DNA from: a virus
Strand: one strand, 5' to 3'
IMG/VR virus record: IMGVR_UViG_3300050821_006071
Span: 6,632 to 70,631 of that record
Length of the DNA stretch: 64,000 nucleotides
In this document: positions 1-64,000 of the stretch, piece by piece
How positions within the stretch are numbered: position 1 is the first letter of the stretch
Layout of the letters: each line of letters begins with the position of its first letter
The notes under the pieces: generated by a model
The model's database searches: none
What the model saw: the letters and a program-made list of their open reading frames with translations, nothing else
Told to the model about the DNA's origin: nothing
Position numbers and translations under genes: made by a program

Positions 1-284
1 GTATTAGGGACTGTGATTGCGGAAGAGGCCGCCAGAACAGCCGGGGTGGTAGTAAGAGATGTGCCTTGGGCGTTCATGTAGAACCCCCACACTACCGTGG
101 CGGTCGCCGCTGTTGTTATGATGTTGCCGCACGCAAAAAGTCGGATTCTCGTGCCGGACTGCCACATACCAGGCCAGATGACTGTCTGCTGTGAGGTTAT
201 GTCAGTAATAGCCGCTGCTACAGCCGGAGTAGCAGAGACAATACCCATCGGCGGAACGGGGCCTGACCATACAGTTGATGGCAT
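1..284 (-). CDS. Putative virion-associated beta-rich protein, runs off the window edge
   Basis: ATG at 284; frame open to position 1 (MPSTVWSGPVPPMGIVSATPAV...). Thr/Ala-rich like the neighbouring 321..851 gene. Confidence 0.6.
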   Translation of the reverse strand, partial: MPSTVWSGPVPPMGIVSATPAVAAAITDITSQQTVIWPGMWQSGTRIRLFACGNIITTAATATVVWGFYMNAQGTSLTTTPAVLAASSAITVPN

Positions 285-320
285 AGCTTTATGTCCAGGT
301 GATTGCGGTGACGGTTGCGC

Positions 321-851
321 TCACGCGGTAAGCGTCAATTGAGAAAGGCCAGAGCCGGACGGGGTTATCCCGAATGTTCCGGCTACCGTCGCGTACGATG
401 CGCCGAAGCACAACAGCAACAGCATGGGCTTGTTAACCGGCGCCGTGATGCCATGAGCGTAGACGATGCAGCCGTAGATTCCGGTTAGCGTGGTGCTCGC
501 CACCGAAAGCGGGTTGGTCCAGCTGTATTGCAGGTAGTACGGGCCGCTGCCGCCTTGCGCGAAGGTGGTCGTTACCGACGTCGCGCCTGCCGCTGCAACA
601 GACAACTGAACACCACCGGTCGCCCAACCGGTGCCGGTCACCTCGTTGGTGTTCACCCAAGCAATGGTGCTCGTGGCGCCTCCGGTGGCAAGCTCGGTGG
701 TGTAGTCGGTGCCGGTGATGCTGTGCAGAGACAGGTAGTTGGTCGAGTCCTGGCCAGTCGGCAGGATCGTCGCAGGCGAACCTGTCATGGCCGTGCCGGA
801 CATCATGTAAAGCAGTGACTGTGTATACCAGCCGGATTTGGTGAACGCCAT
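321..851 (-). CDS. Putative virion structural/minor tail-like protein
   Basis: 176 aa, T/G/S/A-rich; NEVTGTGWATGG and GTFGIT segments resemble small phage virion proteins. RBS AGGAA upstream. Confidence 0.55.
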   Translation of the reverse strand: MAFTKSGWYTQSLLYMMSGTAMTGSPATILPTGQDSTNYLSLHSITGTDYTTELATGGATSTIAWVNTNEVTGTGWATGGVQLSVAAAGATSVTTTFAQGGSGPYYLQYSWTNPLSVASTTLTGIYGCIVYAHGITAPVNKPMLLLLCFGASYATVAGTFGITPSGSGLSQLTLTA

Positions 852-852
852 G

Positions 853-1083
853 TCAGATTCCTATTGACAGCTCTTGAATGCAGGTTTTCGGGTGAATGTT
901 AACGTCCTGCCGATTTAGCGTCTCGGTGATCACCGTGCCAAATTCATCCGTGGTTTCCTTAGCGCGCTCACCCGTCTCGGGGTGGGCGATAGTCCGCACC
1001 TTGTCACGGGTACGGCCGCCCGGCATGAAGCCGATCGACCGCATACGGTCACGGAACTCCTCGGGAGTTTCGGTGTGTGCCAT
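853..1083 (-). CDS. Hypothetical phage protein
   Basis: 76-aa ORF abutting the next gene; CAGGA RBS. Confidence 0.65.
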   Translation of the reverse strand: MAHTETPEEFRDRMRSIGFMPGGRTRDKVRTIAHPETGERAKETTDEFGTVITETLNRQDVNIHPKTCIQELSIGI

Positions 1084-1218
1084 GGGTCATCTGTCCTGGT
1101 TTGTGTTGGTTTGCCCTGGCTTGTGGGGGCCGGGAAATTTCCACTTGAAATTCAAAATGGCGCGGCGTAGGCTTGCTGCCACACAAGCCCATCGGACACA
1201 AAGGGAAAGGAACGGCCA

Positions 1219-1494
1219 ATGACGGTTCTTGATCCGTGGCAGGCCTCAACATTGCTGTGGCAAGACGGGGACGCTGCTAAGACGGCGCTCTATGCCCTGA
1301 AGGGTGCCAGCGAGGGTGACACAATCGACTTCGGCCCGAGCGGCTCGGGCCACTTCAATGCCCTCACGCGCGCCGTGGTGGTCGGTAGCGACATCGGCAC
1401 GACAGCGGGCATCGAGGGCACTATTGTCACCGTGCCGCATGGCATGACGAACGACAGCAAGTACTACCTGTTTGCCATGGGCGACAGCATCTAG
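1219..1494 (+). CDS. Small beta-rich hypothetical protein, possibly virion-associated
   Basis: Strong RBS GGAAAGGAA; 91 aa; followed by a long hairpin at ~1520-1568. Confidence 0.65.
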   Translation: MTVLDPWQASTLLWQDGDAAKTALYALKGASEGDTIDFGPSGSGHFNALTRAVVVGSDIGTTAGIEGTIVTVPHGMTNDSKYYLFAMGDSI

Positions 1495-1598
1495 GCGGCA
1501 ACCGAACCTAGCCACCACAACGGCAGCGGTGTTCAGGGCCTTCAGGGGCCGACTGGCACCGCTGTCGTGTCTCTTGCGTTTCGAGGTAAGATGCGGGC

Positions 1599-1766
1599 AT
1601 GACCGAGCAGACCCCAGAAGATGAGGCCCCCGTGGTGGTTCACTGCGAGCGTTGCGGGCAACCAAAGGTGCCCGACTTCTCCAGCAGCAACAACATACCC
1701 GTGCTCTCGTGCCCGACGCACGGGCCGACGGTAATTCACAACCCGATGTCGGCAAAGGGGCGCTAG
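1599..1766 (+). CDS. Small Zn-ribbon protein (55 aa), probably leaderless
   Basis: MTEQTPEDEAPVVVHCERCGQ...LSCPTHGP (CxxC...CxxH). A TAAGAT -10-like hexamer lies 6 nt before the ATG. Below the ORF-track cutoff. Confidence 0.55.
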   Translation: MTEQTPEDEAPVVVHCERCGQPKVPDFSSSNNIPVLSCPTHGPTVIHNPMSAKGR

Positions 1767-1990
1767 CGCGGGTATCACCGCTGTCACGCTAGGAGTAGTC
1801 AGCGGCACTCGGCAGAGTGCCACGGTGCGCTGTGAGCGGCCTTATACGGGCTATCACCGCTCTGGGTTATCGCGGCTGCCACGCGTCCCGTGAAAGCCTT
1901 AACATTGCGTTCCGCTATTAAGGCTTACAAGTGCTCGGCTGCCCGGACATTGACCCAGCATTTAACCGTAGTGCTGCGCTTACGGCACCG
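1767..1990 (-). ncRNA. Candidate multi-stem structured RNA, family unknown
   Basis: Nested inverted repeats: 1823-1828/1985-1990, 1862-1867/1953-1958 and AAGCCTTAA/TTAAGGCTT. Directly downstream of tRNA-Gln; no credible ORF. Confidence 0.45.
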
Positions 1991-2003
1991 AACTTTTCTT
2001 TTG

Positions 2004-2074
2004 CTCCCGTTCATGGATTCGAACCACGATAGCGAGAACCAAGGTCTCGCGTCCTGCCTTTGGACGAAACGGGA
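2004..2074 (-). tRNA. tRNA-Gln(UUG) with C33; CCA not encoded
   Basis: Full cloverleaf: TCCCGTT/AACGGGA, D stem GTCC/GGAC, anticodon arm CGAGA-CCTTGGT-TCTCG, T arm CGTGG-TTCGAAT-CCATG, G73. Confidence 0.85.
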
Positions 2075-2134
2075 TGGGCTGCGCCATCGGTAGATGGCTA
2101 GCCAGAGCCTAGGCAATCCTTGCCGTAGGCGATG

Positions 2135-2201
2135 TGACGACACCGGGAATCGAACCACGGGGAAGCGAGCTTATGAGGCTCGCACCGTGCCTACTGCCGT
2201 C
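2135..2201 (-). tRNA. Atypical tRNA(CAU) (Met/Ile2-like) lacking a D stem
   Basis: Acceptor GACGGCA/TGTCGTC+A, perfect GCGAGC-CTCATAA-GCTCGC arm, T loop GGTTCGATTCC with one bulged base in the stem. Only ~11 nt where the D arm should be. Confidence 0.65.
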
Positions 2202-2203
2202 AA

Positions 2204-2285
2204 ACCCCGCAATGCATAGCCATGATCTAGTCGTGCCATCGTTAGGCTATCGCCGCTGAATAGCGGTTACGACTCATTGCGGGTT
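2204..2285 (-). ncRNA. Candidate compact pseudoknotted RNA
   Basis: Closing stem CCCGCAATG/CATTGCGGG; inner AGTCGT/ACGACT crossed by ATAGCC/GGCTAT; hairpin CCGCT/AGCGG. Confidence 0.4.
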
Positions 2286-2643
2286 AAGGGGATTCACAGC
2301 CTCACTTGTATGCCGCTGGGCTGTGTCAGCGGCCCTTGCAGGTCTATGCGGAGGGGCCGACGGCGGCAGCGCCGTCTAGGCCCGAGGTCAGCCCGAAGCC
2401 CCTCCGGGGCTGGAATCGGCTGGTAAGCCGGCGGAATGCGCATCGCTCGCTGAAGCTCGCTCTGCACTCAAGTGGCGAAGCCACCCCTTCTATGGGCAAC
2501 GCTAAGGCGTTGCCCCACGGGGTGTTCGCTCCATAAGCGCTCTCACGCAACGCCACCGCAACGGGCGGTGGCTCTAGCGTGTTCGCATTCCGCTCACACT
2601 TATAAGACTCACAAGAATTCGGCCAAGTAGGCCAAAATAGCCG

Positions 2644-2659
2644 TGTGACTTACGTCACA
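2644..2659. promoter_or_regulatory. CRP/GlxR-type palindromic site
   Basis: TGTGA-CTTACG-TCACA is an exact TGTGA-N6-TCACA match, in the divergent intergenic region. Confidence 0.55.
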
Positions 2660-2767
2660 TATACCCTACCTATCCGGTCGTAACGGTCGCGTACCCCCCT
2701 CCTCTTTATGCTGGCAACCGCAAGGGCAACGGAAGGCACAGCGACATGAGCAGGGAAAACAGGCACA

Positions 2768-3472
2768 ATGGAAAATTCCTCGACCGAAGTTGGCCTACCT
2801 CCGGAAAATCCTGTGAGTCTTACAGATGTCAGCGCTTCACAGACCGAGCACCCCGAGGATGCCCCCACGATGAACGAACGCAAGGCCCGGCGAGTGCTCA
2901 ACCGATTCAGCCGGCAGATAGACCACGCGGCAAGGGTTGCGGTGGACAGGTTCTCCCCCAAGGTGGAAACCGACGACGCCAAGCAAGAGGCGTCCCTGCT
3001 GGTCTTGTCATACGCGGGGTTGGTGCAGGGAAGGCTTAGCGGCCAACTCGACCGCTGGACGAAGTTCGCCGGCGGGGACGAGCGGAGGATACGCGGGTTC
3101 CTCGGCAAGCAATTGATGCTGGACGTGCAACAGGTGTTCGGACGCCAGCTAGAGCATGATGTCACTGGGGTTTCCCTCGAAAACCTGCCGCCATCGCGGG
3201 AACCAAGCTGCTCCCCCGAGGACGGTTGGATAGCGCGGATAGACCAGGAGCGGTACGTCCGCAAGGAATACCCCTACCTGGCCATGCTGGCGCTAGACGA
3301 GATGACCGAGGCCGAGATGTCCGCAGAGACAGGCGTGCCCGATCGGACGATCAGGCGCCGGCTTGCTGAAGAGCGGCGTAGGGCACAGCATGACCCGTAC
3401 TTCGTCCAGACCCGAGACGAGTTCCATTGGGTGCCGTGCCGAGACGACACGGCTTACAGTCAGGCGGCTTAG
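2768..3472 (+). CDS. Phage sigma-factor-like transcription regulator
   Basis: Region-2-like DDAKQEA segment and C-terminal region-4-like HTH (MTEAEMSAETGVPDRTIRRRL). First gene of the replication operon. Confidence 0.6.
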   Translation: MENSSTEVGLPPENPVSLTDVSASQTEHPEDAPTMNERKARRVLNRFSRQIDHAARVAVDRFSPKVETDDAKQEASLLVLSYAGLVQGRLSGQLDRWTKFAGGDERRIRGFLGKQLMLDVQQVFGRQLEHDVTGVSLENLPPSREPSCSPEDGWIARIDQERYVRKEYPYLAMLALDEMTEAEMSAETGVPDRTIRRRLAEERRRAQHDPYFVQTRDEFHWVPCRDDTAYSQAA

Positions 3473-3474
3473 CC

Positions 3475-3780
3475 ATGATCCACACCGGACAACCCGAGAT
3501 GGTCCTTTGCGCCGGACTAGCGCAATCCCTCGATGACAAAGGGGACACCGTTCTGAGCACGTGCGGCCAGCCGTTCGTGAAGGGAAGCGGGGTGGAAGCG
3601 TGCTGCTCGCTTTCCTGCTGGCTAGAGGCCAGTGAACGAAGGATAGCCACCGAGGTAGCGGCATGGGATGACGTGTTCGGGTACGTGTTCGGGCACGGTG
3701 GAGATGACCCGCGCCGCACGCATCCGAAACTGTACGCCTACAAAGGCTGGAAAGCGCTCGATAGGGAGACAACCCCGTGA
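3475..3780 (+). CDS. Hypothetical protein with Cys cluster
   Basis: ATG 2 nt after the previous stop; TCGQPF...CCSLSC. Confidence 0.5.
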   Translation: MIHTGQPEMVLCAGLAQSLDDKGDTVLSTCGQPFVKGSGVEACCSLSCWLEASERRIATEVAAWDDVFGYVFGHGGDDPRRTHPKLYAYKGWKALDRETTP

Positions 3781-4113
3781 AGTACATCACGATCAGCGGC
3801 GAATGGCTTAACTCTTTCCCGAAGCTAGAGCGTCCCGTCCGGCTACGGCAGGTCTTCGACCTGGCCGAGCAACATCACTGGACCATCCGAGTATCAGGCC
3901 AGCACTGGTCATGAGTTCCGCCACGATATTCCTCACTCGCGATTGCCTCGAATCGCTGACAGGCCTTCTGGTAGCGCTGGTGCCGCTCAAGGAACGCGGC
4001 ATCATCATCTGGTCAGCTCAAGTCGAGGTTGAGGGGCTGGATTGTGCCAAGGCGGCTGTTGCCTACAGTGAGTCCTTTGATGACTTCGTGGTCAGCCTGG
4101 AAAGCGTGTAGCC

Positions 4114-4473
4114 ATGGCTGTTGTCCATTACGACGACGGTTCCGACACGTACCGCGTGCGGACGGTAAACCTGGAGTCCGGCAGCGCGTATGACACGGAC
4201 GAGCCTGCCGACCCCAACGAGGTGGCGGCAGAGAGGGAACTGCGGTCTAAGTACCCGCTGCTCTGCGAGCGGTTCCTGGACGGCTACAGCGAAAGCCAGG
4301 TGGCCCGAGGGCACGGGGCCACCGTGGCGCGGATACGCCAGATGGTGGCCGTAGAGCTGTACAACGCCCAACTAGACCCTCACACGAAGAGCGGCCTCGG
4401 CCACGCACTGGTGACGATGCCCGCCACCTGCCGCCAGGTACGCGACGTGTGCCAGTCCCGGCCGGTGTTATAA
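4114..4473 (+). CDS. HTH DNA-binding protein (sigma region-4-like)
   Basis: RFLDGYSESQVARGHGATVARIRQMV; KYPLL segment resembles EYPYL in 2768..3472. Confidence 0.55.
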   Translation: MAVVHYDDGSDTYRVRTVNLESGSAYDTDEPADPNEVAAERELRSKYPLLCERFLDGYSESQVARGHGATVARIRQMVAVELYNAQLDPHTKSGLGHALVTMPATCRQVRDVCQSRPVL

Positions 4474-4629
4474 GCCCATGCTAGATGAGAGCAGGAATCG
4501 CAAGATCGAGGCACGCGCGTCGCGTTGGCTTGATGATGGCATTAACTGGTCACGGTGGGAGCGAGAAATGCGCGGCCGAGCGGTCAAGGCTCGGGCAGCC
4601 GACCGAATTCTCTACGTCCTTTATCGGCT

Positions 4630-5004
4630 ATGGGCATGGCTCTAGCAATTTCCCCGCACGACCACTTCGTGTTCACGTGCGGTGCCTGCCACCAACTTGC
4701 GTTCGCGATTCATGAGGCCACGGGGTGGCCGGTGTGCGCGTTCTGGGGTGTGTACAAGGGCAAGTATGACTATGACGTTCACGCCTTCGTCAGGACGCCT
4801 CGGGGCACGTTCCTTGACATAGACGGCGAGCACACCCGCTACGGCATGTGCAAGAAATGGCACTCGCGGCACATTCACACAGTCAGGGATGTTACCACGT
4901 TCATGGCCGAGTGGGACTCGGATTGCTGGTGCAGTGCATACGACAGAGCAAGAGAGCTTGTACCCACGGTACTCGCGTTTTACGAGGAAGGCACGCAGCG
5001 ATGA
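4630..5004 (+). CDS. Hypothetical phage protein (C/H/D motif)
   Basis: FTCGACHQLAFAIH...HAFV...FLDIDG; stop overlaps the next ATG. Confidence 0.6.
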   Translation: MGMALAISPHDHFVFTCGACHQLAFAIHEATGWPVCAFWGVYKGKYDYDVHAFVRTPRGTFLDIDGEHTRYGMCKKWHSRHIHTVRDVTTFMAEWDSDCWCSAYDRARELVPTVLAFYEEGTQR

Positions 5005-5477
5005 TTTACGGCGATGGCACGTTCGACGATCTCGCCCGAGTGGTAGACCTCACCGTGGATAAACTCAAAAAGCACGCACATGAATTTGACACGATCGTAG
5101 TCTGTGGCCTGAGCGGCGTTGTGGTCGGCTCGCCGGTAGCGCTGAGGCTTTGCAAGCCGCTGGTCATCATCCGCAAAGCGGATGACACGAACATTCACCA
5201 TTGCGGCGGGCAGATCGTCAACCCATACCGCTTGGAGAGGTCGAGGCGGTACCTGATACTTGATGACTTCATCTCATCGGGCCGCACGGTGAAATACATT
5301 CACGATCGGGTTACCCTTGCGCTTAAGCATGCCCTTGACGGGCAGCCCAAGTGCGTCGGGGCATGCCTTTACGAGGAGCTTTGCCAGGATTCTGACGCGA
5401 TCAGGGATGTTTCAACCTTGTGCTTGCCACCGCTGCCGCAACCAAAGCTGGCTCAGAGTGCAATACCTTGGTGGTAA
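5001..5477 (+). CDS. Type I phosphoribosyltransferase
   Basis: PRPP-binding motif YLILDDFISSGRT, plus KPLVIIRK and VVCGLSG. Confidence 0.8.
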   Translation: MIYGDGTFDDLARVVDLTVDKLKKHAHEFDTIVVCGLSGVVVGSPVALRLCKPLVIIRKADDTNIHHCGGQIVNPYRLERSRRYLILDDFISSGRTVKYIHDRVTLALKHALDGQPKCVGACLYEELCQDSDAIRDVSTLCLPPLPQPKLAQSAIPWW

Positions 5478-5569
5478 GGATTCGATTGCCTGCTCATCGA
5501 GCAAGAGCAAAACTATATGCCGCATATCGCTCAGCGCATGGAGAAATACACGGAGTCAGGTGAAGCGGC

Positions 5570-7300
5570 ATGAGCGTTGTCACGTTTGACCTAGAGGCGG
5601 CCGACGCTGACCAGTTGTTCACCTATGGCCCCGAGTTCGTCAGGCTCTGCGGCAGTGACGCCATGGGCGAGGTGGAGCTGACCACCAACCCCTATGAACT
5701 GGTCAAGATCCTCGATGACGCGGCATACGTCACAGGCCATAACATCATGGGGTTTGACCTCTTGGCGCTGGCCTACTACTACGGGGCCGACTGGGAATCA
5801 CTGGCGGCCAAGAGCATAGACACGCTGCTGTTGGCCCGGCTCGACTACCCGCCCGAGTCACGCGATACGGGCGGCAGCGTAGACCGCTACGACTTGGATC
5901 ACGTGGCGGAACGCCTCGGGGTAGCGGGCAAGACAGACAGCATCAAGGAACTCGCACTCAAGCACGGCGGGTACGACAAAATTCCCGTGGATGATCCTGA
6001 GTACCGCGCGTACCTCATGGGAGACGTTCGGGCTAGCAGAGAGGTGTTCAAGGCCCTGCACTCGGCTTGGACACCGTACGCGCAGCGAGAGCACAAGGTT
6101 CAGACCATCTTCGGCAGGATGAGCCTTAACGGCTTTTTGGTTGACGTTCCGCTACTCGGCCAGCGGCTGGCCGATGGTGAGGCTCACAAGCATGAGGCCC
6201 TGGAGATCCTGCGAGACGACTACGATTTGCCGCTCGGCCGCTTTGTGTGGAAGGGCAGAGGGGACGCCAAAGAGGAGCACTGGGAGGATTTCACCAACCC
6301 GCTGTCATCCCTCGAAGGCCGGCAATGGCTCATAGACGTCTATGATGCCTACGGCATCAACAACCCTCCCGTCACGGATAAGGGCAGGCTCGCCACTAGC
6401 GCTGAGTCGCTGAAGTCAATTGCAGAGAATGAGGCCAACCACCCCGACCTGCGCAGGATCATGGAACTGATGTCGATCGTCACTACCACGCGTACGGTTT
6501 ACCAGACCGTTGAGGGGTGCCTGACCGATGACGGCCGCGTGCATCCTCTCATCAACATGGGCCAGGCCTCGGGCCGATCGAGCGTCACCAACCCTGGCCT
6601 AACGGTGTTCGGCAAGCGTGGCGGCCGATGGCGTGAGCGAGAGATCTTCGTGCCCGAGGAAGGGCATGTGATCCTGTCTTGCGACATGAGCCAACTCGAC
6701 ATGCGGGCGATAGCTGCACTCAGCCAGGACCCTGCCTATATCGAGATGTGCCAGCAAGGCAAAGACCTGCACACGGAGATTGCAATTGCGGTCACGGGTG
6801 ACCCGAGCATGCGCAACGCGTGCAAGCCAATCGGCCATGGCTACAACTACGGGCTGGGCAAAAACAAGATGATCTCGGAGGGCTTTGACGCTGACTTGGT
6901 CAAGCTCTTCTTCGAGATGATGCCGAGGCGGTTCCCGCGCGTGCGGGAATGGCAGGAAGACACACGGCACATAGGCGCATCGGGTCAGCTACTAGACAAC
7001 GGGTGGGGCCGAAAGATGCGCTGTGACCCTCAGCGCGCTTATACACAGGCGCCGGCCCTGATGGGCCAAGGCTGCGCGGCCGACATCATGAAAGAGGCAT
7101 TGCTGCGCATGCCGTCGGACCTTAGGCCTTACTACCGCATGTTCATGCATGACGAAGGCGTGTGGTCGGTGCCAGCAAAGGACGCTGACGAGATTGGGCG
7201 CGCGATACAGGAAGCGATGACGTTTGAATGGCGTGGCGTGCCGATGCTCTGTGAGCTGAGCAAGCCGGGCGAGAATTGGGGTCAAGTGAGTGCGAAATGA
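5570..7300 (+). CDS. polA: Family A DNA polymerase with 3'-5' exonuclease
   Basis: ExoI FDLE, ExoII GHNIMGFD, ExoIII YLMGD; motif A DMSQLDMR, motif B RNACKPIGHGYNYG, motif C HDE. Confidence 0.95.
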   Translation: MSVVTFDLEAADADQLFTYGPEFVRLCGSDAMGEVELTTNPYELVKILDDAAYVTGHNIMGFDLLALAYYYGADWESLAAKSIDTLLLARLDYPPESRDTGGSVDRYDLDHVAERLGVAGKTDSIKELALKHGGYDKIPVDDPEYRAYLMGDVRASREVFKALHSAWTPYAQREHKVQTIFGRMSLNGFLVDVPLLGQRLADGEAHKHEALEILRDDYDLPLGRFVWKGRGDAKEEHWEDFTNPLSSLEGRQWLIDVYDAYGINNPPVTDKGRLATSAESLKSIAENEANHPDLRRIMELMSIVTTTRTVYQTVEGCLTDDGRVHPLINMGQASGRSSVTNPGLTVFGKRGGRWREREIFVPEEGHVILSCDMSQLDMRAIAALSQDPAYIEMCQQGKDLHTEIAIAVTGDPSMRNACKPIGHGYNYGLGKNKMISEGFDADLVKLFFEMMPRRFPRVREWQEDTRHIGASGQLLDNGWGRKMRCDPQRAYTQAPALMGQGCAADIMKEALLRMPSDLRPYYRMFMHDEGVWSVPAKDADEIGRAIQEAMTFEWRGVPMLCELSKPGENWGQVSAK

Positions 7301-7427
7301 AACATGACATCTTCGCCTTCCACATTTTCTGTGGTTGCATGAATCAGGGCTGCCAGGAACACCGAAGGTGCATGATCTGCAAGCAATGGAACCCAGACCC
7401 CATGTCCGATTGTCCGGGGCCGCTGAA

Positions 7428-7660
7428 ATGAGCGTGCCTATGAGACTTGATGACCCGTGCTATTGGATGCTCTCTGACGACTTCACGACAACCCCAGTGG
7501 TTTTCCATAAGGGTTGCTATATATATGCGAAGACCCTGAGTTCGCGCAAATGGGCCTGCCGCTCTGCCGCAAGTGCATTAAGTGCGGCGGCCACGTTGCG
7601 GCCGACGATGACGCTTGCGACGATTGCGGGCATGTAGAGACCCCCGAGGATTATCTATGA
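7428..7660 (+). pseudogene. Cys-rich Zn-finger gene frameshifted in a TA run
   Basis: Removing one TA from TATATATAT (7518-7526) gives ...GCYICEDPEFAQMGLPLCRKCIKCGGHVAADDDACDDCGH..., with ATGA overlaps at both ends. Confidence 0.6.
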
Positions 7661-8376
7661 GCAAGCCTCTGCTGTTGGACTTGTTTTGCGGGGCCGGCGG
7701 GGCTTCAATGGGCTACTACCACGCGGGGTTTGATGTTGTGGGAGTAGACATCAAGCCTATGCCTCGGTACCCCTTTGCCTTTATCAAGTCCGATGCCTTG
7801 GAGTTCCTAGACTACTTCCTTGCGCAAAGGCAAGAGCATGGCGAGAGTGCTCTACTGGATAAGGTGGTGGCCATACACGCTAGCCCACCATGCCAGCAAT
7901 GGTCCGTGATGAGCCGTTGCCGTCCGGGGCTGGCCGCTACCTACCCGGCACTGATCGAGCCGACTTGCGAGAGGCTGCAAGCCCTCGGCTTGCCCTACGT
8001 CATCGAGAATGTACCCAAGGCACCGCTAAACAACCCAACGGTTCTGTGCGGTAGTCAGTTTAACCTGACCTCGGCATGGAAGGGCGACAGAGTTGGGCTA
8101 CGGCGACACAGAGGCTTTGAGGCTAGCTTCTGCCTACCTGATCCGGGGCCATGCGACCACACTTACCGGTTTGCTACTGTTGCCGGCCACGGTAGGAGGA
8201 ACGTGCCCTATTGGAGTGGCAAAGGGTATGCGCAGCTAGCGCGTGATTTGATGGGCATTCAATGGATGAGCCGTGATGAACTCGATGAGGCCATACCGCC
8301 CGCATACACGCGGTATGTTGGTGGCCATCTCATGGCGCACCTACGCGATAGAGCACAACTGAGGTTGGCCGCATGA
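7657..8376 (+). CDS. DNA cytosine-5 methyltransferase
   Basis: Motif I DLFCGAGG, motif IV HASPPCQ, motif VI IENV. Confidence 0.9.
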   Translation: MSKPLLLDLFCGAGGASMGYYHAGFDVVGVDIKPMPRYPFAFIKSDALEFLDYFLAQRQEHGESALLDKVVAIHASPPCQQWSVMSRCRPGLAATYPALIEPTCERLQALGLPYVIENVPKAPLNNPTVLCGSQFNLTSAWKGDRVGLRRHRGFEASFCLPDPGPCDHTYRFATVAGHGRRNVPYWSGKGYAQLARDLMGIQWMSRDELDEAIPPAYTRYVGGHLMAHLRDRAQLRLAA

Positions 8377-8377
8377 C

Positions 8378-9187
8378 ATGTACACATTGAAGAAGCTAGC
8401 CTCACGGACGGGAAACCTCGGCAAGCCGCTCCCGACGCCATGCGGGTTTGACTCGTGGTCGCTGTCGAGCGTCCAGTTCCGGCATGGGGCTACCTCGATG
8501 ATCGCTGGCAAGCCAGGGAGTTTCAAGAGCATTCTCGGGCTGAACATGGCCGCGTGGTGGGCAAGCCACGAAAAGCTGAGCGTGTTGTATTTCTCGGCCG
8601 ATAGCGACGAATTCACCGTGGGCCGCCGGCTGGCAGGGGTGATCACGGGTCATCTTCAGTCAACCGTCGAGGCCAACATGGAGAAAGACCCCCATTGCTA
8701 TGACCAGGCATTCAAGAGCCTCGGGGACATAGAATTCGTCTACGATCAGATGGACGCGGAAGGCGTAAAGGACTACATAGAGGCATTCGAGCTGATCTAT
8801 GGTGCCTACCCGGACGTGGTCTTCATAGACAACTTGATTGACTTCGCGGACAGCCCCGATGATTGGGCCGGCATGCTGCTGTTCATCCGGGCTATGGACG
8901 GCATAGCGCGCAAGACGAAGGCGCATGTCTGCATTCTGCACCACGCCAAGATACGGACGGACAACAAGCGGGACGGGTGGCCCCCAAGCGATTGGGAGAT
9001 AAGCGGGAAGGTAACGCAGCTATCCCGCATGGTCATCACCGTTGCCTCCGAGGGCCGCCACCTCTATTTCGCGCCCGTCAAGAACACCAACGGGCCGCAA
9101 GACGACAGTGCGCGCGTGCGCTACGGCTTCTTCGTAAAAGAGTCCCTGAGGATCAGGGACACAGGATACAGGGGGGTAGCGGAATGA
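8378..9187 (+). CDS. DnaB/RecA-family helicase-like ATPase
   Basis: Walker A AGKPGSFKS, Walker B VVFIDNL, ILHH, VKNTNGP. Confidence 0.85.
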   Translation: MYTLKKLASRTGNLGKPLPTPCGFDSWSLSSVQFRHGATSMIAGKPGSFKSILGLNMAAWWASHEKLSVLYFSADSDEFTVGRRLAGVITGHLQSTVEANMEKDPHCYDQAFKSLGDIEFVYDQMDAEGVKDYIEAFELIYGAYPDVVFIDNLIDFADSPDDWAGMLLFIRAMDGIARKTKAHVCILHHAKIRTDNKRDGWPPSDWEISGKVTQLSRMVITVASEGRHLYFAPVKNTNGPQDDSARVRYGFFVKESLRIRDTGYRGVAE

Positions 9188-9579
9188 GCACGGCGCTTTG
9201 GGTGCTGTTCCTTATCCTGGCGATAGCCGTGATCGGGGCAGTACGCCTATGCGGCATGGGAACGACACAACGATCGGAAACACCGATGAGTGACATGCTG
9301 ATGACGGATGAAGATCTAATCCTTCTAGGTGGCGTTGGCGGGCAAATGCTTTATGACATGATGACTGCGTGCGTGCTCGCAGACCTTGAAGAGCAAAATG
9401 GTTTGCCGGCTCGGATTAACGTTGAGGGTGCCAACGTCTTTGCTGACATAGCCGATGAGTTCAGCGATGCCCTTGAATGGCTGAGCACGCTGAGGTCGTT
9501 ATGCTGGCGCTTGTGCTTGACGGGGTCGCCTACCCACTTCGCTGGCAGGCAAGCCCGAATGACAGGCATGGCCTGGTGA
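9184..9579 (+). CDS. Hypothetical protein with N-terminal TM segment
   Basis: MSTALWVLFLILAIAVIGAV; ATGA overlap with the helicase. Confidence 0.45.
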   Translation: MSTALWVLFLILAIAVIGAVRLCGMGTTQRSETPMSDMLMTDEDLILLGGVGGQMLYDMMTACVLADLEEQNGLPARINVEGANVFADIADEFSDALEWLSTLRSLCWRLCLTGSPTHFAGRQARMTGMAW

Positions 9580-9836
9580 TGGTCAACCCCGATGACGGCA
9601 GCGTCATAGCCGAATTGGCTTGGAACACTTGGACAGGTTTGATAGCCACCGTGCGCATACGCCCGGAGTACCGTCCCGACTTCTGCCGTAAGGGCATAGC
9701 TACGGCGTTGCTTGGGGTTGCTCGCCATCGTTGCCCGTGGATTCGGCACAGCCCCGACCGTACGGCCGATGGCGACGCATGGGCACGCTCGCTACATGAG
9801 GAACTACCCGAGTTGGTTCCCGTGGCGTCGGCATGA
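9477..9836 (+). CDS. GNAT-fold acetyltransferase-like protein
   Basis: VRIRPEYR...RKGIATALL acetyl-CoA-binding motif and TADGDAWA. Confidence 0.6.
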   Translation: MAEHAEVVMLALVLDGVAYPLRWQASPNDRHGLVMVNPDDGSVIAELAWNTWTGLIATVRIRPEYRPDFCRKGIATALLGVARHRCPWIRHSPDRTADGDAWARSLHEELPELVPVASA

Positions 9837-10127
9837 AAGGGCAAGGACAATGATTGACTTTATAGCGCCATCGAGGCCAGGAACGGAAGACCGCATGAAG
9901 ATTCGCATTGAGGAACCTAACCCGTGTGTCAGGAAGTTGCGGCGGGACACCGTAGACGTTCGTTTTATCCGAGTCCTAGACGACGGTAATTCCCAGACTA
10001 CGATAATCAACCTCAGCATATCAGAGTTGGCCGACCTGAGCACAGCCGTTAACGAATGGTTCATGCGCAAGGGAGTAGAGCAACTGAAAGGCCAGCTGGC
10101 TAAGTTGGTTGAGATGCTAGGAGAAGC

Positions 10128-10946
10128 ATGACTCAGCCCAAGTTTAGCGAGTCAACGGAGTTCGGCCGCTACTACCGCAACCCCAATCGGCAGCAACTCT
10201 ACCCGTCCATAACAAACATCAAGAAGCTGAAGGCTATCGATGCCCTGCCAGGTTGGGCCGCTCGGGAGTGTGCCGACTACGCCATAGACCGTTGGCAGCA
10301 ACTGTCTGGGCTAGATCCTGTTGAGCGTCGGGCATTGATCAAGGGTTCCCCGTGGCGGGTTGACCCTGATAAGCCGTCGGCAAGCCAGATCGGGGATATC
10401 GTTCACGACTGGATAGACGGCTACGTTCGGGGAAGCACCATCAACCCCGAGACCTACCTAGACGCGCGAGGCGATGAGCACAAGTCACCGCTTCAGGCGA
10501 AACAGATGTGGCGTCAGTTCGGGGGGTGGGTAGAGCGGTACCACCCGAAGTTCTATGCCTCGGAATTTACGGTCTGGTCTGATACGCACGGGTACGCCGG
10601 AACTGCCGACCTCGGTGCGTGGATAGGCCAGGGGGCTAACGCGCCGTTGGTGCTGATTGACCACAAAACCGGCAACGGGGTTTACCCGGATACCGCTATG
10701 CAGTTGGCAGCCCTATCGCACGCTGACGTGATCTTGCAGGACGACGGAACGGAAACCCCCATTCCGCACTTCGACCGCTACGCAATCCTGCACATCCGCC
10801 CGAGATACACGCAGTTCGTTCCGGTCCAGCACGTAGAGGATTGGTTCCAAGCGTTCCTCGGGCTGAAGAAACTGTTTGACGTTGTGGTCGAGTGCGAGAG
10901 TTCTACTCTCGCAATGGCCCCGAAGGTAGAGGTAAGGGCATCATAA
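10128..10946 (+). CDS. PD-(D/E)XK (RecB/Cas4-like) exonuclease
   Basis: PSIT, GDIVH, YAGTAD, LIDHKTG, MQLAA motifs. Confidence 0.85.
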   Translation: MTQPKFSESTEFGRYYRNPNRQQLYPSITNIKKLKAIDALPGWAARECADYAIDRWQQLSGLDPVERRALIKGSPWRVDPDKPSASQIGDIVHDWIDGYVRGSTINPETYLDARGDEHKSPLQAKQMWRQFGGWVERYHPKFYASEFTVWSDTHGYAGTADLGAWIGQGANAPLVLIDHKTGNGVYPDTAMQLAALSHADVILQDDGTETPIPHFDRYAILHIRPRYTQFVPVQHVEDWFQAFLGLKKLFDVVVECESSTLAMAPKVEVRAS

Positions 10947-11408
10947 TTATGGACGCATCACAATACGCGCGGGTCTCTCAACACGGGCATGCGATTACTG
11001 TCCGAACCTCGGTTCACACCCCGTGGGATGATGCTCACGCGTGGCCCCTAGGCGAGGCTCAGGAATTGGCCGAGTACCTCCCAAAGCTTGTGCGCAAGGC
11101 GATGCATGACCTGCCCGAGGTTCGGGAACTCACCAAGGCCATAGGGGAGATTGATACCGACGCCCCTGTCTTGGTGTGGGAAGACTTGGCGTACGCATTG
11201 GTCCAACGGGGGTACCACAAGTGACTGACCAAGCCATCAAGCAAGCAGCGAGCAAGGTGGCCGACTTTGCGGAATACCTGTTTGAGGCTTTCGGCTTGAC
11301 TGTCCCCTCCGAGTTCACACAGAAGTTGGTCGAGACGGCCACCCCGGTCATCGTGGCGCAAGTCTTGTACGAAAGTGAATGGCTGTCAACAATGGAGCAT
11401 GTGTCCTT

Positions 11409-11864
11409 ATGGCCACGATCACAATCAGCATAGAGATTCCCGACGCTCTCATCGGCAACGTCAGCGTGAGCAAGGCAGGCGGCACCTCGCCGGCGATTCC
11501 GGCCCCGAGCGGCACCACGCCCGAGCCACCTCAGGATGACCCGTGGGGAACCCCGTGGCCCGACGCACCAGCCGATGACAGGAACGCCTCTGAGGCCCCT
11601 CCTAGGGCCGCACAGAGCGGCTCTAGCGGCAGTGGCCCCCGTAGGGGTGCGCCGGCCCGGAGTGGCGTGGTCACAGACGACAAGGGCCGAACTTGGACCT
11701 TCAACGCGCCCAACGCACCTGACTGCCAGTGCGGTGAGGCTTGCGTCCTGGTCAAGGGGCCGAAGGCCAACGGCAACGGCACCTACAGCCAATGGCGTTG
11801 CGCCAAGGATTTCGACGATTACAAGAACAAGTGCACGTTCGCGAAGTGGGTAGGGGGCAAGTAA
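11409..11864 (+). CDS. Pro-rich protein with C-terminal GRF-like Zn finger (nucleic-acid binding)
   Basis: APDCQCGEACVLVKG...WRC...KCTFAKW after a low-complexity linker. Confidence 0.6.
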   Translation: MATITISIEIPDALIGNVSVSKAGGTSPAIPAPSGTTPEPPQDDPWGTPWPDAPADDRNASEAPPRAAQSGSSGSGPRRGAPARSGVVTDDKGRTWTFNAPNAPDCQCGEACVLVKGPKANGNGTYSQWRCAKDFDDYKNKCTFAKWVGGK

Positions 11865-12037
11865 GGATGACCCTCGGGATACTGCTGATCGTGGCTGCCG
11901 CCATCAATGAGATTGCAATGCTAATGTCCCTAGCCGACCACGCGTTGCCACCCGCCGGCAGGGTTGTCGTTGCCATCGTGTGGAGCTTCATCGTCGTGGT
12001 TACAGTCCTCGGTGGGCTGGCCCTGGTGTAGGCCTCG

Positions 12038-12454
12038 ATGGCGAGCCAACACAAGGTCTGCCCCGATTGCGGCAAGCCTCTGAGCGTTCAGCGGGCTAGC
12101 CAGCGTAAGAAGCGCTGCTACCGGTGTGAGAGGGCCGCCATACGGCAACAGGCACGAGCGGCCCACGATCATCGGGTGGAACAGCTCTACGGGCTGCGGC
12201 CCGGAGAGTACCGCTTGCTGCTGGCAGCCCAAGGCGGCCATTGCGCCATCAAGGGCTGCCCGGCCAGGGGAATCGCCAAGGCACTCGCCGTTGACCACGA
12301 CCACAAGCTAGGGTTGCACAACCGCAAGGCCGTTCGCGGCCTAACATGCGCGCTCCACAATGGCTGGATCGGGAAAGCCGGCGACAACCCCGAGGTATTC
12401 GAATCGCTAGCGCGGTACCTACGCGAACCACCAGCCCAAGAGGTTCTGACATGA
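12038..12454 (+). CDS. Endonuclease VII (Holliday junction resolvase)
   Basis: YGL...QGGHCAI..C...LAVDHDH...VRGLTC..HN. Confidence 0.9.
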   Translation: MASQHKVCPDCGKPLSVQRASQRKKRCYRCERAAIRQQARAAHDHRVEQLYGLRPGEYRLLLAAQGGHCAIKGCPARGIAKALAVDHDHKLGLHNRKAVRGLTCALHNGWIGKAGDNPEVFESLARYLREPPAQEVLT

Positions 12455-13220
12455 CCACGAGCGAACCAATCCTGATCGGCCCACTCCTGCCCACCACCAC
12501 GGGCAGGAAGGGCCGCAAGACACAGCAAAAGCAAAATGAGGCCATCGGCAGGCTAGTCCGCACGCTAGCCGACCAGGGCTTTGATTTTGTCTACGCCCAA
12601 GGCCTGGCCTTCCCCGACAGCATGAGAGAGTGGTGACCATGGCATTGCCCGAGGTCACAGAGGTTGACCCTGATGAGCCGCAAGGCTTTATGGTGCCGCC
12701 AGGTTTTGCAGAGGATTTGAAGGCACAGATTGCACTGCTCCATGACGTGCCCTTGTGGCTTCTAGGCGAGGGTGAGCCACCCGAGCCGGTACACGTTCCG
12801 TGGTGGCGTCGCCTACTCCGTTGGGGTAGCGACGCAAGGCTATGGCTCGCCTGTTGGGCATTCTGCCTTATCGCCGGCTACAAGGTACCCGATGACCACG
12901 AGTGAGGAATTCCGGCTCATTCCGGTCAGCGAGTGGACTGATGATGAATGGCTACGAATCTTGCAAGAGTTCCCACCTGACACTCACAGCATTGAAGTAG
13001 CCGAGGCTGTTTATCGTTGGAGGCATGCCGACAATGGGCTTGAATGACGAACTCGAAAAGATCAGGCAGGCAGAGGCATGGCTGCTGAAAGAGCCACCAG
13101 GCTCTCAGTTGTACAACGCCGCAAAGGATCACCTTTTCACCGTGGCCATGTGGGGTGACACCGAATCTGTCAGGAAAGCGGCAACCGAGGCCATAGCCCG
13201 TTGGGCTGACAGGTGCTCGC

Positions 13221-13556
13221 ATGCCAACTTACACGTTTCGCTGTCGTGAGTGCGATTGCAGCAAAGATTACTTTGTGCCGATGGCCCAGGCCGGCTCGGT
13301 GCCTGTTTGCGCTGTCTGTGGTCGGCCGATGCACAAGGTCATGACAGCGCCCGGAGTGATATTCAAAGGCTCGGGATGGGCCTGCAAGCCAGAGGATGGG
13401 AAGGGCAATGAACCTGAGAAAGTACATCGAGTACCGTCGGGCGGAACTGACAGCGGAACGGGACCGGATAGCAGGCCAGAGCCAGGCGGGCATATCGATG
13501 GGCGGGCTGATGGCCCACGACAACAGGGCGAAGATCGTCGATCTGCTGTTGACTGA
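13221..13556 (+). CDS. FmdB-family zinc-ribbon protein
   Basis: MPTYTFRCREC...CAVCG...VIFKGSGW; the tail overlaps the next gene. Confidence 0.8.
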   Translation: MPTYTFRCRECDCSKDYFVPMAQAGSVPVCAVCGRPMHKVMTAPGVIFKGSGWACKPEDGKGNEPEKVHRVPSGGTDSGTGPDSRPEPGGHIDGRADGPRQQGEDRRSAVD

Positions 13557-14044
13557 ACTCGACCTAATACTCAAATGGATCGAGGCCGGCGAGCCAGCCT
13601 TTATCCCACCGTTGACGGCAGAGGAACAGCGCTTCTGGCGGAACGCGCTAGATCGTGGCTTGGCGATACCCGAGGAAATCCGGGATCTGCTGTGAGCAGA
13701 AAGCACGTGAAAGGGGACACCGGATTCTTTGCCGGCATGTGGCAGTACTTTGCGCCAGCGGGGTGGGCGACTCAGTGGTACTGGGAAGGCTCACACGGCA
13801 AGGTCTGGAATTTCTTTCACGGGAAGGGCTGGCGCGTAGGATGACGGGCAATGAGGTACCGCTTAAGCGCAAATACCTGCTGTACAAGCCGGCCAGGAAC
13901 AACCGCAACGGGCACTCGGAAAACGCTGGGGTCAAGGTGCTGCACAAGCCCTTGACGGAGCGAGAGAAGGCGTTGCACGCGGCACAGCCCCGCAAGGTCA
14001 TGATCTTGGGTGCCAACGGCAGGACCCGAATGGAGCTGGCCTGA

Positions 14045-14347
14045 ATGGTCGTGCTCGTGGTTCTCGCGTCGCTGGCCGCTGTCGGCTCGATGATCTTCAA
14101 TGGCATAACGGCTTACTGGCACCATTGCGACCGCAAGGAACACCGCGCGGACATGGCTCGGCTTACGGCCGACGAAAAGCGGCTGACTGATGACGAGTCA
14201 AGGCTTACGGCCGACGAAAAGCGGCTAGAGGATGACGAACTGATTGGCGGTCTCGTGAGGTTGCCTGATGGAACTATCCATCTCTCATGTCCTGAATCAC
14301 TACGGCGCTATGTTCAGCGTGCCCCTAACGGGATGGCACAGCATTAG
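14045..14347 (+). CDS. Membrane-anchored protein with heptad repeats
   Basis: N-terminal TM segment then RLTADEK-RLTDDES-RLTADEK-RLEDDE. Confidence 0.6.
   Translation: MVVLVVLASLAAVGSMIFNGITAYWHHCDRKEHRADMARLTADEKRLTDDESRLTADEKRLEDDELIGGLVRLPDGTIHLSCPESLRRYVQRAPNGMAQH
14160..14226 (+). repeat. 25-bp direct repeat with 42-bp period
   Basis: GGCTTACGGCCGACGAAAAGCGGCT at 14160-14184 and 14202-14226. Confidence 0.9.
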
Positions 14348-14627
14348 GTGCCCGTTCCACGCAGACCGCACGGCAAGCGGCAGGGTCAACCTCGCCCTCG
14401 GGGCGTACAAGTGCCTGGCTTGCGACGTGTCGGCCGGTAGTGCTCTCGGATTGGTGATGAGGATTGAGAACCTAGATCGAGTGGCGGCACGTGAGTACAT
14501 CACGAAGGAAATTGGACCGTATAGCAGCGAGGTACCATCGCCAACTCATACAGCCACCACCGGGCGTGGAAAGCGCAACAGAGATGGTTGGAAACGCAAG
14601 GCGGTACCTCGAAGAGCATGGGATTAA
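14268..14627 (+). CDS. DNA primase, CHC2 zinc-binding part
   Basis: CPFHADRTAS...YKCLAC. Confidence 0.85.
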   Translation: MELSISHVLNHYGAMFSVPLTGWHSIRCPFHADRTASGRVNLALGAYKCLACDVSAGSALGLVMRIENLDRVAAREYITKEIGPYSSEVPSPTHTATTGRGKRNRDGWKRKAVPRRAWD

Positions 14628-15180
14628 CGATAAAGGGATCGTTGAGAAGTACAGGCTCGGCATCGTGGCTGACCCGCTGTCGGGCGATGAGAGGTTCACG
14701 GGAATGCTTGTAATCCCGTACCTCTCTCAGCGTGGCGGGGTGAAAAGCGTCAAGTTCCGCCGGCTGAGCGGCGAGGGGCCGAAGATGTCCCAGTACCAAG
14801 GCCAGGACGCGCGGCTCTACAACACGGACGCCTGGTTTCTCGAAGACATCCGGATCGGGCTGACCGAGGGCGAGATTGACGCCATATGCGCCACGGAATG
14901 CCTCGGACTGCCGAGCATGGCGGTACCCGGCTCAGAGATGTGGGCGGCACACGAACGCGTGTGGCGCCGGTGCTTCAAGGATTTTCAGGCGGTGTTCGTG
15001 CTCTGTGATGGCGATCAGCCGGGAAGGAACCTGGGGCGGCAGGTGGCAAGCACCCTCGGTTGGCGGGCGAATGTCGTTGACTTGCCCGATGGCGAGGATG
15101 TTTCGAGCATGGTCGCCTCGGGGCGAGCGGATTGGTTCAAGGGCAAGCTGAGCTTGGACACAGAAGATGAGGATGAATGA
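14491..15180 (+). CDS. DNA primase, TOPRIM catalytic part
   Basis: LVIPY, KFRRL, TEGEIDA, CDGDQPG, DGEDV. Confidence 0.85.
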   Translation: MSTSRRKLDRIAARYHRQLIQPPPGVESATEMVGNARRYLEEHGINDKGIVEKYRLGIVADPLSGDERFTGMLVIPYLSQRGGVKSVKFRRLSGEGPKMSQYQGQDARLYNTDAWFLEDIRIGLTEGEIDAICATECLGLPSMAVPGSEMWAAHERVWRRCFKDFQAVFVLCDGDQPGRNLGRQVASTLGWRANVVDLPDGEDVSSMVASGRADWFKGKLSLDTEDEDE

Positions 15181-15917
15181 CTGTACTACGCCCGTTCTTT
15201 TCTTTCTACGGTAGCAAGTGGCGGCTAGCCCCTAAGTACCCAGCGCCACGATATGACACCATCATAGAGCCGTTCGCGGGCAGCGCGGGATATTCGCTGC
15301 ACTACCCCGAGCGGCAGGTGATCCTAGTCGAGAAAGACCCAATCATCGCCGCTATATGGCGTTGGCTTATAGCCGCCCACCCCGACGACATACTATCGCT
15401 GCCTTGCGATTTGGTACGCGGCGATACCCTAGCAAATTACGACATGCCGCAAGAGGCACGGTGGCTTATGGGGTTTTGGGTTGGACATGCTAGGTGTTCA
15501 CCCGCGAAGACTGTTACAAAGTTTGGCGACGACCCCGATGAAGGTTCTTATTTTTCGCGCTTCCCGGTAAGATGCGCCGAGCAACTTAAGTACATTAGCC
15601 ATTGGACGATAATTGAAGGTGACTATTCCTTTAATGCCCCAGATGTTTGCGCCACGTGGTTTATCGACCCGCCTTACCAAGTCGCCGGAAAGCATTACCA
15701 CAATGGGGCATCACAAATCAACTACGACACATTGTCTGCGTGGTGTCGAAAGCGTAAGGGCCAAGCAATGGTGTGCGAAAACAGTGGGGCTAACTGGCTG
15801 CCATTTGAGTATTTTTCAGAAGTGAAAAATGTAACCTATGGTGGTGAACGGAAGGTGAGCGCAGAAGTTGTCTGGCTAAATGATGCGGCCTTGTCGGATC
15901 GCGCGAAGGTGGCTTAA
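15177..15917 (+). CDS. DNA N6-adenine methyltransferase (D12/Dam-like)
   Basis: FYGSK, EPFAGSA, FIDPPY. Confidence 0.85.
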   Translation: MTVLRPFFSFYGSKWRLAPKYPAPRYDTIIEPFAGSAGYSLHYPERQVILVEKDPIIAAIWRWLIAAHPDDILSLPCDLVRGDTLANYDMPQEARWLMGFWVGHARCSPAKTVTKFGDDPDEGSYFSRFPVRCAEQLKYISHWTIIEGDYSFNAPDVCATWFIDPPYQVAGKHYHNGASQINYDTLSAWCRKRKGQAMVCENSGANWLPFEYFSEVKNVTYGGERKVSAEVVWLNDAALSDRAKVA

Positions 15918-16673
15918 ATGAAGATACTCTCACTAGATGTTGAGACCTCGCCCAACCTGGCCTACGTGTGGCGGTTGTTCCATATCGATAGCCTCACCAA
16001 CGACAAGATACTCCGGGCAAGCCAGATGATTTGCTTCGCCGCTAAGTGGATAGAGGCGGAATCGGCCGACACGGAGACGATGTTCTTTTCTGACTTCACC
16101 GATGGCCATCAATCGATGCTAGAGCGGCTCTTTGATCTGCTAGACCAAACGGACGTTTTGGTTCACTACAACGGGCTGACATTTGACGAGCCGCAATGCA
16201 ACCGCGAGTTGATCACCAATGGATTCAACCCGCCGGCCCCTTACAAGCGGGTAGACCTCTACCGGACTATTCGGTCTAAGTTCGCCTTCCCGAGCGGCAA
16301 GCTTGATTTCGTCTGCCAAGAACTGGGCATCGGCAAGAAAGCGGAGCATGAGGGTTTCGAGCTTTGGAAGGGCTGCATGGCTAACAACCCTGACGCTTGG
16401 GCCACGATGGAAGCCTATAATCGGCAGGATGCCGTTTTGAATGAAGAGCTTTACCGCGTCTTGCTGCCATGGATTCCGGGGCTGCCGTCGTACGGGGCCG
16501 ACCTCGGCCAGGACGTGTGTCCCGCGTGCGGCTCGGATGACCTCTCGCCGCAAGGCTACGCGCTGACAAAGACAGGCAGGTACCAACGGTACTTGTGCCG
16601 TCGTTGCCACACTTGGAGCCGCGCCAGCCGTCGGGAATCCTTCACGCGCATTGTTCAGGCATCGTCATCGTGA
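15918..16673 (+). CDS. DnaQ/RNase H-like exonuclease with C-terminal Zn ribbon
   Basis: LDVET, HYNGLTFD, YNRQD, CPACG...CRRC. Confidence 0.85.
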   Translation: MKILSLDVETSPNLAYVWRLFHIDSLTNDKILRASQMICFAAKWIEAESADTETMFFSDFTDGHQSMLERLFDLLDQTDVLVHYNGLTFDEPQCNRELITNGFNPPAPYKRVDLYRTIRSKFAFPSGKLDFVCQELGIGKKAEHEGFELWKGCMANNPDAWATMEAYNRQDAVLNEELYRVLLPWIPGLPSYGADLGQDVCPACGSDDLSPQGYALTKTGRYQRYLCRRCHTWSRASRRESFTRIVQASSS

Positions 16674-17138
16674 GCACGGTTATCGTGAGGACGAAAGACC
16701 TTGAATACTTGGTCGAGGACTTGACCGCAAGCACCGCGCCAGAGGTGGCCAAGGCCCTGAATGACATGTGGGCCGCCGGCTACGCGCTGCTGACCATCTC
16801 ACGACACCAAATCTGGGGTACCGATCGTGACCGATCTTTCTACATCTTCAAGAGGAAGACAGGCAGGCCTACAGTCAAGTGACCAAGAAAGTGCTCTTCC
16901 TTGACGGGCCGCTAAAGGGAGAAATTTTGGCGGTAGATGTAAGTCATCAAGCCGTCTCGGTGGCAGAGGATTTCGTCAATGGAGGTTCAAGGATTTTGAC
17001 GTTCTTTATTCGCAAGATCGCCATCTTTAACCGTGTGCTCTACGTGGCCGCTGCTACGGAAGACCAAGACACGCTAGATGCTCTGGCTTGGGACTTGCTG
17101 ACATCCGACTTGGCTAAAGAGATCCAAGCGGCCAGCCC

Positions 17139-17555
17139 GTGAGGATCTTGGTAACAGGCTCCCGAGACTGGACGGACGCCCGAACCCTAGAACGTGCCCT
17201 AGACGGGGCTGTAAGGGGCCTGCCAGCGGATGAACTGGTCATCTTGGTGCACGGGGGCAACCCTCACGGTGCAGACGCTCTAGCGCACGCTGAGGGGCTA
17301 GAGCGAGGGTGGGTCATCGAGGTACACGAAGCACTGTGGACGGTTTACAACCTCGCTGCCGGCGCCGTGCGGAACCAAGAGATGGTCAACACCAAACCTG
17401 ACGTGTGCGTGGCCTTTATCCGGCCCTGCCGTAGGGCGGGTGCATGCAAGGACGCGAACGGCCGAGCGAAGCCCAAGCCTCACGACTCGCACGGTACGGC
17501 CGATTGCATCGAGCGAGCAAAGGCGGCAGGCATAGATGTTAGGGAGTACAGATGA
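17139..17555 (+). CDS. SLOG-family (DUF2493/YspA-like) protein
   Basis: RILVTGSRDW, LVHGG..GAD, AGAVRNQEMV, SHGTADC. Confidence 0.8.
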   Translation: MRILVTGSRDWTDARTLERALDGAVRGLPADELVILVHGGNPHGADALAHAEGLERGWVIEVHEALWTVYNLAAGAVRNQEMVNTKPDVCVAFIRPCRRAGACKDANGRAKPKPHDSHGTADCIERAKAAGIDVREYR

Positions 17556-18109
17556 TCAAGGAAGGCACGGGTGGCAGGATCTACCCGTGGCCCGATAGGC
17601 GTCAGCTAGAAGGATTGCTGTCAACAAACAAATTCACTATCAGGCTTGGCGGGTACCGCTGTGCCAATCCCCGTTGTGAACGGGTCTTTAACCCTCGGGC
17701 AGAGGGAGACCTGTACTGCTCTGAATCCTGCGACTTGGACGCGAACCCTAACTTGAAGGCGCATACACCGATGATCGATCATTTCACGCACGTTCTCTCT
17801 GTCGTCAAGGAAGAGCTGGCCAAGGTGTCACTTGCCAACGGCGTAGACAAGTCGCTTGTTGGCTTTGTCGTCTCGGCTCTCGGCCCGACGCCAATCCAGA
17901 CGCCTGGCGGGGCGGCCATGATTAACGGCGCATGGCTTGTTACCGTCACGCTGCGGACGGAGCTTATCGGGCAGCCCCCGATTCCCGCACCCGTGATCAT
18001 TCCGGGGCCTATGCCCGATGACGCTGATTTCAGGGGTGCCGTCGGCATGGCCGTGAAGGCGTGCGTCGAGGCCCGAGACAAGTTGATGCGCGGTGAGATC
18101 CCAGCATGA
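17552..18109 (+). CDS. Hypothetical protein with Zn finger
   Basis: CANPRC...YCSESC; translationally coupled on both sides. Confidence 0.55.
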   Translation: MIKEGTGGRIYPWPDRRQLEGLLSTNKFTIRLGGYRCANPRCERVFNPRAEGDLYCSESCDLDANPNLKAHTPMIDHFTHVLSVVKEELAKVSLANGVDKSLVGFVVSALGPTPIQTPGGAAMINGAWLVTVTLRTELIGQPPIPAPVIIPGPMPDDADFRGAVGMAVKACVEARDKLMRGEIPA

Positions 18110-18774
18110 CCACCTATTACCTAAGCGGCCCGATGCGGTCAAAACCGCAATACAACTTCCCCGCGTTCCATGCGGTGGAAAAAGCCCTCTGGGGACACTT
18201 GGGCATGGGCAATCATAAGATCCTGAACCCTGCCGATGACTTCAATGGCGACCCAAGCCACCCTGTCACGGAATACATGAAGGTTGACCTAGCCCAAGTG
18301 CTAGAGGCCGATTGCATCGTGTTGCTGCCAGGGTGGGAATCCTCCGAGGGGGCAAACCGGGAAGTTCAGGTGGCGCTGTGGACTGGTGCGCGGTTCATGA
18401 CGGCAAGCGAAAGCGTCGGCTCTGATGACATACTCTATTGGTACTTTGAGCCGATCGAACCGCCGGCTCTCAGCAACTCGGTTCGTGGTGGCGCACTCGA
18501 TGAGGCCAAGGGCCTGATCACGGGTGACCGCAACAACTCATACGGGCCGCCTTGGCAGGATTTCTCACGCACGGCCGAGGCCCTTAACGCCTACGGCTAC
18601 CGAGGCCCCGACGGCAGGAAACTGGAAAGCCACGATATAGCAATCCTGATCATGGCTGTAAAGATGTCTCGGCTCATGTGGACACCGACCAAGCGTGACT
18701 CGTGGGTTGACATAGCGGGGTACGCGGGTTGCGGGCTTGAGTGCGCGCTACACGATGCGGGCATCAAGTCATGA
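18106..18774 (+). CDS. DUF4406 (deoxyribosyltransferase-like) fused to a DUF6378-like domain
   Basis: N-terminal YLSGPM..YNFPAF..LNPA..LPGWESSEGA..E; C-terminal GDRNNSYG..KMSR..DSWVDIAGYAGC. Confidence 0.7.
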   Translation: MTTYYLSGPMRSKPQYNFPAFHAVEKALWGHLGMGNHKILNPADDFNGDPSHPVTEYMKVDLAQVLEADCIVLLPGWESSEGANREVQVALWTGARFMTASESVGSDDILYWYFEPIEPPALSNSVRGGALDEAKGLITGDRNNSYGPPWQDFSRTAEALNAYGYRGPDGRKLESHDIAILIMAVKMSRLMWTPTKRDSWVDIAGYAGCGLECALHDAGIKS

Positions 18775-19065
18775 GCGACACAACCCTAGAGCTGGAATCG
18801 CCGATGTTCTCATGTGGTGCCTGCCATTTCGGTACGTGCATTGCTGGTGAGTGGTCGATTGAGGAAGGGCGGTTGGTATTCAGGGCTAGCCCAGACCCTC
18901 AGCAACGTCGGGGACCTGATTTGGATGGGTGTTGTGAGGGTTACGCTTGCGGCCACTTCACCAAGATAGTTGCCGACACAGACCAGGTTTTTGAGGGTGA
19001 ACAGCTAGAGCAACTGCGGAGTACCGCTCACGCTTGGGTTGACTCGCAGGATTGGAGCGTGTGAC

Positions 19066-19608
19066 ATGAACCTAACAAACATGGCCGCTGAGGTCGAGCA
19101 AGTCAACAAAGAGCACGGATGGTACGACGATGAGCGCACGTTCTGCGAGCTTATCGCGTTGCTGCATTCCGAGGTGTCCGAGGCACTAGAGGCTTATCGG
19201 CAATGGGGCCTTGATGACGCGACCGTTAACGCTCAGCTGGATATGCCTTTGCAAAAGCCCGAGGGGGTCGGCAGTGAGTTCGCTGACATCCTCATCCGGC
19301 TTCTCGACATGAGCAAGCGCTTCGGGGTTGACCTACGCGAAGAGGTGGCGAACCACCCTGGCCGATTCGGGATAAACGTGCAATTCGGCGACTCGGCATG
19401 CTACATGCATATGCACATCTCGCACCTAGCTTTTGCTGCCGAGGACACACCTTGGGAAGCCGAGCCGATCGGCCCCTATTACGCGGCGATTTTCGTTTAC
19501 CTGGTTCAGTGGTCTGTGTTCTGCGGCATAGACCTCGAAGCGGAGTACGCGCGCAAGCTCGCATATAACAAGACTCGGCCGTACCGCCACGGGGGCAAGA
19601 AGCTATGA
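19066..19608 (+). CDS. MazG-like NTP pyrophosphohydrolase
   Basis: LLHSEVSEALEA, SEFADILIRLLD, KLAYNKTRPYRHGGK. Confidence 0.8.
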   Translation: MNLTNMAAEVEQVNKEHGWYDDERTFCELIALLHSEVSEALEAYRQWGLDDATVNAQLDMPLQKPEGVGSEFADILIRLLDMSKRFGVDLREEVANHPGRFGINVQFGDSACYMHMHISHLAFAAEDTPWEAEPIGPYYAAIFVYLVQWSVFCGIDLEAEYARKLAYNKTRPYRHGGKKL

Positions 19609-19941
19609 CCGAGGACATCAACAGGCTGCCCAAGTGGGCACAGCGCCGTATGGCCGAGCTAGAGCGTGAGCTGGGCAGGGCTAGGAGTGAGCTAGCGGAT
19701 ACCCGAGGCGTTCACCTCGGCACCAACGTCAGGGTGTACAACGGGACGCTTGCACCCGACACCACGTTGCCGCCCGACTCGCAAATCGACTTCTACATGA
19801 CGCCATCACCGCAGCCGAGGACACGCGGGTTTCGGACAATCTCTGTTCGCCACAAGGACGCGCGGACTCTGTATGTCATGGGAGACATTAGCGGGGTTAG
19901 CATCGTGCCCCAATCTAACAACTCGTTTGAGGTGACCTTGA

Positions 19942-20706
19942 ATGCCTGAGTTCCAGGGATTCACGAAGATCGCACGGCTTTTCCGGCCGTGCGTGATCAC
20001 GGAGAAGATAGACGGCACCAACGGGGCCATCGGAATCACGGAGTTCCCGTTCGGCTTCCACGTTGGCGGAATCGAGGACACGCCGGTGGGGCCGATTGAT
20101 CACGATGTGCCCGGTAACGCACTGCTGGTCATGGGGCCTAACAACACGCGGGATTGGGGCCACCCTGAAACGGAATACCTTGTGTACGCACAAAGCCGTA
20201 ACCGCATCATCACCCCGAAGGCCGACAATCACGGCTTCGCCGCATGGGTGTGGGCTAACGCTGAGGCCCTTGTTGACGTGCTTGGCCCTGGTCTGCACTT
20301 TGGCGAGTGGTGGGGGTCGGGCATCAACCGGGGGTACGGCCTGCCGAGTGGCGAACATCGGTTCTCGCTATTCAATACGTCCCGTTGGACCCGTGAGTAC
20401 TTGGGAACCAAGCGCGCGCCGATGACGCTTGACGTTGTCCCCGTGCTCTACGAAGGCGCGTTCTCATCGCTGGCCGTGGTCGGCACCAAGCAACGATTGC
20501 TGTTGCACGGGTCTTACGCCTCGCCGGGGTTCATGAACCCCGAAGGGGTTGTGGTCTACCACGCGGCAGGAAACGTGATGTTCAAGAGCACGCTTAAGGA
20601 TGATGAAGTGCCCAAGGCGGTAGCAAAGCGAAAGCCCTATGCCGAATGGGTGAATCTTGCCCCGCACTGCCGGGAACTAATACCGGAATACGAGCTGGCC
20701 GCATGA
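19942..20706 (+). CDS. RNA ligase (Rnl2-like nucleotidyltransferase)
   Basis: Motif I TEKIDGTN, QSRNR, FGEWWG, EGVVV, FK. Confidence 0.85.
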   Translation: MPEFQGFTKIARLFRPCVITEKIDGTNGAIGITEFPFGFHVGGIEDTPVGPIDHDVPGNALLVMGPNNTRDWGHPETEYLVYAQSRNRIITPKADNHGFAAWVWANAEALVDVLGPGLHFGEWWGSGINRGYGLPSGEHRFSLFNTSRWTREYLGTKRAPMTLDVVPVLYEGAFSSLAVVGTKQRLLLHGSYASPGFMNPEGVVVYHAAGNVMFKSTLKDDEVPKAVAKRKPYAEWVNLAPHCRELIPEYELAA

Positions 20707-21407
20707 CCAAGCGAGAGCTGATCGAGGAACTAGCGCCATACCCCGATGATGCATGGATTGACGTTCGGCTAGAAGCGGATGACAGAGCCGTTGAGGGCGT
20801 AGCTGATGTGCTAACGCACGCCGGTAAAACGTGGGTCACCCTCGGAGTCGTAGGGGTGTTGGCCAAGTGATATGTCACAACTGCGAGGTGGCAGGCTACA
20901 TCAACGCTGAGGCTAACCGCCAGGTGTTTTGGAACTTCAAGCTTTCAGAGAAAGTCCGTGAGTTGGCTCGGTCGTGGCATCGGACGTGCAAGGGCAGGAG
21001 TTACTGCACCTGCCAGCACCGCGTAGGCGACTACACCGACCGGACCAAGGTTGAAGACACGACCACGACCAATCAGAGGGTAAAGGACGATGCAACAGCA
21101 GAACTCGCCAAGATTGACGTGTCTTTGGTTTGACGACTCTGAGCTACAGATGCTCTATCACGCGGTGTGGCGGGTAAAGCCGTTCGCCGAGATGGGCCAA
21201 GAGATGGCCACGGCCGAGGCCTTGCTAGAGAAACGCCTTTTTGATGCCGTAAAGGGTCTCACGTGTCCAAGCTAGAGGCGGCACTGCTCTTTCAAGTGTT
21301 GCTGCTAAGCGTCGGGGCCGAGCTAGATCCGCCAGACCCGAGCCTATACGGCTATGAGCCGCACTCCGTTTTCGCCCCGTTCACCTTTAGAGCAAGGGAT
21401 GTAGAGC

Positions 21408-21851
21408 ATGGCTAACTGGACTTCCCGAGAAAAAGACGCATACATGCACGTGCTAGGCATGCTCATGAAGGGCGACCCAAAGCGCAAGGCCGAACTTGAC
21501 GCTGAGGCCGCTCTGCTGATTGCCGCCATGCGCGAGCAGATGCCCTCGGCCGACGAAGCCGTTTTGGCCGAGTTCTCATCGTGCATGCACGTCATCGGGG
21601 CATCCGTGCTCAGGATGACGCTAGCGGAAGCGCTCAGCTACGCCAAGCGGCTCTATGAGTCATACAGCGTGGTCACAGCCCAGCTGATCGGGGCTTATGA
21701 CCCCAAGTCCGACAGCATCCCTAACTACACAGTCCCTGAGATCCTGAGCATGCTCGGGATGGATGCCGAGACCAGTACCAAGGTTTGGGAAGCCGTTCAG
21801 CGCCAGGGGCACCACCAGGGGGCAGACGAGCTACAGGGGCAGTACCTGTGA
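21408..21851 (+). CDS. Hypothetical protein
   Basis: 147-aa ORF with RBS, coupled to the next ORF. Confidence 0.55.
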   Translation: MANWTSREKDAYMHVLGMLMKGDPKRKAELDAEAALLIAAMREQMPSADEAVLAEFSSCMHVIGASVLRMTLAEALSYAKRLYESYSVVTAQLIGAYDPKSDSIPNYTVPEILSMLGMDAETSTKVWEAVQRQGHHQGADELQGQYL

Positions 21852-22586
21852 TGGCCGCCACGGGTGACAATCCAGCGGCGTGCATCATTTGCGAAGCCAC
21901 CGAGGATCTATGGACTGATGACCTCGGGCGGCACTTCTGCCGCAACTCCAAAAGGTGCGTAAGGCGTTGGCGCACGCTACGTGCCGAGGCCATACGCGCC
22001 GAGGCCCTTAAGGCCACAAAATGAGCCACGCGAACCCGTGGCCTGAGCACTGGCAGGTTTCCTTCGCGTGGCCCTTCATGGGCCACGTGCTGGAATCCCG
22101 ACGCTCTGAGTTCACGATTGAGTCAGACGACGATCCGCAATGGTACACGTTTGAACGCTACGTCTACAACACCAAGACAAAGACGGATTGGGTTGACGGC
22201 TTTGCCCACAAGCCCTACGGGGCGTTCGTCAGCTTTAGGCCTGACGATATCAGCAAGGTACGGGCAAAGAGGGTGCCTCCGTGTGATGGATGAATGCGAG
22301 GTGCTAGAAGGGTGCTTCATTTGCGGTGATCGGGGGTATAACCGCAACCCATCCACGTGGGCGTGCCTCATATGCGATGTGGAGTGGTCAGGCCCTCGGG
22401 CATGGCTGCCCAGAAACTGGCCAGGGTCCTATGCGTACTACCGCCGTAGCCGTGAGGCCGTCGAGGCGAGCTTTGCTGAGACATACGATGTGGAGTTCGT
22501 TGACTTCCGCAATCCCGATGCCCCTCACAGCCCTGCCTGATACATTAAACGCGCCTAGCCTCTAGACGCGTCCAGAACGAACGCTA

Positions 22587-22633
22587 AAGCCCCTTGGGGT
22601 GTGGCCTAGGTGACCACACCAACCAAGGGGCTT
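22587..22633. terminator. Hairpin between convergent transcription units
   Basis: AAGCCCCTTGG...CCAAGGGGCTT inverted repeat. Confidence 0.5.
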
Positions 22634-22669
22634 CAGGCTGTCTACGGCCATTTTAGGGCCGTCTAGGGG

Positions 22670-22735
22670 CTATTTCGGGCAGCCGCAGATCGTGAGCTTG
22701 CATACGGGGCATACCCACTGGAGTAGCTTTTTCAT
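22670..22735 (-). CDS. 21-aa Cys-rich microprotein
   Basis: MKKLLQWVCPVCKLTICGCPK with strong RBS AGAAAGGA 6 nt upstream. Confidence 0.5.
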   Translation of the reverse strand: MKKLLQWVCPVCKLTICGCPK

Positions 22736-22758
22736 CTTTGATCCTTTCTGTTGAGGGT

Positions 22759-23040
22759 CTACAGGTGCCGCAAACGGTGGCGCTGCTCTGCCGTCATCAT
22801 ATCGGTTTTGCCGGCGACGATTGCGGCAGTTACGCACGCGTCGCATAGCGGGTGTGTCTTGCTCCGCTCACGTGCCTCGGGGGTTGGCTCGATTGTGGTT
22901 GCGGTGCCGTCTACGATTGCCACGTCGGGCGGTAGCCCTGTCTCAGGGTCTACGGCCATCATGTTCACGCAGTCAGGGCAAGCCGTTGCGCGCCTGCCGC
23001 ATGCTGCGCAGGTGAACATCAGCGTAGCTATTCCAGTCAT
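22759..23040 (-). CDS. Small Zn-binding protein downstream of the integrase
   Basis: CAACG, CPDC, CDAC, HxxxH; RBS GAGGGAAAG. Confidence 0.6.
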   Translation of the reverse strand: MTGIATLMFTCAACGRRATACPDCVNMMAVDPETGLPPDVAIVDGTATTIEPTPEARERSKTHPLCDACVTAAIVAGKTDMMTAEQRHRLRHL

Positions 23041-24601
23041 GATCTTTCCCTCTTTCCCTTATGCGTCCTAACCTGACGATGATGGTTCGCGCGTCTACGA
23101 CATTGATGCGCCGTAGGTCGCCGTTGGCCTGTTGTACCGCCGTGTTCCAAGCCACGGGGTTAACCCTTTCGCTTAGCGTCTTGGCATCGCGCTCAGGGTC
23201 GCTGGTGTCTATCGTCACGGTAGGTGGCTCGCCTCGGTGGTCGGCAGCACGAGCGTAGACCTTCCAGCCCATCCCCGTTAGGTACTGCCGTTTTTCCGTG
23301 GCATCAAGCGTGGCCCAGTGCTCGGCTACCGTGGTGCCGGTGTCTATCTGCTGCCACGCGTCGGGCAGGGGCTTGATGGTGGCGAGTTCCGCGCGGATTT
23401 CCGCTATCCGCGCGTCGTAGTCTGCCGCCTCGATGTCGAGGGCCGACGCCTGCCGCTTGAGTTCCTTGCGCCGTCGTTCGCCGTCGTCACCCTGTATCAG
23501 GGTCAGAGAGATGTGTGGCAGCATGCCGTAGGCCTCGGTCACGGCCTCATCAACAACCGCTTCGAGTTCGGCAGTCCTGATCATCCTGACCTCAGGGTTG
23601 CCCGAGCAGGCAAAGCACCTGTAGTAGGGCCACACCGTAGAGCCACGCTTGGTGTTGTGGCCATACAGCGGCCCTGAGCAGACAGCGCAGAACACCACTC
23701 CGCTCAGCGCTCGGGCATCGTAGCGGTTGACCTTGGGCTTGCTTGCGGCGTTGATGATGGGCTGTAGCTCAGTCCACGTTTCGGTGTCGATGACCTCGGG
23801 GGGCGCGTTCCGCAGAATCATGTAGATCGAGCTAGCGTCCCATTTCGGGGTGCCCTTCTTGCGCTTTTGGTCTGCTCTTGCCGTCGGTATGCCCTCTGCC
23901 GTCAAGTCGCGTGCGATCTGGCAGGCTGACTTACCAGCGAGGATGTCCCGAGCCATGCGGTTCGCCACGGCCTTTTGCCGTTCGTCAACGACCACCTCAT
24001 AGTGGTCGTCTACCTTGACGGGCTTGGTTCCGTACTTGGTGGAACCCCCGCCCCAGTAGCCCATAGCCTTTAGCTTGGTGGCCGCCTCTGAACGCCGTTC
24101 CCCCATCCGTTCGCGTTCGAACTCGGCGAACATCACGAGGATGTTCGCGATGAGACGCCCCACGGGGGTAGAGAGGTCAAAGCCTTCCGCTACCGAGATG
24201 ATCGTCTTGCCGTTGGCCTCACACCACTGCAAGATGCGCTGAAAGTCCAGCAACGATCGGGTGAGCCGATCGAGCTTGGCGACTACGAGCACATCCCACA
24301 GTTTGACTAGCTTAGGGTCAGTGAGCCATGGCTCTAGGTCTCGGTTCCATGCGCTGACACTGCCGCTCACGTCGAGGTCTTCCACGATGGCCACAAGGTG
24401 GCCGTTGCGGAGCTTGACTGACAGCGTGATCGAGTCGCGCTGACGCTCGGGGCTGGTAGTCTCGTCTGTCAGGTGGCTGAGCCGGACCGCGCCGAGGTAC
24501 CGCACATCCTCTGCCGGCTTGCCGCCAGCCGGCCCCGTGGCCTTTGGCCTTGGGTTACGCGGGGCCGGCGCCTTGCCCCTTATGCTCTGACCTGCGCTCA
24601 T
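22973..24601 (-). CDS. int: Large serine recombinase (integrase)
   Basis: VRLS catalytic Ser, SPERQ, DLDVSGS, KLDRLTRS, FAEFERE, recombinase domain, Zn ribbon CAVC...YYRCFAC, coiled coil. Confidence 0.93.
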   Translation of the reverse strand: MSAGQSIRGKAPAPRNPRPKATGPAGGKPAEDVRYLGAVRLSHLTDETTSPERQRDSITLSVKLRNGHLVAIVEDLDVSGSVSAWNRDLEPWLTDPKLVKLWDVLVVAKLDRLTRSLLDFQRILQWCEANGKTIISVAEGFDLSTPVGRLIANILVMFAEFERERMGERRSEAATKLKAMGYWGGGSTKYGTKPVKVDDHYEVVVDERQKAVANRMARDILAGKSACQIARDLTAEGIPTARADQKRKKGTPKWDASSIYMILRNAPPEVIDTETWTELQPIINAASKPKVNRYDARALSGVVFCAVCSGPLYGHNTKRGSTVWPYYRCFACSGNPEVRMIRTAELEAVVDEAVTEAYGMLPHISLTLIQGDDGERRRKELKRQASALDIEAADYDARIAEIRAELATIKPLPDAWQQIDTGTTVAEHWATLDATEKRQYLTGMGWKVYARAADHRGEPPTVTIDTSDPERDAKTLSERVNPVAWNTAVQQANGDLRRINVVDARTIIVRLGRIRERGKDHDWNSYADVHLRSMRQARNGLP

Positions 24602-24668
24602 GTCAAGGTTCTCCGCTCTGTGTACCTACACCGTACCTGCGTTGTCAGGGTTGGGGCCTTCATCCCTT

Positions 24669-24716
24669 GCATGTACTTTGATGAGTATGACCCGTCGTAC
24701 TCATCAGACTACATGC
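24669..24716. other. Candidate attP site
   Basis: 48-bp imperfect inverted repeat GCATGTACTTTGATGAGTATGA-CCCG-TCGTACTCATCAGACTACATGC just upstream of int. Confidence 0.6.
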
Positions 24717-24732
24717 TTCTAGGGGCCGACGG

Positions 24733-24936
24733 CTACCCCTGCTCAAGCATGATGTATAGCAGACCCTCAGGGGTTCTCGGGTCAGGGTCTATCGGCGGGC
24801 GGTTGCCTGCCACCGACCGCCACACGTCAGGATGATCTTCATAGACGTGCCACGTAGAGAGATAGCCGACCACGTCCTTAACAGGATGAGCAGCCGTCCA
24901 CGTGCAACCGCTAACGCGACACTCGGCTCGTGCCAC
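24733..24936 (-). CDS. Small C2H2-like protein
   Basis: CRVSGC...HVYEDH. Confidence 0.5.
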   Translation of the reverse strand: MARAECRVSGCTWTAAHPVKDVVGYLSTWHVYEDHPDVWRSVAGNRPPIDPDPRTPEGLLYIMLEQG

Positions 24937-25441
24937 CTAGGCCTCCTAGGCACCTTTGGCAACGGCAAAGGCCCTCAACGACCGGGCGCCGAAGGGGGCC
25001 TTGCCTTTGTTGCGTTTCAATCCTCGACGGGTGCCCCGCCGTATGTCGCTAGCGAACTTCAATGGAGCCGGCGGAGACTCCGCCGGAAAGCCCCCCGCGT
25101 TTGCGGGGCGGTCATGCATCGCTTGCGACATCAGGAACCCTACCACGCGGCGAGGGTCGCCGCTAGCGGCCCCCCTGATGTGCTGGGTGTCACTCGGGAT
25201 GGGGTGTGCCGTCCGCCCCCGAACCTCATGCCACCCTCACCGGGGTTATCCCCACTCGGGACCTGGGGAGATAGAAGACCGCTAGCGACTTGCGCCAAAA
25301 ATACCACGCGGCCGACAGCGCAGGACAAGACGCCAAGGTTGTTGGGATCGTGCACATGGTGGTAGCGTCGGCCCCGAGGCGTACGCCCGTAGAGCCGAGC
25401 GCCCAACCCCCCGGTCCCCCGAGAGCAAAGGGCAACCCCCG

Positions 25442-25747
25442 ATGACTGACGCTGATGTTCCGCGCATGCGTGATGACCTCAAGATGAACGATGAGGTCTC
25501 GGTTACCCTGCCTGCTCACGTATGGTTGGCCTTTGTGACTGTCTACATGGTCGCCAAATGGAGCAACCCCTATGCAACAATGGTCGCCCTGGCCGCGCGA
25601 GAGACGATCTACCACCCGCGTTACCTCAGTGAGCAGGAAGCGCAGAGGCAACAACACCATGACATGCACCAGAAGATCATCTCTCGGATGATTCCCGGTT
25701 TCCCGACCCCCGATGTTCCGCCCGATGCCGACGACTTTCGCGACTAG
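25442..25747 (+). CDS. Hypothetical protein
   Basis: 101-aa ORF with AAAGGG RBS-like site. Confidence 0.55.
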   Translation: MTDADVPRMRDDLKMNDEVSVTLPAHVWLAFVTVYMVAKWSNPYATMVALAARETIYHPRYLSEQEAQRQQHHDMHQKIISRMIPGFPTPDVPPDADDFRD

Positions 25748-25971
25748 CTGAGTCCCGAGAGCCAACGTAAGTGCCCGAGGCCGCGCCAAGGCGCGAGCCT
25801 GCCTTCGCGGGTGAGCAGGTTCAGCGCGTGCTCTGCCGTCTGTAGCCCAACGTGATACTGAGATGCAACCTCACCGATAGTCAGCCACTCTCCCGGTTTG
25901 ATGCTGCCGTCATCGATCGCCGCGCGCAACGCGTCGGCCACTTGGACGTACTTTATGGGTTGACCGCTCAT
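25744..25971 (-). CDS. GntR-family winged-HTH protein
   Basis: KYVQVADALRAAIDDGSIKPGEWLT...VASQYHVG..TAEHAL..L..EG. Confidence 0.85.
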   Translation of the reverse strand: MSGQPIKYVQVADALRAAIDDGSIKPGEWLTIGEVASQYHVGLQTAEHALNLLTREGRLAPWRGLGHLRWLSGLS

Positions 25972-26510
25972 GCTGACCCTTGCTCTTGCCTGATGTACTC
26001 AACGATGTCTTCCTTAATGTCCTGTAGCCGCAAGTAGGCAACGATGTGCTGGCGGGCCGGCTGGCCAGTAACCCCCGTCTCCGCCTCTATGAGGTGCATG
26101 AGTGCCGCTGGCGCGGCCAGCGTCCTGTTGACGTACAGAGACCTGTAAGACGACCCGGCCAGGAGCTGGTAATACGTTCCGGCCTTCTCGATGGCATCTT
26201 TCGCGTCCTGCTCATCGGGAAACCGGTTGTACACGTCTATCGCCCGCTTGACCGAGGTCTCACCGTAGGGCCTGTTGCGTGTCTCGTTCATCTTCGTGGA
26301 CACGCCAAGTGCTTCACATATCCTGATGGTGGTCTCAACGGAAATGGTGCTCGTACCCTTGACGTAGAGTTCAGGGTCGGAAACGAGGGTCCTGCCCACG
26401 TGCCACCAGTGCCAGCAAATATCAACGCTGCGCTGTTTCACCACGGTGCCGTCACGCTTGATCTCCTCGCCCAGCCTTGCGAGTTGCTCTAGGGTCGCCT
26501 CTGAGATCAT
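25968..26510 (-). CDS. Hypothetical protein, possibly DNA-binding
   Basis: RBS GAAAGGA; coupled to the GntR gene. Confidence 0.6.
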   Translation of the reverse strand: MISEATLEQLARLGEEIKRDGTVVKQRSVDICWHWWHVGRTLVSDPELYVKGTSTISVETTIRICEALGVSTKMNETRNRPYGETSVKRAIDVYNRFPDEQDAKDAIEKAGTYYQLLAGSSYRSLYVNRTLAAPAALMHLIEAETGVTGQPARQHIVAYLRLQDIKEDIVEYIRQEQGSA

Positions 26511-26963
26511 GGCCCGATCCTTTCTCTCACGTTACGTAACTGGCTACCACTGCAAAGTTGACTAGCCCTACGCGGCCCGCAGAGCCACGCAGAGCGCTCC
26601 GACCCCCTCTTAGCCGTGGCCGTACCAACCCGAGGCGGCTAGGGATTTCCGCACGTCAGAGGGGGTCAACTACACTCCGGGGCCTGGTCACCCGTCGTTG
26701 CGTCGAACTGATACCAGAGTTGGCGGGCAACGGCCTTGGCCGCCTGCTCGGCCTTGGTTTTCTCGGCCTCGATGACCAGCGGCTCTAGCTCGCTCAGTTC
26801 AGCGGCGGAGAAACCCGACCTAAAGTTTTCGCCCCTGCACGCGACGTGGTATATGCCGTTTGACCACCACACCGTGTAGTCGCTGTGCTGTGCCTCAAAG
26901 GCGAACACCGCGTCAGCGGCCCCCTCGGGCCACCCGAGGCGTTCTGCTACCTGTTCGTAATGC

Positions 26964-27437
26964 TTACGACTGAGGGTCAACGGGTGCCCCTATCACTGCG
27001 TAGACGCACTTCCACCCCCGAGCATCAGGCTTTGTCCAGCCTAGGTGTCGGGTCATTGCGGCCACGATGCAAAGGCCCCTGCCGCCTTCGGCCGTGTCCT
27101 CGGGTACGGCGACCTTGGGCAGGGCTGGTGATTGGTCCCACACCTCTAGCCGCACGTCGGATCTATTCGTGAACACATCTATGCACACTTGCATCATGTG
27201 ACCTTGGATGTACCTTGGCTGACGAGTGGCGTGGTGGGTAGACGCTGTAACGGCGTTCGTCGTCAACTCGCTGGCCACGAGTTGCGCTGTGTCAATCAGG
27301 TCTAGCAGGCCCCACTGTCGTAGGGCTACCTCAACTTGCGCACGCGCCACACCGGGGGCTGTAGGCAGGGCACCGAGCATAGGTGATCGATGTCTTAGCG
27401 GCCAGGGCGAGAGGGTGAGGGCTTGGGCTGGTGTCAT
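26964..27437 (-). CDS. HATPase_c anti-sigma-like ATP-binding protein (AbaA-like)
   Basis: LVASELTTNAV, LEVWD, EGGRGL, GW...KCVYA. Confidence 0.88.
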   Translation of the reverse strand: MTPAQALTLSPWPLRHRSPMLGALPTAPGVARAQVEVALRQWGLLDLIDTAQLVASELTTNAVTASTHHATRQPRYIQGHMMQVCIDVFTNRSDVRLEVWDQSPALPKVAVPEDTAEGGRGLCIVAAMTRHLGWTKPDARGWKCVYAVIGAPVDPQS

Positions 27438-27651
27438 GAGCGGCCTCGGTTTGAAAGTTCTGGCTTACCTCGGGGTACCCCCTACGTGCGTCGGGGCTAA
27501 CACGGTTTAGCGCTGAGAACGTTTGCCACCGTGTGTGGAACCCGCCACCGTAGGAGACTGTGAGATACGCTACCAACTACGTGAGCCAACTAGGCTAGGT
27601 GACTCACGATGTCTTCCCGGTTTTGACACGGCGTGAGTAGGAGTTATCACG

Positions 27652-28491
27652 GTGCTGAGCCACCCAAGTCAGCCTGACGACCATAGCCCCCTGGTGCGGC
27701 TCGGCCGCAAACTGCGTGAGGCTCGGGTAGCCGCTGGCTACCCGAGTGCTCAGGCTCTGGCCGACGCCATGACCTGCGATCGCTCATACGTCTCCCGTAT
27801 CGAGTCGGGCAAGCTTGCCCCCTCGGGCAAGATTCTGCGCATGTGGTGTGAGTTGTGCCACGTTGACCCTGAGCTGTATGAGGCTCAGGTGCGCTTGGCG
27901 CGCACGATCGACGCCGCCTCCGTTCCGCTGTGGTTCGAAGACTTCGTCGGTGCGCAACGCCTAGCCCACACGATTCGAACATGGCAACCCACCATCGTTC
28001 CAGGCCCGTTCCAGATTCCCGACTACTGCCGCCCGTTGTGCGCGTCACTAGGCGAGAGCGATGATCGGATAGAAGAGCTAGTCACGGCTCGCACGGTGCT
28101 GCAAGAACTGTTCACTCGGCCGAAAGACCCCGTGACGTTGCATGCCGTGGTGGACGAGTTCGTTCTACGACGGTGTGTAGGATCTGCGGATGTCATGCAC
28201 CGACAGCTCACGCACCTGGCCGAGATGGGCCAACTCCGAAACGTTGGCCTACAGGTGGTGCCCACTAGCCGAGCGTGCAACGCCGGCCACGTGGGAGCCT
28301 TCACCATAGCTAGCCTTCCGGATAGCCCTGATGTGCTCTTGATGGGCGCGGTAGAGGATGTGACCAGCGTCCGGCCCGCCTCGGTGTCGCGCGCACATGC
28401 AATCTTCGACCGAGTACGCTGGGACGCACTATCCAAGGCAGACAGCTTGGAGTTCATCCGAGAGTTGGTGAAAGAGTTATGGAGACGCTAG
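27652..28491 (+). CDS. XRE-HTH + DUF5753 regulator (WhiJ/Scr1-like)
   Basis: LGRKLREAR...YVSRIESG HTH; PGPFQIPDY, VVDEFVLRR.VG...M..QL.HL. Confidence 0.9.
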   Translation: MLSHPSQPDDHSPLVRLGRKLREARVAAGYPSAQALADAMTCDRSYVSRIESGKLAPSGKILRMWCELCHVDPELYEAQVRLARTIDAASVPLWFEDFVGAQRLAHTIRTWQPTIVPGPFQIPDYCRPLCASLGESDDRIEELVTARTVLQELFTRPKDPVTLHAVVDEFVLRRCVGSADVMHRQLTHLAEMGQLRNVGLQVVPTSRACNAGHVGAFTIASLPDSPDVLLMGAVEDVTSVRPASVSRAHAIFDRVRWDALSKADSLEFIRELVKELWRR

Positions 28492-28667
28492 ACCGACCAT
28501 GGCGCAAGTCCACATACAGCGGTCACGGCGGACAGGACTGCGTAGAGGCGGGCAACGCGGCCGGCGCGGTTCTGGTGCGCGACACCAAAGACCGTGGGAA
28601 CGGCCCCGTGCTGCGGGTGAACCCTGCCGACTGGCAGCGGTTTACCTCAGCCATCCGCACCAGCTAG
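28479..28667 (+). CDS. DUF397 protein (BldB/Scr2-like)
   Basis: WRKSTYS...CVE...VLVRDTK...W..F. Confidence 0.92.
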   Translation: METLDRPWRKSTYSGHGGQDCVEAGNAAGAVLVRDTKDRGNGPVLRVNPADWQRFTSAIRTS

Positions 28668-28875
28668 GGAGCATGCGCTACCCTAGATACGTCCCACGCT
28701 GACACCGTGAGCTAGCGTTAGGGACGCTGCTAGGCCCCGGTAGGGGGCATGGGAACCACCTGGCTTCCCGGCCCCTCCGGGGCTTAGTCGTTCGCGAGAC
28801 TTTTCGAGTGGGGACCTTGGCCCCCTCGCGATCACCAACCCTGGTTGGCCTGCCGTTTTGCACGATCCCACTTAC

Positions 28876-28903
28876 TTGCATTTGGTGGGATAGTGCATAT
28901 GAT
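28876..28903 (+). promoter_or_regulatory. Candidate principal-sigma early promoter
   Basis: TTGCAT-16 nt-TATGAT upstream of a long untranslated region and a run of small ORFs. Confidence 0.5.
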
Positions 28904-28909
28904 GAGGAG

Positions 28910-29295
28910 TGCAGGACAAAAACTGAAACATGGGTTGGGCGAAGGCCCCACGGAACCCCGCGCGCTGAGAGTCATCTCAGGTGCTACAACGGGGGTGCTA
29001 CGCAAGGGTAGCTAGTGAGAGGGACAGTAGCCGAAGCGCTAGGCTCGGCGAACCCCCAACCTCTTGAATATATGGGAGCAAGGCAGAGGCCAACCGTTGA
29101 CATGTCCGGTTGAGCCGTACCTGTGAGACTCCTAAAGACTTTTGGGGTTCCTCTGATAGAAAGGAACCCCCGAGCCTAGTGCGACTAGCTAGGCTCGTCA
29201 CGGGCAGAGATTCGGGACGGTTCCCGAGATCACGCATCGGGCGCTAAGATCGCGCCCAACAACAACAGGCTCAACACCTGCTCTGCCCCCGAAGG
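28910..29295 (+). ncRNA. Candidate ~380-nt structured leader or ncRNA
   Basis: ORF-free and dense in nested and alternative helices (see findings). Confidence 0.5.
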
Positions 29296-29886
29296 GAGTG
29301 ATCATGAAAATCACTTTGACGCTACAAGTTGACATCCCCACGGATGGCATTTCGGAACTAAAGGACCGCTACGGACTCACCACCACGGCCCAGGTTCGCA
29401 AGCTAGTCCACGAGCGCGTGATCGAACAGAATAACCCCGAAAACGTTCCGTGGCTTGATGAACTCGGGGCCACGGCAACCGTGAGCATGAGGGCATCATG
29501 AACGAAACAGTCATCATGCTTACCGACGCGGTAGACGAGTTGGCAGCGATCGACTTGGAACAGCTCAACACCGAAGAGCGCTCGGACTTGGCCAACGACC
29601 TCGCCGTGTCCCTTCGCAGGCTGCGCGGAATCCAAGCCAACCTCGCCACGATCATCTAGGGGGGCTACGGTGTACTTCATCGAGCAAGAAGATCTCACAG
29701 AGGATCTGATGACCGTTCGCACACGCTTTGGACTGCTCAAGGGCTGGTATTTCCCGAACAACGCGGTTGGCGGAGTCGCTGCCACCCGCTACCACCCGAC
29801 GCCTTACGATGGCCCTCAACACAAGCACTTTCCGACCGAGCCGACAGCAGTCGGCTGGATCACCGCAAGCACCGACTAGCCGTTGA

Positions 29887-29917
29887 CCATCGTGCTCAAC
29901 TAGTTTGAGCACGATGG
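29887..29917 (+). other. Perfect 13-bp intergenic hairpin (processing or stability site)
   Basis: CCATCGTGCTCAA-CTAGT-TTGAGCACGATGG, no U tract. Confidence 0.55.
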
Positions 29918-30639
29918 CGGCAAACCTAGCCAGGGGGAACAGATCATGAATGCCCGTACCGTTGACGATTGGGTCACCGCGATAACCAACGCTGCCAGCG
30001 ACGATGCAGCCCTCACGATGCTGCGATCCGCCGGCCCGAAGATGCTCGCAGAGCTGGCCGATCAACTCTACATCGAGGCCGACGGCCACGGGCCGGCATG
30101 GCAGCGGCGTGCGATCGTGAGGGAGGCAAGGGCATGAGCGAGTGGGATCACGAGCCGGCGGATTCAACAGGGCCGACGGCATCATCATCAGTGCAAACGG
30201 GACGAACCACGATGAACGCAATGTACGGATTCACGCTGCTAAACTACCTCCAAGCCCGTGACTTCATGCCTGATGATGACTCAGAGCAATCGTTCGGCTG
30301 CGGGAAGGTCCGCGTGGCGTTCGATGACACGGATATCGTGGTCATCGCGTGTGAGAGCGAGCGCACGCGCGTAGAGCGGTGGAATGCGCGTTTCAGGAAC
30401 GCGCCGGCAGCGGCAGTCATCGCTGCCATCGAGTCAGCACTAGATGGGGCCGGACAATGAGGCAATTCGCCATGGGGTCTTACGTCACGGCACACGTGCC
30501 AAACCACGATGCTCCTCAAATCTGCGTGGTCGTTCGGCGGTTCACCTGTGATGGCACCTATCACCTACGCGATCAATCCGGCCAAGACTACTACGGCATA
30601 CCCGCCACCGACATAACCTGAACTACCGCGTTTTACCTC

Positions 30640-30678
30640 AAAGGGGATGGCTCTCTTAACAAGAGCCGTTCCCTTTTT
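30640..30678 (+). terminator. Intrinsic terminator-like hairpin
   Basis: AAAGGGGATGGCTCT...AGAGCCGTTCCCTTTTT. Confidence 0.55.
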
Positions 30679-32768
30679 GTGCTTCCCCCTGAAAGTGGGT
30701 GACAGGCCATGATCATCGTCAACACCGAAAGCTTTGCGCGGTACTGCCGAACGTTCCGCGCAGCCATCAGCACATCAAAGCGGCGAGAGCTGTTTGACGC
30801 CATGGTCGGCAAGCTCACCGAGGCCGACGGGGCTTGGGAGTTCATCCCCACTTACGGCCTTACGATTTGCTGGAAGCAAGCGCTGGACACTCCGGAGTAC
30901 TACCGTGAGCCGCACTACGGCTTGCCGCCTCAGTGGGACCTGCCCACGTACGAAAACCTCGTGTTCCTCACGCTATCAAGCCCGACGGCCCGCCCCATCC
31001 TCGGGACATGTCGAGGCCCCGGAGCTGGACGGCGAGACCAACTCGTGTCGCTAGCCCGTGCGCTAGATGCCCTAGCAAACCCTGAGAAGGTGCTTGAGCT
31101 GTGCTGACAGACGAGAAAATAGAGGCCACCCCGATTCGCCTCACGGTGCACAGCGGCAAGCAAATGGGCGGCACGGGGTGGGATGTGGAGTGTGGTCGCA
31201 TCACTGCCCACGGAAGCACCTTGACCGAGGCCAAGAGGAACCTCGCCGACGACATCACCGAGGCCCTCAACTCACCCGACGATGAGCCATCGTTCGCACG
31301 GGCGGATGACGGGGCACTGTGGGTGGCCATCCCCGATGGCATCGGGGGTTACCACGAGTGGCGGGTTGCCAGCGTGGCCGAGAATTGCGGTAGCTGCGAA
31401 GGACAGGCAGCCTACGCGTTCGGCCGATCGGTCGGCATGACGATCATCCATCCAAAGTGGGGGTCCAGAGGCGAGCCAACGTGACCCTTACAGAGGCCAT
31501 CCAAGCCAGTGCCGATGCCGACCATGCCCGCATGCCCCGGTGTGCGTGGTGTGGCCGCTCGGGCGTTCCCTACGCATACAGGGGCGTTCGCTTTGACGGC
31601 TTGACGTGCGTACGCGGTGAACGTCTGTGCCCGACGTGCGTTGCCGAAGACCTCGGCCGCAACGGCGTTGACATCAAAGTCATAGATGGTCGGCCAGGAC
31701 GAGAGTCGTACGTTTACAACACCGTGCGCGATGCTGACAAGGTGACCATTCGCTGTGAATTCGCCGATGGCAGGGACAGACCACGGCGCAAAAGGGCCAA
31801 GAGATCATGAAGCCCTACGTGGTGATTGAATTCCCGATGGTCGGCAGGAGATACTTCGAGGAACGTTGGGGCGTTTACTGCTATGACGAGTACCCCGAGG
31901 GCTGCGATCTCGCCGGCCTCAAACGCCGTACGTGCCTCGACAGCTACGACACGGTAGACGATGCGGTGCGCGAATACCCTGATGTGGATATCGTCATCAA
32001 CGGGAGCGGCTATGAAATGCCCGTTCTGGAATGACAACCTGCGACGCTGACGCCAGCGGCAGCGAGGTTGCAACCTATGCCGTCTACACGAAGCGCGGCC
32101 CGGTCATGCTTTGCGATCACCACCTCAGGGTGCACCTTCTGGTGATCATGGCTACCGGGCTGCCCGTGGTGCCCGTATCACCTCTCATCGAGCCGGCGGA
32201 TTACTACAGGAAGGACTCGTGGTGGAGTTGACCACAAAACATAACTGTAAGCACCCCGAGAGGGCGCGCAGCCGCTATCCCGAACGTCTCCGTGCCCGAG
32301 GCCTAAGCAAAGCACCGCTCATGCTGCCGTTGGCCACGCTGAGGTCTAGGCACCTGGCGAGAATCAAAGAGCACGGCACGCCATGGCCGACAGACAGCGG
32401 CCCGACCACCCTTCAATTCGTAACCCTAGAGGGGGTTCCCTACGCCCAGAGCAGCGGGCACGAGCAAGAGGAAGAGAGCTGGTTAAGCCCATGCCCGAGC
32501 AAGACCCACTCACTGACCTGATCAACACCCTTTTCGACAGGGTACCTAGGGCCGAGGCACTTGACGCGATAAATCAACGAGTCGCGAACCTCTTGGCTAT
32601 CGCCGAATTCACCACGGCGTTCATCCTCTCAGATGAGCGCACCCTAGATGAGTTCATCGCGTTCATGAGAGCGCATGGGGCCAGCCCCCTGGTCGAAGAT
32701 CGCGAACGGCTGAGGGGAGAACTCACGATGGCTCTGTTCACCTTCGCCACAGTCAAGTAAAGAAGCAT

Positions 32769-32896
32769 GGGGCCGGAGTTTTGTCGGTTCCCCTCCAAAT
32801 CAGGCCCAAAGGGTGCGGCTGTGCTCTTGCCCCTCAACTCACAGAGCACAGCTTCCCCTTTTTTGGAGGGTGGAGGTTCGATTCCTCTCGGCTCCA
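32769..32896 (+). ncRNA. Mini tmRNA-like / tRNA-Ala-like RNA (128 nt)
   Basis: Acceptor GGGGCCG/CGGCTCC+A with G3-U70, T arm GGAGG-TTCGATT-CCTCT, unpaired D region, long interrupted stem in place of the anticodon arm. Confidence 0.65.
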
Positions 32897-32980
32897 CGGG
32901 TAGCAAAGCCCAACAGATCGCTCCGGACAAGAGGTGACCTGACTAATTTCCTATGCAAAGGATTTAAAGGTGACCTCCGA

Positions 32981-33388
32981 ATGCGCGGAACTATGCCGCT
33001 CATAATGCTCCTGGCGATACCCTCTATCGACTCCGATGGCATCGCCCACGGGAGCGCCGACCCTCTTAAGTTCACGGTGAGAAACGCCTTGCGGGGCAAG
33101 CGCGTGCACGATCACCCGTATTACGAGGTCTTGGCGGCAGCAATGCGGCGAGACGGCATCAACTGCGTTCCGATTCACGTGGCCCCCGTGTGGTTCATGT
33201 GCCGGGAGTATCAGATGTTCATAGACGGAGAATGGCAGCCCATCCCCCTACCCGCGTGCCTGAACCCGCTACAGCCCATGCTCGGCAACGGTGGGCATCG
33301 GGTCAAGATCGCTCGTGAGCTACGGCTTCCCATACTCCGCTGGACAACGGACCTATGGGAAAGCGGGTGGGGCGATGAGCCTCGGTGA
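32981..33388 (+). CDS. ParB/Srx-like domain protein
   Basis: LAAAMRRDG..VPIHV...LGNGGHRVKIARELRL; start uncertain. Confidence 0.55.
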   Translation: MRGTMPLIMLLAIPSIDSDGIAHGSADPLKFTVRNALRGKRVHDHPYYEVLAAAMRRDGINCVPIHVAPVWFMCREYQMFIDGEWQPIPLPACLNPLQPMLGNGGHRVKIARELRLPILRWTTDLWESGWGDEPR

Positions 33389-34537
33389 AAAAGTCGTGGC
33401 GGGGCAGAGAGCTATCCCTATGGTTTCTCGAAGGCCCGAGTCTGAAGCTCGGCTTGGTAGGTGCGCCAGTCGTGATGATACGCGAGCGCGAAGACCACGA
33501 TGCTTAGAGGCCAGACCAGGAGGCTAATAACCACAGAGAGGGTCACCATCACCCGCGCGCCGCCAATTCTGTGCATGGCGTCGCGGTACTCCGCCCGGAC
33601 GGTTGCGCCTAGCCTACCGGAGAGCCGACGCCACGCCATGATCAAGTCTGTTGCCGCCACGAGCACGCCCATGGCCGCCCACACGGCGACCTCGGGGGAA
33701 ATCGGATTCACTTGAGTCTCCTGTTTGGGGGGCGGGGTGTGGGGTGGCCCCGCGCCCGTAACACGAGACCACCCCGAGCCGCTGTGAGAGGTACTTAGCC
33801 CTTGTATAAGGGGGCCTTCCACCGCCCCCCTTTTCCTCGGTCAGGTGAGGAACCAAAGGCTTGCTTCCATACCCACAGCGACCGAGACACAGGCTAGCAC
33901 ACATCAAACGGAGAGACCCCCTCACGGCCGACAGATCGCCTCAGATCTGCCCACTCACCTTTAGCGGCAACGTGGCCTGGGTGCCGACGGGGGTCTCTCC
34001 TTGCCTATCTTGCGGGCAAGACGCTACCAAACAGGCGAGGGCCTTCGCAAGCGCCCGACAGACGATCAGGAATCTTGACATTCAGTAAACCCTCAGGCTT
34101 GCTAAGATTTGGTGAAGATGCAAAACGGGGGTTTGTGGGTGGTTCACAACTGACTTCGCGTGGGTCTAGGGTGCAACTATCCCCCGGAATTCCTACTAAA
34201 AGGGGTTTATGAGTTGGGAGGGTGCAGGCCAGGTGATAAGAGATCGAAGCCAGAGTGATAAAGGGTTAGGAGGTGTGGCTGTGTCCGTGACGATAGTGGT
34301 TCCGTACTACAACGCCGCCGCCTACGTGGCGCTAGCCTTGGTGGTGGCTGGCCTGGTGGTGACGGCCATCGGGGTGCTCGCCCTGAGGCGTGATTCAAGA
34401 AACATGCGCGCAAGCTATAACGTGCTTCTAGACCACCTGATAGCGGCCCATGCCATGCCAGACATAGCCCTACTAGAGCGAGTTCGAGGGTACTCGGTAC
34501 TAGGGCAGCGCAACCCGCAAGCGGCCCCAAAGGACTC

Positions 34538-35023
34538 TCAGCCAGAGGACTCACAGCCCGAGACGGGGGCCGAGTCGTGAGCCGGCGCTTGTTCCTCGAT
34601 CGGGTTACGGTGGATATCGATGTCAGTCTTATTGGCGATGGCAAAGAACCAACCCAGGTCAGGGAAGTAGACAGTGACCATCCGCACGCCTCGGTGAGTG
34701 AGGATATCCCGCAACCACTCCGCGCGGGAACGCTCGGCCCTGGCCACCCGGTGCCCCTTGCGTTGGCTATCAATCGCCATAAGGCCGCGATAGATCGGGT
34801 CACGGCGATGCTCGGGGCGAATCTCCTGCCGTATCAGGTCCCGATGGGACGCTCGCCGTGGTGGCAAGCCCAGCTCTGCGAACTTGCGAGAGACCATGCT
34901 CGGATGTGGCTGCCAACCGGTTGCCTGCCCGTTGGCGTGAGCTATGTCCGCATTTCTCCAACCCAAGTTGTAGAACCCTCTGAGCGTCTCGTCCGGCAGC
35001 CATGGCTTCTTGGTTGGTGGCAC
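34538..35023 (-). CDS. Immunity repressor-like protein (L5 gp71 / Streptomyces-phage type)
   Basis: N-terminal LPD...NADIA..VSRK HTH; EIRPEH, WL..L, VYFPDLGWFF pattern. Lone reverse-strand gene in the early region. Confidence 0.55.
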   Translation of the reverse strand: MPPTKKPWLPDETLRGFYNLGWRNADIAHANGQATGWQPHPSMVSRKFAELGLPPRRASHRDLIRQEIRPEHRRDPIYRGLMAIDSQRKGHRVARAERSRAEWLRDILTHRGVRMVTVYFPDLGWFFAIANKTDIDIHRNPIEEQAPAHDSAPVSGCESSG

Positions 35024-35095
35024 GTTCGTTTCGTCCTTAGAGGTTCTGGCCCTTGACCCCGCCAGCTGCGGGAACCGAGAGGTGGTGAGTATCCC

Positions 35096-35452
35096 ATGTG
35101 CAGAGAAGCCGGATGCAACCGACCTACACGCAGTGCTGGCTACTGCACATCAGACTATGCGACGCACCGCCGTCAAGCACAGCCCCGTCGGCAAAAAGAC
35201 CGGCTACGCTTGCCGTCTGACAACGTGATTGATGATCTTGCAGTTGGGATTGCAGTGAGGGGGAGTCGGGTGGTGCCGCTGACGCAAGCTGAAAGATGGT
35301 GGGCTACCGCACAGTTGCTCACCCTCGGTGGCAACAGCCTCGACGTCGAGGCCCACCTAGGCGTCACCCCGACGCAAGCACAGCGGCTAGCAAATCACGT
35401 AAGGCAATCCGGCCTAACGTACAACGCGATAAGGCCCACCGAGAGGGAATAG
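35096..35452 (+). CDS. Zn-finger + HTH DNA-binding protein
   Basis: CREAGCNRP...GYC; IDDLAV...LTQAER...VEAHLGVT. Confidence 0.55.
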   Translation: MCREAGCNRPTRSAGYCTSDYATHRRQAQPRRQKDRLRLPSDNVIDDLAVGIAVRGSRVVPLTQAERWWATAQLLTLGGNSLDVEAHLGVTPTQAQRLANHVRQSGLTYNAIRPTERE

Positions 35453-35461
35453 GGAGAACAA

Positions 35462-36184
35462 ATGGTCCAGAGGATTCAGACGCTGCTCATCGATGACCTC
35501 GATGGCAGTGAGGCTACCGCCACCACCAAGTTCGGGCTTGACGGCAATGCCTATGAAATCGACCTGAACGATCCGCACACCGAGGCCCTACGGGGCGTGC
35601 TCATGCGCTACAGGAACCACGCACGAGCGGTTCCTAACACCTCGCGGTTCCCGAGCACGCGCAATGCGACCATCACGCGGGGTGCGGGCAAGCGCCCGGA
35701 CACCAAAGAGGAACGGGCGTACCTGATGGCCGCCGGCTACCCCATCAAGGTCCAGGGCAGGATTCCTAAGGAGCTGCACGCGATATGGGAAAACCGTGGG
35801 AATGGCATGCCGCTCCCGTCGGTGGCCGTCGTAGAGAACGGGGTCACCGCCCCGACCACCTCGGCCGAGTCCAACGGCACTGCCCCCGAGGTGGCTGACA
35901 AAGCGTGCGGATGCTGCGGGGGCGTCGCCGAGATGGCGCCAAAAGATGAGCATGGCGTGTGTTGCAACGAGCAGCACGACGTCAAGGCTCCTGCACCGAA
36001 GGTCACTAGGGCACGTGGCAAGCGCGGGGCATCGCCATCGGACAACGCGCCGGCGGCAGTGTTCCAAGGGCCGGCCACCCCGACCACCAGCACCGAGCAG
36101 GCCTCGGCCGGGCAAGCGGCCCCCGAGGAGCCGGCTGCCTCGCCCGTCAAACGGGCGCGTAAGCCGCGCGCAACCACGACATGA
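35462..36184 (+). CDS. lsr2: Lsr2-like nucleoid-associated protein with long C-terminal extension
   Basis: LIDDLDGSEA..FGLDG..YEIDL dimerisation domain; GYPIKVQGRIP AT-hook-like grip. Confidence 0.85.
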   Translation: MVQRIQTLLIDDLDGSEATATTKFGLDGNAYEIDLNDPHTEALRGVLMRYRNHARAVPNTSRFPSTRNATITRGAGKRPDTKEERAYLMAAGYPIKVQGRIPKELHAIWENRGNGMPLPSVAVVENGVTAPTTSAESNGTAPEVADKACGCCGGVAEMAPKDEHGVCCNEQHDVKAPAPKVTRARGKRGASPSDNAPAAVFQGPATPTTSTEQASAGQAAPEEPAASPVKRARKPRATTT

Positions 36185-37052
36185 GCCGCACGGGCACCCT
36201 ACGCCTTCGGGGGCGATGGGGTCATGGCCGACGATGACACCATAGAGTTTTTCCCCGACATGGTCTTCGTGCCTCACCGCATGAGGCACGCGCTGGTGGT
36301 CGAGGTCACCCACGGGCCGGCTCTCGTGGGGTTCATCCTGCACCCGAGCGGCGAGCGTTTCCACGTGCTCAACGAGCGTGGCAACCCGATTCGCGTCACG
36401 GCAGAGGAAGACGACGCCATACAAGCGCTACACACCTATGAGAGGCGCCGGATAGACCGAGACGACAACTGGCTTTACGTCTAAGAGGGAAGCAAGGCAA
36501 ATGAAACTCGGAGTATGGCACCAGGATACTTGGACTTTCACATGGTTACGGCGGCACTCATCGTCAGCACCCTCGCGATAGCCGTCTCAGGATTCACGGT
36601 GTGGTTCGTGGCCCGAGCGTCAGCAGACAAGCGCGACCACCAAGGCCAGCACATCAAGAGGCCCCCCGGAAATGCCCGTTACTAGAACACGCGAAAAGCC
36701 CCCTCTAAGGCACGCACACCGCGTTTGGTGTGGTTGTACCAAGGAGGGGGCTTGCATGTCTCAGCGTGTCTCTGTGGGCCGCGTAGGGGCATTCTAGGGC
36801 CGGGCGTGGAAAACGCAGTGAGAAGGGGGGTGGCCTGATGAGTGACCTTCGATACCAGCGGATATGTGATGAAACGACGGGGTTCACCATCGGGCATTGG
36901 GACTCGGCAACATCAACCGTTGCCGACAACAAAGGCAACGTCAGGTGTGGCGTAGAGAGCTACCGCATGGCGGTTGTGGTGATGCACGGATGGGGCTGGA
37001 ACGTGAACCCCTTCAACCCTGACCTCTCGGACGGAACGGAGTAATCAAAGCA

Positions 37053-37664
37053 ATGGGCGAGGGCTATGAGACCTTTCACATCAAGGAAGAGAATGCCGAT
37101 TACTTCCTGATTGTGATCGGGACTACGCGGACGATCTACATAGCGGTGTTCACAGACATCGCGCATTACTGGGAGGTCTACGTGGCGGGTACGCGCATCG
37201 TGGTACCAGGGGACCATCCCGCTACCGAGCAAGTCAAGACCGAGGCGTACGGCTACGCGCTGCTCCACCCGTCCCAGGTGACCAGAGGGCTATACGATGA
37301 GGCTTTGATGTGGTGCCCGCGTCTGCCGGACCCGCGTACGTTAGGGAGGTCGGTAAACATGCAGCACAAGAAACCCGGTAGGAAATTCACTAGGCCATCG
37401 TATGCGGTTCTCGAAGAACTTGTCGGCCCTGATGAGCGTGCCATAGCTCTGGCAATGGTTTTCTGGGAAAACCTGCTAATAGAGTTCGGCATAGACAAGA
37501 CGGGCCGCCATGCCGATTGCCATCCAAAACTAGCGCGCAAAGGTTTCCCGCCAATCGTCCAGATCAGGATGTACACCCCTGCCAACGCACCCGACGTGCC
37601 GCGCCACGTTTTGGCCGCCCTCACGCGGCGAGTCCGCGCCAAGAAAGAAAGTGAAAACTCATGA
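37053..37664 (+). CDS. Hypothetical protein
   Basis: 203-aa ORF in a co-oriented cluster (36224..37963). Confidence 0.55.
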   Translation: MGEGYETFHIKEENADYFLIVIGTTRTIYIAVFTDIAHYWEVYVAGTRIVVPGDHPATEQVKTEAYGYALLHPSQVTRGLYDEALMWCPRLPDPRTLGRSVNMQHKKPGRKFTRPSYAVLEELVGPDERAIALAMVFWENLLIEFGIDKTGRHADCHPKLARKGFPPIVQIRMYTPANAPDVPRHVLAALTRRVRAKKESENS

Positions 37665-37969
37665 GGTGATGATTTATGTGCTGTACAACTCACGATGAAC
37701 GGGACAGGCTCGATAGGGCCGACGGCATCAACGTAGACGCGTTGCTAACGCGCGACGAACGGTTCCGCTGTCAGTGCAAGTTCGGGCACCCTTGCCACCG
37801 CGCGATGACGGCAGAGGACTTGGTGTGTGACTGGTGCCGGGGCACCAATCACGAGACCGCATGCAAACAGATGCAGTTGCCGTCAGACATCACGTATTCG
37901 CCGCCAGGCCAAACGCTACGCGCAAGGCCGGGTTGGCGGCCTCAGAACCCAAGGCTGCTGTAGAAGCGC

Positions 37970-38033
37970 AAAAAGCCCCTCTAGGCGTGGCCATAGCTAA
38001 TCAAAGCGTGGTCATGCCCGGAGGGGCTTTTTT
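37970..38033. terminator. Bidirectional intrinsic terminator
   Basis: AAAAAGCCCCTC...GAGGGGCTTTTTT between the convergent early and late operons. Confidence 0.8.
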
Positions 38034-38066
38034 GTGTCTCTAGGTGCCTTGCAGAAGCCTTACGGG

Positions 38067-38888
38067 CTACAGTCCTAGCAGAGCCTCGATCCACGCCCAG
38101 ACCCTGGCCCAGAAACCGGGCATCGGGGGGTTGGGTGCAGGCGTAGGCGTCGGGGTGGGAGTTGGCTGTGGACCTGGTGACGGCGGAGCTGCGAGCGGCA
38201 GGGGCTGTGTGGCGTCCCCATCCTCTGACAGCAGGCGTGTGAGGGTCGCAAAGGACATCTTGAACGATCCGCCAACGCTGTAGGACGTGCCCCACGAGTT
38301 GTCGAATCCGATTACTTGGCTTGCAACGTCAACGATGCGGGCAACCACCTCATGGCCGCCACGGATGTAGGCATTGCTGTCAATGGCAACTGTGCCGTCG
38401 GCCGAGGGTGTGTCAAACGAAGAATACCAATTCATGCCGACGATGACCGGGCCACTCATCAATGCCTGAAGAGTCGAGTCAAGGTCGGTGTAGTGGTTGT
38501 ATCCGGCAATAAGGCCGTCTTGCTGTGCAGCCCATGCGACGGACGTTCCGCTAGAGCCGTTGTCATTCGGGGGGTAAGGTCCGTCGCCGTCGTGGGTCTC
38601 GGCTTCGCTGTAAATGCGCAGAGCCTCGGCCTCATCTAGCGCGGGGTGGTTTGCCGGCAGGGACTCAAAAAGCGTGTCCGTGCCGAGTGCCCCTGTCATG
38701 GCGTTGCCGGTGCAACTGCCTACGTCGCCCTGGTCAAGGATTGGCGTGTTCCGCTTCCAGTTGACCGAGACAACAGCCTTGCGCGGCCCTGCGAACGGGC
38801 GGGCGAGCCGGCGGGCATCGAGGTCAACGTGACGGCCAAGACGCTTGCCGGGAACGCGCATCTCTTGAATGCGACGAATTTCCGCCAT
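38067..38888 (-). CDS. Papain-like (C1) cysteine peptidase
   Basis: ILDQGDVGSCTG (Gln/Cys), GGHEV (His), DNSWG (Asn); PT linker and amphipathic C-terminal helix. Confidence 0.85.
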   Translation of the reverse strand: MAEIRRIQEMRVPGKRLGRHVDLDARRLARPFAGPRKAVVSVNWKRNTPILDQGDVGSCTGNAMTGALGTDTLFESLPANHPALDEAEALRIYSEAETHDGDGPYPPNDNGSSGTSVAWAAQQDGLIAGYNHYTDLDSTLQALMSGPVIVGMNWYSSFDTPSADGTVAIDSNAYIRGGHEVVARIVDVASQVIGFDNSWGTSYSVGGSFKMSFATLTRLLSEDGDATQPLPLAAPPSPGPQPTPTPTPTPAPNPPMPGFWARVWAWIEALLGL

Positions 38889-38894
38889 CAGGGT

Positions 38895-39122
38895 TTACTT
38901 CCTAGCCTGAGCCTTGAGGGTGGCCTTGAGGGCAACATGCACGAACGCGCCGATAAGTGCGGCAGCAACCGCGTACGCGGCGGTCAGTTCGTTGACGGTC
39001 AGGTGCAACCCGAACCGCGCGGCCAGGGCCACGGCGACCCCAAGGACGGCAGCCATCCCGCCAGGATAGGCAAAGAGAGCGGCCTTGATGGATGCATACA
39101 CGCGCTTAAGGAAAGCGAGCAT
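38895..39122 (-). CDS. Holin
   Basis: 75 aa, two hydrophobic segments, basic C-terminus, directly after the endolysin. Confidence 0.7.
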   Translation of the reverse strand: MLAFLKRVYASIKAALFAYPGGMAAVLGVAVALAARFGLHLTVNELTAAYAVAAALIGAFVHVALKATLKAQARK

Positions 39123-39173
39123 TCTAACTCCAATTGACTTGCAAATTCGCTCGTGGTCGAGGCCACGAGACGT

Positions 39174-40061
39174 TCATATGGTGATCGGGGGAACGACTGC
39201 CCAAGCGCTTACCGCGCCGGTTGTTGAGACCGATTGAACGGACATTGCCCACGGGCCTACGCCAGTAAGGACAACCCCGTTGACCCTCGGGACGGTGACA
39301 TTGCCCGAGGCGATCGGATTGCCGCTGCTATCCGCAACCTGGAAGTTGTATGAGGTCACGTGCATGTCATCCCAATTCGCGTTCACGACCTTGTGAGGCG
39401 TTGCGCTAAGGCTTGTGGGCGCCGCCGGCGGGGCCGGGGGCGGAGTCGGCACCGGGCTAGGCCACTGGCCGAAGTCATCGGATAGGCCGAGAATCTTGCT
39501 GGCAGCCCAGAATGCGGCCTCATCTATATCGCAGCTAGCGGGGCCGACGGTAACGGAACCCAACTGCCGGAGCAGCGCGCGGCTATCCCAGGAGCCACCC
39601 GACCATGCCGTTGTCTGCCACCCGTAGGTGACCACGCCGGCGTTGAAGGCCTGAGACACGGTCCCGTACCCGCCATAGATGCCCGTGCGAGCCTTGCCGA
39701 GCACCGAGTTGGCGCCTTCCATGTAGGGCAGCATGGCCGGCTCTTGAGACTCGTCAGCGGCAAAGTACACGGGGGCACGCGTCAGCGATGTATCCTTGAT
39801 GGCGATCGACAGGGAATTGAGCTGTGCCTGCGCCGCCCTGGCGTCGGCAACGCCGTTGGCGGTGCTGGTCATGTCGGTTCCGGTGGTCTCCCACACGAAT
39901 ACGACGGGCAGGACGCCGGCTTTGAAGTTGGCTAGCTCAGCGGCCGAGATGTCCTTGGAGTTGCCACCAGACAGGTAGCGGCACACGAATTGGTAGCCTG
40001 CCGCCTTGATCTGGGCTACGGTGACCCCAGAGCCAAAACTGAAATCGATGCCTTTTAGCAT
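39174..40061 (-). CDS. Endolysin, DUF1906 (GH25-like) glycoside hydrolase + Fn3-like domain
   Basis: GIDFS, FVCRYLS, VWE, VYFAAD, GIYGG, WQTTAWSGG; Pro linker then APTSLSA. Confidence 0.85.
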   Translation of the reverse strand: MLKGIDFSFGSGVTVAQIKAAGYQFVCRYLSGGNSKDISAAELANFKAGVLPVVFVWETTGTDMTSTANGVADARAAQAQLNSLSIAIKDTSLTRAPVYFAADESQEPAMLPYMEGANSVLGKARTGIYGGYGTVSQAFNAGVVTYGWQTTAWSGGSWDSRALLRQLGSVTVGPASCDIDEAAFWAASKILGLSDDFGQWPSPVPTPPPAPPAAPTSLSATPHKVVNANWDDMHVTSYNFQVADSSGNPIASGNVTVPRVNGVVLTGVGPWAMSVQSVSTTGAVSAWAVVPPITI

Positions 40062-40075
40062 TTCGAAAGAAACTC

Positions 40076-40663
40076 CTATGATCCTTGCCGGACCCAACGC
40101 CCGGTAAAGTTGGTTACGAAACGGCCGAGCACGGCGCTAGAGCACGTGTTGGCGTCAGTCACGACGGCAACGCTTGCGTAGAGCTGGACTGCAAGCGTGT
40201 CGCCCGGATAGCAGACCACGGGGCAGACATCGTCAACGCACACCGATTCATCAAAGTTAATTGCCGTCCAAGAGAGGCCGGAGCGGTACCCGAAGCGGTT
40301 GGTCGTGCCCGATGTGTAATGCGGGTTGGCAAGTCCGGCCGTAAAGAGGATGGCGACTTGCATGTTAAAGGCTGCCGCTTGCGTCTTGACGGGAACGCAT
40401 GCCTCCATGGCGTAGTAGCCCTGCGTGCGCACCGTGATGGCGCTGCTGCCCGAGGACATCCCGTCGCTGTCTATCGCGGTAGCCGGGAATGAGATCGATG
40501 TCCACGTTGTGGCCGGAACGGATTGGGTTCCCGAGGCCCGGTAGACGTGCCAAACCGGGAAGCTCGATGCGACTGTCAGGAATGACACGCATTGAGATAG
40601 TTGCTGTAGCTTTGTAATGCTTATGTCCCCGGCCACAAAGGCCGGGACTGTCGGAATGAGCAT
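40076..40663 (-). CDS. Minor tail protein (C1q/TNF-like beta domain)
   Basis: QSVPATTWTSISF...DSDGM...ITVRTQGYY...GDTL. Confidence 0.65.
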   Translation of the reverse strand: MLIPTVPAFVAGDISITKLQQLSQCVSFLTVASSFPVWHVYRASGTQSVPATTWTSISFPATAIDSDGMSSGSSAITVRTQGYYAMEACVPVKTQAAAFNMQVAILFTAGLANPHYTSGTTNRFGYRSGLSWTAINFDESVCVDDVCPVVCYPGDTLAVQLYASVAVVTDANTCSSAVLGRFVTNFTGRWVRQGS

Positions 40664-40664
40664 T

Positions 40665-41201
40665 TCAGGTGCTGACCCATTCGAGAGTCAAGAAGGCACC
40701 AGGGGCGATCGTGGTCGAGGTGGCGTTACCCGCAAAGGTAATCGTCACGAAGTCGGCGGGGTAGAGGTACTGCCCGATGATGCCCGAGGCGCCGGGGCTA
40801 ATCCCGACGGGTGCCCCGCCGTAGCAAAAACCCTCGCACCAAAAGGCGGTCACGCCTGAACCGGCGGGGTTGTTAGCCCCTGTCACAACGAACACGGCCG
40901 ATGCTCCCGAAACGCCGTTCTGGCTTACGCCATACCGAACCTTATAGAAACCGGGGGTCTGTATCGTCAGCTGGGCGTTATGGGAGACAGACCACATGCC
41001 ATCAGGGTCAAAATCTACTGTGTCGAAAGTAAGCGCTGTGTTGAGGCCCGACGGCAGGCTTTGCCCCGTGGCTACACAGTGAATCCTCGCCATCGGCTTG
41101 CCCATCAGGAACGTGCAAGCGCTTGTGAGCGCTTGCATGTCCGACAGCTGCGCTACGCTCCCAGCCGACATGGGGGTCAGCACGGGGATAGTCATTGACA
41201 T
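40665..41201 (-). CDS. Minor tail protein, paralogue of 40076..40663
   Basis: QSLPSG..ALTFDTVDFDPDGM...TIQTPGFY; shared IP...AG...Q.L...FL N-terminus. Confidence 0.65.
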   Translation of the reverse strand: MSMTIPVLTPMSAGSVAQLSDMQALTSACTFLMGKPMARIHCVATGQSLPSGLNTALTFDTVDFDPDGMWSVSHNAQLTIQTPGFYKVRYGVSQNGVSGASAVFVVTGANNPAGSGVTAFWCEGFCYGGAPVGISPGASGIIGQYLYPADFVTITFAGNATSTTIAPGAFLTLEWVST

Positions 41202-41208
41202 TTGCTGT

Positions 41209-44200
41209 TCACTTCGTGTAAGAAATGGTCAGTGTCCAAGTGGCAGGGGCACCCCAATCGGTGAGGTACTGGAAACCGCCCGAGGTGTTGTCCCCGATGA
41301 ACAGTGACGTGGCCGTGGTCGCGAACGCGTTAGCCCAAGAGAGCAGCCCGACGCTCTTTGCCTGGCCGAGCGAGAAGCCTACTTGCTGGCTGTTGATGTG
41401 ATCCGTCGCGGAAGAGGGTGTTAGCGAGCTGCCCCACGACGTGCGGGTAGACCACCCGAGGATCAGCGTCCCCGACGTGTAGTACGTCAGGATGTTGGTG
41501 CATTGCAAGCTGACTGACGTGATGGTCGCGCCGGTTAGCGCCGTGCGCATCGCGGCATAAGGGAAAACGACGAACCCGAATTGGCAGCCCGTTGTGTTCG
41601 GCTGGCCGATAATCCCGACCGGCGCCAGCCCTTGCTCAACGTCAGAGTTGGTCGCCCGCAATTGAGGCGTCCAACTAGACCACGTGCCGTAATAGGAATA
41701 GGTGGCGTTAGCCGTCCACGATGTGGCGTAGTGCCGCTTCGCGCTTGCCCCCGAGCTTGTGGCAGCGGGGCCGCTCGCCGGCAGTTGGGTGACCGAACCG
41801 CCCCCACCGAGGCTAGAATTGATCATCACCTGGTCATTGAGCGTGCCGTACCCGCACCACCGAAGGGACATCTGGGGAGCGCCAGTAAGGTTCTCTATTG
41901 TGTCGTTGCCGCCTTCGCTAGAGGTGGTGCATAGGGCTACCATGTCGCCCAGCCCGAGGTACACCTGCGTTGACGGGCAAACCGCCGTAGGTATGTTCCA
42001 GTTCTGCGTAGAGTGCTGCTCACCCACGGGGCAGACATAAGAGTTGACGGTGGTTGGGTTGGCTGTGCCTGCCGCAACGGCTTGCGCCGCTTGCTGTGCC
42101 ACTGCGATATACCCCGTGCGCGTGCCAACGTCGCCTGACGACACGTTAAGGTACGGAATGCTTCCCATGATCTCGTAATAGCCCGGAACCATGCACGTAT
42201 ACCAATTCGGGTACGCCGGCACGGCAGCGAATCCAGCGGCTGAATCGGTGTATATGGTGTCCCACACGACCACGGGATTTACGTTGTTGCCCGTTGGAAT
42301 CGTTTGGATGTGGTTATACAAGCCGGCTACCGCCAGCGGTGGATGCAAGGCCGTGGCCAAGGTGTCGTGCAACCCGCGTATTTCGAGGCTCCCTATAAAC
42401 GAGCGGCTGTTGCCGCTCGGGTTGTTCAGGGAGTTCGGGCGCACGCGGAATGTGAGCATGATCGCACCCCATGCCACGCTGCCGGTATAGCCGCCCGAGA
42501 AGGCGTCTGTTGCCGCTGTCGAGCCTTGTTTCCAAAGCACGGACTCATACACAGAGCTGGGGTTGAAATCGGCCCCGAGTGTCCAGCCGCCCGGAACGCC
42601 AACATCAAGCCCACCCGCGTTAGCGGCTAGGGTGACCTCAAGTTCATACGGTACCGCCATGGTGCCCGAGGTGACCGAGGCCGTAGCGCTCGTGCCCGAT
42701 GCCGTGGTCACCTGATCGAGAGCTGACACGTTCTGTATGCCGATCAGGCTCATGGTGTACTGCTGACTTACGGACATCGTGACAGGCACCGTGTCGGCTG
42801 CGTTCATTGGCGCGCAATTCGTCGCCACGAACACGTATTGCACATAGCCGCTCGGCAGGGTCACCGAGGATGCCAGGGTGTATGTGTTCCCCTCGGTGTC
42901 TGGCCCTACGGTGATCGTTGAGGCGGCAGGACACATGATCTGGACTAGCAGCGCATCGCCCTGGTAGCTGCGCATGGTGCCGCTGTTGATGGCGATCGTC
43001 GCGCTAGTGCCCGAGGGTGCCAGCGTGCCGAGCCTGTAGATTCCCGTCGGCTTGGTGACGAACTGGGGTGGCCAGTAGGGTGAGCCAGCGTCGTGGCTGA
43101 CATCCTTGCCGATGGCTTGCGGGGTTGAAAGGTCGGGCTGTGATATCCCGATTCGGGATGTTACCCCAAGCCTGCCGTAGACAGGATCTCCGGGTATCCA
43201 AGCTCGCTGGGTTGACACCGGCGATGTGTAGAACTGTAGGGTGTGGGTCTGTAGCCCGATGACCTCGGTAACCCCTTCGATGAACAGTTCATTGGCCCCG
43301 AGCAAGTTCGCGAACCCAGCCGGCTGGCCATTCTGAGCCGCGCCATACCGGGCGAATACCTGAGCAGCCGTAAAGGCCACGGGGGTTAGCGCGCATTGGC
43401 CGATGAGGCCTGTAAAGAAATCACCGCTGCCTCCGGGCAGCCCACCGATCGTGACAGTCTTGCCTACTGCCGCCGCAAGGGTGCCGCTCAGCGATGCGTT
43501 GCTAGCGAACTGGCCATCAACGTAAAGCGTGATGGTGGTGCCATTCCACGTTGCCGCCAAGTGGTGCCAGCCTGTCAGCGGCAGGACCGAGGCCGAGCAA
43601 GTGGCGAAGGTCGTGCCGTTGCCGAATGCCGCGCGTGGTGCGTTGGTCGAGAGGTACAGAGCGAAGCCAGCGTTGTCGCCACCCGAGGTGTTGGCGCTGG
43701 AATACAGGAAAACAGTGCCTGACAGGCTGACGCCATTGAGGTTGACCCAGCATTCGGCAGACCAGTTGCCACCGCCCGACGGGGCATAGGTTGATGTCAG
43801 GACCCCGCCAACGTTGCTGAGGTACGCACACGAAGGGGATGTCACCACGGGCGGTGGGCTTGCGCCGTAGGCGACCAACCCGCCTATGCTCGGGGTGAGG
43901 GTTCCGCCGTTGCCCGCCAGGTCGGCCCCGACGCCATCATCAAGCGCGTAGTAGCTCACGGGGCTGTAAGACAACACCATGGCGTCATAGGACAACAGCG
44001 ACACCATGTTGTTGATGTCAATCGCGTAGAGCTGGCTAACGGTGAGGCCCGACAGAGAATCCAGCGTCAGAAGGTCAACCGTGAGCGAACCCATGATGAG
44101 CCGCTGAGCCGACCTCGTGTTTACCTGCCATGCCACGTTGTCATTGAGGCAAGGGTCGGGCCAGTAGTTATAGGCAGGCAACCCTAGGTTGCTGAATGCG

Positions 44201-46575
44201 CGGTTCCACGTGATCAGGGGCAACGAGGTCGGACTCCCGACCGTACCGTTAGCGTAGGTCCCGTATTGGCTGTTGCTCGCTACGTTGGACCACGCGACGC
44301 CCTTTTGGTACGTTTGGGTGCTGACAGCGGCTTGGTTTACAAGGTACGTGTCTATGAGCTGGTAGTGGAGATCAGACGTGTAGGTGTCGGGCGGCAGGTT
44401 AACGTCTGGGCTGCGGTAGCCCATGCGCCAGTCACGCGTCGAGAATTGCAGCGTGCCGTTAGCCGGCACGAACAGAAGCCCTTGCTCCGCCTGCTCATAG
44501 ACTTGCATGGCGCTAAGCGCGTTTGAGCCTGAGATGTCAAAATAATCAGCCAGGGAGAGACCAGCGCTTTGCCCCACCAGGCCATTCCAAAATGACGGGA
44601 TTCCCGCATACTGCCCGAGGGCCGCAACACAGTTGTCTGTGGTTTGCTCCCACATGCCATACTGGCCTAGCTGAAAATGCTGCTGTATCTCGGCCTTGGT
44701 CAACAGGCGTTGGTAGACGCTGACAAGAGAGATGTTCCCATACCAGCAACCGCAACCGCCGTATGCCCCGCCAACGGTGATGGTGTCAAACACCTGGCCG
44801 TTGGGGGTGAGGGTGAACGTCCCGTAATCGGTGTTGTCTAGGGTGAGGTCAACGGTGCCCGGAGTAGCCGGCGTGCCTCCCGTGATGCTCAACACGCAGT
44901 GATGAACCAGGGGTTTCGTTTCGCCGTTCACCAGCCCGGTGCTGACGATGTGTACTCCCGTCGGGAGTCCGCTGCCCGAGGCGCCCCAATTGACGTTAGA
45001 GAACCCTCCGGGTTGCGTCATGATGCCGGCGCTGAATACGGTGGTGAAACCGCCTATCGGGCAGAGGCCGGCAAAGATGTTGGCGTTCGTTCGGGTGCTG
45101 CCGAGGCCTATCGCCACGAATGGCCCCGTGTTGCTGTTGCTGAGCGGCCAGATGTTGGGATCTACGCTAAACCAGAATTCAATCGCGTAGTTGGCCCCGA
45201 CTGACGTAGGGGCGATGAAGCCCGTTTGCGCGGTCAGCGAACCCGTGAGCGTGTAGCCAAGGCTGCCGACAAAGGTATCCTGAAAACTGCCCGTGGTGAT
45301 GACAGGAGTAAAGTACGCGCTGGCCAGCGGGGTGGAGTACGGCCCGACCATGACAGGGTCTAGTGCGTTAACCCCCGTGCTGACCACGTTACCGGGACCC
45401 CAGAATTCCGACTCGTCAGCCCTGCCAGGGCTTGACGCGTCGGCCAGGGTCTCAACGCCACCGTTAGAGTTGCGCCATGCGATCGAGGCACTGGCCGAGG
45501 TGGTAGAGGGTATGGCATGCAAGACCGGCCCGTTGTTGCCGCTGGTCTCGGCCGCATTCCCCAAGCTTCCCGCGTTGTTGGGGTCATCTAGTGCCCAATG
45601 CAGCCATGGGCTTGAGTTCAAGACGGCTTGCTTGGTCCAACACTGTAGATTCTGTTGTCGGCTGAGGGACGCAAGCACGTCAGCGCATGTGATTGACGCT
45701 ACATCCTCGGTGCCTGCCGTCGGAGAGATGGCATAATCTATCTCCGCTACAGGGCCATCAAAGCGCGTGTGCCAGACGCCGTTTTGGTCTGGGACGTTGA
45801 TTTGGCACCTGGCACCAAGGCCGGGAGTACCACCATAGGTGACGATCGGGGAACCAGTGTTTCCAGGGGTAAACCACCCCGTATCGTTCTGCACATAAAA
45901 TTGCGCTTGCCCTGCCGAGATTTCCGATATGCCATTTTGTCGGCCTCGGCCAACGCTGATGTTGTCGCTGTAGCGAACCCATGGCGTCATGTCGAGGAAG
46001 TCGCTGCCCGCTATGGACTGGGCTGAGAACGCGGGGTTAATCCAGTCAATCAGCACTTGCGCGGGCACTTGGGCCGCAAATTCGAGGTCAATCGCGAAGT
46101 ACTCGTTTGCGAGCACGGTGGTTGCGACCCATACGGCAACCTTCATGTAGGCAGCGTTGGCAGGCGAGGTAACTGCCGCCACCTGGGATTGCCACACGTT
46201 GGCAACGGTCGCATTGACCTTGCCCCACGAGTCTGATATGTGGGTGTGGCCCGAGTCATACCAGCGCACGCCAATGAATGCGTTGTGGCCAGCGGTGATG
46301 GTCAGAACCCCGCCTGACACGTCGTACCCCTTGCTAGGGGAGCAAGGGTAGAACCCGGTTGAGATGATGGAGTCGCCAATTGCAGTCGCCTGCCACATCA
46401 AGGCGTAAGAACCGCTCAGGGCGGCCGAGGCGACGAACCCGCCTCCCCCGTTCGTCCTGATGGGCGCGTTCGCATTGGTGTCGGCCGCCCACGTGAACCC
46501 CGTCGTTTCGAAGTCGGAATCGGCGAGAGTCAGGATGTTGCCCGGTAGGACGGATGGGGGAACGGTGTACGTCAT
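41209..46575 (-). CDS. Large multidomain tail-tip/adsorption protein (1788 aa)
   Basis: Follows the tape measure gene; CBM-like N-terminus, GRGRQN..SEISAG hub segment, two LamG-like domains (WHHLAATWNGTTITLYVDG), C1q-like domain. Confidence 0.8.
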   Translation of the reverse strand: MTYTVPPSVLPGNILTLADSDFETTGFTWAADTNANAPIRTNGGGGFVASAALSGSYALMWQATAIGDSIISTGFYPCSPSKGYDVSGGVLTITAGHNAFIGVRWYDSGHTHISDSWGKVNATVANVWQSQVAAVTSPANAAYMKVAVWVATTVLANEYFAIDLEFAAQVPAQVLIDWINPAFSAQSIAGSDFLDMTPWVRYSDNISVGRGRQNGISEISAGQAQFYVQNDTGWFTPGNTGSPIVTYGGTPGLGARCQINVPDQNGVWHTRFDGPVAEIDYAISPTAGTEDVASITCADVLASLSRQQNLQCWTKQAVLNSSPWLHWALDDPNNAGSLGNAAETSGNNGPVLHAIPSTTSASASIAWRNSNGGVETLADASSPGRADESEFWGPGNVVSTGVNALDPVMVGPYSTPLASAYFTPVITTGSFQDTFVGSLGYTLTGSLTAQTGFIAPTSVGANYAIEFWFSVDPNIWPLSNSNTGPFVAIGLGSTRTNANIFAGLCPIGGFTTVFSAGIMTQPGGFSNVNWGASGSGLPTGVHIVSTGLVNGETKPLVHHCVLSITGGTPATPGTVDLTLDNTDYGTFTLTPNGQVFDTITVGGAYGGCGCWYGNISLVSVYQRLLTKAEIQQHFQLGQYGMWEQTTDNCVAALGQYAGIPSFWNGLVGQSAGLSLADYFDISGSNALSAMQVYEQAEQGLLFVPANGTLQFSTRDWRMGYRSPDVNLPPDTYTSDLHYQLIDTYLVNQAAVSTQTYQKGVAWSNVASNSQYGTYANGTVGSPTSLPLITWNRAFSNLGLPAYNYWPDPCLNDNVAWQVNTRSAQRLIMGSLTVDLLTLDSLSGLTVSQLYAIDINNMVSLLSYDAMVLSYSPVSYYALDDGVGADLAGNGGTLTPSIGGLVAYGASPPPVVTSPSCAYLSNVGGVLTSTYAPSGGGNWSAECWVNLNGVSLSGTVFLYSSANTSGGDNAGFALYLSTNAPRAAFGNGTTFATCSASVLPLTGWHHLAATWNGTTITLYVDGQFASNASLSGTLAAAVGKTVTIGGLPGGSGDFFTGLIGQCALTPVAFTAAQVFARYGAAQNGQPAGFANLLGANELFIEGVTEVIGLQTHTLQFYTSPVSTQRAWIPGDPVYGRLGVTSRIGISQPDLSTPQAIGKDVSHDAGSPYWPPQFVTKPTGIYRLGTLAPSGTSATIAINSGTMRSYQGDALLVQIMCPAASTITVGPDTEGNTYTLASSVTLPSGYVQYVFVATNCAPMNAADTVPVTMSVSQQYTMSLIGIQNVSALDQVTTASGTSATASVTSGTMAVPYELEVTLAANAGGLDVGVPGGWTLGADFNPSSVYESVLWKQGSTAATDAFSGGYTGSVAWGAIMLTFRVRPNSLNNPSGNSRSFIGSLEIRGLHDTLATALHPPLAVAGLYNHIQTIPTGNNVNPVVVWDTIYTDSAAGFAAVPAYPNWYTCMVPGYYEIMGSIPYLNVSSGDVGTRTGYIAVAQQAAQAVAAGTANPTTVNSYVCPVGEQHSTQNWNIPTAVCPSTQVYLGLGDMVALCTTSSEGGNDTIENLTGAPQMSLRWCGYGTLNDQVMINSSLGGGGSVTQLPASGPAATSSGASAKRHYATSWTANATYSYYGTWSSWTPQLRATNSDVEQGLAPVGIIGQPNTTGCQFGFVVFPYAAMRTALTGATITSVSLQCTNILTYYTSGTLILGWSTRTSWGSSLTPSSATDHINSQQVGFSLGQAKSVGLLSWANAFATTATSLFIGDNTSGGFQYLTDWGAPATWTLTISYTK

Positions 46576-49500
46576 GATAGCCCTAGTGGTTTATTTCCCA
46601 TGTGCTTCTTAAGGACCCTAAGTTGCTGCCAAACCTCACGCGCGACTTCATCTGGGCTGTTGGACGGGTGGGCATAGACATTAACGATAACGGAACCTGA
46701 ATCAGGCACAGCTTGGGCGGCGTTCCCGCCGCTTACTGCTGAAACCGCGTTCTGGACCTTGGCCCCTATGGCGGCCCCAGCGGAAGTCAGAAGCCCCGGA
46801 ATGCTGGCACCAATGGCCGACAAGAAGCCCTTACCGGGTTTCCAGCCGGTTGTTAGTCCTTGGAGGAATCCAGACATGATGGCTACACCATGCGGCACAA
46901 GCAATTGTGCATCGTGGTCAAGCGGCCCCTTGAGGGAACTGATAATCCCTCCCAATGACTTCAGCCAAGACGCAGGGCCGCTGTTCCACATGGCCTTCAG
47001 GCCATTCCAGAGGCCGTTTATGATTGACGCTCCGATGTTGTAAAGCAGCCTGCTAAGATCCCCTATCGCTCCCGTGATCAGGCCGCCAATGCCCTTGAAA
47101 AATCCGACGATGGTATTCCACGAGCTTTTTACCGCAGCGTAGACGGAGTTCCATGCGTTTTTGAGCACCCCCTCAACCACAGCGAGGGATGTATTGAACA
47201 CGCCGGTTAGCGCGCTCCACCAGGTTGTGAAGAATGCCTTGATCGCATTCCAGACCTGAGACGCGACTAGCTTAACCTCGGCCCACGCTCGGCCCCATTT
47301 TCCGGTAACCAAGTCTATGCCAACGGTGAATATCCCGACTAGTACATCCCACCCTACTTTCAGGATGAGCTTTACGGCGGCCCAGGTGACTTTCAGGGCA
47401 TCAACTACGATCGCCCATCCAATCTTCCAAACACCGACTAGCACGTCGCCCGCGACTTGGAATATCGCCGTGAGGATTGCCCACCCGACGCGCGCCGACG
47501 CTGTGATGACATCCCAGGCAGCGCGGAAAAGGGTGGTGGCCACGAGCCACAATACGCGCCAGGTCCCCAGTACCACCGTGCTGCCGACGCTGAATGCAAC
47601 CTTGAGGACTTCCCAATCGAATTTCACCAGGGCGGCTACCACGTCCCAGACAGCATGGAACACAGCGGATATTCCGGCCCACAGAATACGCCATTCGTCC
47701 TGAACAATGGCGCTGCCCACGTGGAACGCAGTTCGCAGGATGTCCCAGCCGGCCTTTGCCACGTTCACGACCACGTCCCAAGTGGAGTGGAGCACGGCGG
47801 TCATTCCTGCCCACAGATCATGCCAGATCTGCTTAATGGTGTCGCCGTTTGTTTTCCACCACGAGTCGAAGCTACTTGAGACAAAGGTCTTGATCTTGTC
47901 GAATTCACGGATGGCCGGGCCTGCTAGGTCATCCCACACGCGGCTGAAGGTGGTGGCAATATAGTTCTTGACCTTGTCGAATTCCTGAATTACGGGGCCG
48001 GCGAAGTCGGCGAAAAGCCTCGTCACTTGCTGCCAGTGGGTGACGATGAGTGCGACAGCAATGCCAATCGGCCCGGTAAGGATGCCTATCAAGAGTGGCC
48101 AGTTGTGCTTTACCCAGTTAAAAGCAAAGTCAACGGCAACCAAGATGTCGTGCCATACGGCTATCCAGAAGTCGCGAAATGCGGCACTGTGCTCCCAAAG
48201 CATTACGAAACCAGCCACGAGGGCAACGATTCCGATTATTATAAGCCCTATTGGGTTGGCGAGGAATGCGAGGTTTAGCCCTTCTTGGGCTACTGTCGCT
48301 TCCTCGGTCGCTACCGTCTCGACCTCTTGGGCAGCAAACAGCGCGAGGAACTTGCTAACCATCTCGGTTGCAAAGACGACAACTTTCTTGCCAGACTTCC
48401 ACAACACCTCGAAACCCTCGGCCGCGCCTTTGACGCCATCTTCCAGCTTCTTCAGCGCAAAGCCCGCGAGGACCGTCCCGATAATGCCTCCGAGAATTCC
48501 CGCAACAGCGGCGTTCCTCTGGAGTACCTGCATAAAGGAATTGAGGCCCTTCATGACGGCCAGGGCGGCCGGGAGAAGTTTTATCCCGAGGCTTATGACC
48601 AGTGCGTCAGCGCCGGCCTTGAGGTCGGCGAACTGCTGTGCCGATGTCTTGTTTGTCGCGTCCCAAGCTGCTCCGAAGCTCTTCGCGCCGTCGGTCAGAA
48701 CCTTTTGCTTGGAATCCAGTCGGGCAACTTGGTCAATAAGTACGGCAATCCCAGCACCAGCCTTTTTCCCAAAAAGCTCGGTGACGATTGCCCCTGTTTC
48801 AGTCGAGGTAATCCCCGCTGCCTTCATCCGCTGGACGAGAAGGTTTATCGTCGCAACTGTGCCGTGTAGGCTCTGGTATTTTCCCAGCTCGCCAATCGAT
48901 AGCCCGAGTTCTTTCAGAGCCGGTCCAGCCGTCTTAGCCTGAACGGCTATGGATTGGACCGATACCCGTAGCTGGGTGCCCGCCATGGCACCCCTGATAT
49001 TGTTGTCGCCAAAGGTAGCGAGAATGGCGCCTACGTCGTTTAGCGTTGATCCATATATTTTAACGTTGCTCAGGAATCCAGTGCCCAAAGCATCGGAAAG
49101 ATCCTGCATCGTCATATCGCCGGCGCCCACGGTCGCGTTAAGCGCGCCCATTGCGGACTGATAATTCTGCACGCCCGGAATACCACTCGCGATGGCAGCG
49201 CCAAGGGCATTCGTAACATCAACGAGATTTGCGCCACCGACCCTAGCACCCTCGGCCGCAATCTTCACGGCGAGAAGCATCTGAGGCCCAGTGCCGCCAA
49301 TTGAGGCCATGCTGCTGGCGACGTGGTAGAAAGCCTCGGCCAGTGAATCCGGATTTTCTCCGATTTGCCCGGCTAGCGCGAGAATCTGGGGGGTCATCGT
49401 GTTCAGCTGAGCCTGTGTCAGGCCAGCCTGTGTATGGATGCGCTCCATAGCCGCATTGAACCCGGAGGCTTTATAAATGCCGATGCCCAGTACAGCGCCG

Positions 49501-49877
49501 ATGCCAACTAGCGCCGGCAACAGCAACCCGTTGAGCTTTGACCCAAAACCGCCGGCCTTGGCGCCTTCATCCTCCAAGGTGGTGCTGACCCTGGCGCCCG
49601 ATGCCGCTAGGGCATCGGACTCTGCGGTAATTTTTGTCAGATCCCCTGTTGTCCCCGACATGTTAACCCGGACGGTTGCACCCTTATCGGTGATCGCCTT
49701 GATCTCCGCTTCGAGTGCAGCGAGCTTTTCCTCGGTGATGTCTCCGCCGATGAGGTTAACCCTGACGACTGCATCACCGGTAAGCTTGTCTTTGCTTGCG
49801 CCGAGCTTTGACATCCCGGAAATAGCACTGTCAATACCACTCGTGAGAACGGCCATGCGCACGGTTTTAGTTGGCAT
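46572..49877 (-). CDS. Tape measure protein
   Basis: 1101 aa, TP901-type core (G..AGTQLR), ANPIGLII and periodic Trp repeats. Confidence 0.93.
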   Translation of the reverse strand: MPTKTVRMAVLTSGIDSAISGMSKLGASKDKLTGDAVVRVNLIGGDITEEKLAALEAEIKAITDKGATVRVNMSGTTGDLTKITAESDALAASGARVSTTLEDEGAKAGGFGSKLNGLLLPALVGIGAVLGIGIYKASGFNAAMERIHTQAGLTQAQLNTMTPQILALAGQIGENPDSLAEAFYHVASSMASIGGTGPQMLLAVKIAAEGARVGGANLVDVTNALGAAIASGIPGVQNYQSAMGALNATVGAGDMTMQDLSDALGTGFLSNVKIYGSTLNDVGAILATFGDNNIRGAMAGTQLRVSVQSIAVQAKTAGPALKELGLSIGELGKYQSLHGTVATINLLVQRMKAAGITSTETGAIVTELFGKKAGAGIAVLIDQVARLDSKQKVLTDGAKSFGAAWDATNKTSAQQFADLKAGADALVISLGIKLLPAALAVMKGLNSFMQVLQRNAAVAGILGGIIGTVLAGFALKKLEDGVKGAAEGFEVLWKSGKKVVVFATEMVSKFLALFAAQEVETVATEEATVAQEGLNLAFLANPIGLIIIGIVALVAGFVMLWEHSAAFRDFWIAVWHDILVAVDFAFNWVKHNWPLLIGILTGPIGIAVALIVTHWQQVTRLFADFAGPVIQEFDKVKNYIATTFSRVWDDLAGPAIREFDKIKTFVSSSFDSWWKTNGDTIKQIWHDLWAGMTAVLHSTWDVVVNVAKAGWDILRTAFHVGSAIVQDEWRILWAGISAVFHAVWDVVAALVKFDWEVLKVAFSVGSTVVLGTWRVLWLVATTLFRAAWDVITASARVGWAILTAIFQVAGDVLVGVWKIGWAIVVDALKVTWAAVKLILKVGWDVLVGIFTVGIDLVTGKWGRAWAEVKLVASQVWNAIKAFFTTWWSALTGVFNTSLAVVEGVLKNAWNSVYAAVKSSWNTIVGFFKGIGGLITGAIGDLSRLLYNIGASIINGLWNGLKAMWNSGPASWLKSLGGIISSLKGPLDHDAQLLVPHGVAIMSGFLQGLTTGWKPGKGFLSAIGASIPGLLTSAGAAIGAKVQNAVSAVSGGNAAQAVPDSGSVIVNVYAHPSNSPDEVAREVWQQLRVLKKHMGNKPLGLS

Positions 49878-50354
49878 CGTTGGCCCGTTCTACTTCCTTG
49901 ATGTAAGCGTCTATTCCCAATATGAGCTGATAGAAATCAGAGACGCGTAGGCCGTCAATATCAGAGGGGGCGACATGGCACAAATGCGCAAGCTGGAAAA
50001 GGTACCGCTGCCTTACATCCGCTATGTCGGAGTCGAGCAACCTCTGAACGTCGTAATTCGGGCGGCTAAGTCTTTTGGGGTCTCTGCTTCTTGCTCGGTG
50101 GTGGCTGCTTTCGCCACGGCCTCGGCAAACTTGATGGCCGGGAAATCGATGCGATCGATGTCAATCCCTGTGTCGCCGCTTTGTACCCGCATGAGCCAGT
50201 AAACGGCTACCAACGCGTCAGGGTCTAGCTCATTTAGCCCCTCGGAGAGTCCCTTAAGGGTCAGTTGGCGGTGTACCTTGATGACCTTGGCTTGAGCCAC
50301 GGTAATATCGTCAAGGTCCAAGGTGTACTCGCGGCCTTCAAAGTCAATGTTCAT
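49867..50354 (-). CDS. Tail assembly chaperone pair via -1 frameshift (short form 50022..50354)
   Basis: Slippery C CCA AAA at 50079-50073; the -1 frame stays open (RLSRPNYDV...LAHLCHVAPSDIDGLRVSDF...DAN*) to 49867, overlapping the tape measure start. Confidence 0.8.
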
Positions 50355-50365
50355 TGCAACGCCTC

Positions 50366-50776
50366 TTACAAATCAAGTTCCTTGCACCAATCATCAATGA
50401 TGGCGCTAAAGGCCTCAGCGGCTGCATCGCCGGCTGAGGCAATTGCTTCTTCAAGAAATGGCTTATGTGGTTGCTTGGCCCAATGCCATTTACCACGGTC
50501 GCCGCTGGCAAACACGGGGTGCCAAGAGCCGTTTTCAAACGGGGCACCGTTGGGGGCCGACTCTCCGCCGGCCACGATAAAGACCTCGGTGGTACCGCCC
50601 ATGATCCTGACGCTTGCGGGAATCCGTTTAGAGAATCCGCCTGAGATGCCGCGTGCGGCATCGGCCAGGATCTGAGCGGCTTCCCTTAGTCGGGCGGCTA
50701 CCGCCCGCTTGAGTGCCGGCGTTGATGCCGCGCGGTACGTGGCTAGCTGGGAACTGGTTACCTGGGTGACACTCAC
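50366..50776 (-). CDS. HK97 gp10-like neck/tail completion protein
   Basis: SKRIPAS, PFENG..HPVF, QPHKPFL..A. Confidence 0.65.
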   Translation of the reverse strand: MSVTQVTSSQLATYRAASTPALKRAVAARLREAAQILADAARGISGGFSKRIPASVRIMGGTTEVFIVAGGESAPNGAPFENGSWHPVFASGDRGKWHWAKQPHKPFLEEAIASAGDAAAEAFSAIIDDWCKELDL

Positions 50777-50871
50777 CGGAGGAACACCCCTAGACAGGGC
50801 AGAGAGGCCCCTAGGGGGCACTGTGGGCAGTACCCCGTACGGGCGCGTAAGGGCTGAGGTTTGCCGACGCC

Positions 50872-52014
50872 TCAGCGTGCGGTGTCCTCTGACTGATAGA
50901 TGACCTGAATTGGGCAAGTGGTCTCGTCATCGAGGCCGGTAAAGCCAACCGCTTGCGTGAGCACGGCAGGGCCGCCCGCCTTCGGCGATTCGCCGTCAAG
51001 GCGGATGTTCGGGATGATGACATCAAGCAGATAGTTGCTTGCGCCCACCGTGGGGCCGACGAACGTAAGCTCCATGCTCGTTGGCACGTCGCCAGCAAAG
51101 GCGTTATACCAAGCCATTGAGCTTTGCCATTCGGCCGTGAACTGCCCGGTCAACATTCGGAAGCCGTTTTCGATTTGCTCGGCCTTGAATCCAGCGGAAC
51201 CGAGGAAGTAACGGTTGGCCTCGAACTTCACGGCATGCTTTATGTCTATGTCGCGAATCTGCGCCGCAGCGTAAGTGCTGTTGGTGCATCGGGCGATCTG
51301 GTTTGCGGCGTAAACGTATGTGAAGCCCGTGTAGATCGTGGCTTCCCTAAAGTGGAAAAGGCCTTCTCCGAGTCCCGAGGTGGGCACGCCAAAGCTAGCC
51401 AGAGCCGGGGTAGCGGCATTCAGCGGATCACCGCTAGAACCAACGCCACCGTTGGGGAAGGGACCTGCCAACTCGTTGCGGCCATCGATCGTGAGCGACA
51501 GCTCTGCAATCTGGCCTACCGCGCACTTGATTTCCCAATCGGTGAGCTTGCAGCCAACCTCGGTGATCGGCTCAACCGCGCCGTTGTCGGCCGCTGCCAA
51601 GCCCTTCTGCACACTGAAACTGTGCCCGAGCATGCCACCCACGAGTTGCGATCCGCCTAGGCCCTGGTGAATCGATTGGTAAATGCCCGTGGAGCCGATC
51701 TGAGTCGGGGCAACCAAGGTCTGGCCCCAACTGCCGATCATGTAATTCAACCAAAAGGCAAGCTGACGTGTTGGCAAGTCCATAACGATGGCCCCGCCCA
51801 TGTCATAGTTGGTCAGAACACGCCGCTTGGAACGGTCATAGACACGACCTGCCGCGAGTCCCTGCCCTTGAACGGTGGTTTTCTTAAGCGCTAGAGTCTC
51901 TGACTTAATCTCATAGCTACGGCCAGCGGTAAGGTTGGCGGCTACGCCAAATGCTCCTTCATCGCCTGCCACAACTTGGGTACCGAGACCAGAAGCAACA
52001 GATGGGTAAGGCAT
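50872..52014 (-). CDS. Major tail tube protein
   Basis: SGLGTQ...E..FG, FSVQKG, GCKLTDWE; position upstream of the chaperones. Confidence 0.8.
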   Translation of the reverse strand: MPYPSVASGLGTQVVAGDEGAFGVAANLTAGRSYEIKSETLALKKTTVQGQGLAAGRVYDRSKRRVLTNYDMGGAIVMDLPTRQLAFWLNYMIGSWGQTLVAPTQIGSTGIYQSIHQGLGGSQLVGGMLGHSFSVQKGLAAADNGAVEPITEVGCKLTDWEIKCAVGQIAELSLTIDGRNELAGPFPNGGVGSSGDPLNAATPALASFGVPTSGLGEGLFHFREATIYTGFTYVYAANQIARCTNSTYAAAQIRDIDIKHAVKFEANRYFLGSAGFKAEQIENGFRMLTGQFTAEWQSSMAWYNAFAGDVPTSMELTFVGPTVGASNYLLDVIIPNIRLDGESPKAGGPAVLTQAVGFTGLDDETTCPIQVIYQSEDTAR

Positions 52015-52039
52015 TGTTGAGCTTCCTTAGTTTTAAAAA

Positions 52040-52450
52040 TCAGGCTGCCGCACCGGGCAGCGTAAGAAGCCCCGCGTACGAACTAGCGGAAACAGTGCCG
52101 CTCACCGCAATGTTGACCAGGCCGTTGGCGTCGTTGAAAATACGCTGGGAAAACGGCCCGTATAGGTACTGCTTACCGGTGGCCATGGCGGATGTCTGGA
52201 AGGTTGTCATTGCCGTGAGAGAGACGCCAAGGATGGTGTTGGACTCAATGAGCAAGTTGAATACCGGGGTATCAGCCCCGGCTACCACGACATGCAACAG
52301 CACCCCGCCGGTATTGGCGAACTGAATAAGGGTGACGCTCGCCAGCGTCTGGCCGGCGTATGTCAGCGGCAGCAACGTGATAGCGAGACCAGACGCACCG
52401 GGAATATTGGAGACTGCCGCCGCTGGCGCGGCGAGCGAGAGTGTTGCCAT
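52040..52450 (-). CDS. Small virion protein
   Basis: Beta-rich; YGPFS..FNDANGLVNI; located in the neck region. Confidence 0.6.
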   Translation of the reverse strand: MATLSLAAPAAAVSNIPGASGLAITLLPLTYAGQTLASVTLIQFANTGGVLLHVVVAGADTPVFNLLIESNTILGVSLTAMTTFQTSAMATGKQYLYGPFSQRIFNDANGLVNIAVSGTVSASSYAGLLTLPGAAA

Positions 52451-52474
52451 TGTGAAAAGTCCCTAGAAGGAAAG

Positions 52475-52963
52475 TCAGGAAAGGGAATAGACGCGTTGGG
52501 AGCATTTGGCTAGCCACGTGATTGTTCCCATGGTCATGCCCTTGTTGTCCACATCGGGTATGTAATCCAGTTCGCCGAACTCGGCGAACCGCACCACCCC
52601 GTTAAGCGTCGGGTTGTTAGCCACGGCAATTGCAAGGGCTTTCCACGCTGCCCAACAGCTGTTCTTATTGGCCAGGAAGCTCTGTAGCGTCGGGGCCATG
52701 CCACCGAATACCGTTAGCTTGCACTCGATGGAAAACAGTTCCTCGCGCGTGTAGTCGGGGCCGAGGGCTGCCGGCTCTTGGTCGGCAGGGTGGACACCGA
52801 TAACCTGTACCGTGGTCGGTGCAGACCACGCGCCAAGCTCTTTCCCAAACCAGAAATAGACGGCCTCGCCGTTGGCATCTGTTGGGTACGCCGCCTGATA
52901 GATCGTGAACAGTTGATCTATCGCGTCGGGAATGCTGGTGATGTGGCCAAACGCATAGGGCAT
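52475..52963 (-). CDS. Tail terminator-like protein
   Basis: REELFSIEC, NPTLNGVV; position. Confidence 0.6.
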   Translation of the reverse strand: MPYAFGHITSIPDAIDQLFTIYQAAYPTDANGEAVYFWFGKELGAWSAPTTVQVIGVHPADQEPAALGPDYTREELFSIECKLTVFGGMAPTLQSFLANKNSCWAAWKALAIAVANNPTLNGVVRFAEFGELDYIPDVDNKGMTMGTITWLAKCSQRVYSLS

Positions 52964-52969
52964 CTCTGG

Positions 52970-53626
52970 TCACCCGATGATCGGTATGCGCCGATGGCGC
53001 TTTAGGAGTTCCAACACGCGGAAAGGCAGCCCCGAGTTGATCGAGGTGATGCCCGTAGCGCGCGTCCAATCCTCGTTGAGTGCGTCATAGCTTGAGTACT
53101 GCTGTGAGCCTGCCATAGACCGCAATTGGCTGTTCTGATACCAATGGGCGATCATTTCCAGTGCGCCAAGGCGGATTGATGGGGGCACGGTGGCCCGACC
53201 TGCCGTATACCACACGTGGATGTTTTTCGTTCCGGGCACGAACGGAATCTGTACGTTGCCGGCGGAACGCCTTGTAATGCCCCCGATGGTCGGGGAATCG
53301 AGGCTGTAGGCATACATAGAGCTTGCGGGGATGGTGTTAACGGGCTGATAGTCCAGCATGTAATTGAACCAGCCCCACCCTTCCTCTACGGCCTCGACGC
53401 TCAAAACGGGCCGATGGCGCAGGTAAACCCAAAATCCGCCACCGTCGTAATACTCGTCATAGTGAACCGGAATTACCTCGCCGCACTCGGCGACAACAAC
53501 ATCGTCAACCGCTGCAATAAAACCCATCAATGCCATGTCATCGGTAGTGTCGGTTTGGGACATGCGGAGATGGGCTTTCACGTCTTGCAGTGTCACAACG
53601 TCTGTCGGAATATTGATACCAGGCAT
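52970..53626 (-). CDS. Head-tail adaptor (gp6/gp15-like)
   Basis: VTLQDVKAHL, YTAG..VPPSIRLG.L..IAHWY. Confidence 0.85.
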   Translation of the reverse strand: MPGINIPTDVVTLQDVKAHLRMSQTDTTDDMALMGFIAAVDDVVVAECGEVIPVHYDEYYDGGGFWVYLRHRPVLSVEAVEEGWGWFNYMLDYQPVNTIPASSMYAYSLDSPTIGGITRRSAGNVQIPFVPGTKNIHVWYTAGRATVPPSIRLGALEMIAHWYQNSQLRSMAGSQQYSSYDALNEDWTRATGITSINSGLPFRVLELLKRHRRIPIIG

Positions 53627-53643
53627 CGTGACCTCGGCTCAGA

Positions 53644-54042
53644 TCAGTAGTCGGTTGCGGTGGCAGTCATTTCAATAGGACTGTGGCCGACGTTGACAGC
53701 ATTCAACGCGAGATACGCTGAGGCTGCCGCCGTGGTGACCGTGGTCACGTTCACCTGAATCAGTCCGCTAGAGTTCTGACAGTTAAACGGGATGTTCGCG
53801 AAGACAGCAAGGCCGAGCGTCAGCAGCGTTACCGTGGCGAACACAGAGGTTCCATCGGCCTTAAGGAGGTTGACAACGCCGGCGGCAGTGGCGCCCGACC
53901 AAACGAGTACAACAAGGTTGGCATTCCACGGGACAGTTAGGCCGGTATTCCCGGTCAATGCGGTGGAGCCGGCAAGGGTTGAGTTGATTCCGGCCAATCC
54001 CGATGTAGCGGTAGTGGGCGCGGCAACGGCAAGTAGAGCCAT
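53644..54042 (-). CDS. Small virion protein (decoration-like)
   Basis: A/T/G-rich, downstream of the capsid gene; NSSGLIQVNV resembles 52040..52450. Confidence 0.55.
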   Translation of the reverse strand: MALLAVAAPTTATSGLAGINSTLAGSTALTGNTGLTVPWNANLVVLVWSGATAAGVVNLLKADGTSVFATVTLLTLGLAVFANIPFNCQNSSGLIQVNVTTVTTAAASAYLALNAVNVGHSPIEMTATATDY

Positions 54043-54118
54043 GGTGTTTTTCTTTCAGTAAAGCGCAAAAGGTGGTTGTGAGAGCCGGGTGAGGCGTACC
54101 CGGCTCCCACGCTCTTGG

Positions 54119-54391
54119 TTAACTCGGATAGGTCAGCGTGACGTTAAATGCAACCGAGAAATAAAGGTAAAGCGTCAGCATGCCGTAGTTAATGAAAATT
54201 CCGGGCCACGTCCACAAAACAGCGGTGCTCGATGCCGGAATTGCTGCCACCACCACGCCCGAGGCCGCGCCTCCGCTGGTGAACCCTATGGTGACGTTTC
54301 CCGCATGCGTGCCATCACCGGTAAAGGCGACCGGTGTGCCTGGCGGTAGCGTGATGGCTTGCGCGCTATTGGTTATCGTTGCAGTGGCCAT
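54119..54391 (-). CDS. Small virion protein (decoration-like)
   Basis: 90-aa beta-rich ORF directly after the capsid stop. Confidence 0.55.
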   Translation of the reverse strand: MATATITNSAQAITLPPGTPVAFTGDGTHAGNVTIGFTSGGAASGVVVAAIPASSTAVLWTWPGIFINYGMLTLYLYFSVAFNVTLTYPS

Positions 54392-54400
54392 GACGAACGC

Positions 54401-55357
54401 TCAGGTGGCGTTGTTGCTGAAGTAGGCCGCCGCGCGAAGGTCGTTAGACCTTGCGTCCATACGGATATAACCAAGGTAGCCAATTTGCAAGTAGTCGGCA
54501 TAACGCTCGGTAAGGCGCATCATGGTAGCGCCGTTAACCTGGCGTGCGACCATGGCCGTCTTGAAGTCCCCGAAAAGCAGTCCGCCGGCGGTTGATGCCG
54601 TGGTGGAGACGTTAGACGTATTTTGGTCAACGACAACCGGATACCCGTACAAAGTGTCGGGCTGACCGGGCGCAACGGCAGGAGACCACAACGGGTGCCC
54701 ATATGCATCGGTGATTGAACGGAGCATTGCAAGGGTGATGTCATTCGCCACGAAAATGCAGCGGCCGGTGTTCCTGTAGGCAGGGTCAACGGTGGCGATC
54801 ATGCCAAGCACGTCGTCAAATCCAATGAGGCCGGCACCAAGCTTGGTGGTTGCCGTAGTGCCGCCAAGAATCGTGAACGCCTTGCCGCCTGCTGTTGCCG
54901 CCCAGTTGCCTGACGTGCCAGAGAGGTAAACCCCTCCGAGGGCAGGAGCTGACTGGTGACCACGCGCAACAAGGGCCGTCTCGATGCCGAGGAAAGCGCT
55001 AGAACCTGTGCCCGAGTGGATCTCTGCCGCAACCTTACGGCCGATGGATTCGCCAATTCTATCATTGACAAATCCGTCAAGATCGAATGCCGAATCATTA
55101 ATCAACTGAACCGACGCGAGAATGACGCCAGAAACGATGGTCCAGGCGTTAAGCATGCCCTGACCGAACTGGTAGTCAGTGCCGTTAGAGTCACCACCGA
55201 AGCCGAGTTGCTGCGCTTCGGTGATGTACCTACCAACGATCTGAGTTGGGTCAACAGTAGGCCAGGGCATGGGCTGACCAGAGTCAGTCTGGATTAGCTG
55301 GATATAGGGCAAAATGCCCCCGTATGCCTTCAGGGCAATTTGCAAGTTGTGCCAAAA
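54401..55357 (-). CDS. Major capsid protein, exon 2 (HK97 fold)
   Basis: FWHNLQ...SVQLINDSAFDL..F...GTGS...D.YGHPLW...LYGYPVV...LFGDF. Confidence 0.92.
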   Translation of the reverse strand, partial: FWHNLQIALKAYGGILPYIQLIQTDSGQPMPWPTVDPTQIVGRYITEAQQLGFGGDSNGTDYQFGQGMLNAWTIVSGVILASVQLINDSAFDLDGFVNDRIGESIGRKVAAEIHSGTGSSAFLGIETALVARGHQSAPALGGVYLSGTSGNWAATAGGKAFTILGGTTATTKLGAGLIGFDDVLGMIATVDPAYRNTGRCIFVANDITLAMLRSITDAYGHPLWSPAVAPGQPDTLYGYPVVVDQNTSNVSTTASTAGGLLFGDFKTAMVARQVNGATMMRLTERYADYLQIGYLGYIRMDARSNDLRAAAYFSNNAT

Positions 55358-56275
55358 CGATTTGTTACTCACTCGCTAGAGTGGGGTAGGTCATTTCTGC
55401 CCACCTCTGAATCTTTGCCATCGATTCAGACCAGACTATATTTTCAACCTTCAACAGAAGAACCGAGCGCAAGATACTTGGCTACATCGGCGGGAATTGA
55501 ACTGACCAATTCACTTTGGTCTAGTGCCCAATCCCATTTGACGATAATCAAGTTGCAATTGCGGTGAACATAAGAACGGATGCAATGCTTGCATGCCTTC
55601 TTGGGATCATGCCCAAAGGGGCAACGACGGTTGTGGTCCACGTGCCCAGCGCTTCCCGAATTTTTATCAAAGACGGGAGCGAGCATGGGATCGGGGCATC
55701 GCACCCAACCACACCGCGTTGTATCAAGCAAACTTCTAAAACGATACGGAGGGTTTGGATAATCCAAATTTCGATGCTCTTGGGAGCATGACGGACACCC
55801 ATATTTTAGAATACACACCGCACGCAGCGTTTGTGTAGCTTGACATTGCAAGCATTGCACAAGATACCAATAGCGATACTTACTGGTAGACTTGTCAATG
55901 CATTCGATTATCTTACGTTCGTGGTAAACATCGCCAAGGCTCAGAGCCACGGTTTGATGCTTCAATTCGCCTGGTTTGCGCGTAATGCCAAGAGAGTCTA
56001 GGTGGTTGTAAATAACACCCGTACTGCATTGGAATTTCTCAGCAATACGGATGACGGGCCAGCATTCGTCCATGTATAGACGTTGTAGCTCGTCCTCATC
56101 TAGTACCATCTTTAGCATAGCGCCTCTTCTAGCTAATAGGTTGCTTGCGTGTAGTCGTTACGGTGTCCGTATAGCTTTCGCTAATTGGTTCCCTCGGTAT
56201 TCCCCGTTTGATTGGTGGGGTTCACCGATACAGCAAGTTATCAATTCACCTTACGGTGAAAGGGGGCTTTTGAAG
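55358..56275 (-). mobile_element. Group I intron (918 nt) in the major capsid gene
   Basis: P1 GGGU/GCCC with U-G at the 5' splice site; P10 CAAAA/TTTTG; P3 CTTGC/GCAAG; P4 TCGGT/ACCGA; P7 GACTA/TAGTC; terminal G. Splicing restores MIPMG|FWHNLQ in frame. Confidence 0.92.
55444..56118 (-). CDS. Intron-encoded homing endonuclease (HTH + Zn finger + Endo VII/HNH-like)
   Basis: LQRLY...IAEKFQCS HTH; QCLQC...CPSC; HVDHNRRC...CKHCIRSYVHRNCN. AT-rich, in the P8 loop. Confidence 0.8.
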   Translation of the reverse strand: MLKMVLDEDELQRLYMDECWPVIRIAEKFQCSTGVIYNHLDSLGITRKPGELKHQTVALSLGDVYHERKIIECIDKSTSKYRYWYLVQCLQCQATQTLRAVCILKYGCPSCSQEHRNLDYPNPPYRFRSLLDTTRCGWVRCPDPMLAPVFDKNSGSAGHVDHNRRCPFGHDPKKACKHCIRSYVHRNCNLIIVKWDWALDQSELVSSIPADVAKYLALGSSVEG

Positions 56276-56872
56276 ACCCATTGGAATCATGTAGCCAGCG
56301 GTGTAGCCGGTAGCCCCAGCAATACCCGGCTCGGTGCCACCCGTGCTAAGCGCGTTCACGTCAAGGGCCGCGCGGTATTCCTGCTCGGTCCAGTTGACAT
56401 CACGCGTAGCGAATTGAGGGTAACCCGTGCGGACGTCGCGCCCGTGGGTATCCTTGCCCTGCTCATACTGCTTCGCGCCATGGGGGTGGCGAATGACAGT
56501 CGGGGAAGAGTAGATACCCCAGGCCTTCCGCTCATCAGGGTTCATGGTGTCGGTGGAGTTGGATGCCATGAACTTGAGGAACGCGGTTTCATAGAGGCGT
56601 TCCTCGGTGGGCTTGGGCGTTCCGTCGGGCCGAGTGCCGGTCTCAATCTGAGTGCGGCTCTCGTCAGCAACATCACTGAGGGTCTTGAATTGCTCGATGC
56701 GACGAATGTCTTCGTCAATCTGAGTAATTTTCTTGTTGCGCTTGTCGAAATCTTGGCGATCATCGCTGGTCAGCTCAACGCCTGTTTCGAGCTTCTCCAT
56801 GATGGCGCGGCAGCCATCCCAGATCTTGGCCTTCTTCTCACGCAGTTCACGAATCTGAGTCGTGTAATCCAT
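56276..56872 (-). CDS. Major capsid protein, exon 1 (delta/scaffold domain and N-arm)
   Basis: Coiled-coil N-terminus, ends AGYMIPMG. 199 codons; spliced product 517 aa. Confidence 0.9.
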
Positions 56873-56898
56873 GATTACTTCTTACGAAATCGAAATGG

Positions 56899-58518
56899 TC
56901 AGAAACCCATATCGACATCGCGGCTTATCATGCGTAGACGCGCAAGAATAAGTGCTTGGTCGTTTGGGATGTTTTCCGAAGTGGATTCATCCGGCTTCGG
57001 CTCGGCCGACCTGCCAGCGTCGTTGTCTGAAACGGCGTCGGTGGTGTCCAACTGTTCATGCTTAACCAGATGGCTAGCATGCGTGGCGGCACTCGCGATG
57101 AGTGCTATTGCCTGCTTAACATCATCAGGGAGTGACTTGGGGTCGGCTCCACCGATAAGTTTCAATGCCTGACTGAGCAGTGCATCAATCTGCGGAATGC
57201 GCTTCTTGGTGCCGCTGGTCAGGTCGCTCGTGTCATCCTTGCGAGATTCGCAAACGTGGGCGGCTCGGTCGCCGCTCAGCTTGGCCCCGCATGCCGTACA
57301 GAACTTGCCGCTCGGGGCCGCTGTCGTCATGGGCTTGCCGCAACTAGAGCAGTATTTTCCGTACTGCCCTGTAGAGCCGCACTCTCCGCACGTTTCAAGG
57401 TCGCCGTAGGTGGCCTTCGCCGCGCGGGTATCTCCGCTCGGGTCGGCCGAGTTCACGTCAACGCCGTTCTTCACGTCAACGCCGTGGTTGGCCCCGAAAA
57501 TGTTGGGGTCGCCTGCCTTCGGCAAGGCCACTTGGTGGGCGTTGTTATTGCCACCGACCTTAGGGCAGACAACCGTAAACGATATTCCGCACGATGGGCA
57601 CTGGATAGAGTCGTCAGCGCGGGTTTCCTTGCGCTCTCGCTTGGCTAGCCTCTTGGCTCGCTTTTCGACTTTCCTGGCCTCGATCTTTGCGCGCCACTCG
57701 TCAGCGAGCTTGGCCTCATTCTGATCAGAGACCTGGACACCGAATTTCTTGAGTGCCGCCTTGATCTTGTCCTTGATGGTGGCCAACTGCTCACTGTTGT
57801 AGGCCTTGGCGTTGTCGGGCTGATTGATGAAGCCCCATGCGGCCTTAGCGTGTGCCTTGGTGTCGAGCGGATACCGCTTTTTGCCATCTGATTGAAGGCC
57901 GGAATCTGCGTAAGTGACGTTGCCGTAAGGCTTTGAGCCATCACCAGGGGCATTGCCGCCGCGCGTGGCGGCACCATTGAACAGGGCTTCCCGAGCTTCA
58001 AGAATGTCTGATCGGGTGCCTATGCTGGTCATGTCGTAAGCCGGGAATGTGACGGGAGAGACCTCGATCAGCTTCATCTCGCGGATAATGCGATCAGTTC
58101 CTGTATATTCGTCGGCAGCGCCACCATCGGCATCTTGCCATTCTTGCTTGGTGACCTCAAAGCCGAATGACCAGCCTTTAACGATGCCTGCCCTGACGTT
58201 CAAGACAAGATCAGTGCCATAGCTAGTCGGAATAGGGACTAGATCAGGCTCGATACCGCGCGTGGTCGAGGTCAGCGTAAGGTTGCCGGCTGACGTGCGG
58301 CCGAGGGGCTGCCAAGAATTGTGATTGTTCAGGGCAACAATGTCCGCCTCACGCAGAGACTTGTTACAGCTTCCGGGGGCTATCTGCTCACGGAACCCGC
58401 CACGAGACATATCCCCGATTGTAGTTACGCGATTGTAAGGAATCGCCAAACCAAAGACATGGCCTTCATCAGTCGCCTCTACCGCGTCGGCCGTGAATGA
58501 ACGATATTCCATCGTCAT
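56899..58518 (-). CDS. HK97-type prohead protease with long accessory C-terminus
   Basis: FREQIAPG, NHN..PLGRT, WSFGF, EVSPVTFPAY; then YAD.G...KKRYPLD (DUF6582-like) and several CxxC ribbons. Confidence 0.9.
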   Translation of the reverse strand: MTMEYRSFTADAVEATDEGHVFGLAIPYNRVTTIGDMSRGGFREQIAPGSCNKSLREADIVALNNHNSWQPLGRTSAGNLTLTSTTRGIEPDLVPIPTSYGTDLVLNVRAGIVKGWSFGFEVTKQEWQDADGGAADEYTGTDRIIREMKLIEVSPVTFPAYDMTSIGTRSDILEAREALFNGAATRGGNAPGDGSKPYGNVTYADSGLQSDGKKRYPLDTKAHAKAAWGFINQPDNAKAYNSEQLATIKDKIKAALKKFGVQVSDQNEAKLADEWRAKIEARKVEKRAKRLAKRERKETRADDSIQCPSCGISFTVVCPKVGGNNNAHQVALPKAGDPNIFGANHGVDVKNGVDVNSADPSGDTRAAKATYGDLETCGECGSTGQYGKYCSSCGKPMTTAAPSGKFCTACGAKLSGDRAAHVCESRKDDTSDLTSGTKKRIPQIDALLSQALKLIGGADPKSLPDDVKQAIALIASAATHASHLVKHEQLDTTDAVSDNDAGRSAEPKPDESTSENIPNDQALILARLRMISRDVDMGF

Positions 58519-59885
58519 TGCGAATCATCGTTTTTCTTGTTTTGTGGGGCCTGCCCGTTGGGTGGCTGTGGTGGTGTCTGCCCCGAGCCGGGAGGAAGGG
58601 GTACGGTCATGCCTGCCGTTGGCGGGGCAAGGCTGGTCACATCATTCGGGGCCATGTTCAGCGGAGTAAGCGGCTTGTCGAGGCCGGGAAGCGGTTGCAT
58701 ATCCTCGCGGATACGCGCTTCATTTCTCGTCAGCCAACCCCATTGAATGGCCAAGGCATACGCGGTGAAGCGTTCCGAGGTCGAACCCTTCATGAGTTCG
58801 GTAAGGTCATACGTGGCCGTCTGGCCACGTGTGTTGACTATCTCTCGGGTAACCCTCTGCTCAATTCGAGAAGTCCATCCCGCAACGGTGTAGGCAACGA
58901 ATCCAATGTTTTGCTGTTCAATGCCCGTACCCCATGAGGTGGACTTACTCTCGTCCCCAATAAGGTGCGGCGGGATACCGTACATTCGGGCTAGCTCTGC
59001 GGCTTCCCATTCGCGAGATTCGAGGAACTGCAAACTATCGGGAGGGATCGTCAGAGGCTGGAAGGTGGTCTCGGCATCGAGCACGGCAACCATTCCAGCG
59101 TGGCTCGTGCCGGCGTTGACCTGTTGCCAACGGCGCTTGATTTCATCCGCTTGCGTCTGGTCAGCGAGGGGGGCCTTTACGTTGATGACTCCGCTCAACT
59201 GCGTACCGTTGGTAAAGAACTTCGCAGCGAGCTTGTCGGCCGCTAGCGCGGTGCCGTAGGTTTGCGCGGCAACCATGAGCGGCGAGAGTCCTGCAAGCCC
59301 GTCATACCCGAGACCGGCAATGTGCATGATATCCCACTGGCCATATTCCTTTATCCCCGTGAACCTGGCCGTACCGTCATCTTCCTGAACCCACTGCTCA
59401 ACCTTGAACCGCTTGCCGTCGGGGTGCAGAGCGTCAACCTTGCCGCGCCTCACCTTGACGATGCCCGGATAGATCGGCTGTAGGTCTATGATTGCGTCAG
59501 CGTTGTTCCGCACTTTCCGCACGAACGCATTGCCCCATAGGCCTAGGTGGGCAACCACAAGCTCCCACAACTCATACGGCGTATAAGTCGTGCCGGGGTT
59601 AGTCGGGTCTAGGGCCGGAACCGTGATCTGGTCTTTCTTCTTGTTGTAGACCATCAGAGGGCATCCGGCTATAACCGTTGCCAACAGCCCGATGCAACGC
59701 CACACCGTGGGCAGAGCCAACGCACGGTCAGGGGTTACCGTCTCGCCCGATGAGTTGTTGCTGCGCTGCAAAAGCCCGTAGACGGAATCGAAACCAACCG
59801 AGGCCAGCGGAACGCTCGGCCGATCAAAGGGGTTGTAGGTTGGCGAGCCGTAGTAATCGCGCTGTTCTGGACGAAAGAACGTCAT
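58515..59885 (-). CDS. HK97-family portal protein
   Basis: VWRCI, LWGNAF, G.SPL, QFLESR, ARMYGIPPHLIG, TRNEAR. Confidence 0.95.
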   Translation of the reverse strand: MTFFRPEQRDYYGSPTYNPFDRPSVPLASVGFDSVYGLLQRSNNSSGETVTPDRALALPTVWRCIGLLATVIAGCPLMVYNKKKDQITVPALDPTNPGTTYTPYELWELVVAHLGLWGNAFVRKVRNNADAIIDLQPIYPGIVKVRRGKVDALHPDGKRFKVEQWVQEDDGTARFTGIKEYGQWDIMHIAGLGYDGLAGLSPLMVAAQTYGTALAADKLAAKFFTNGTQLSGVINVKAPLADQTQADEIKRRWQQVNAGTSHAGMVAVLDAETTFQPLTIPPDSLQFLESREWEAAELARMYGIPPHLIGDESKSTSWGTGIEQQNIGFVAYTVAGWTSRIEQRVTREIVNTRGQTATYDLTELMKGSTSERFTAYALAIQWGWLTRNEARIREDMQPLPGLDKPLTPLNMAPNDVTSLAPPTAGMTVPLPPGSGQTPPQPPNGQAPQNKKNDDSQ

Positions 59886-60337
59886 GTCTTTTCACCTAGC
59901 GATCTGGCCACGGTGATAAGGCGTTCACAGTCCGCGCGGGTGAGACGTTCGAAGGCGGCAGCGTCTACCTCGGCCACCCCGTAGCGGGCACTGTTGAGCA
60001 AGCGCGCGGCTTGCTCGGCCTGGCCGCGTAGGAGCACCTCGGGCACTGGCAGGTCGGGCATGGGGTGGGTGACGTGCGGCCTTACCTCTACGGCAGCCAC
60101 CAAGACCAGCCCCCCAAGGATGACAGCGGCAGGTACGCACCACTGGGCTACGCCGTAGGTGACCAGCACCACGCCGGCTAGCTCCATGCCGTAGAGTTGG
60201 ACTTGCCGAGCTAGCCGCACCTTACGGGCAGCCTCACTGAGCCTCGGGGTGGTGGCCCTGGTGGCGTTGCCTAGCCATGCCCACAAGCGGACGGCAAACG
60301 CCACGACCACGCCAACAGAGTTCTTAAAGCGTTGCAT
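59882..60337 (-). CDS. Membrane protein between terminase and portal
   Basis: LAGVVLVTYGVAQWCVPAAVILGGLVLV double-TM segment. Confidence 0.6.
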   Translation of the reverse strand: MQRFKNSVGVVVAFAVRLWAWLGNATRATTPRLSEAARKVRLARQVQLYGMELAGVVLVTYGVAQWCVPAAVILGGLVLVAAVEVRPHVTHPMPDLPVPEVLLRGQAEQAARLLNSARYGVAEVDAAAFERLTRADCERLITVARSLGEKT

Positions 60338-60344
60338 CTCATGA

Positions 60345-61910
60345 TCACCATACGAAGCCGATATCCTTGACGGGCTTGCCCATAAATGTGTCCGGGCCGT
60401 CTTGGGCAAACCAATACGCGGCTCGGTCTACCGCCATCACCAGGGCAACGGCAGCGTCAATCTTGCGCGCGGAATTCTTGGCGTCCTTCTGTAGCATCTG
60501 ACCTCGGGCGTCAATGCGTAGTTGCGCGCTGCTGATGTGCCGAGTAAGCACGGGGTTGCCGTCCTGCCAGATGTTCTTGGTCGTTACGACTAGCTCGTAA
60601 AGCCTTTGGGTGGCAGGCCCCATACGGGTCATCGTTTGCGGGAACGACACCACGGGGATGCCTTCTTCTAGCAATTCCTCTAGCTCGCTCACCCATATGT
60701 ATTCGTCGGCCGCCACCTCGCGAACGTCCCACGTGCGGCAGGCCTCACGAATGGCCTGTTTGACCTCCTCACGGGGTACCCGCCACCCGACGGCTTCCTC
60801 ATCGTTGAGGGGCTTTTCCCAGATGCCCAAGACCTTGACCTTCGGGCAGGCCTCGACGGTTACGGCTATGAGAGCGGTCGAGTCCCCGTTGCGAGAGCCA
60901 TCGAAGCCGAGCACCACGCCTTTGGGCGGGGCGATGAACTGGTAGTCATGCCGGCAGAGGGGCCAAGCGCCATCGGGAAACCAAGCGCGCTTGGCGCTGA
61001 CGAACATGTTCAGTTTCTTAGTCTTGAAATCGGGAAGGCTGCCCTTGTTAGCGGCTTGGGTGTAGAGCCGCGTGAAGTCCTCAGGGTCTAGCAAGTCCCC
61101 GTAGGCGGGGTTGGACGCCTGCCAAACCTTGGGATCGCTGGCGTCGGCATCGTCGGGGGCACCCCACCACGCCATGAAGAATGAATCATCTTTGACTTCG
61201 CCGTTGATGATCTTTTGGCCATACTGGTAAAGTCGGTAGCAAATCGATTCCCCGCCCGTGATGTCAAGCTTGACGCCGGCGGTTGTGATGGCGATGAGCA
61301 TGGGGTCCAAACGCGCGCCAAACGCGTCGTTGATGACGTCGTAAAGGTCATCGTCTGGTGCCGCGTGCAACTCATCGTAAATGGCGAGTGTGGGGTTAAG
61401 GCCTTCCTTGGTGTAAGCCTCGGAACTCAGTGCCTTGTAAATGCTGCCAGTCTTGGTGTCTTCCAACACCGATTGGTAGCACTTGATTCGGCCGCCTTGC
61501 TCGAAATCGAGCTGCGGTTCCATCTGAACCATTCGCTTGGCGACGCCAAAGACAATCCGTGCCTGGTCTTTATCGCATGCAAGCGAGTAGACCTCGGCAC
61601 CCATGCCGCCAGTGAGCAGGCCATGAAGGGCAAAGCCAGAGCCTATGGCGGACTTGCCGTTTTTCCTCGGCAGCCCGATCAGCGCCGTACGGTGCCTGCG
61701 CCGGCCACCAGGGCGACGCGCGTAGATGGCGCCGGCTAGGCCCCGCTGCCATGGCCTGAACTGTATGAGGCTGCCGGCCTTGCCGTAGTAGCCGTCTTTT
61801 GTCGTCCTGCAAAAGCGCTCTTGGAACTCAACTATCAGGTCGCCATCACCCCGAGCAACATCCTCGGGGCTTACGTGCGTCATCCATAGTGGCGGACTCG
61901 CCATGTGCAT
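60345..61910 (-). CDS. terL: Terminase large subunit
   Basis: PWQ, PRKNGKS, YDELH, ITTAG, LGFDGS..D, KIDAAVA. Confidence 0.95.
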   Translation of the reverse strand: MHMASPPLWMTHVSPEDVARGDGDLIVEFQERFCRTTKDGYYGKAGSLIQFRPWQRGLAGAIYARRPGGRRRHRTALIGLPRKNGKSAIGSGFALHGLLTGGMGAEVYSLACDKDQARIVFGVAKRMVQMEPQLDFEQGGRIKCYQSVLEDTKTGSIYKALSSEAYTKEGLNPTLAIYDELHAAPDDDLYDVINDAFGARLDPMLIAITTAGVKLDITGGESICYRLYQYGQKIINGEVKDDSFFMAWWGAPDDADASDPKVWQASNPAYGDLLDPEDFTRLYTQAANKGSLPDFKTKKLNMFVSAKRAWFPDGAWPLCRHDYQFIAPPKGVVLGFDGSRNGDSTALIAVTVEACPKVKVLGIWEKPLNDEEAVGWRVPREEVKQAIREACRTWDVREVAADEYIWVSELEELLEEGIPVVSFPQTMTRMGPATQRLYELVVTTKNIWQDGNPVLTRHISSAQLRIDARGQMLQKDAKNSARKIDAAVALVMAVDRAAYWFAQDGPDTFMGKPVKDIGFVW

Positions 61911-62014
61911 TCGCCTCAAATGCCTCTGCGCGGCCCTAGGAGCCACGCACAGACGTTTTCAGCGCAGGTTGGTGTGATCCCCTAGCCTTGAATCAGGATA
62001 GTCCTAGAGCAGTC

Positions 62015-62437
62015 CTAGGCCGCTCTGGAGATAAGGCCCTTTACGTACCGCTCGGCCTCGAAGTCACTGGCGCTTGCCACGTGAACCCCGCCGGCCCCTC
62101 GGTGGTGGGCCTCGCAGAGCCATTGGAGGTTTGCGGCCGACTCAACCCATGCCCCGACCTCATCAGGGTCGGACACTCCGGGGTAGTCAACCTCAAGCCA
62201 TTGGAGGTTGACCCCGTTTTGCAAGGCGAACTCTATGTGCGCGTGGTGAAGTTCAAGCTCTCCCCCGCATTCGCTGAAATCGCTGCGATGGGCACCTATC
62301 GCGCACTGTGCCGTTGCCTTCGTGCGATTGCGGTAAGAGTGGAAGTCCTTGTAATGGGGGTCGCCCTGACGCGGTGCGTGCTCAGGATAGTGAATTACGT
62401 ACCGGTGAGTCGTTGACTGGTCATGTGCCGGCGTCAC
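62015..62437 (-). CDS. HNH-like protein
   Basis: C...C..LELHH...NLQWLCEAHHRG..GVH. Confidence 0.6.
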   Translation of the reverse strand: MTPAHDQSTTHRYVIHYPEHAPRQGDPHYKDFHSYRNRTKATAQCAIGAHRSDFSECGGELELHHAHIEFALQNGVNLQWLEVDYPGVSDPDEVGAWVESAANLQWLCEAHHRGAGGVHVASASDFEAERYVKGLISRAA

Positions 62438-62910
62438 GGGTGGGCCGCCAAAAGGTTGCCGACGATGTAGACGACAATTACTAGCAAGGACACGGCTACG
62501 CCCATGATCGCTATCCGCATGTTGGTTGCGCGGTTGGCTGACTCGATCTGGGAGGTTACGCCGCTGTTCCTGCCGGTGTCTGACTGTATGTACTCGGCGA
62601 GGGGCTTGATGGTGGCAGATATTTCTCTGTTCAGGGCTGACAGGTCTTCGCGGGTTGCGTACCTGCCACGTTCTGAGCTGATCTGTTCCCTAAGCTCGTT
62701 GGCCTTCTCGTCTTTGTACGTCTGTATCTGGGACGCCAAGGCCAACGCCTTTTCGTCGGCTGTTTCCTTGACTTTCAGCGCTTTTTCCTCGGCCGCCTTG
62801 ACCTCTGCGTAACGCTGGTCACGCTCGGCCGCCAACGTCTGGTCTGCCGCCCGTAGGGCTGCCAGGTGTTCTCTCAGGGAGACTTGCTCATTGCTGCCTT
62901 GTGCCATCAA
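62434..62910 (-). CDS. Coiled-coil protein with C-terminal TM anchor
   Basis: AEEKALKV..A.EKA helix; IAIMGVAVSLLVIVVYIVG. Confidence 0.6.
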   Translation of the reverse strand: MMAQGSNEQVSLREHLAALRAADQTLAAERDQRYAEVKAAEEKALKVKETADEKALALASQIQTYKDEKANELREQISSERGRYATREDLSALNREISATIKPLAEYIQSDTGRNSGVTSQIESANRATNMRIAIMGVAVSLLVIVVYIVGNLLAAHP

Positions 62911-63250
62911 CCTTCGCCTCTATGCGGTCAACGATGTTTGCTATGTGCGTCAGAGCCTCATGGTCGGCATCTTCCTTGGCCGCGCGCCGTACGTCAGCGC
63001 GGTTGGCCGAGCGCTGCAAGCAAAACAAGCCCCATGACTGAATCCAGCTAGAGAAGATCAGGACGCACAATTTGAATAGCAACGGGATACCGAGGGCCAT
63101 CAACGGGATGATGAACGCGAGGTAAATGCCGATCATCGAGCCGAGAGCTAGCGCCAGGTGCTCGGTGACCCAATTGTTGATCTTTTCGAGCATGGTGGTC
63201 GGGGCATCGGCCGACTTGCGCGGGTGCTTAACGTGCGGATGGGCTTTCAT
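62888..63250 (-). CDS. DUF1003-like membrane protein
   Basis: Two TM segments followed by LQRSANRAD...A..D. Confidence 0.55.
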   Translation of the reverse strand: MKAHPHVKHPRKSADAPTTMLEKINNWVTEHLALALGSMIGIYLAFIIPLMALGIPLLFKLCVLIFSSWIQSWGLFCLQRSANRADVRRAAKEDADHEALTHIANIVDRIEAKVDGTRQQ

Positions 63251-63740
63251 TGCGCTTGGCCTGCCTGTCTAGCAATTCGTTGAGGTCTACTACGGCCTTG
63301 CGCGCCTTGGCCTCGGTGATGCCGAGCTTCGCGCGGTCGGTTGGGGAGAATCCGAGCACGGAAAGGCATTGGCGGATGGTGGCTTCGCACTTGCGGATTT
63401 CCGCAATCAAAGGGTGGGCTACGGGCTGCCCGAGGCTGCCCTCTTGAACTAGGCCATCGTCCTGAACCCGCTTGCGGAACTCCTCGATATCATCATATGC
63501 GCGCGATATCATTTCAGTCCAGTGGTAATCCTGGTCGGACTTTAGCCAATAGCCCGCTTCCCAGACCTTATGCCATTCGAGCCGACCGCGTGTGCCGAGG
63601 CCGCGCGGGGCCGGCGGAGCTGGAATCTCCCGTACTGACAATGTGGGGTTGGCTTTGACCAGTTCTCGGCCGCCAGGCGTGCGGCCGTCCCCTTTTGCCT
63701 TTTGCGCCATGCGCTCGATTGGCTCAGCTCTCCTGCCCAT
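63228..63740 (-). CDS. terS: Terminase small subunit (P27 family)
   Basis: GSLGQPVAHPL...LGFSPTDRAKLG. Confidence 0.88.
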   Translation of the reverse strand: MGRRAEPIERMAQKAKGDGRTPGGRELVKANPTLSVREIPAPPAPRGLGTRGRLEWHKVWEAGYWLKSDQDYHWTEMISRAYDDIEEFRKRVQDDGLVQEGSLGQPVAHPLIAEIRKCEATIRQCLSVLGFSPTDRAKLGITEAKARKAVVDLNELLDRQAKRNESPSAR

Positions 63741-64000
63741 CGCGCTTATCGTCCTTTTGGTAATCGGTCTTCATGAATTGCTGAGACCATTTAGAACGCC
63801 CGCCACGCGTGCCAGTTGACCTAAAAGCCTCTGCCCGCTTGGATTCCGCGCGGCCTCGGCCTTTTATCCTTGTCTTTCGCATTTCCCGCCTCTGGAATTC
63901 AAGCGAATATCATTGAATTAGCGCTAAAAGAACGCTATAAAATAAAGAACCATTCTGAAATGGCAAATTCGGACAAAATAGTGAGTTGATGCGCGAAGGC

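What the first reader, a model, noticed from the sequence alone, without database searches (positions are those of the whole stretch)
32769..32896. Phage-encoded minimal tmRNA-like RNA: alanine identity, no anticodon arm, no tag ORF
Seen: the 5' GGGGCCG pairs with 3' CGGCTCC-A, giving G3-U70 and A73, and there is a canonical T arm. The D region (~14 nt) does not form a stem and the connector to the T arm is only 1-3 nt. The anticodon arm is replaced by a long interrupted rod (CCCTCCAAA/TTTGGAGGG, AAAGGG/CCCTTT, GCTGTGCTCT/AGAGCACAGC) capped by a pyrimidine-rich loop. No CCA is encoded and I see no stop-terminated tag frame. Known: G3-U70 is the AlaRS determinant, and this D-loop/P2/T-arm layout is the tmRNA tRNA-like domain bound by SmpB; bacterial tmRNAs are roughly three times longer. 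Inference: an early-expressed mimic that could rescue ribosomes without tagging, titrate SmpB/EF-Tu/AlaRS, or decoy tRNA-targeting toxins. This is the best candidate for an undescribed system here.
Basis: partly seen in the sequence, partly recalled or inferred. Interest (0 to 1): 0.82.

Follow-up and report, generated by a model that had tools for sequence, protein, structure and literature searches.

The report
Anticodon-less alanine tRNA mimic in phage
A soil actinophage carries a 128-base RNA element that keeps the alanine-accepting top half of a tRNA but has a long hairpin where the anticodon should be; this resembles the tag-less "mini-tmRNA" known from mycobacteriophage DS6A, but it lacks that family's sequence signature and has no relatives, so its function is untested.

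Summary
Window 32769-32896 (+) has a 7-bp acceptor stem with G3-U70, A73, a canonical T arm, a 15-nt unpaired D region and a closed 25-bp interrupted rod. There is no encoded CCA and no stop triplet in any + frame. It is not chance (0 of 100 shuffles). The overlapping 56-aa ORF lacks coding-type GC phasing.

Phage DS6A has a published "TLD only" tmRNA reported to inhibit tmRNA (PMC4131195, PMC11915505). I also found at least 95 distinct 76-106-nt matches to a tRNA-Ala/TLD-type pattern in viral contigs. Sixty-nine of them form a covarying family. This scan has noted the class before on other DNA.

Membership fails on sequence. The element lacks the family's GG..UUCGAC and GGAC signatures. It scores 14.5 bits on Rfam tmRNA, against 43.2 for DS6A. 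It scores 34.9 bits on my family model, which is no better than ordinary tRNA-Ala genes at 34-44 bits.

No homologue of the rod or of either flanking protein was found, so covariation cannot be tested. Best reading (0.42): a processed, alanine-chargeable mimic acting like a tag-less TLD. Rivals: a transcript-processing signal, or a relic.

The parts
32769..32775 (+). Acceptor stem, 5' strand (GGGGCCG). G3 forms the G-U pair.
   Evidence: Pairs 7 of 7 with 32889-32895. Same 7-bp stem as the DS6A TLD-only RNA.
32776..32790 (+). D region, 15 nt (GAGTTTTGTCGGTTC). It has no D stem, has G8 A9 instead of U8, and holds GG at tRNA positions 18-19.
   Evidence: It aligns poorly (posterior 3-5) to the family's GGUUUCGA block.
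32791..32799 (+). Outer rod helix, 5' strand (CCCTCCAAA), P2-like. Pairs with 32862-32870.
   Evidence: (I7). Aligned to P2 of model R1.
32800..32807 (+). 8-nt one-sided bulge (TCAGGCCC).
32808..32827 (+). Middle helix 5' strand AAAGGG, internal loop TGCG, and inner helix 5' strand GCTGTGCTCT.
   Evidence: (I3).
32828..32842 (+). Apical loop, 15 nt, 11 of them pyrimidines (TGCCCCTCAACTCAC).
32843..32861 (+). Inner helix 3' strand AGAGCACAGC, internal loop TTC, and middle helix 3' strand CCCTTT.
32862..32870 (+). Outer rod helix, 3' strand (TTTGGAGGG).
32871..32871 (+). Single-nucleotide connector (T) between the rod and the T stem.
32872..32888 (+). T arm: stem GGAGG/CCTCT (one G-T pair) and loop TTCGATT.
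32889..32896 (+). Acceptor stem 3' strand (CGGCTCC) and discriminator A73. The next bases are CGG, so no CCA is encoded.
   Evidence: The phage's own tRNA-Gln also lacks an encoded CCA.
32383..32760 (+). Upstream same-strand ORF, an orphan. Its stop codon lies 8 nt before the RNA.
   Evidence: coding-type GC phasing 0.64/0.46/0.64.
32981..33388 (+). Downstream same-strand ORF (orphan, 135 aa), starting 84 nt after the RNA.

Best explanation
The element is a real, non-coding, tRNA-derived RNA module in the early operon of a temperate soil actinophage. It keeps the 'top half' of an alanine tRNA: a 7-bp acceptor stem with G3-U70, discriminator A73, and a canonical T arm. The D stem is dissolved. 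The 3' strand of the former D stem, the variable region and the anticodon stem are recruited into one continuous helix that extends into a closed rod of about 25 bp, so there is no anticodon and no message.

Proposed mechanism:
1. The module is transcribed with the flanking early genes.
2. RNase P cuts it out at the 5' end and host 3' trimming releases the 3' end.
3. The host nucleotidyltransferase adds CCA.
4. AlaRS charges it with alanine, because AlaRS reads G3-U70 and not the anticodon.
5. It then behaves like the tag-less 'TLD only' mini-tmRNA of phage DS6A. It either competes with host tmRNA for SmpB, EF-Tu or AlaRS, or enters stalled ribosomes without tagging.

Shown here: the anatomy, that it is not chance, that it is unlikely to be coding, that it is embedded in the operon, and that there is a published precedent. 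Inferred only: processing, CCA addition, charging, any SmpB contact and the effect on trans-translation.
For: - Anatomy and non-randomness.
- The alanine determinants G3-U70 and A73 are read directly from the sequence. That AlaRS needs only these features is established knowledge that I recall, not a call result.
- The 7-bp acceptor stem and A73 are identical to those of the DS6A TLD-only RNA, which also lacks an encoded CCA.
- Positions 8-9 are G-A, as in the viral mini-TLD family, which has R-A there; U8 as the tRNA norm is recalled.
- Bases 23-26 pair with 44-47, so the rod abuts the T stem with a 1-nt connector, as in a TLD.
- The overlapping ORF 32767-32937 has GC by codon position of 0.54/0.60/0.61, against about 0.64/0.46/0.70 for the neighbouring genes.
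- No promoter-like or terminator-like site flanks the element.
- It starts 8 nt after a same-strand stop codon. The DS6A RNA starts 10 nt after the end of gp33. In 28 of 67 family members with such an ORF, a same-strand ORF of at least 60 aa ends no more than 30 nt upstream.
- The phage's tRNA-Gln also relies on added CCA.
[quoted passage not shown] It inhibits endogenous tmRNA in E. coli (PMC11915505).
- Contigs from three libraries recorded as RNA hold parts of the locus. One spans 32541-32817, which is the upstream ORF plus the first 49 nt of the element. DNA carry-over in these libraries is not excluded.
Against: - The TLD-specific signature is missing. The near-invariant GG and the UUCGAC of the D loop, and the AC of the GGAC connector, are absent. 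These are conserved at 90% or more in alignment A1.
- G19 and A334 of that signature contact SmpB in E. coli (PMC8363625, passages read). Only a UCG remnant is present here.
- Rfam tmRNA gives 14.5 bits, against a cut-off of 47 and 43.2 bits for DS6A. Sub-threshold tmRNA hits also occur in archaeal control genomes.
- mt-tmRNA gives no match.
- Family model R1 gives 34.9 bits. Ordinary tRNA-Ala genes score 34-44 bits on R1, so that score reflects only alanine-type tRNA features.
- The MFE fold breaks the T arm. The tRNA-like fold is 4.5 kcal/mol higher.
- No homologue of the rod was found among 314 pattern matches. Neither flanking protein has a relative among 5.8 billion proteins. There is therefore no covariation or conservation evidence.
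- The phage encodes no SmpB and no CCA-adding enzyme.
Confidence: 0.42

Rival explanations
1. Transcript punctuation. The tRNA-shaped module serves only as an RNase P / 3'-end processing site (a 't-element') that separates the upstream and downstream early cistrons or stabilises an mRNA end. The released RNA has no role, and its alanine identity is an inherited leftover.
For: - The element starts 8 nt after a same-strand stop codon and ends 84 nt before the next gene. It has no promoter-like or terminator-like site of its own.
- It has no anticodon, no tag and no TLD signature.
- An earlier agent of this scan reached this reading for a 111-nt anticodon-less alanine mimic ahead of a phage primase (e1-6232314; an unchecked lead).
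- One RNA-library contig runs from the upstream ORF into the element.
Against: - A processing site needs only an acceptor/T-arm stack. It does not explain the fully intact alanine determinant set or the 25-bp rod.
- Bona fide mini-TLD genes are just as tightly packed behind ORFs and so is DS6A. Placement therefore does not discriminate between the readings.
Confidence: 0.25
2. Relic. The element is a decaying tRNA-Ala or mini-tmRNA gene whose anticodon region was hit by a palindromic insertion. It is no longer functional.
For: - The D stem is broken: only G10-C25 of its four pairs can form.
- U8, A14 and A21 are replaced (sequence).
- Neither the tRNA model nor the tmRNA model reaches threshold.
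- It is a singleton with no relatives.
- Removing the insert leaves canonical tRNA spacing: 27-31/39-43, a 5-nt variable region, and the T stem at 49 (my reading).
Against: - Damage is confined to the D stem and the anticodon. The 12 acceptor and T-stem pairs and the 25 rod pairs are all intact.
- The former D-stem 3' strand is complementary to the variable region (4 consecutive pairs), which creates a TLD-like continuous helix rather than random decay.
- The phage genome is compact here.
Confidence: 0.18
3. Protein-coding. The 56-aa ORF 32767-32937, or the GTG-extended 191-aa ORF 32813-33388, is the real feature and the RNA fold is incidental.
For: Both ORFs are open. The element has no stop codon in any + frame.
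Against: - GC by codon position is 0.54/0.60/0.61 for the 56-aa ORF, unlike the neighbouring genes.
- The protein database holds the downstream product as the 135-aa form that starts at 32981.
- The canonical T loop and the complementary acceptor strands are far beyond chance.
Confidence: 0.03
4. Integration-site fragment. The element is a 3' piece of a host ssrA or tRNA-Ala gene carried as attP, as in many prophages.
For: 36 of the 74 viral matches to my long pattern are such tmRNA pieces; the sequences are the 143-144-nt enterobacterial-type ssrA 3' ends.
Against: - Both acceptor strands are present and complementary.
- The phage integrase is a serine recombinase about 8 kb away.
- The element lies inside an early gene string, not at a prophage end.
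Confidence: 0.03

Closest known systems
'TLD only' (CDS-less) tmRNA of mycobacteriophage DS6A (JN698994: 28478-28560), and its unannotated relatives of about 79 nt in viral contigs (alignment A1)
   Same: - It is phage-borne, with the identical acceptor stem GGGGCCG/CGGCTCC, G3-U70 and A73.
- It has no encoded CCA, no D stem, no anticodon and no tag.
- A helix replaces the anticodon arm.
- It sits about 10 nt behind a same-strand ORF.
   Different: - DS6A and the family are 76-86 nt long and carry GG..UUCGAC, an AAAnCCGCAnGnGG loop and a GGAC connector.
- This element is 128 nt, lacks all three motifs, and has a 25-bp rod with a 15-nt loop.
- DS6A scores 69.7 bits on R1 and 43.2 on RF00023. 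This element scores 34.9 and 14.5.
tRNA-like domain of bacterial tmRNA (Rfam RF00023)
   Same: It has an alanine-type acceptor stem, a T arm, an unpaired D-loop analogue of 14-15 nt, and a P2-like helix joined directly to the T stem.
   Different: It has no mRNA-like domain, no pseudoknots, no resume or stop codon, and no conserved D-loop or GGAC nucleotides. It scores below the gathering threshold.
CDS-less organellar tmRNAs (mt-tmRNA RF02544; the plastid forms of about 65 bp reported in PMC11915505)
   Same: These are tag-less, TLD-only designs thought to act with SmpB.
   Different: RF02544 gives no match. They are much shorter and organellar.
tRNA-Ala
   Same: - The acceptor stem, A73 and T arm match.
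- With the insert removed, the numbering fits a tRNA: G15, G18, G19, a 5-bp stem at 27-31/39-43, a 5-nt variable region, and the T stem at 49.
- Its score on R1 equals that of real tRNA-Ala genes.
   Different: It has no D stem, no U8 and no 7-nt anticodon loop. ARAGORN is silent and RF00005 gives only 17.2 bits on a partial span.
t-elements / tRNA-punctuation processing signals
   Same: It is a tRNA-shaped module between cistrons with no decoding ability.
   Different: This is a functional analogy only. No processing data exist for this element.

Membership tests
tmRNA (RF00023) | Alanine-type acceptor stem: G3-U70 and discriminator A73 | tested here: met
   Sequence.
tmRNA (RF00023) | Canonical T arm | tested here: met
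   GGAGG/TTCGATT/CCTCT.
tmRNA (RF00023) | D-loop analogue with conserved GG and UUCGAC (the G19 and U17 contacts with SmpB) | tested here: not met
   The D region is GAGTTTTGTCGGTTC, with only a TCG remnant. The cmsearch alignment has low posterior there. Contacts are from PMC8363625 passages.
tmRNA (RF00023) | GGAC-type connector between P2 and the T stem (A334 pocket) | tested here: not met
   The connector is a single T after GGG. The AC is conserved at 90% or more in A1.
tmRNA (RF00023) | mRNA-like domain with a resume codon and a stop-terminated tag frame; pseudoknots | tested here: not met
   There is no stop triplet in any + frame. The rod is closed in both folds.
tmRNA (RF00023) | Score at or above the Rfam gathering threshold | tested here: not met
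   14.5 bits against 47. Nothing was found at gathering thresholds. ARAGORN calls no tmRNA.
Phage TLD-only mini-tmRNA (DS6A type; alignment A1, model R1) | Length of about 76-86 nt with GG..UUCGAC, a short P2, an AAAnCCGCAnGnGG loop and GGAC | tested here: not met
   The element is 128 nt and the motifs are absent.
Phage TLD-only mini-tmRNA (DS6A type; alignment A1, model R1) | Family covariance-model score clearly above that of tRNA-Ala | tested here: not met
   34.9 bits, against 69.7 for DS6A and 34-44 for tRNA-Ala genes.
Phage TLD-only mini-tmRNA (DS6A type; alignment A1, model R1) | Topology: acceptor plus T arm, an unpaired D region, a closed helix in place of the anticodon arm, and no tag | tested here: met
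Phage TLD-only mini-tmRNA (DS6A type; alignment A1, model R1) | Binds SmpB or inhibits trans-translation | not testable with these tools
   Known only for a DS6A-like molecule, from the literature.
tRNA (RF00005), tRNA-Ala | D stem, a 7-nt anticodon loop with U33, and U8 | tested here: not met
   (17.2 bits against 29, partial span).
mt-tmRNA (RF02544) | Match to the family model | tested here: not met
   No match at E <= 10.
Bacterial Y RNA (YrlA-type tRNA mimic) | The 5' and 3' ends form the Ro-binding stem and the tRNA-like module is distal | tested here: not met
   The topology is reversed here, because the ends form the acceptor stem. The E <= 10 Rfam scan listed no Y RNA family. The family description is from the PMC4201824 abstract only.

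The most novel reading that the evidence does not exclude
This is a second, independently built lineage of phage alanyl-RNA decoys. It would be made from a tRNA-Ala by dissolving the D stem and welding the variable region to the anticodon stem. Its long rod and pyrimidine-rich loop would give it a partner or target different from that of the DS6A-type mini-tmRNAs. Examples would be SmpB-independent entry into stalled ribosomes, titration of AlaRS or EF-Tu, or a decoy for acceptor-end-modifying toxins. That would show that phages have converged more than once on anticodon-less alanine acceptors.
Probability: 0.22. Interest if true: 0.65.

Novelty: new variant of a known kind. Interest (0 to 1): 0.4.

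Why it matters
Tag-less tRNA-like domains of tmRNA are documented for only one cultured phage, DS6A, where a similar molecule blocks the host's main ribosome-rescue system. This element adds a structurally different, longer form from an uncultured actinophage.

While checking it, I found that short DS6A-type genes are common and unannotated in viral contigs. If such RNAs are charged and meet SmpB or the ribosome, phages would routinely be manipulating ribosome rescue or alanine-tRNA metabolism early in infection.

For this particular element the value is limited. It is an orphan, and no functional step has been shown.

Tried and rejected
Searches for homologues that found none:
- blastn of the element and of its 1.1-kb surroundings against 50,697 phage records. 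There was no match apart from a 26-nt T-arm similarity to a Gordonia phage tRNA-Asn.
- The exact 25-nt 3' end in viral contigs: 0 matches.
- Both flanking proteins in viral contigs: no relatives.
- The downstream protein in phage records: no match.
- Both flanking proteins against 5.8 billion proteins: only themselves.
- The large terminase finds 39 viral loci at no more than 62% identity, all on contigs of 29 kb or less, many only 4-10 kb. I did not scan those for the RNA.
- A long-gap pattern in metagenome and genome contigs gave 118 and 120 loci. Most matches were tRNA-Ala genes or tmRNA pieces with an upstream GGGGCCG. None shared the rod.
- This scan's own index had no look-alike stretch.

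Model R1 as a membership test: rejected. tRNA-Ala genes score as high as the element does.

Intron reading: rejected. Removing the inner hairpin leaves the loop TGCGTTC, which has no U33 or R37 (my reading).

Reads: all the runs are kept as contigs. No RNA-library contig covers 32818-32976.

Loop complementarity: the apical loop has 6 near-matches in the window against 2.3 expected. One 13-of-15 complement lies at 33089-33103. I treat both as chance.

Literature limits:
- Mao et al. 2009 is not held. Its content is cited only through PMC4131195 and PMC11915505.
- Supplements were not consulted. Supplementary tables of PMC11915505 may list more phage CDS-less tmRNAs.
- The statement that the wide viral family is not in print rests only on searches and 67 of the held library.

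Full report
**The sequence**

- GGGGCCG (32769-32775) pairs 7 of 7 with CGGCTCC (32889-32895), including G3-U70.
- A73 (32896) is followed by CGG, so no CCA is encoded.
- GGAGG/TTCGATT/CCTCT (32872-32888) is a canonical T arm.
- A 15-nt D region (32776-32790) has no stem.
- Three helices of 9, 6 and 10 bp, separated by an 8-nt bulge and a 4/3 internal loop, end in a 15-nt loop with 11 pyrimidines.
- One nucleotide links the rod to the T stem.

The composite pattern occurs once in the window and in 0 of 100 shuffles. The T-loop 11-mer occurs only here and in another tRNA-like element. The MFE is -62.8 kcal/mol, z = -4.65. With acceptor and T arm enforced the energy is -58.3 kcal/mol, and in the unconstrained MFE the D region pairs into the T arm. 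The rod is common to both folds.

**Coding or not**

A 56-aa ORF (32767-32937) overlaps the element. Its GC by codon position is 0.54/0.60/0.61. Six neighbouring genes show about 0.64/0.46/0.70. The protein database holds the downstream product as the 135-aa form that starts at 32981. The element has no stop triplet in any + frame, which only 1.5% of shuffles show. A stop-terminated tag frame is therefore impossible.

**Context**

The window is part of a 70.6-kb viral record, 88% complete.
- It encodes a serine integrase, an Lsr2-like protein and a DUF5753 HTH protein.
- Its large terminase is at best 42% identical to that of a Pontimonas phage. This points to a temperate actinophage with no cultured relatives.
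- The element starts 8 nt after the stop codon of a same-strand orphan ORF and ends 84 nt before the next one.
- No promoter-like or terminator-like site flanks it.
- The phage's bona fide tRNA-Gln also lacks an encoded CCA.
- No SmpB and no CCA-adding enzyme is encoded.
- Contigs from three libraries recorded as RNA hold parts of the locus. One spans 32541-32817 and bridges the upstream ORF and the first 49 nt of the element. This is weak evidence, and DNA carry-over is not excluded.

**Detectors**
- ARAGORN and Rfam at gathering thresholds are silent here.
- RF00023 (tmRNA) aligns end to end over the element, but at 14.5 bits against a cut-off of 47. Archaeal control genomes also give sub-threshold hits.
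- RF00005 gives 17.2 bits on a partial span.
- RF02544 (mt-tmRNA) gives nothing.
- At E <= 10 the best hit is tRNA-Sec at 18.8 bits.

**Precedent**

Passages in PMC4131195 list mycobacteriophage DS6A as having a 'TLD only' tmRNA. They state that a similar molecule strongly inhibits tmRNA, perhaps by titrating SmpB. PMC11915505 repeats that the DS6A form inhibits endogenous tmRNA in E. coli.

I located this RNA at JN698994: 28478-28560. It is unannotated and lies 10 nt after gp33. It scores 43.2 bits on RF00023. Its acceptor stem and discriminator are identical to those of the present element, and it also lacks an encoded CCA.

**A wide family**

- These gave 121 matches and 95 unique sequences. 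74 of them were 86 nt or shorter and were not called by ARAGORN.
- I aligned 69 of the 74 as A1, dropping five by eye. The consensus is GGGGCTGAATGGTTTCGAC-P2-AAAnCCGCAnGnGG-P2'-GGAC-T arm-acceptor.
- 10 of the 18 predicted pairs keep pairing through double changes.
- Model R1 built from A1 finds DS6A, which was not in the training set, at 69.7 bits.

Tag-less mini-tmRNAs are therefore common in phages. In the held library I found only DS6A described. This scan's own index already holds many notes on the class.

**Is the element a member?**

R1 aligns the whole element at 34.9 bits (E about 1e-5), with the outer rod helix on P2 and a 51-nt insert. The control undoes this result. Ordinary tRNA-Ala genes score 34-44 bits on R1 (ARAGORN identities).

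The family-specific blocks are absent:
- There is no GG..UUCGAC. The D region is GAGTTTTGTCGGTTC.
- There is no GGAC connector.
- There is no CCGCAYGCGG loop.

Those blocks include nucleotides that contact SmpB in E. coli: G19, and the U17/A334 pocket (PMC8363625 passages). Only a TCG remnant is left here.

With the insert removed, the element fits tRNA numbering exactly: G15, G18, G19, a stem at 27-31/39-43, a 5-nt variable region, and the T stem at 49. Two features are TLD-like instead. Positions 8-9 are G-A, as in the family, rather than U8. Bases 23-26 pair with 44-47, which fuses the variable region into a continuous P2-like helix.

I therefore file it as TLD-like in topology but not as a proven member of the DS6A family. 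It may be a very diverged member or an independent derivative of a tRNA-Ala gene.

**No relatives**

The long-gap pattern (85-115 nt) found 74 viral, 118 metagenome and 120 genome loci.
- ARAGORN places tRNA or tmRNA calls on 242 of the 314 matches.
- blastn of the element against all 314 aligns only the pattern-fixed 3' end.
- The flanking proteins are orphans.

**Verdict**

The most likely reading (0.42) is an excised, CCA-completed, alanine-chargeable tRNA mimic acting like a tag-less TLD. The rivals are:
- a pure processing signal (0.25);
- a relic (0.18);
- a coding ORF (0.03);
- an attP-type fragment (0.03).

The rest is unassigned. The embedding behind an ORF does not separate the first two readings. 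In 28 of the 67 family members with a same-strand ORF of at least 60 aa upstream, that ORF ends no more than 30 nt before the RNA.

Novelty: a new variant of a known, sparsely described kind. Interest is moderate, because the element is an orphan and no functional step has been shown.

Noticed in passing
L360-L474 (viral contigs), alignment A1; for example L360:7634-7712(-): A large unannotated family of mini-tmRNA (TLD-only) genes of about 76-86 nt in viral contigs. It has the consensus GGGGCTGAATGGTTTCGAC...GGAC and clear covariation in P2 and the T stem. In the held literature only the DS6A example turned up.
   Followed up: partly
L119 (JN698994) 28478-28560: The published TLD-only RNA of phage DS6A is not annotated in the GenBank record. 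It lies 10 nt after gp33 and about 120 nt before gp34 (DNA pol III).
   Followed up: yes
L048, L054, L066, L070, L072, L076, L085, L101, L115 (viral contigs), 115-121 nt: RNAs with an alanine-type acceptor stem and two GGTTCGA T-arm motifs in one molecule. They look like the 'two-headed alanine tRNA-like phage RNA' that this scan noted before (e1-6138116, e1-5496023).
   Followed up: no
36 of the 74 loci L045-L118, for example L051:12314-12456(-): 143-144-nt 3' pieces of enterobacterial-type ssrA in viral contigs, called tmRNA by ARAGORN. They are probably attP or prophage-junction copies. They matched my pattern only because of an internal GGGGCTG or GGGGCGG.
   Followed up: partly
L140, L157, L195, L238 (metagenomes); L260 (Thermoleophilia MAG); L311:3652-3773 (Actinomycetes MAG): A class of 114-124 nt with a GGGGCCG acceptor stem, a D-arm-like hairpin, a branched middle part in place of the anticodon arm, and a GGAC-type connector. 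ARAGORN does not call it. In L311 it sits among many tRNA-like hits.
   Followed up: no
L160, L167, L182, L194, L202, L215, L255, L265, L276, L312, L317: tRNA-Ala-like genes of 120-125 nt with an intact D arm and a conserved insert of about 50 nt (…GCCCG…CGGGCCG…GAGGGTTA…) where the anticodon loop should be. They occur in Gemmatimonadota-type MAGs, Minicystis and metagenomes. ARAGORN does not call them.
   Followed up: no
L155, L189, L193, L213, L214 (metagenomes); L281 (Paceibacterota MAG), 132-135 nt: Very short tmRNA-like genes with a canonical GG..TCGAC D loop that ARAGORN did not call. L281 scores 49.7 bits on R1.
   Followed up: no
It scores 26.2 bits on RF00005 (cut-off 29) and 15.9 bits on R1. 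It shares the GGTTCGATTCC T loop with the element studied here.
   Followed up: partly
window 32823-32837 and 33089-33103: The apical part of the rod is 13 of 15 complementary to a stretch inside the downstream ORF. This is probably chance, since 13 inverted pairs were found in 2 kb.
   Followed up: no
window 32673-32682 and 32765-32774: An exact 10-nt direct repeat, GCATGGGGCC. One copy is inside the upstream ORF and the other spans the 5' end of the element.
   Followed up: no
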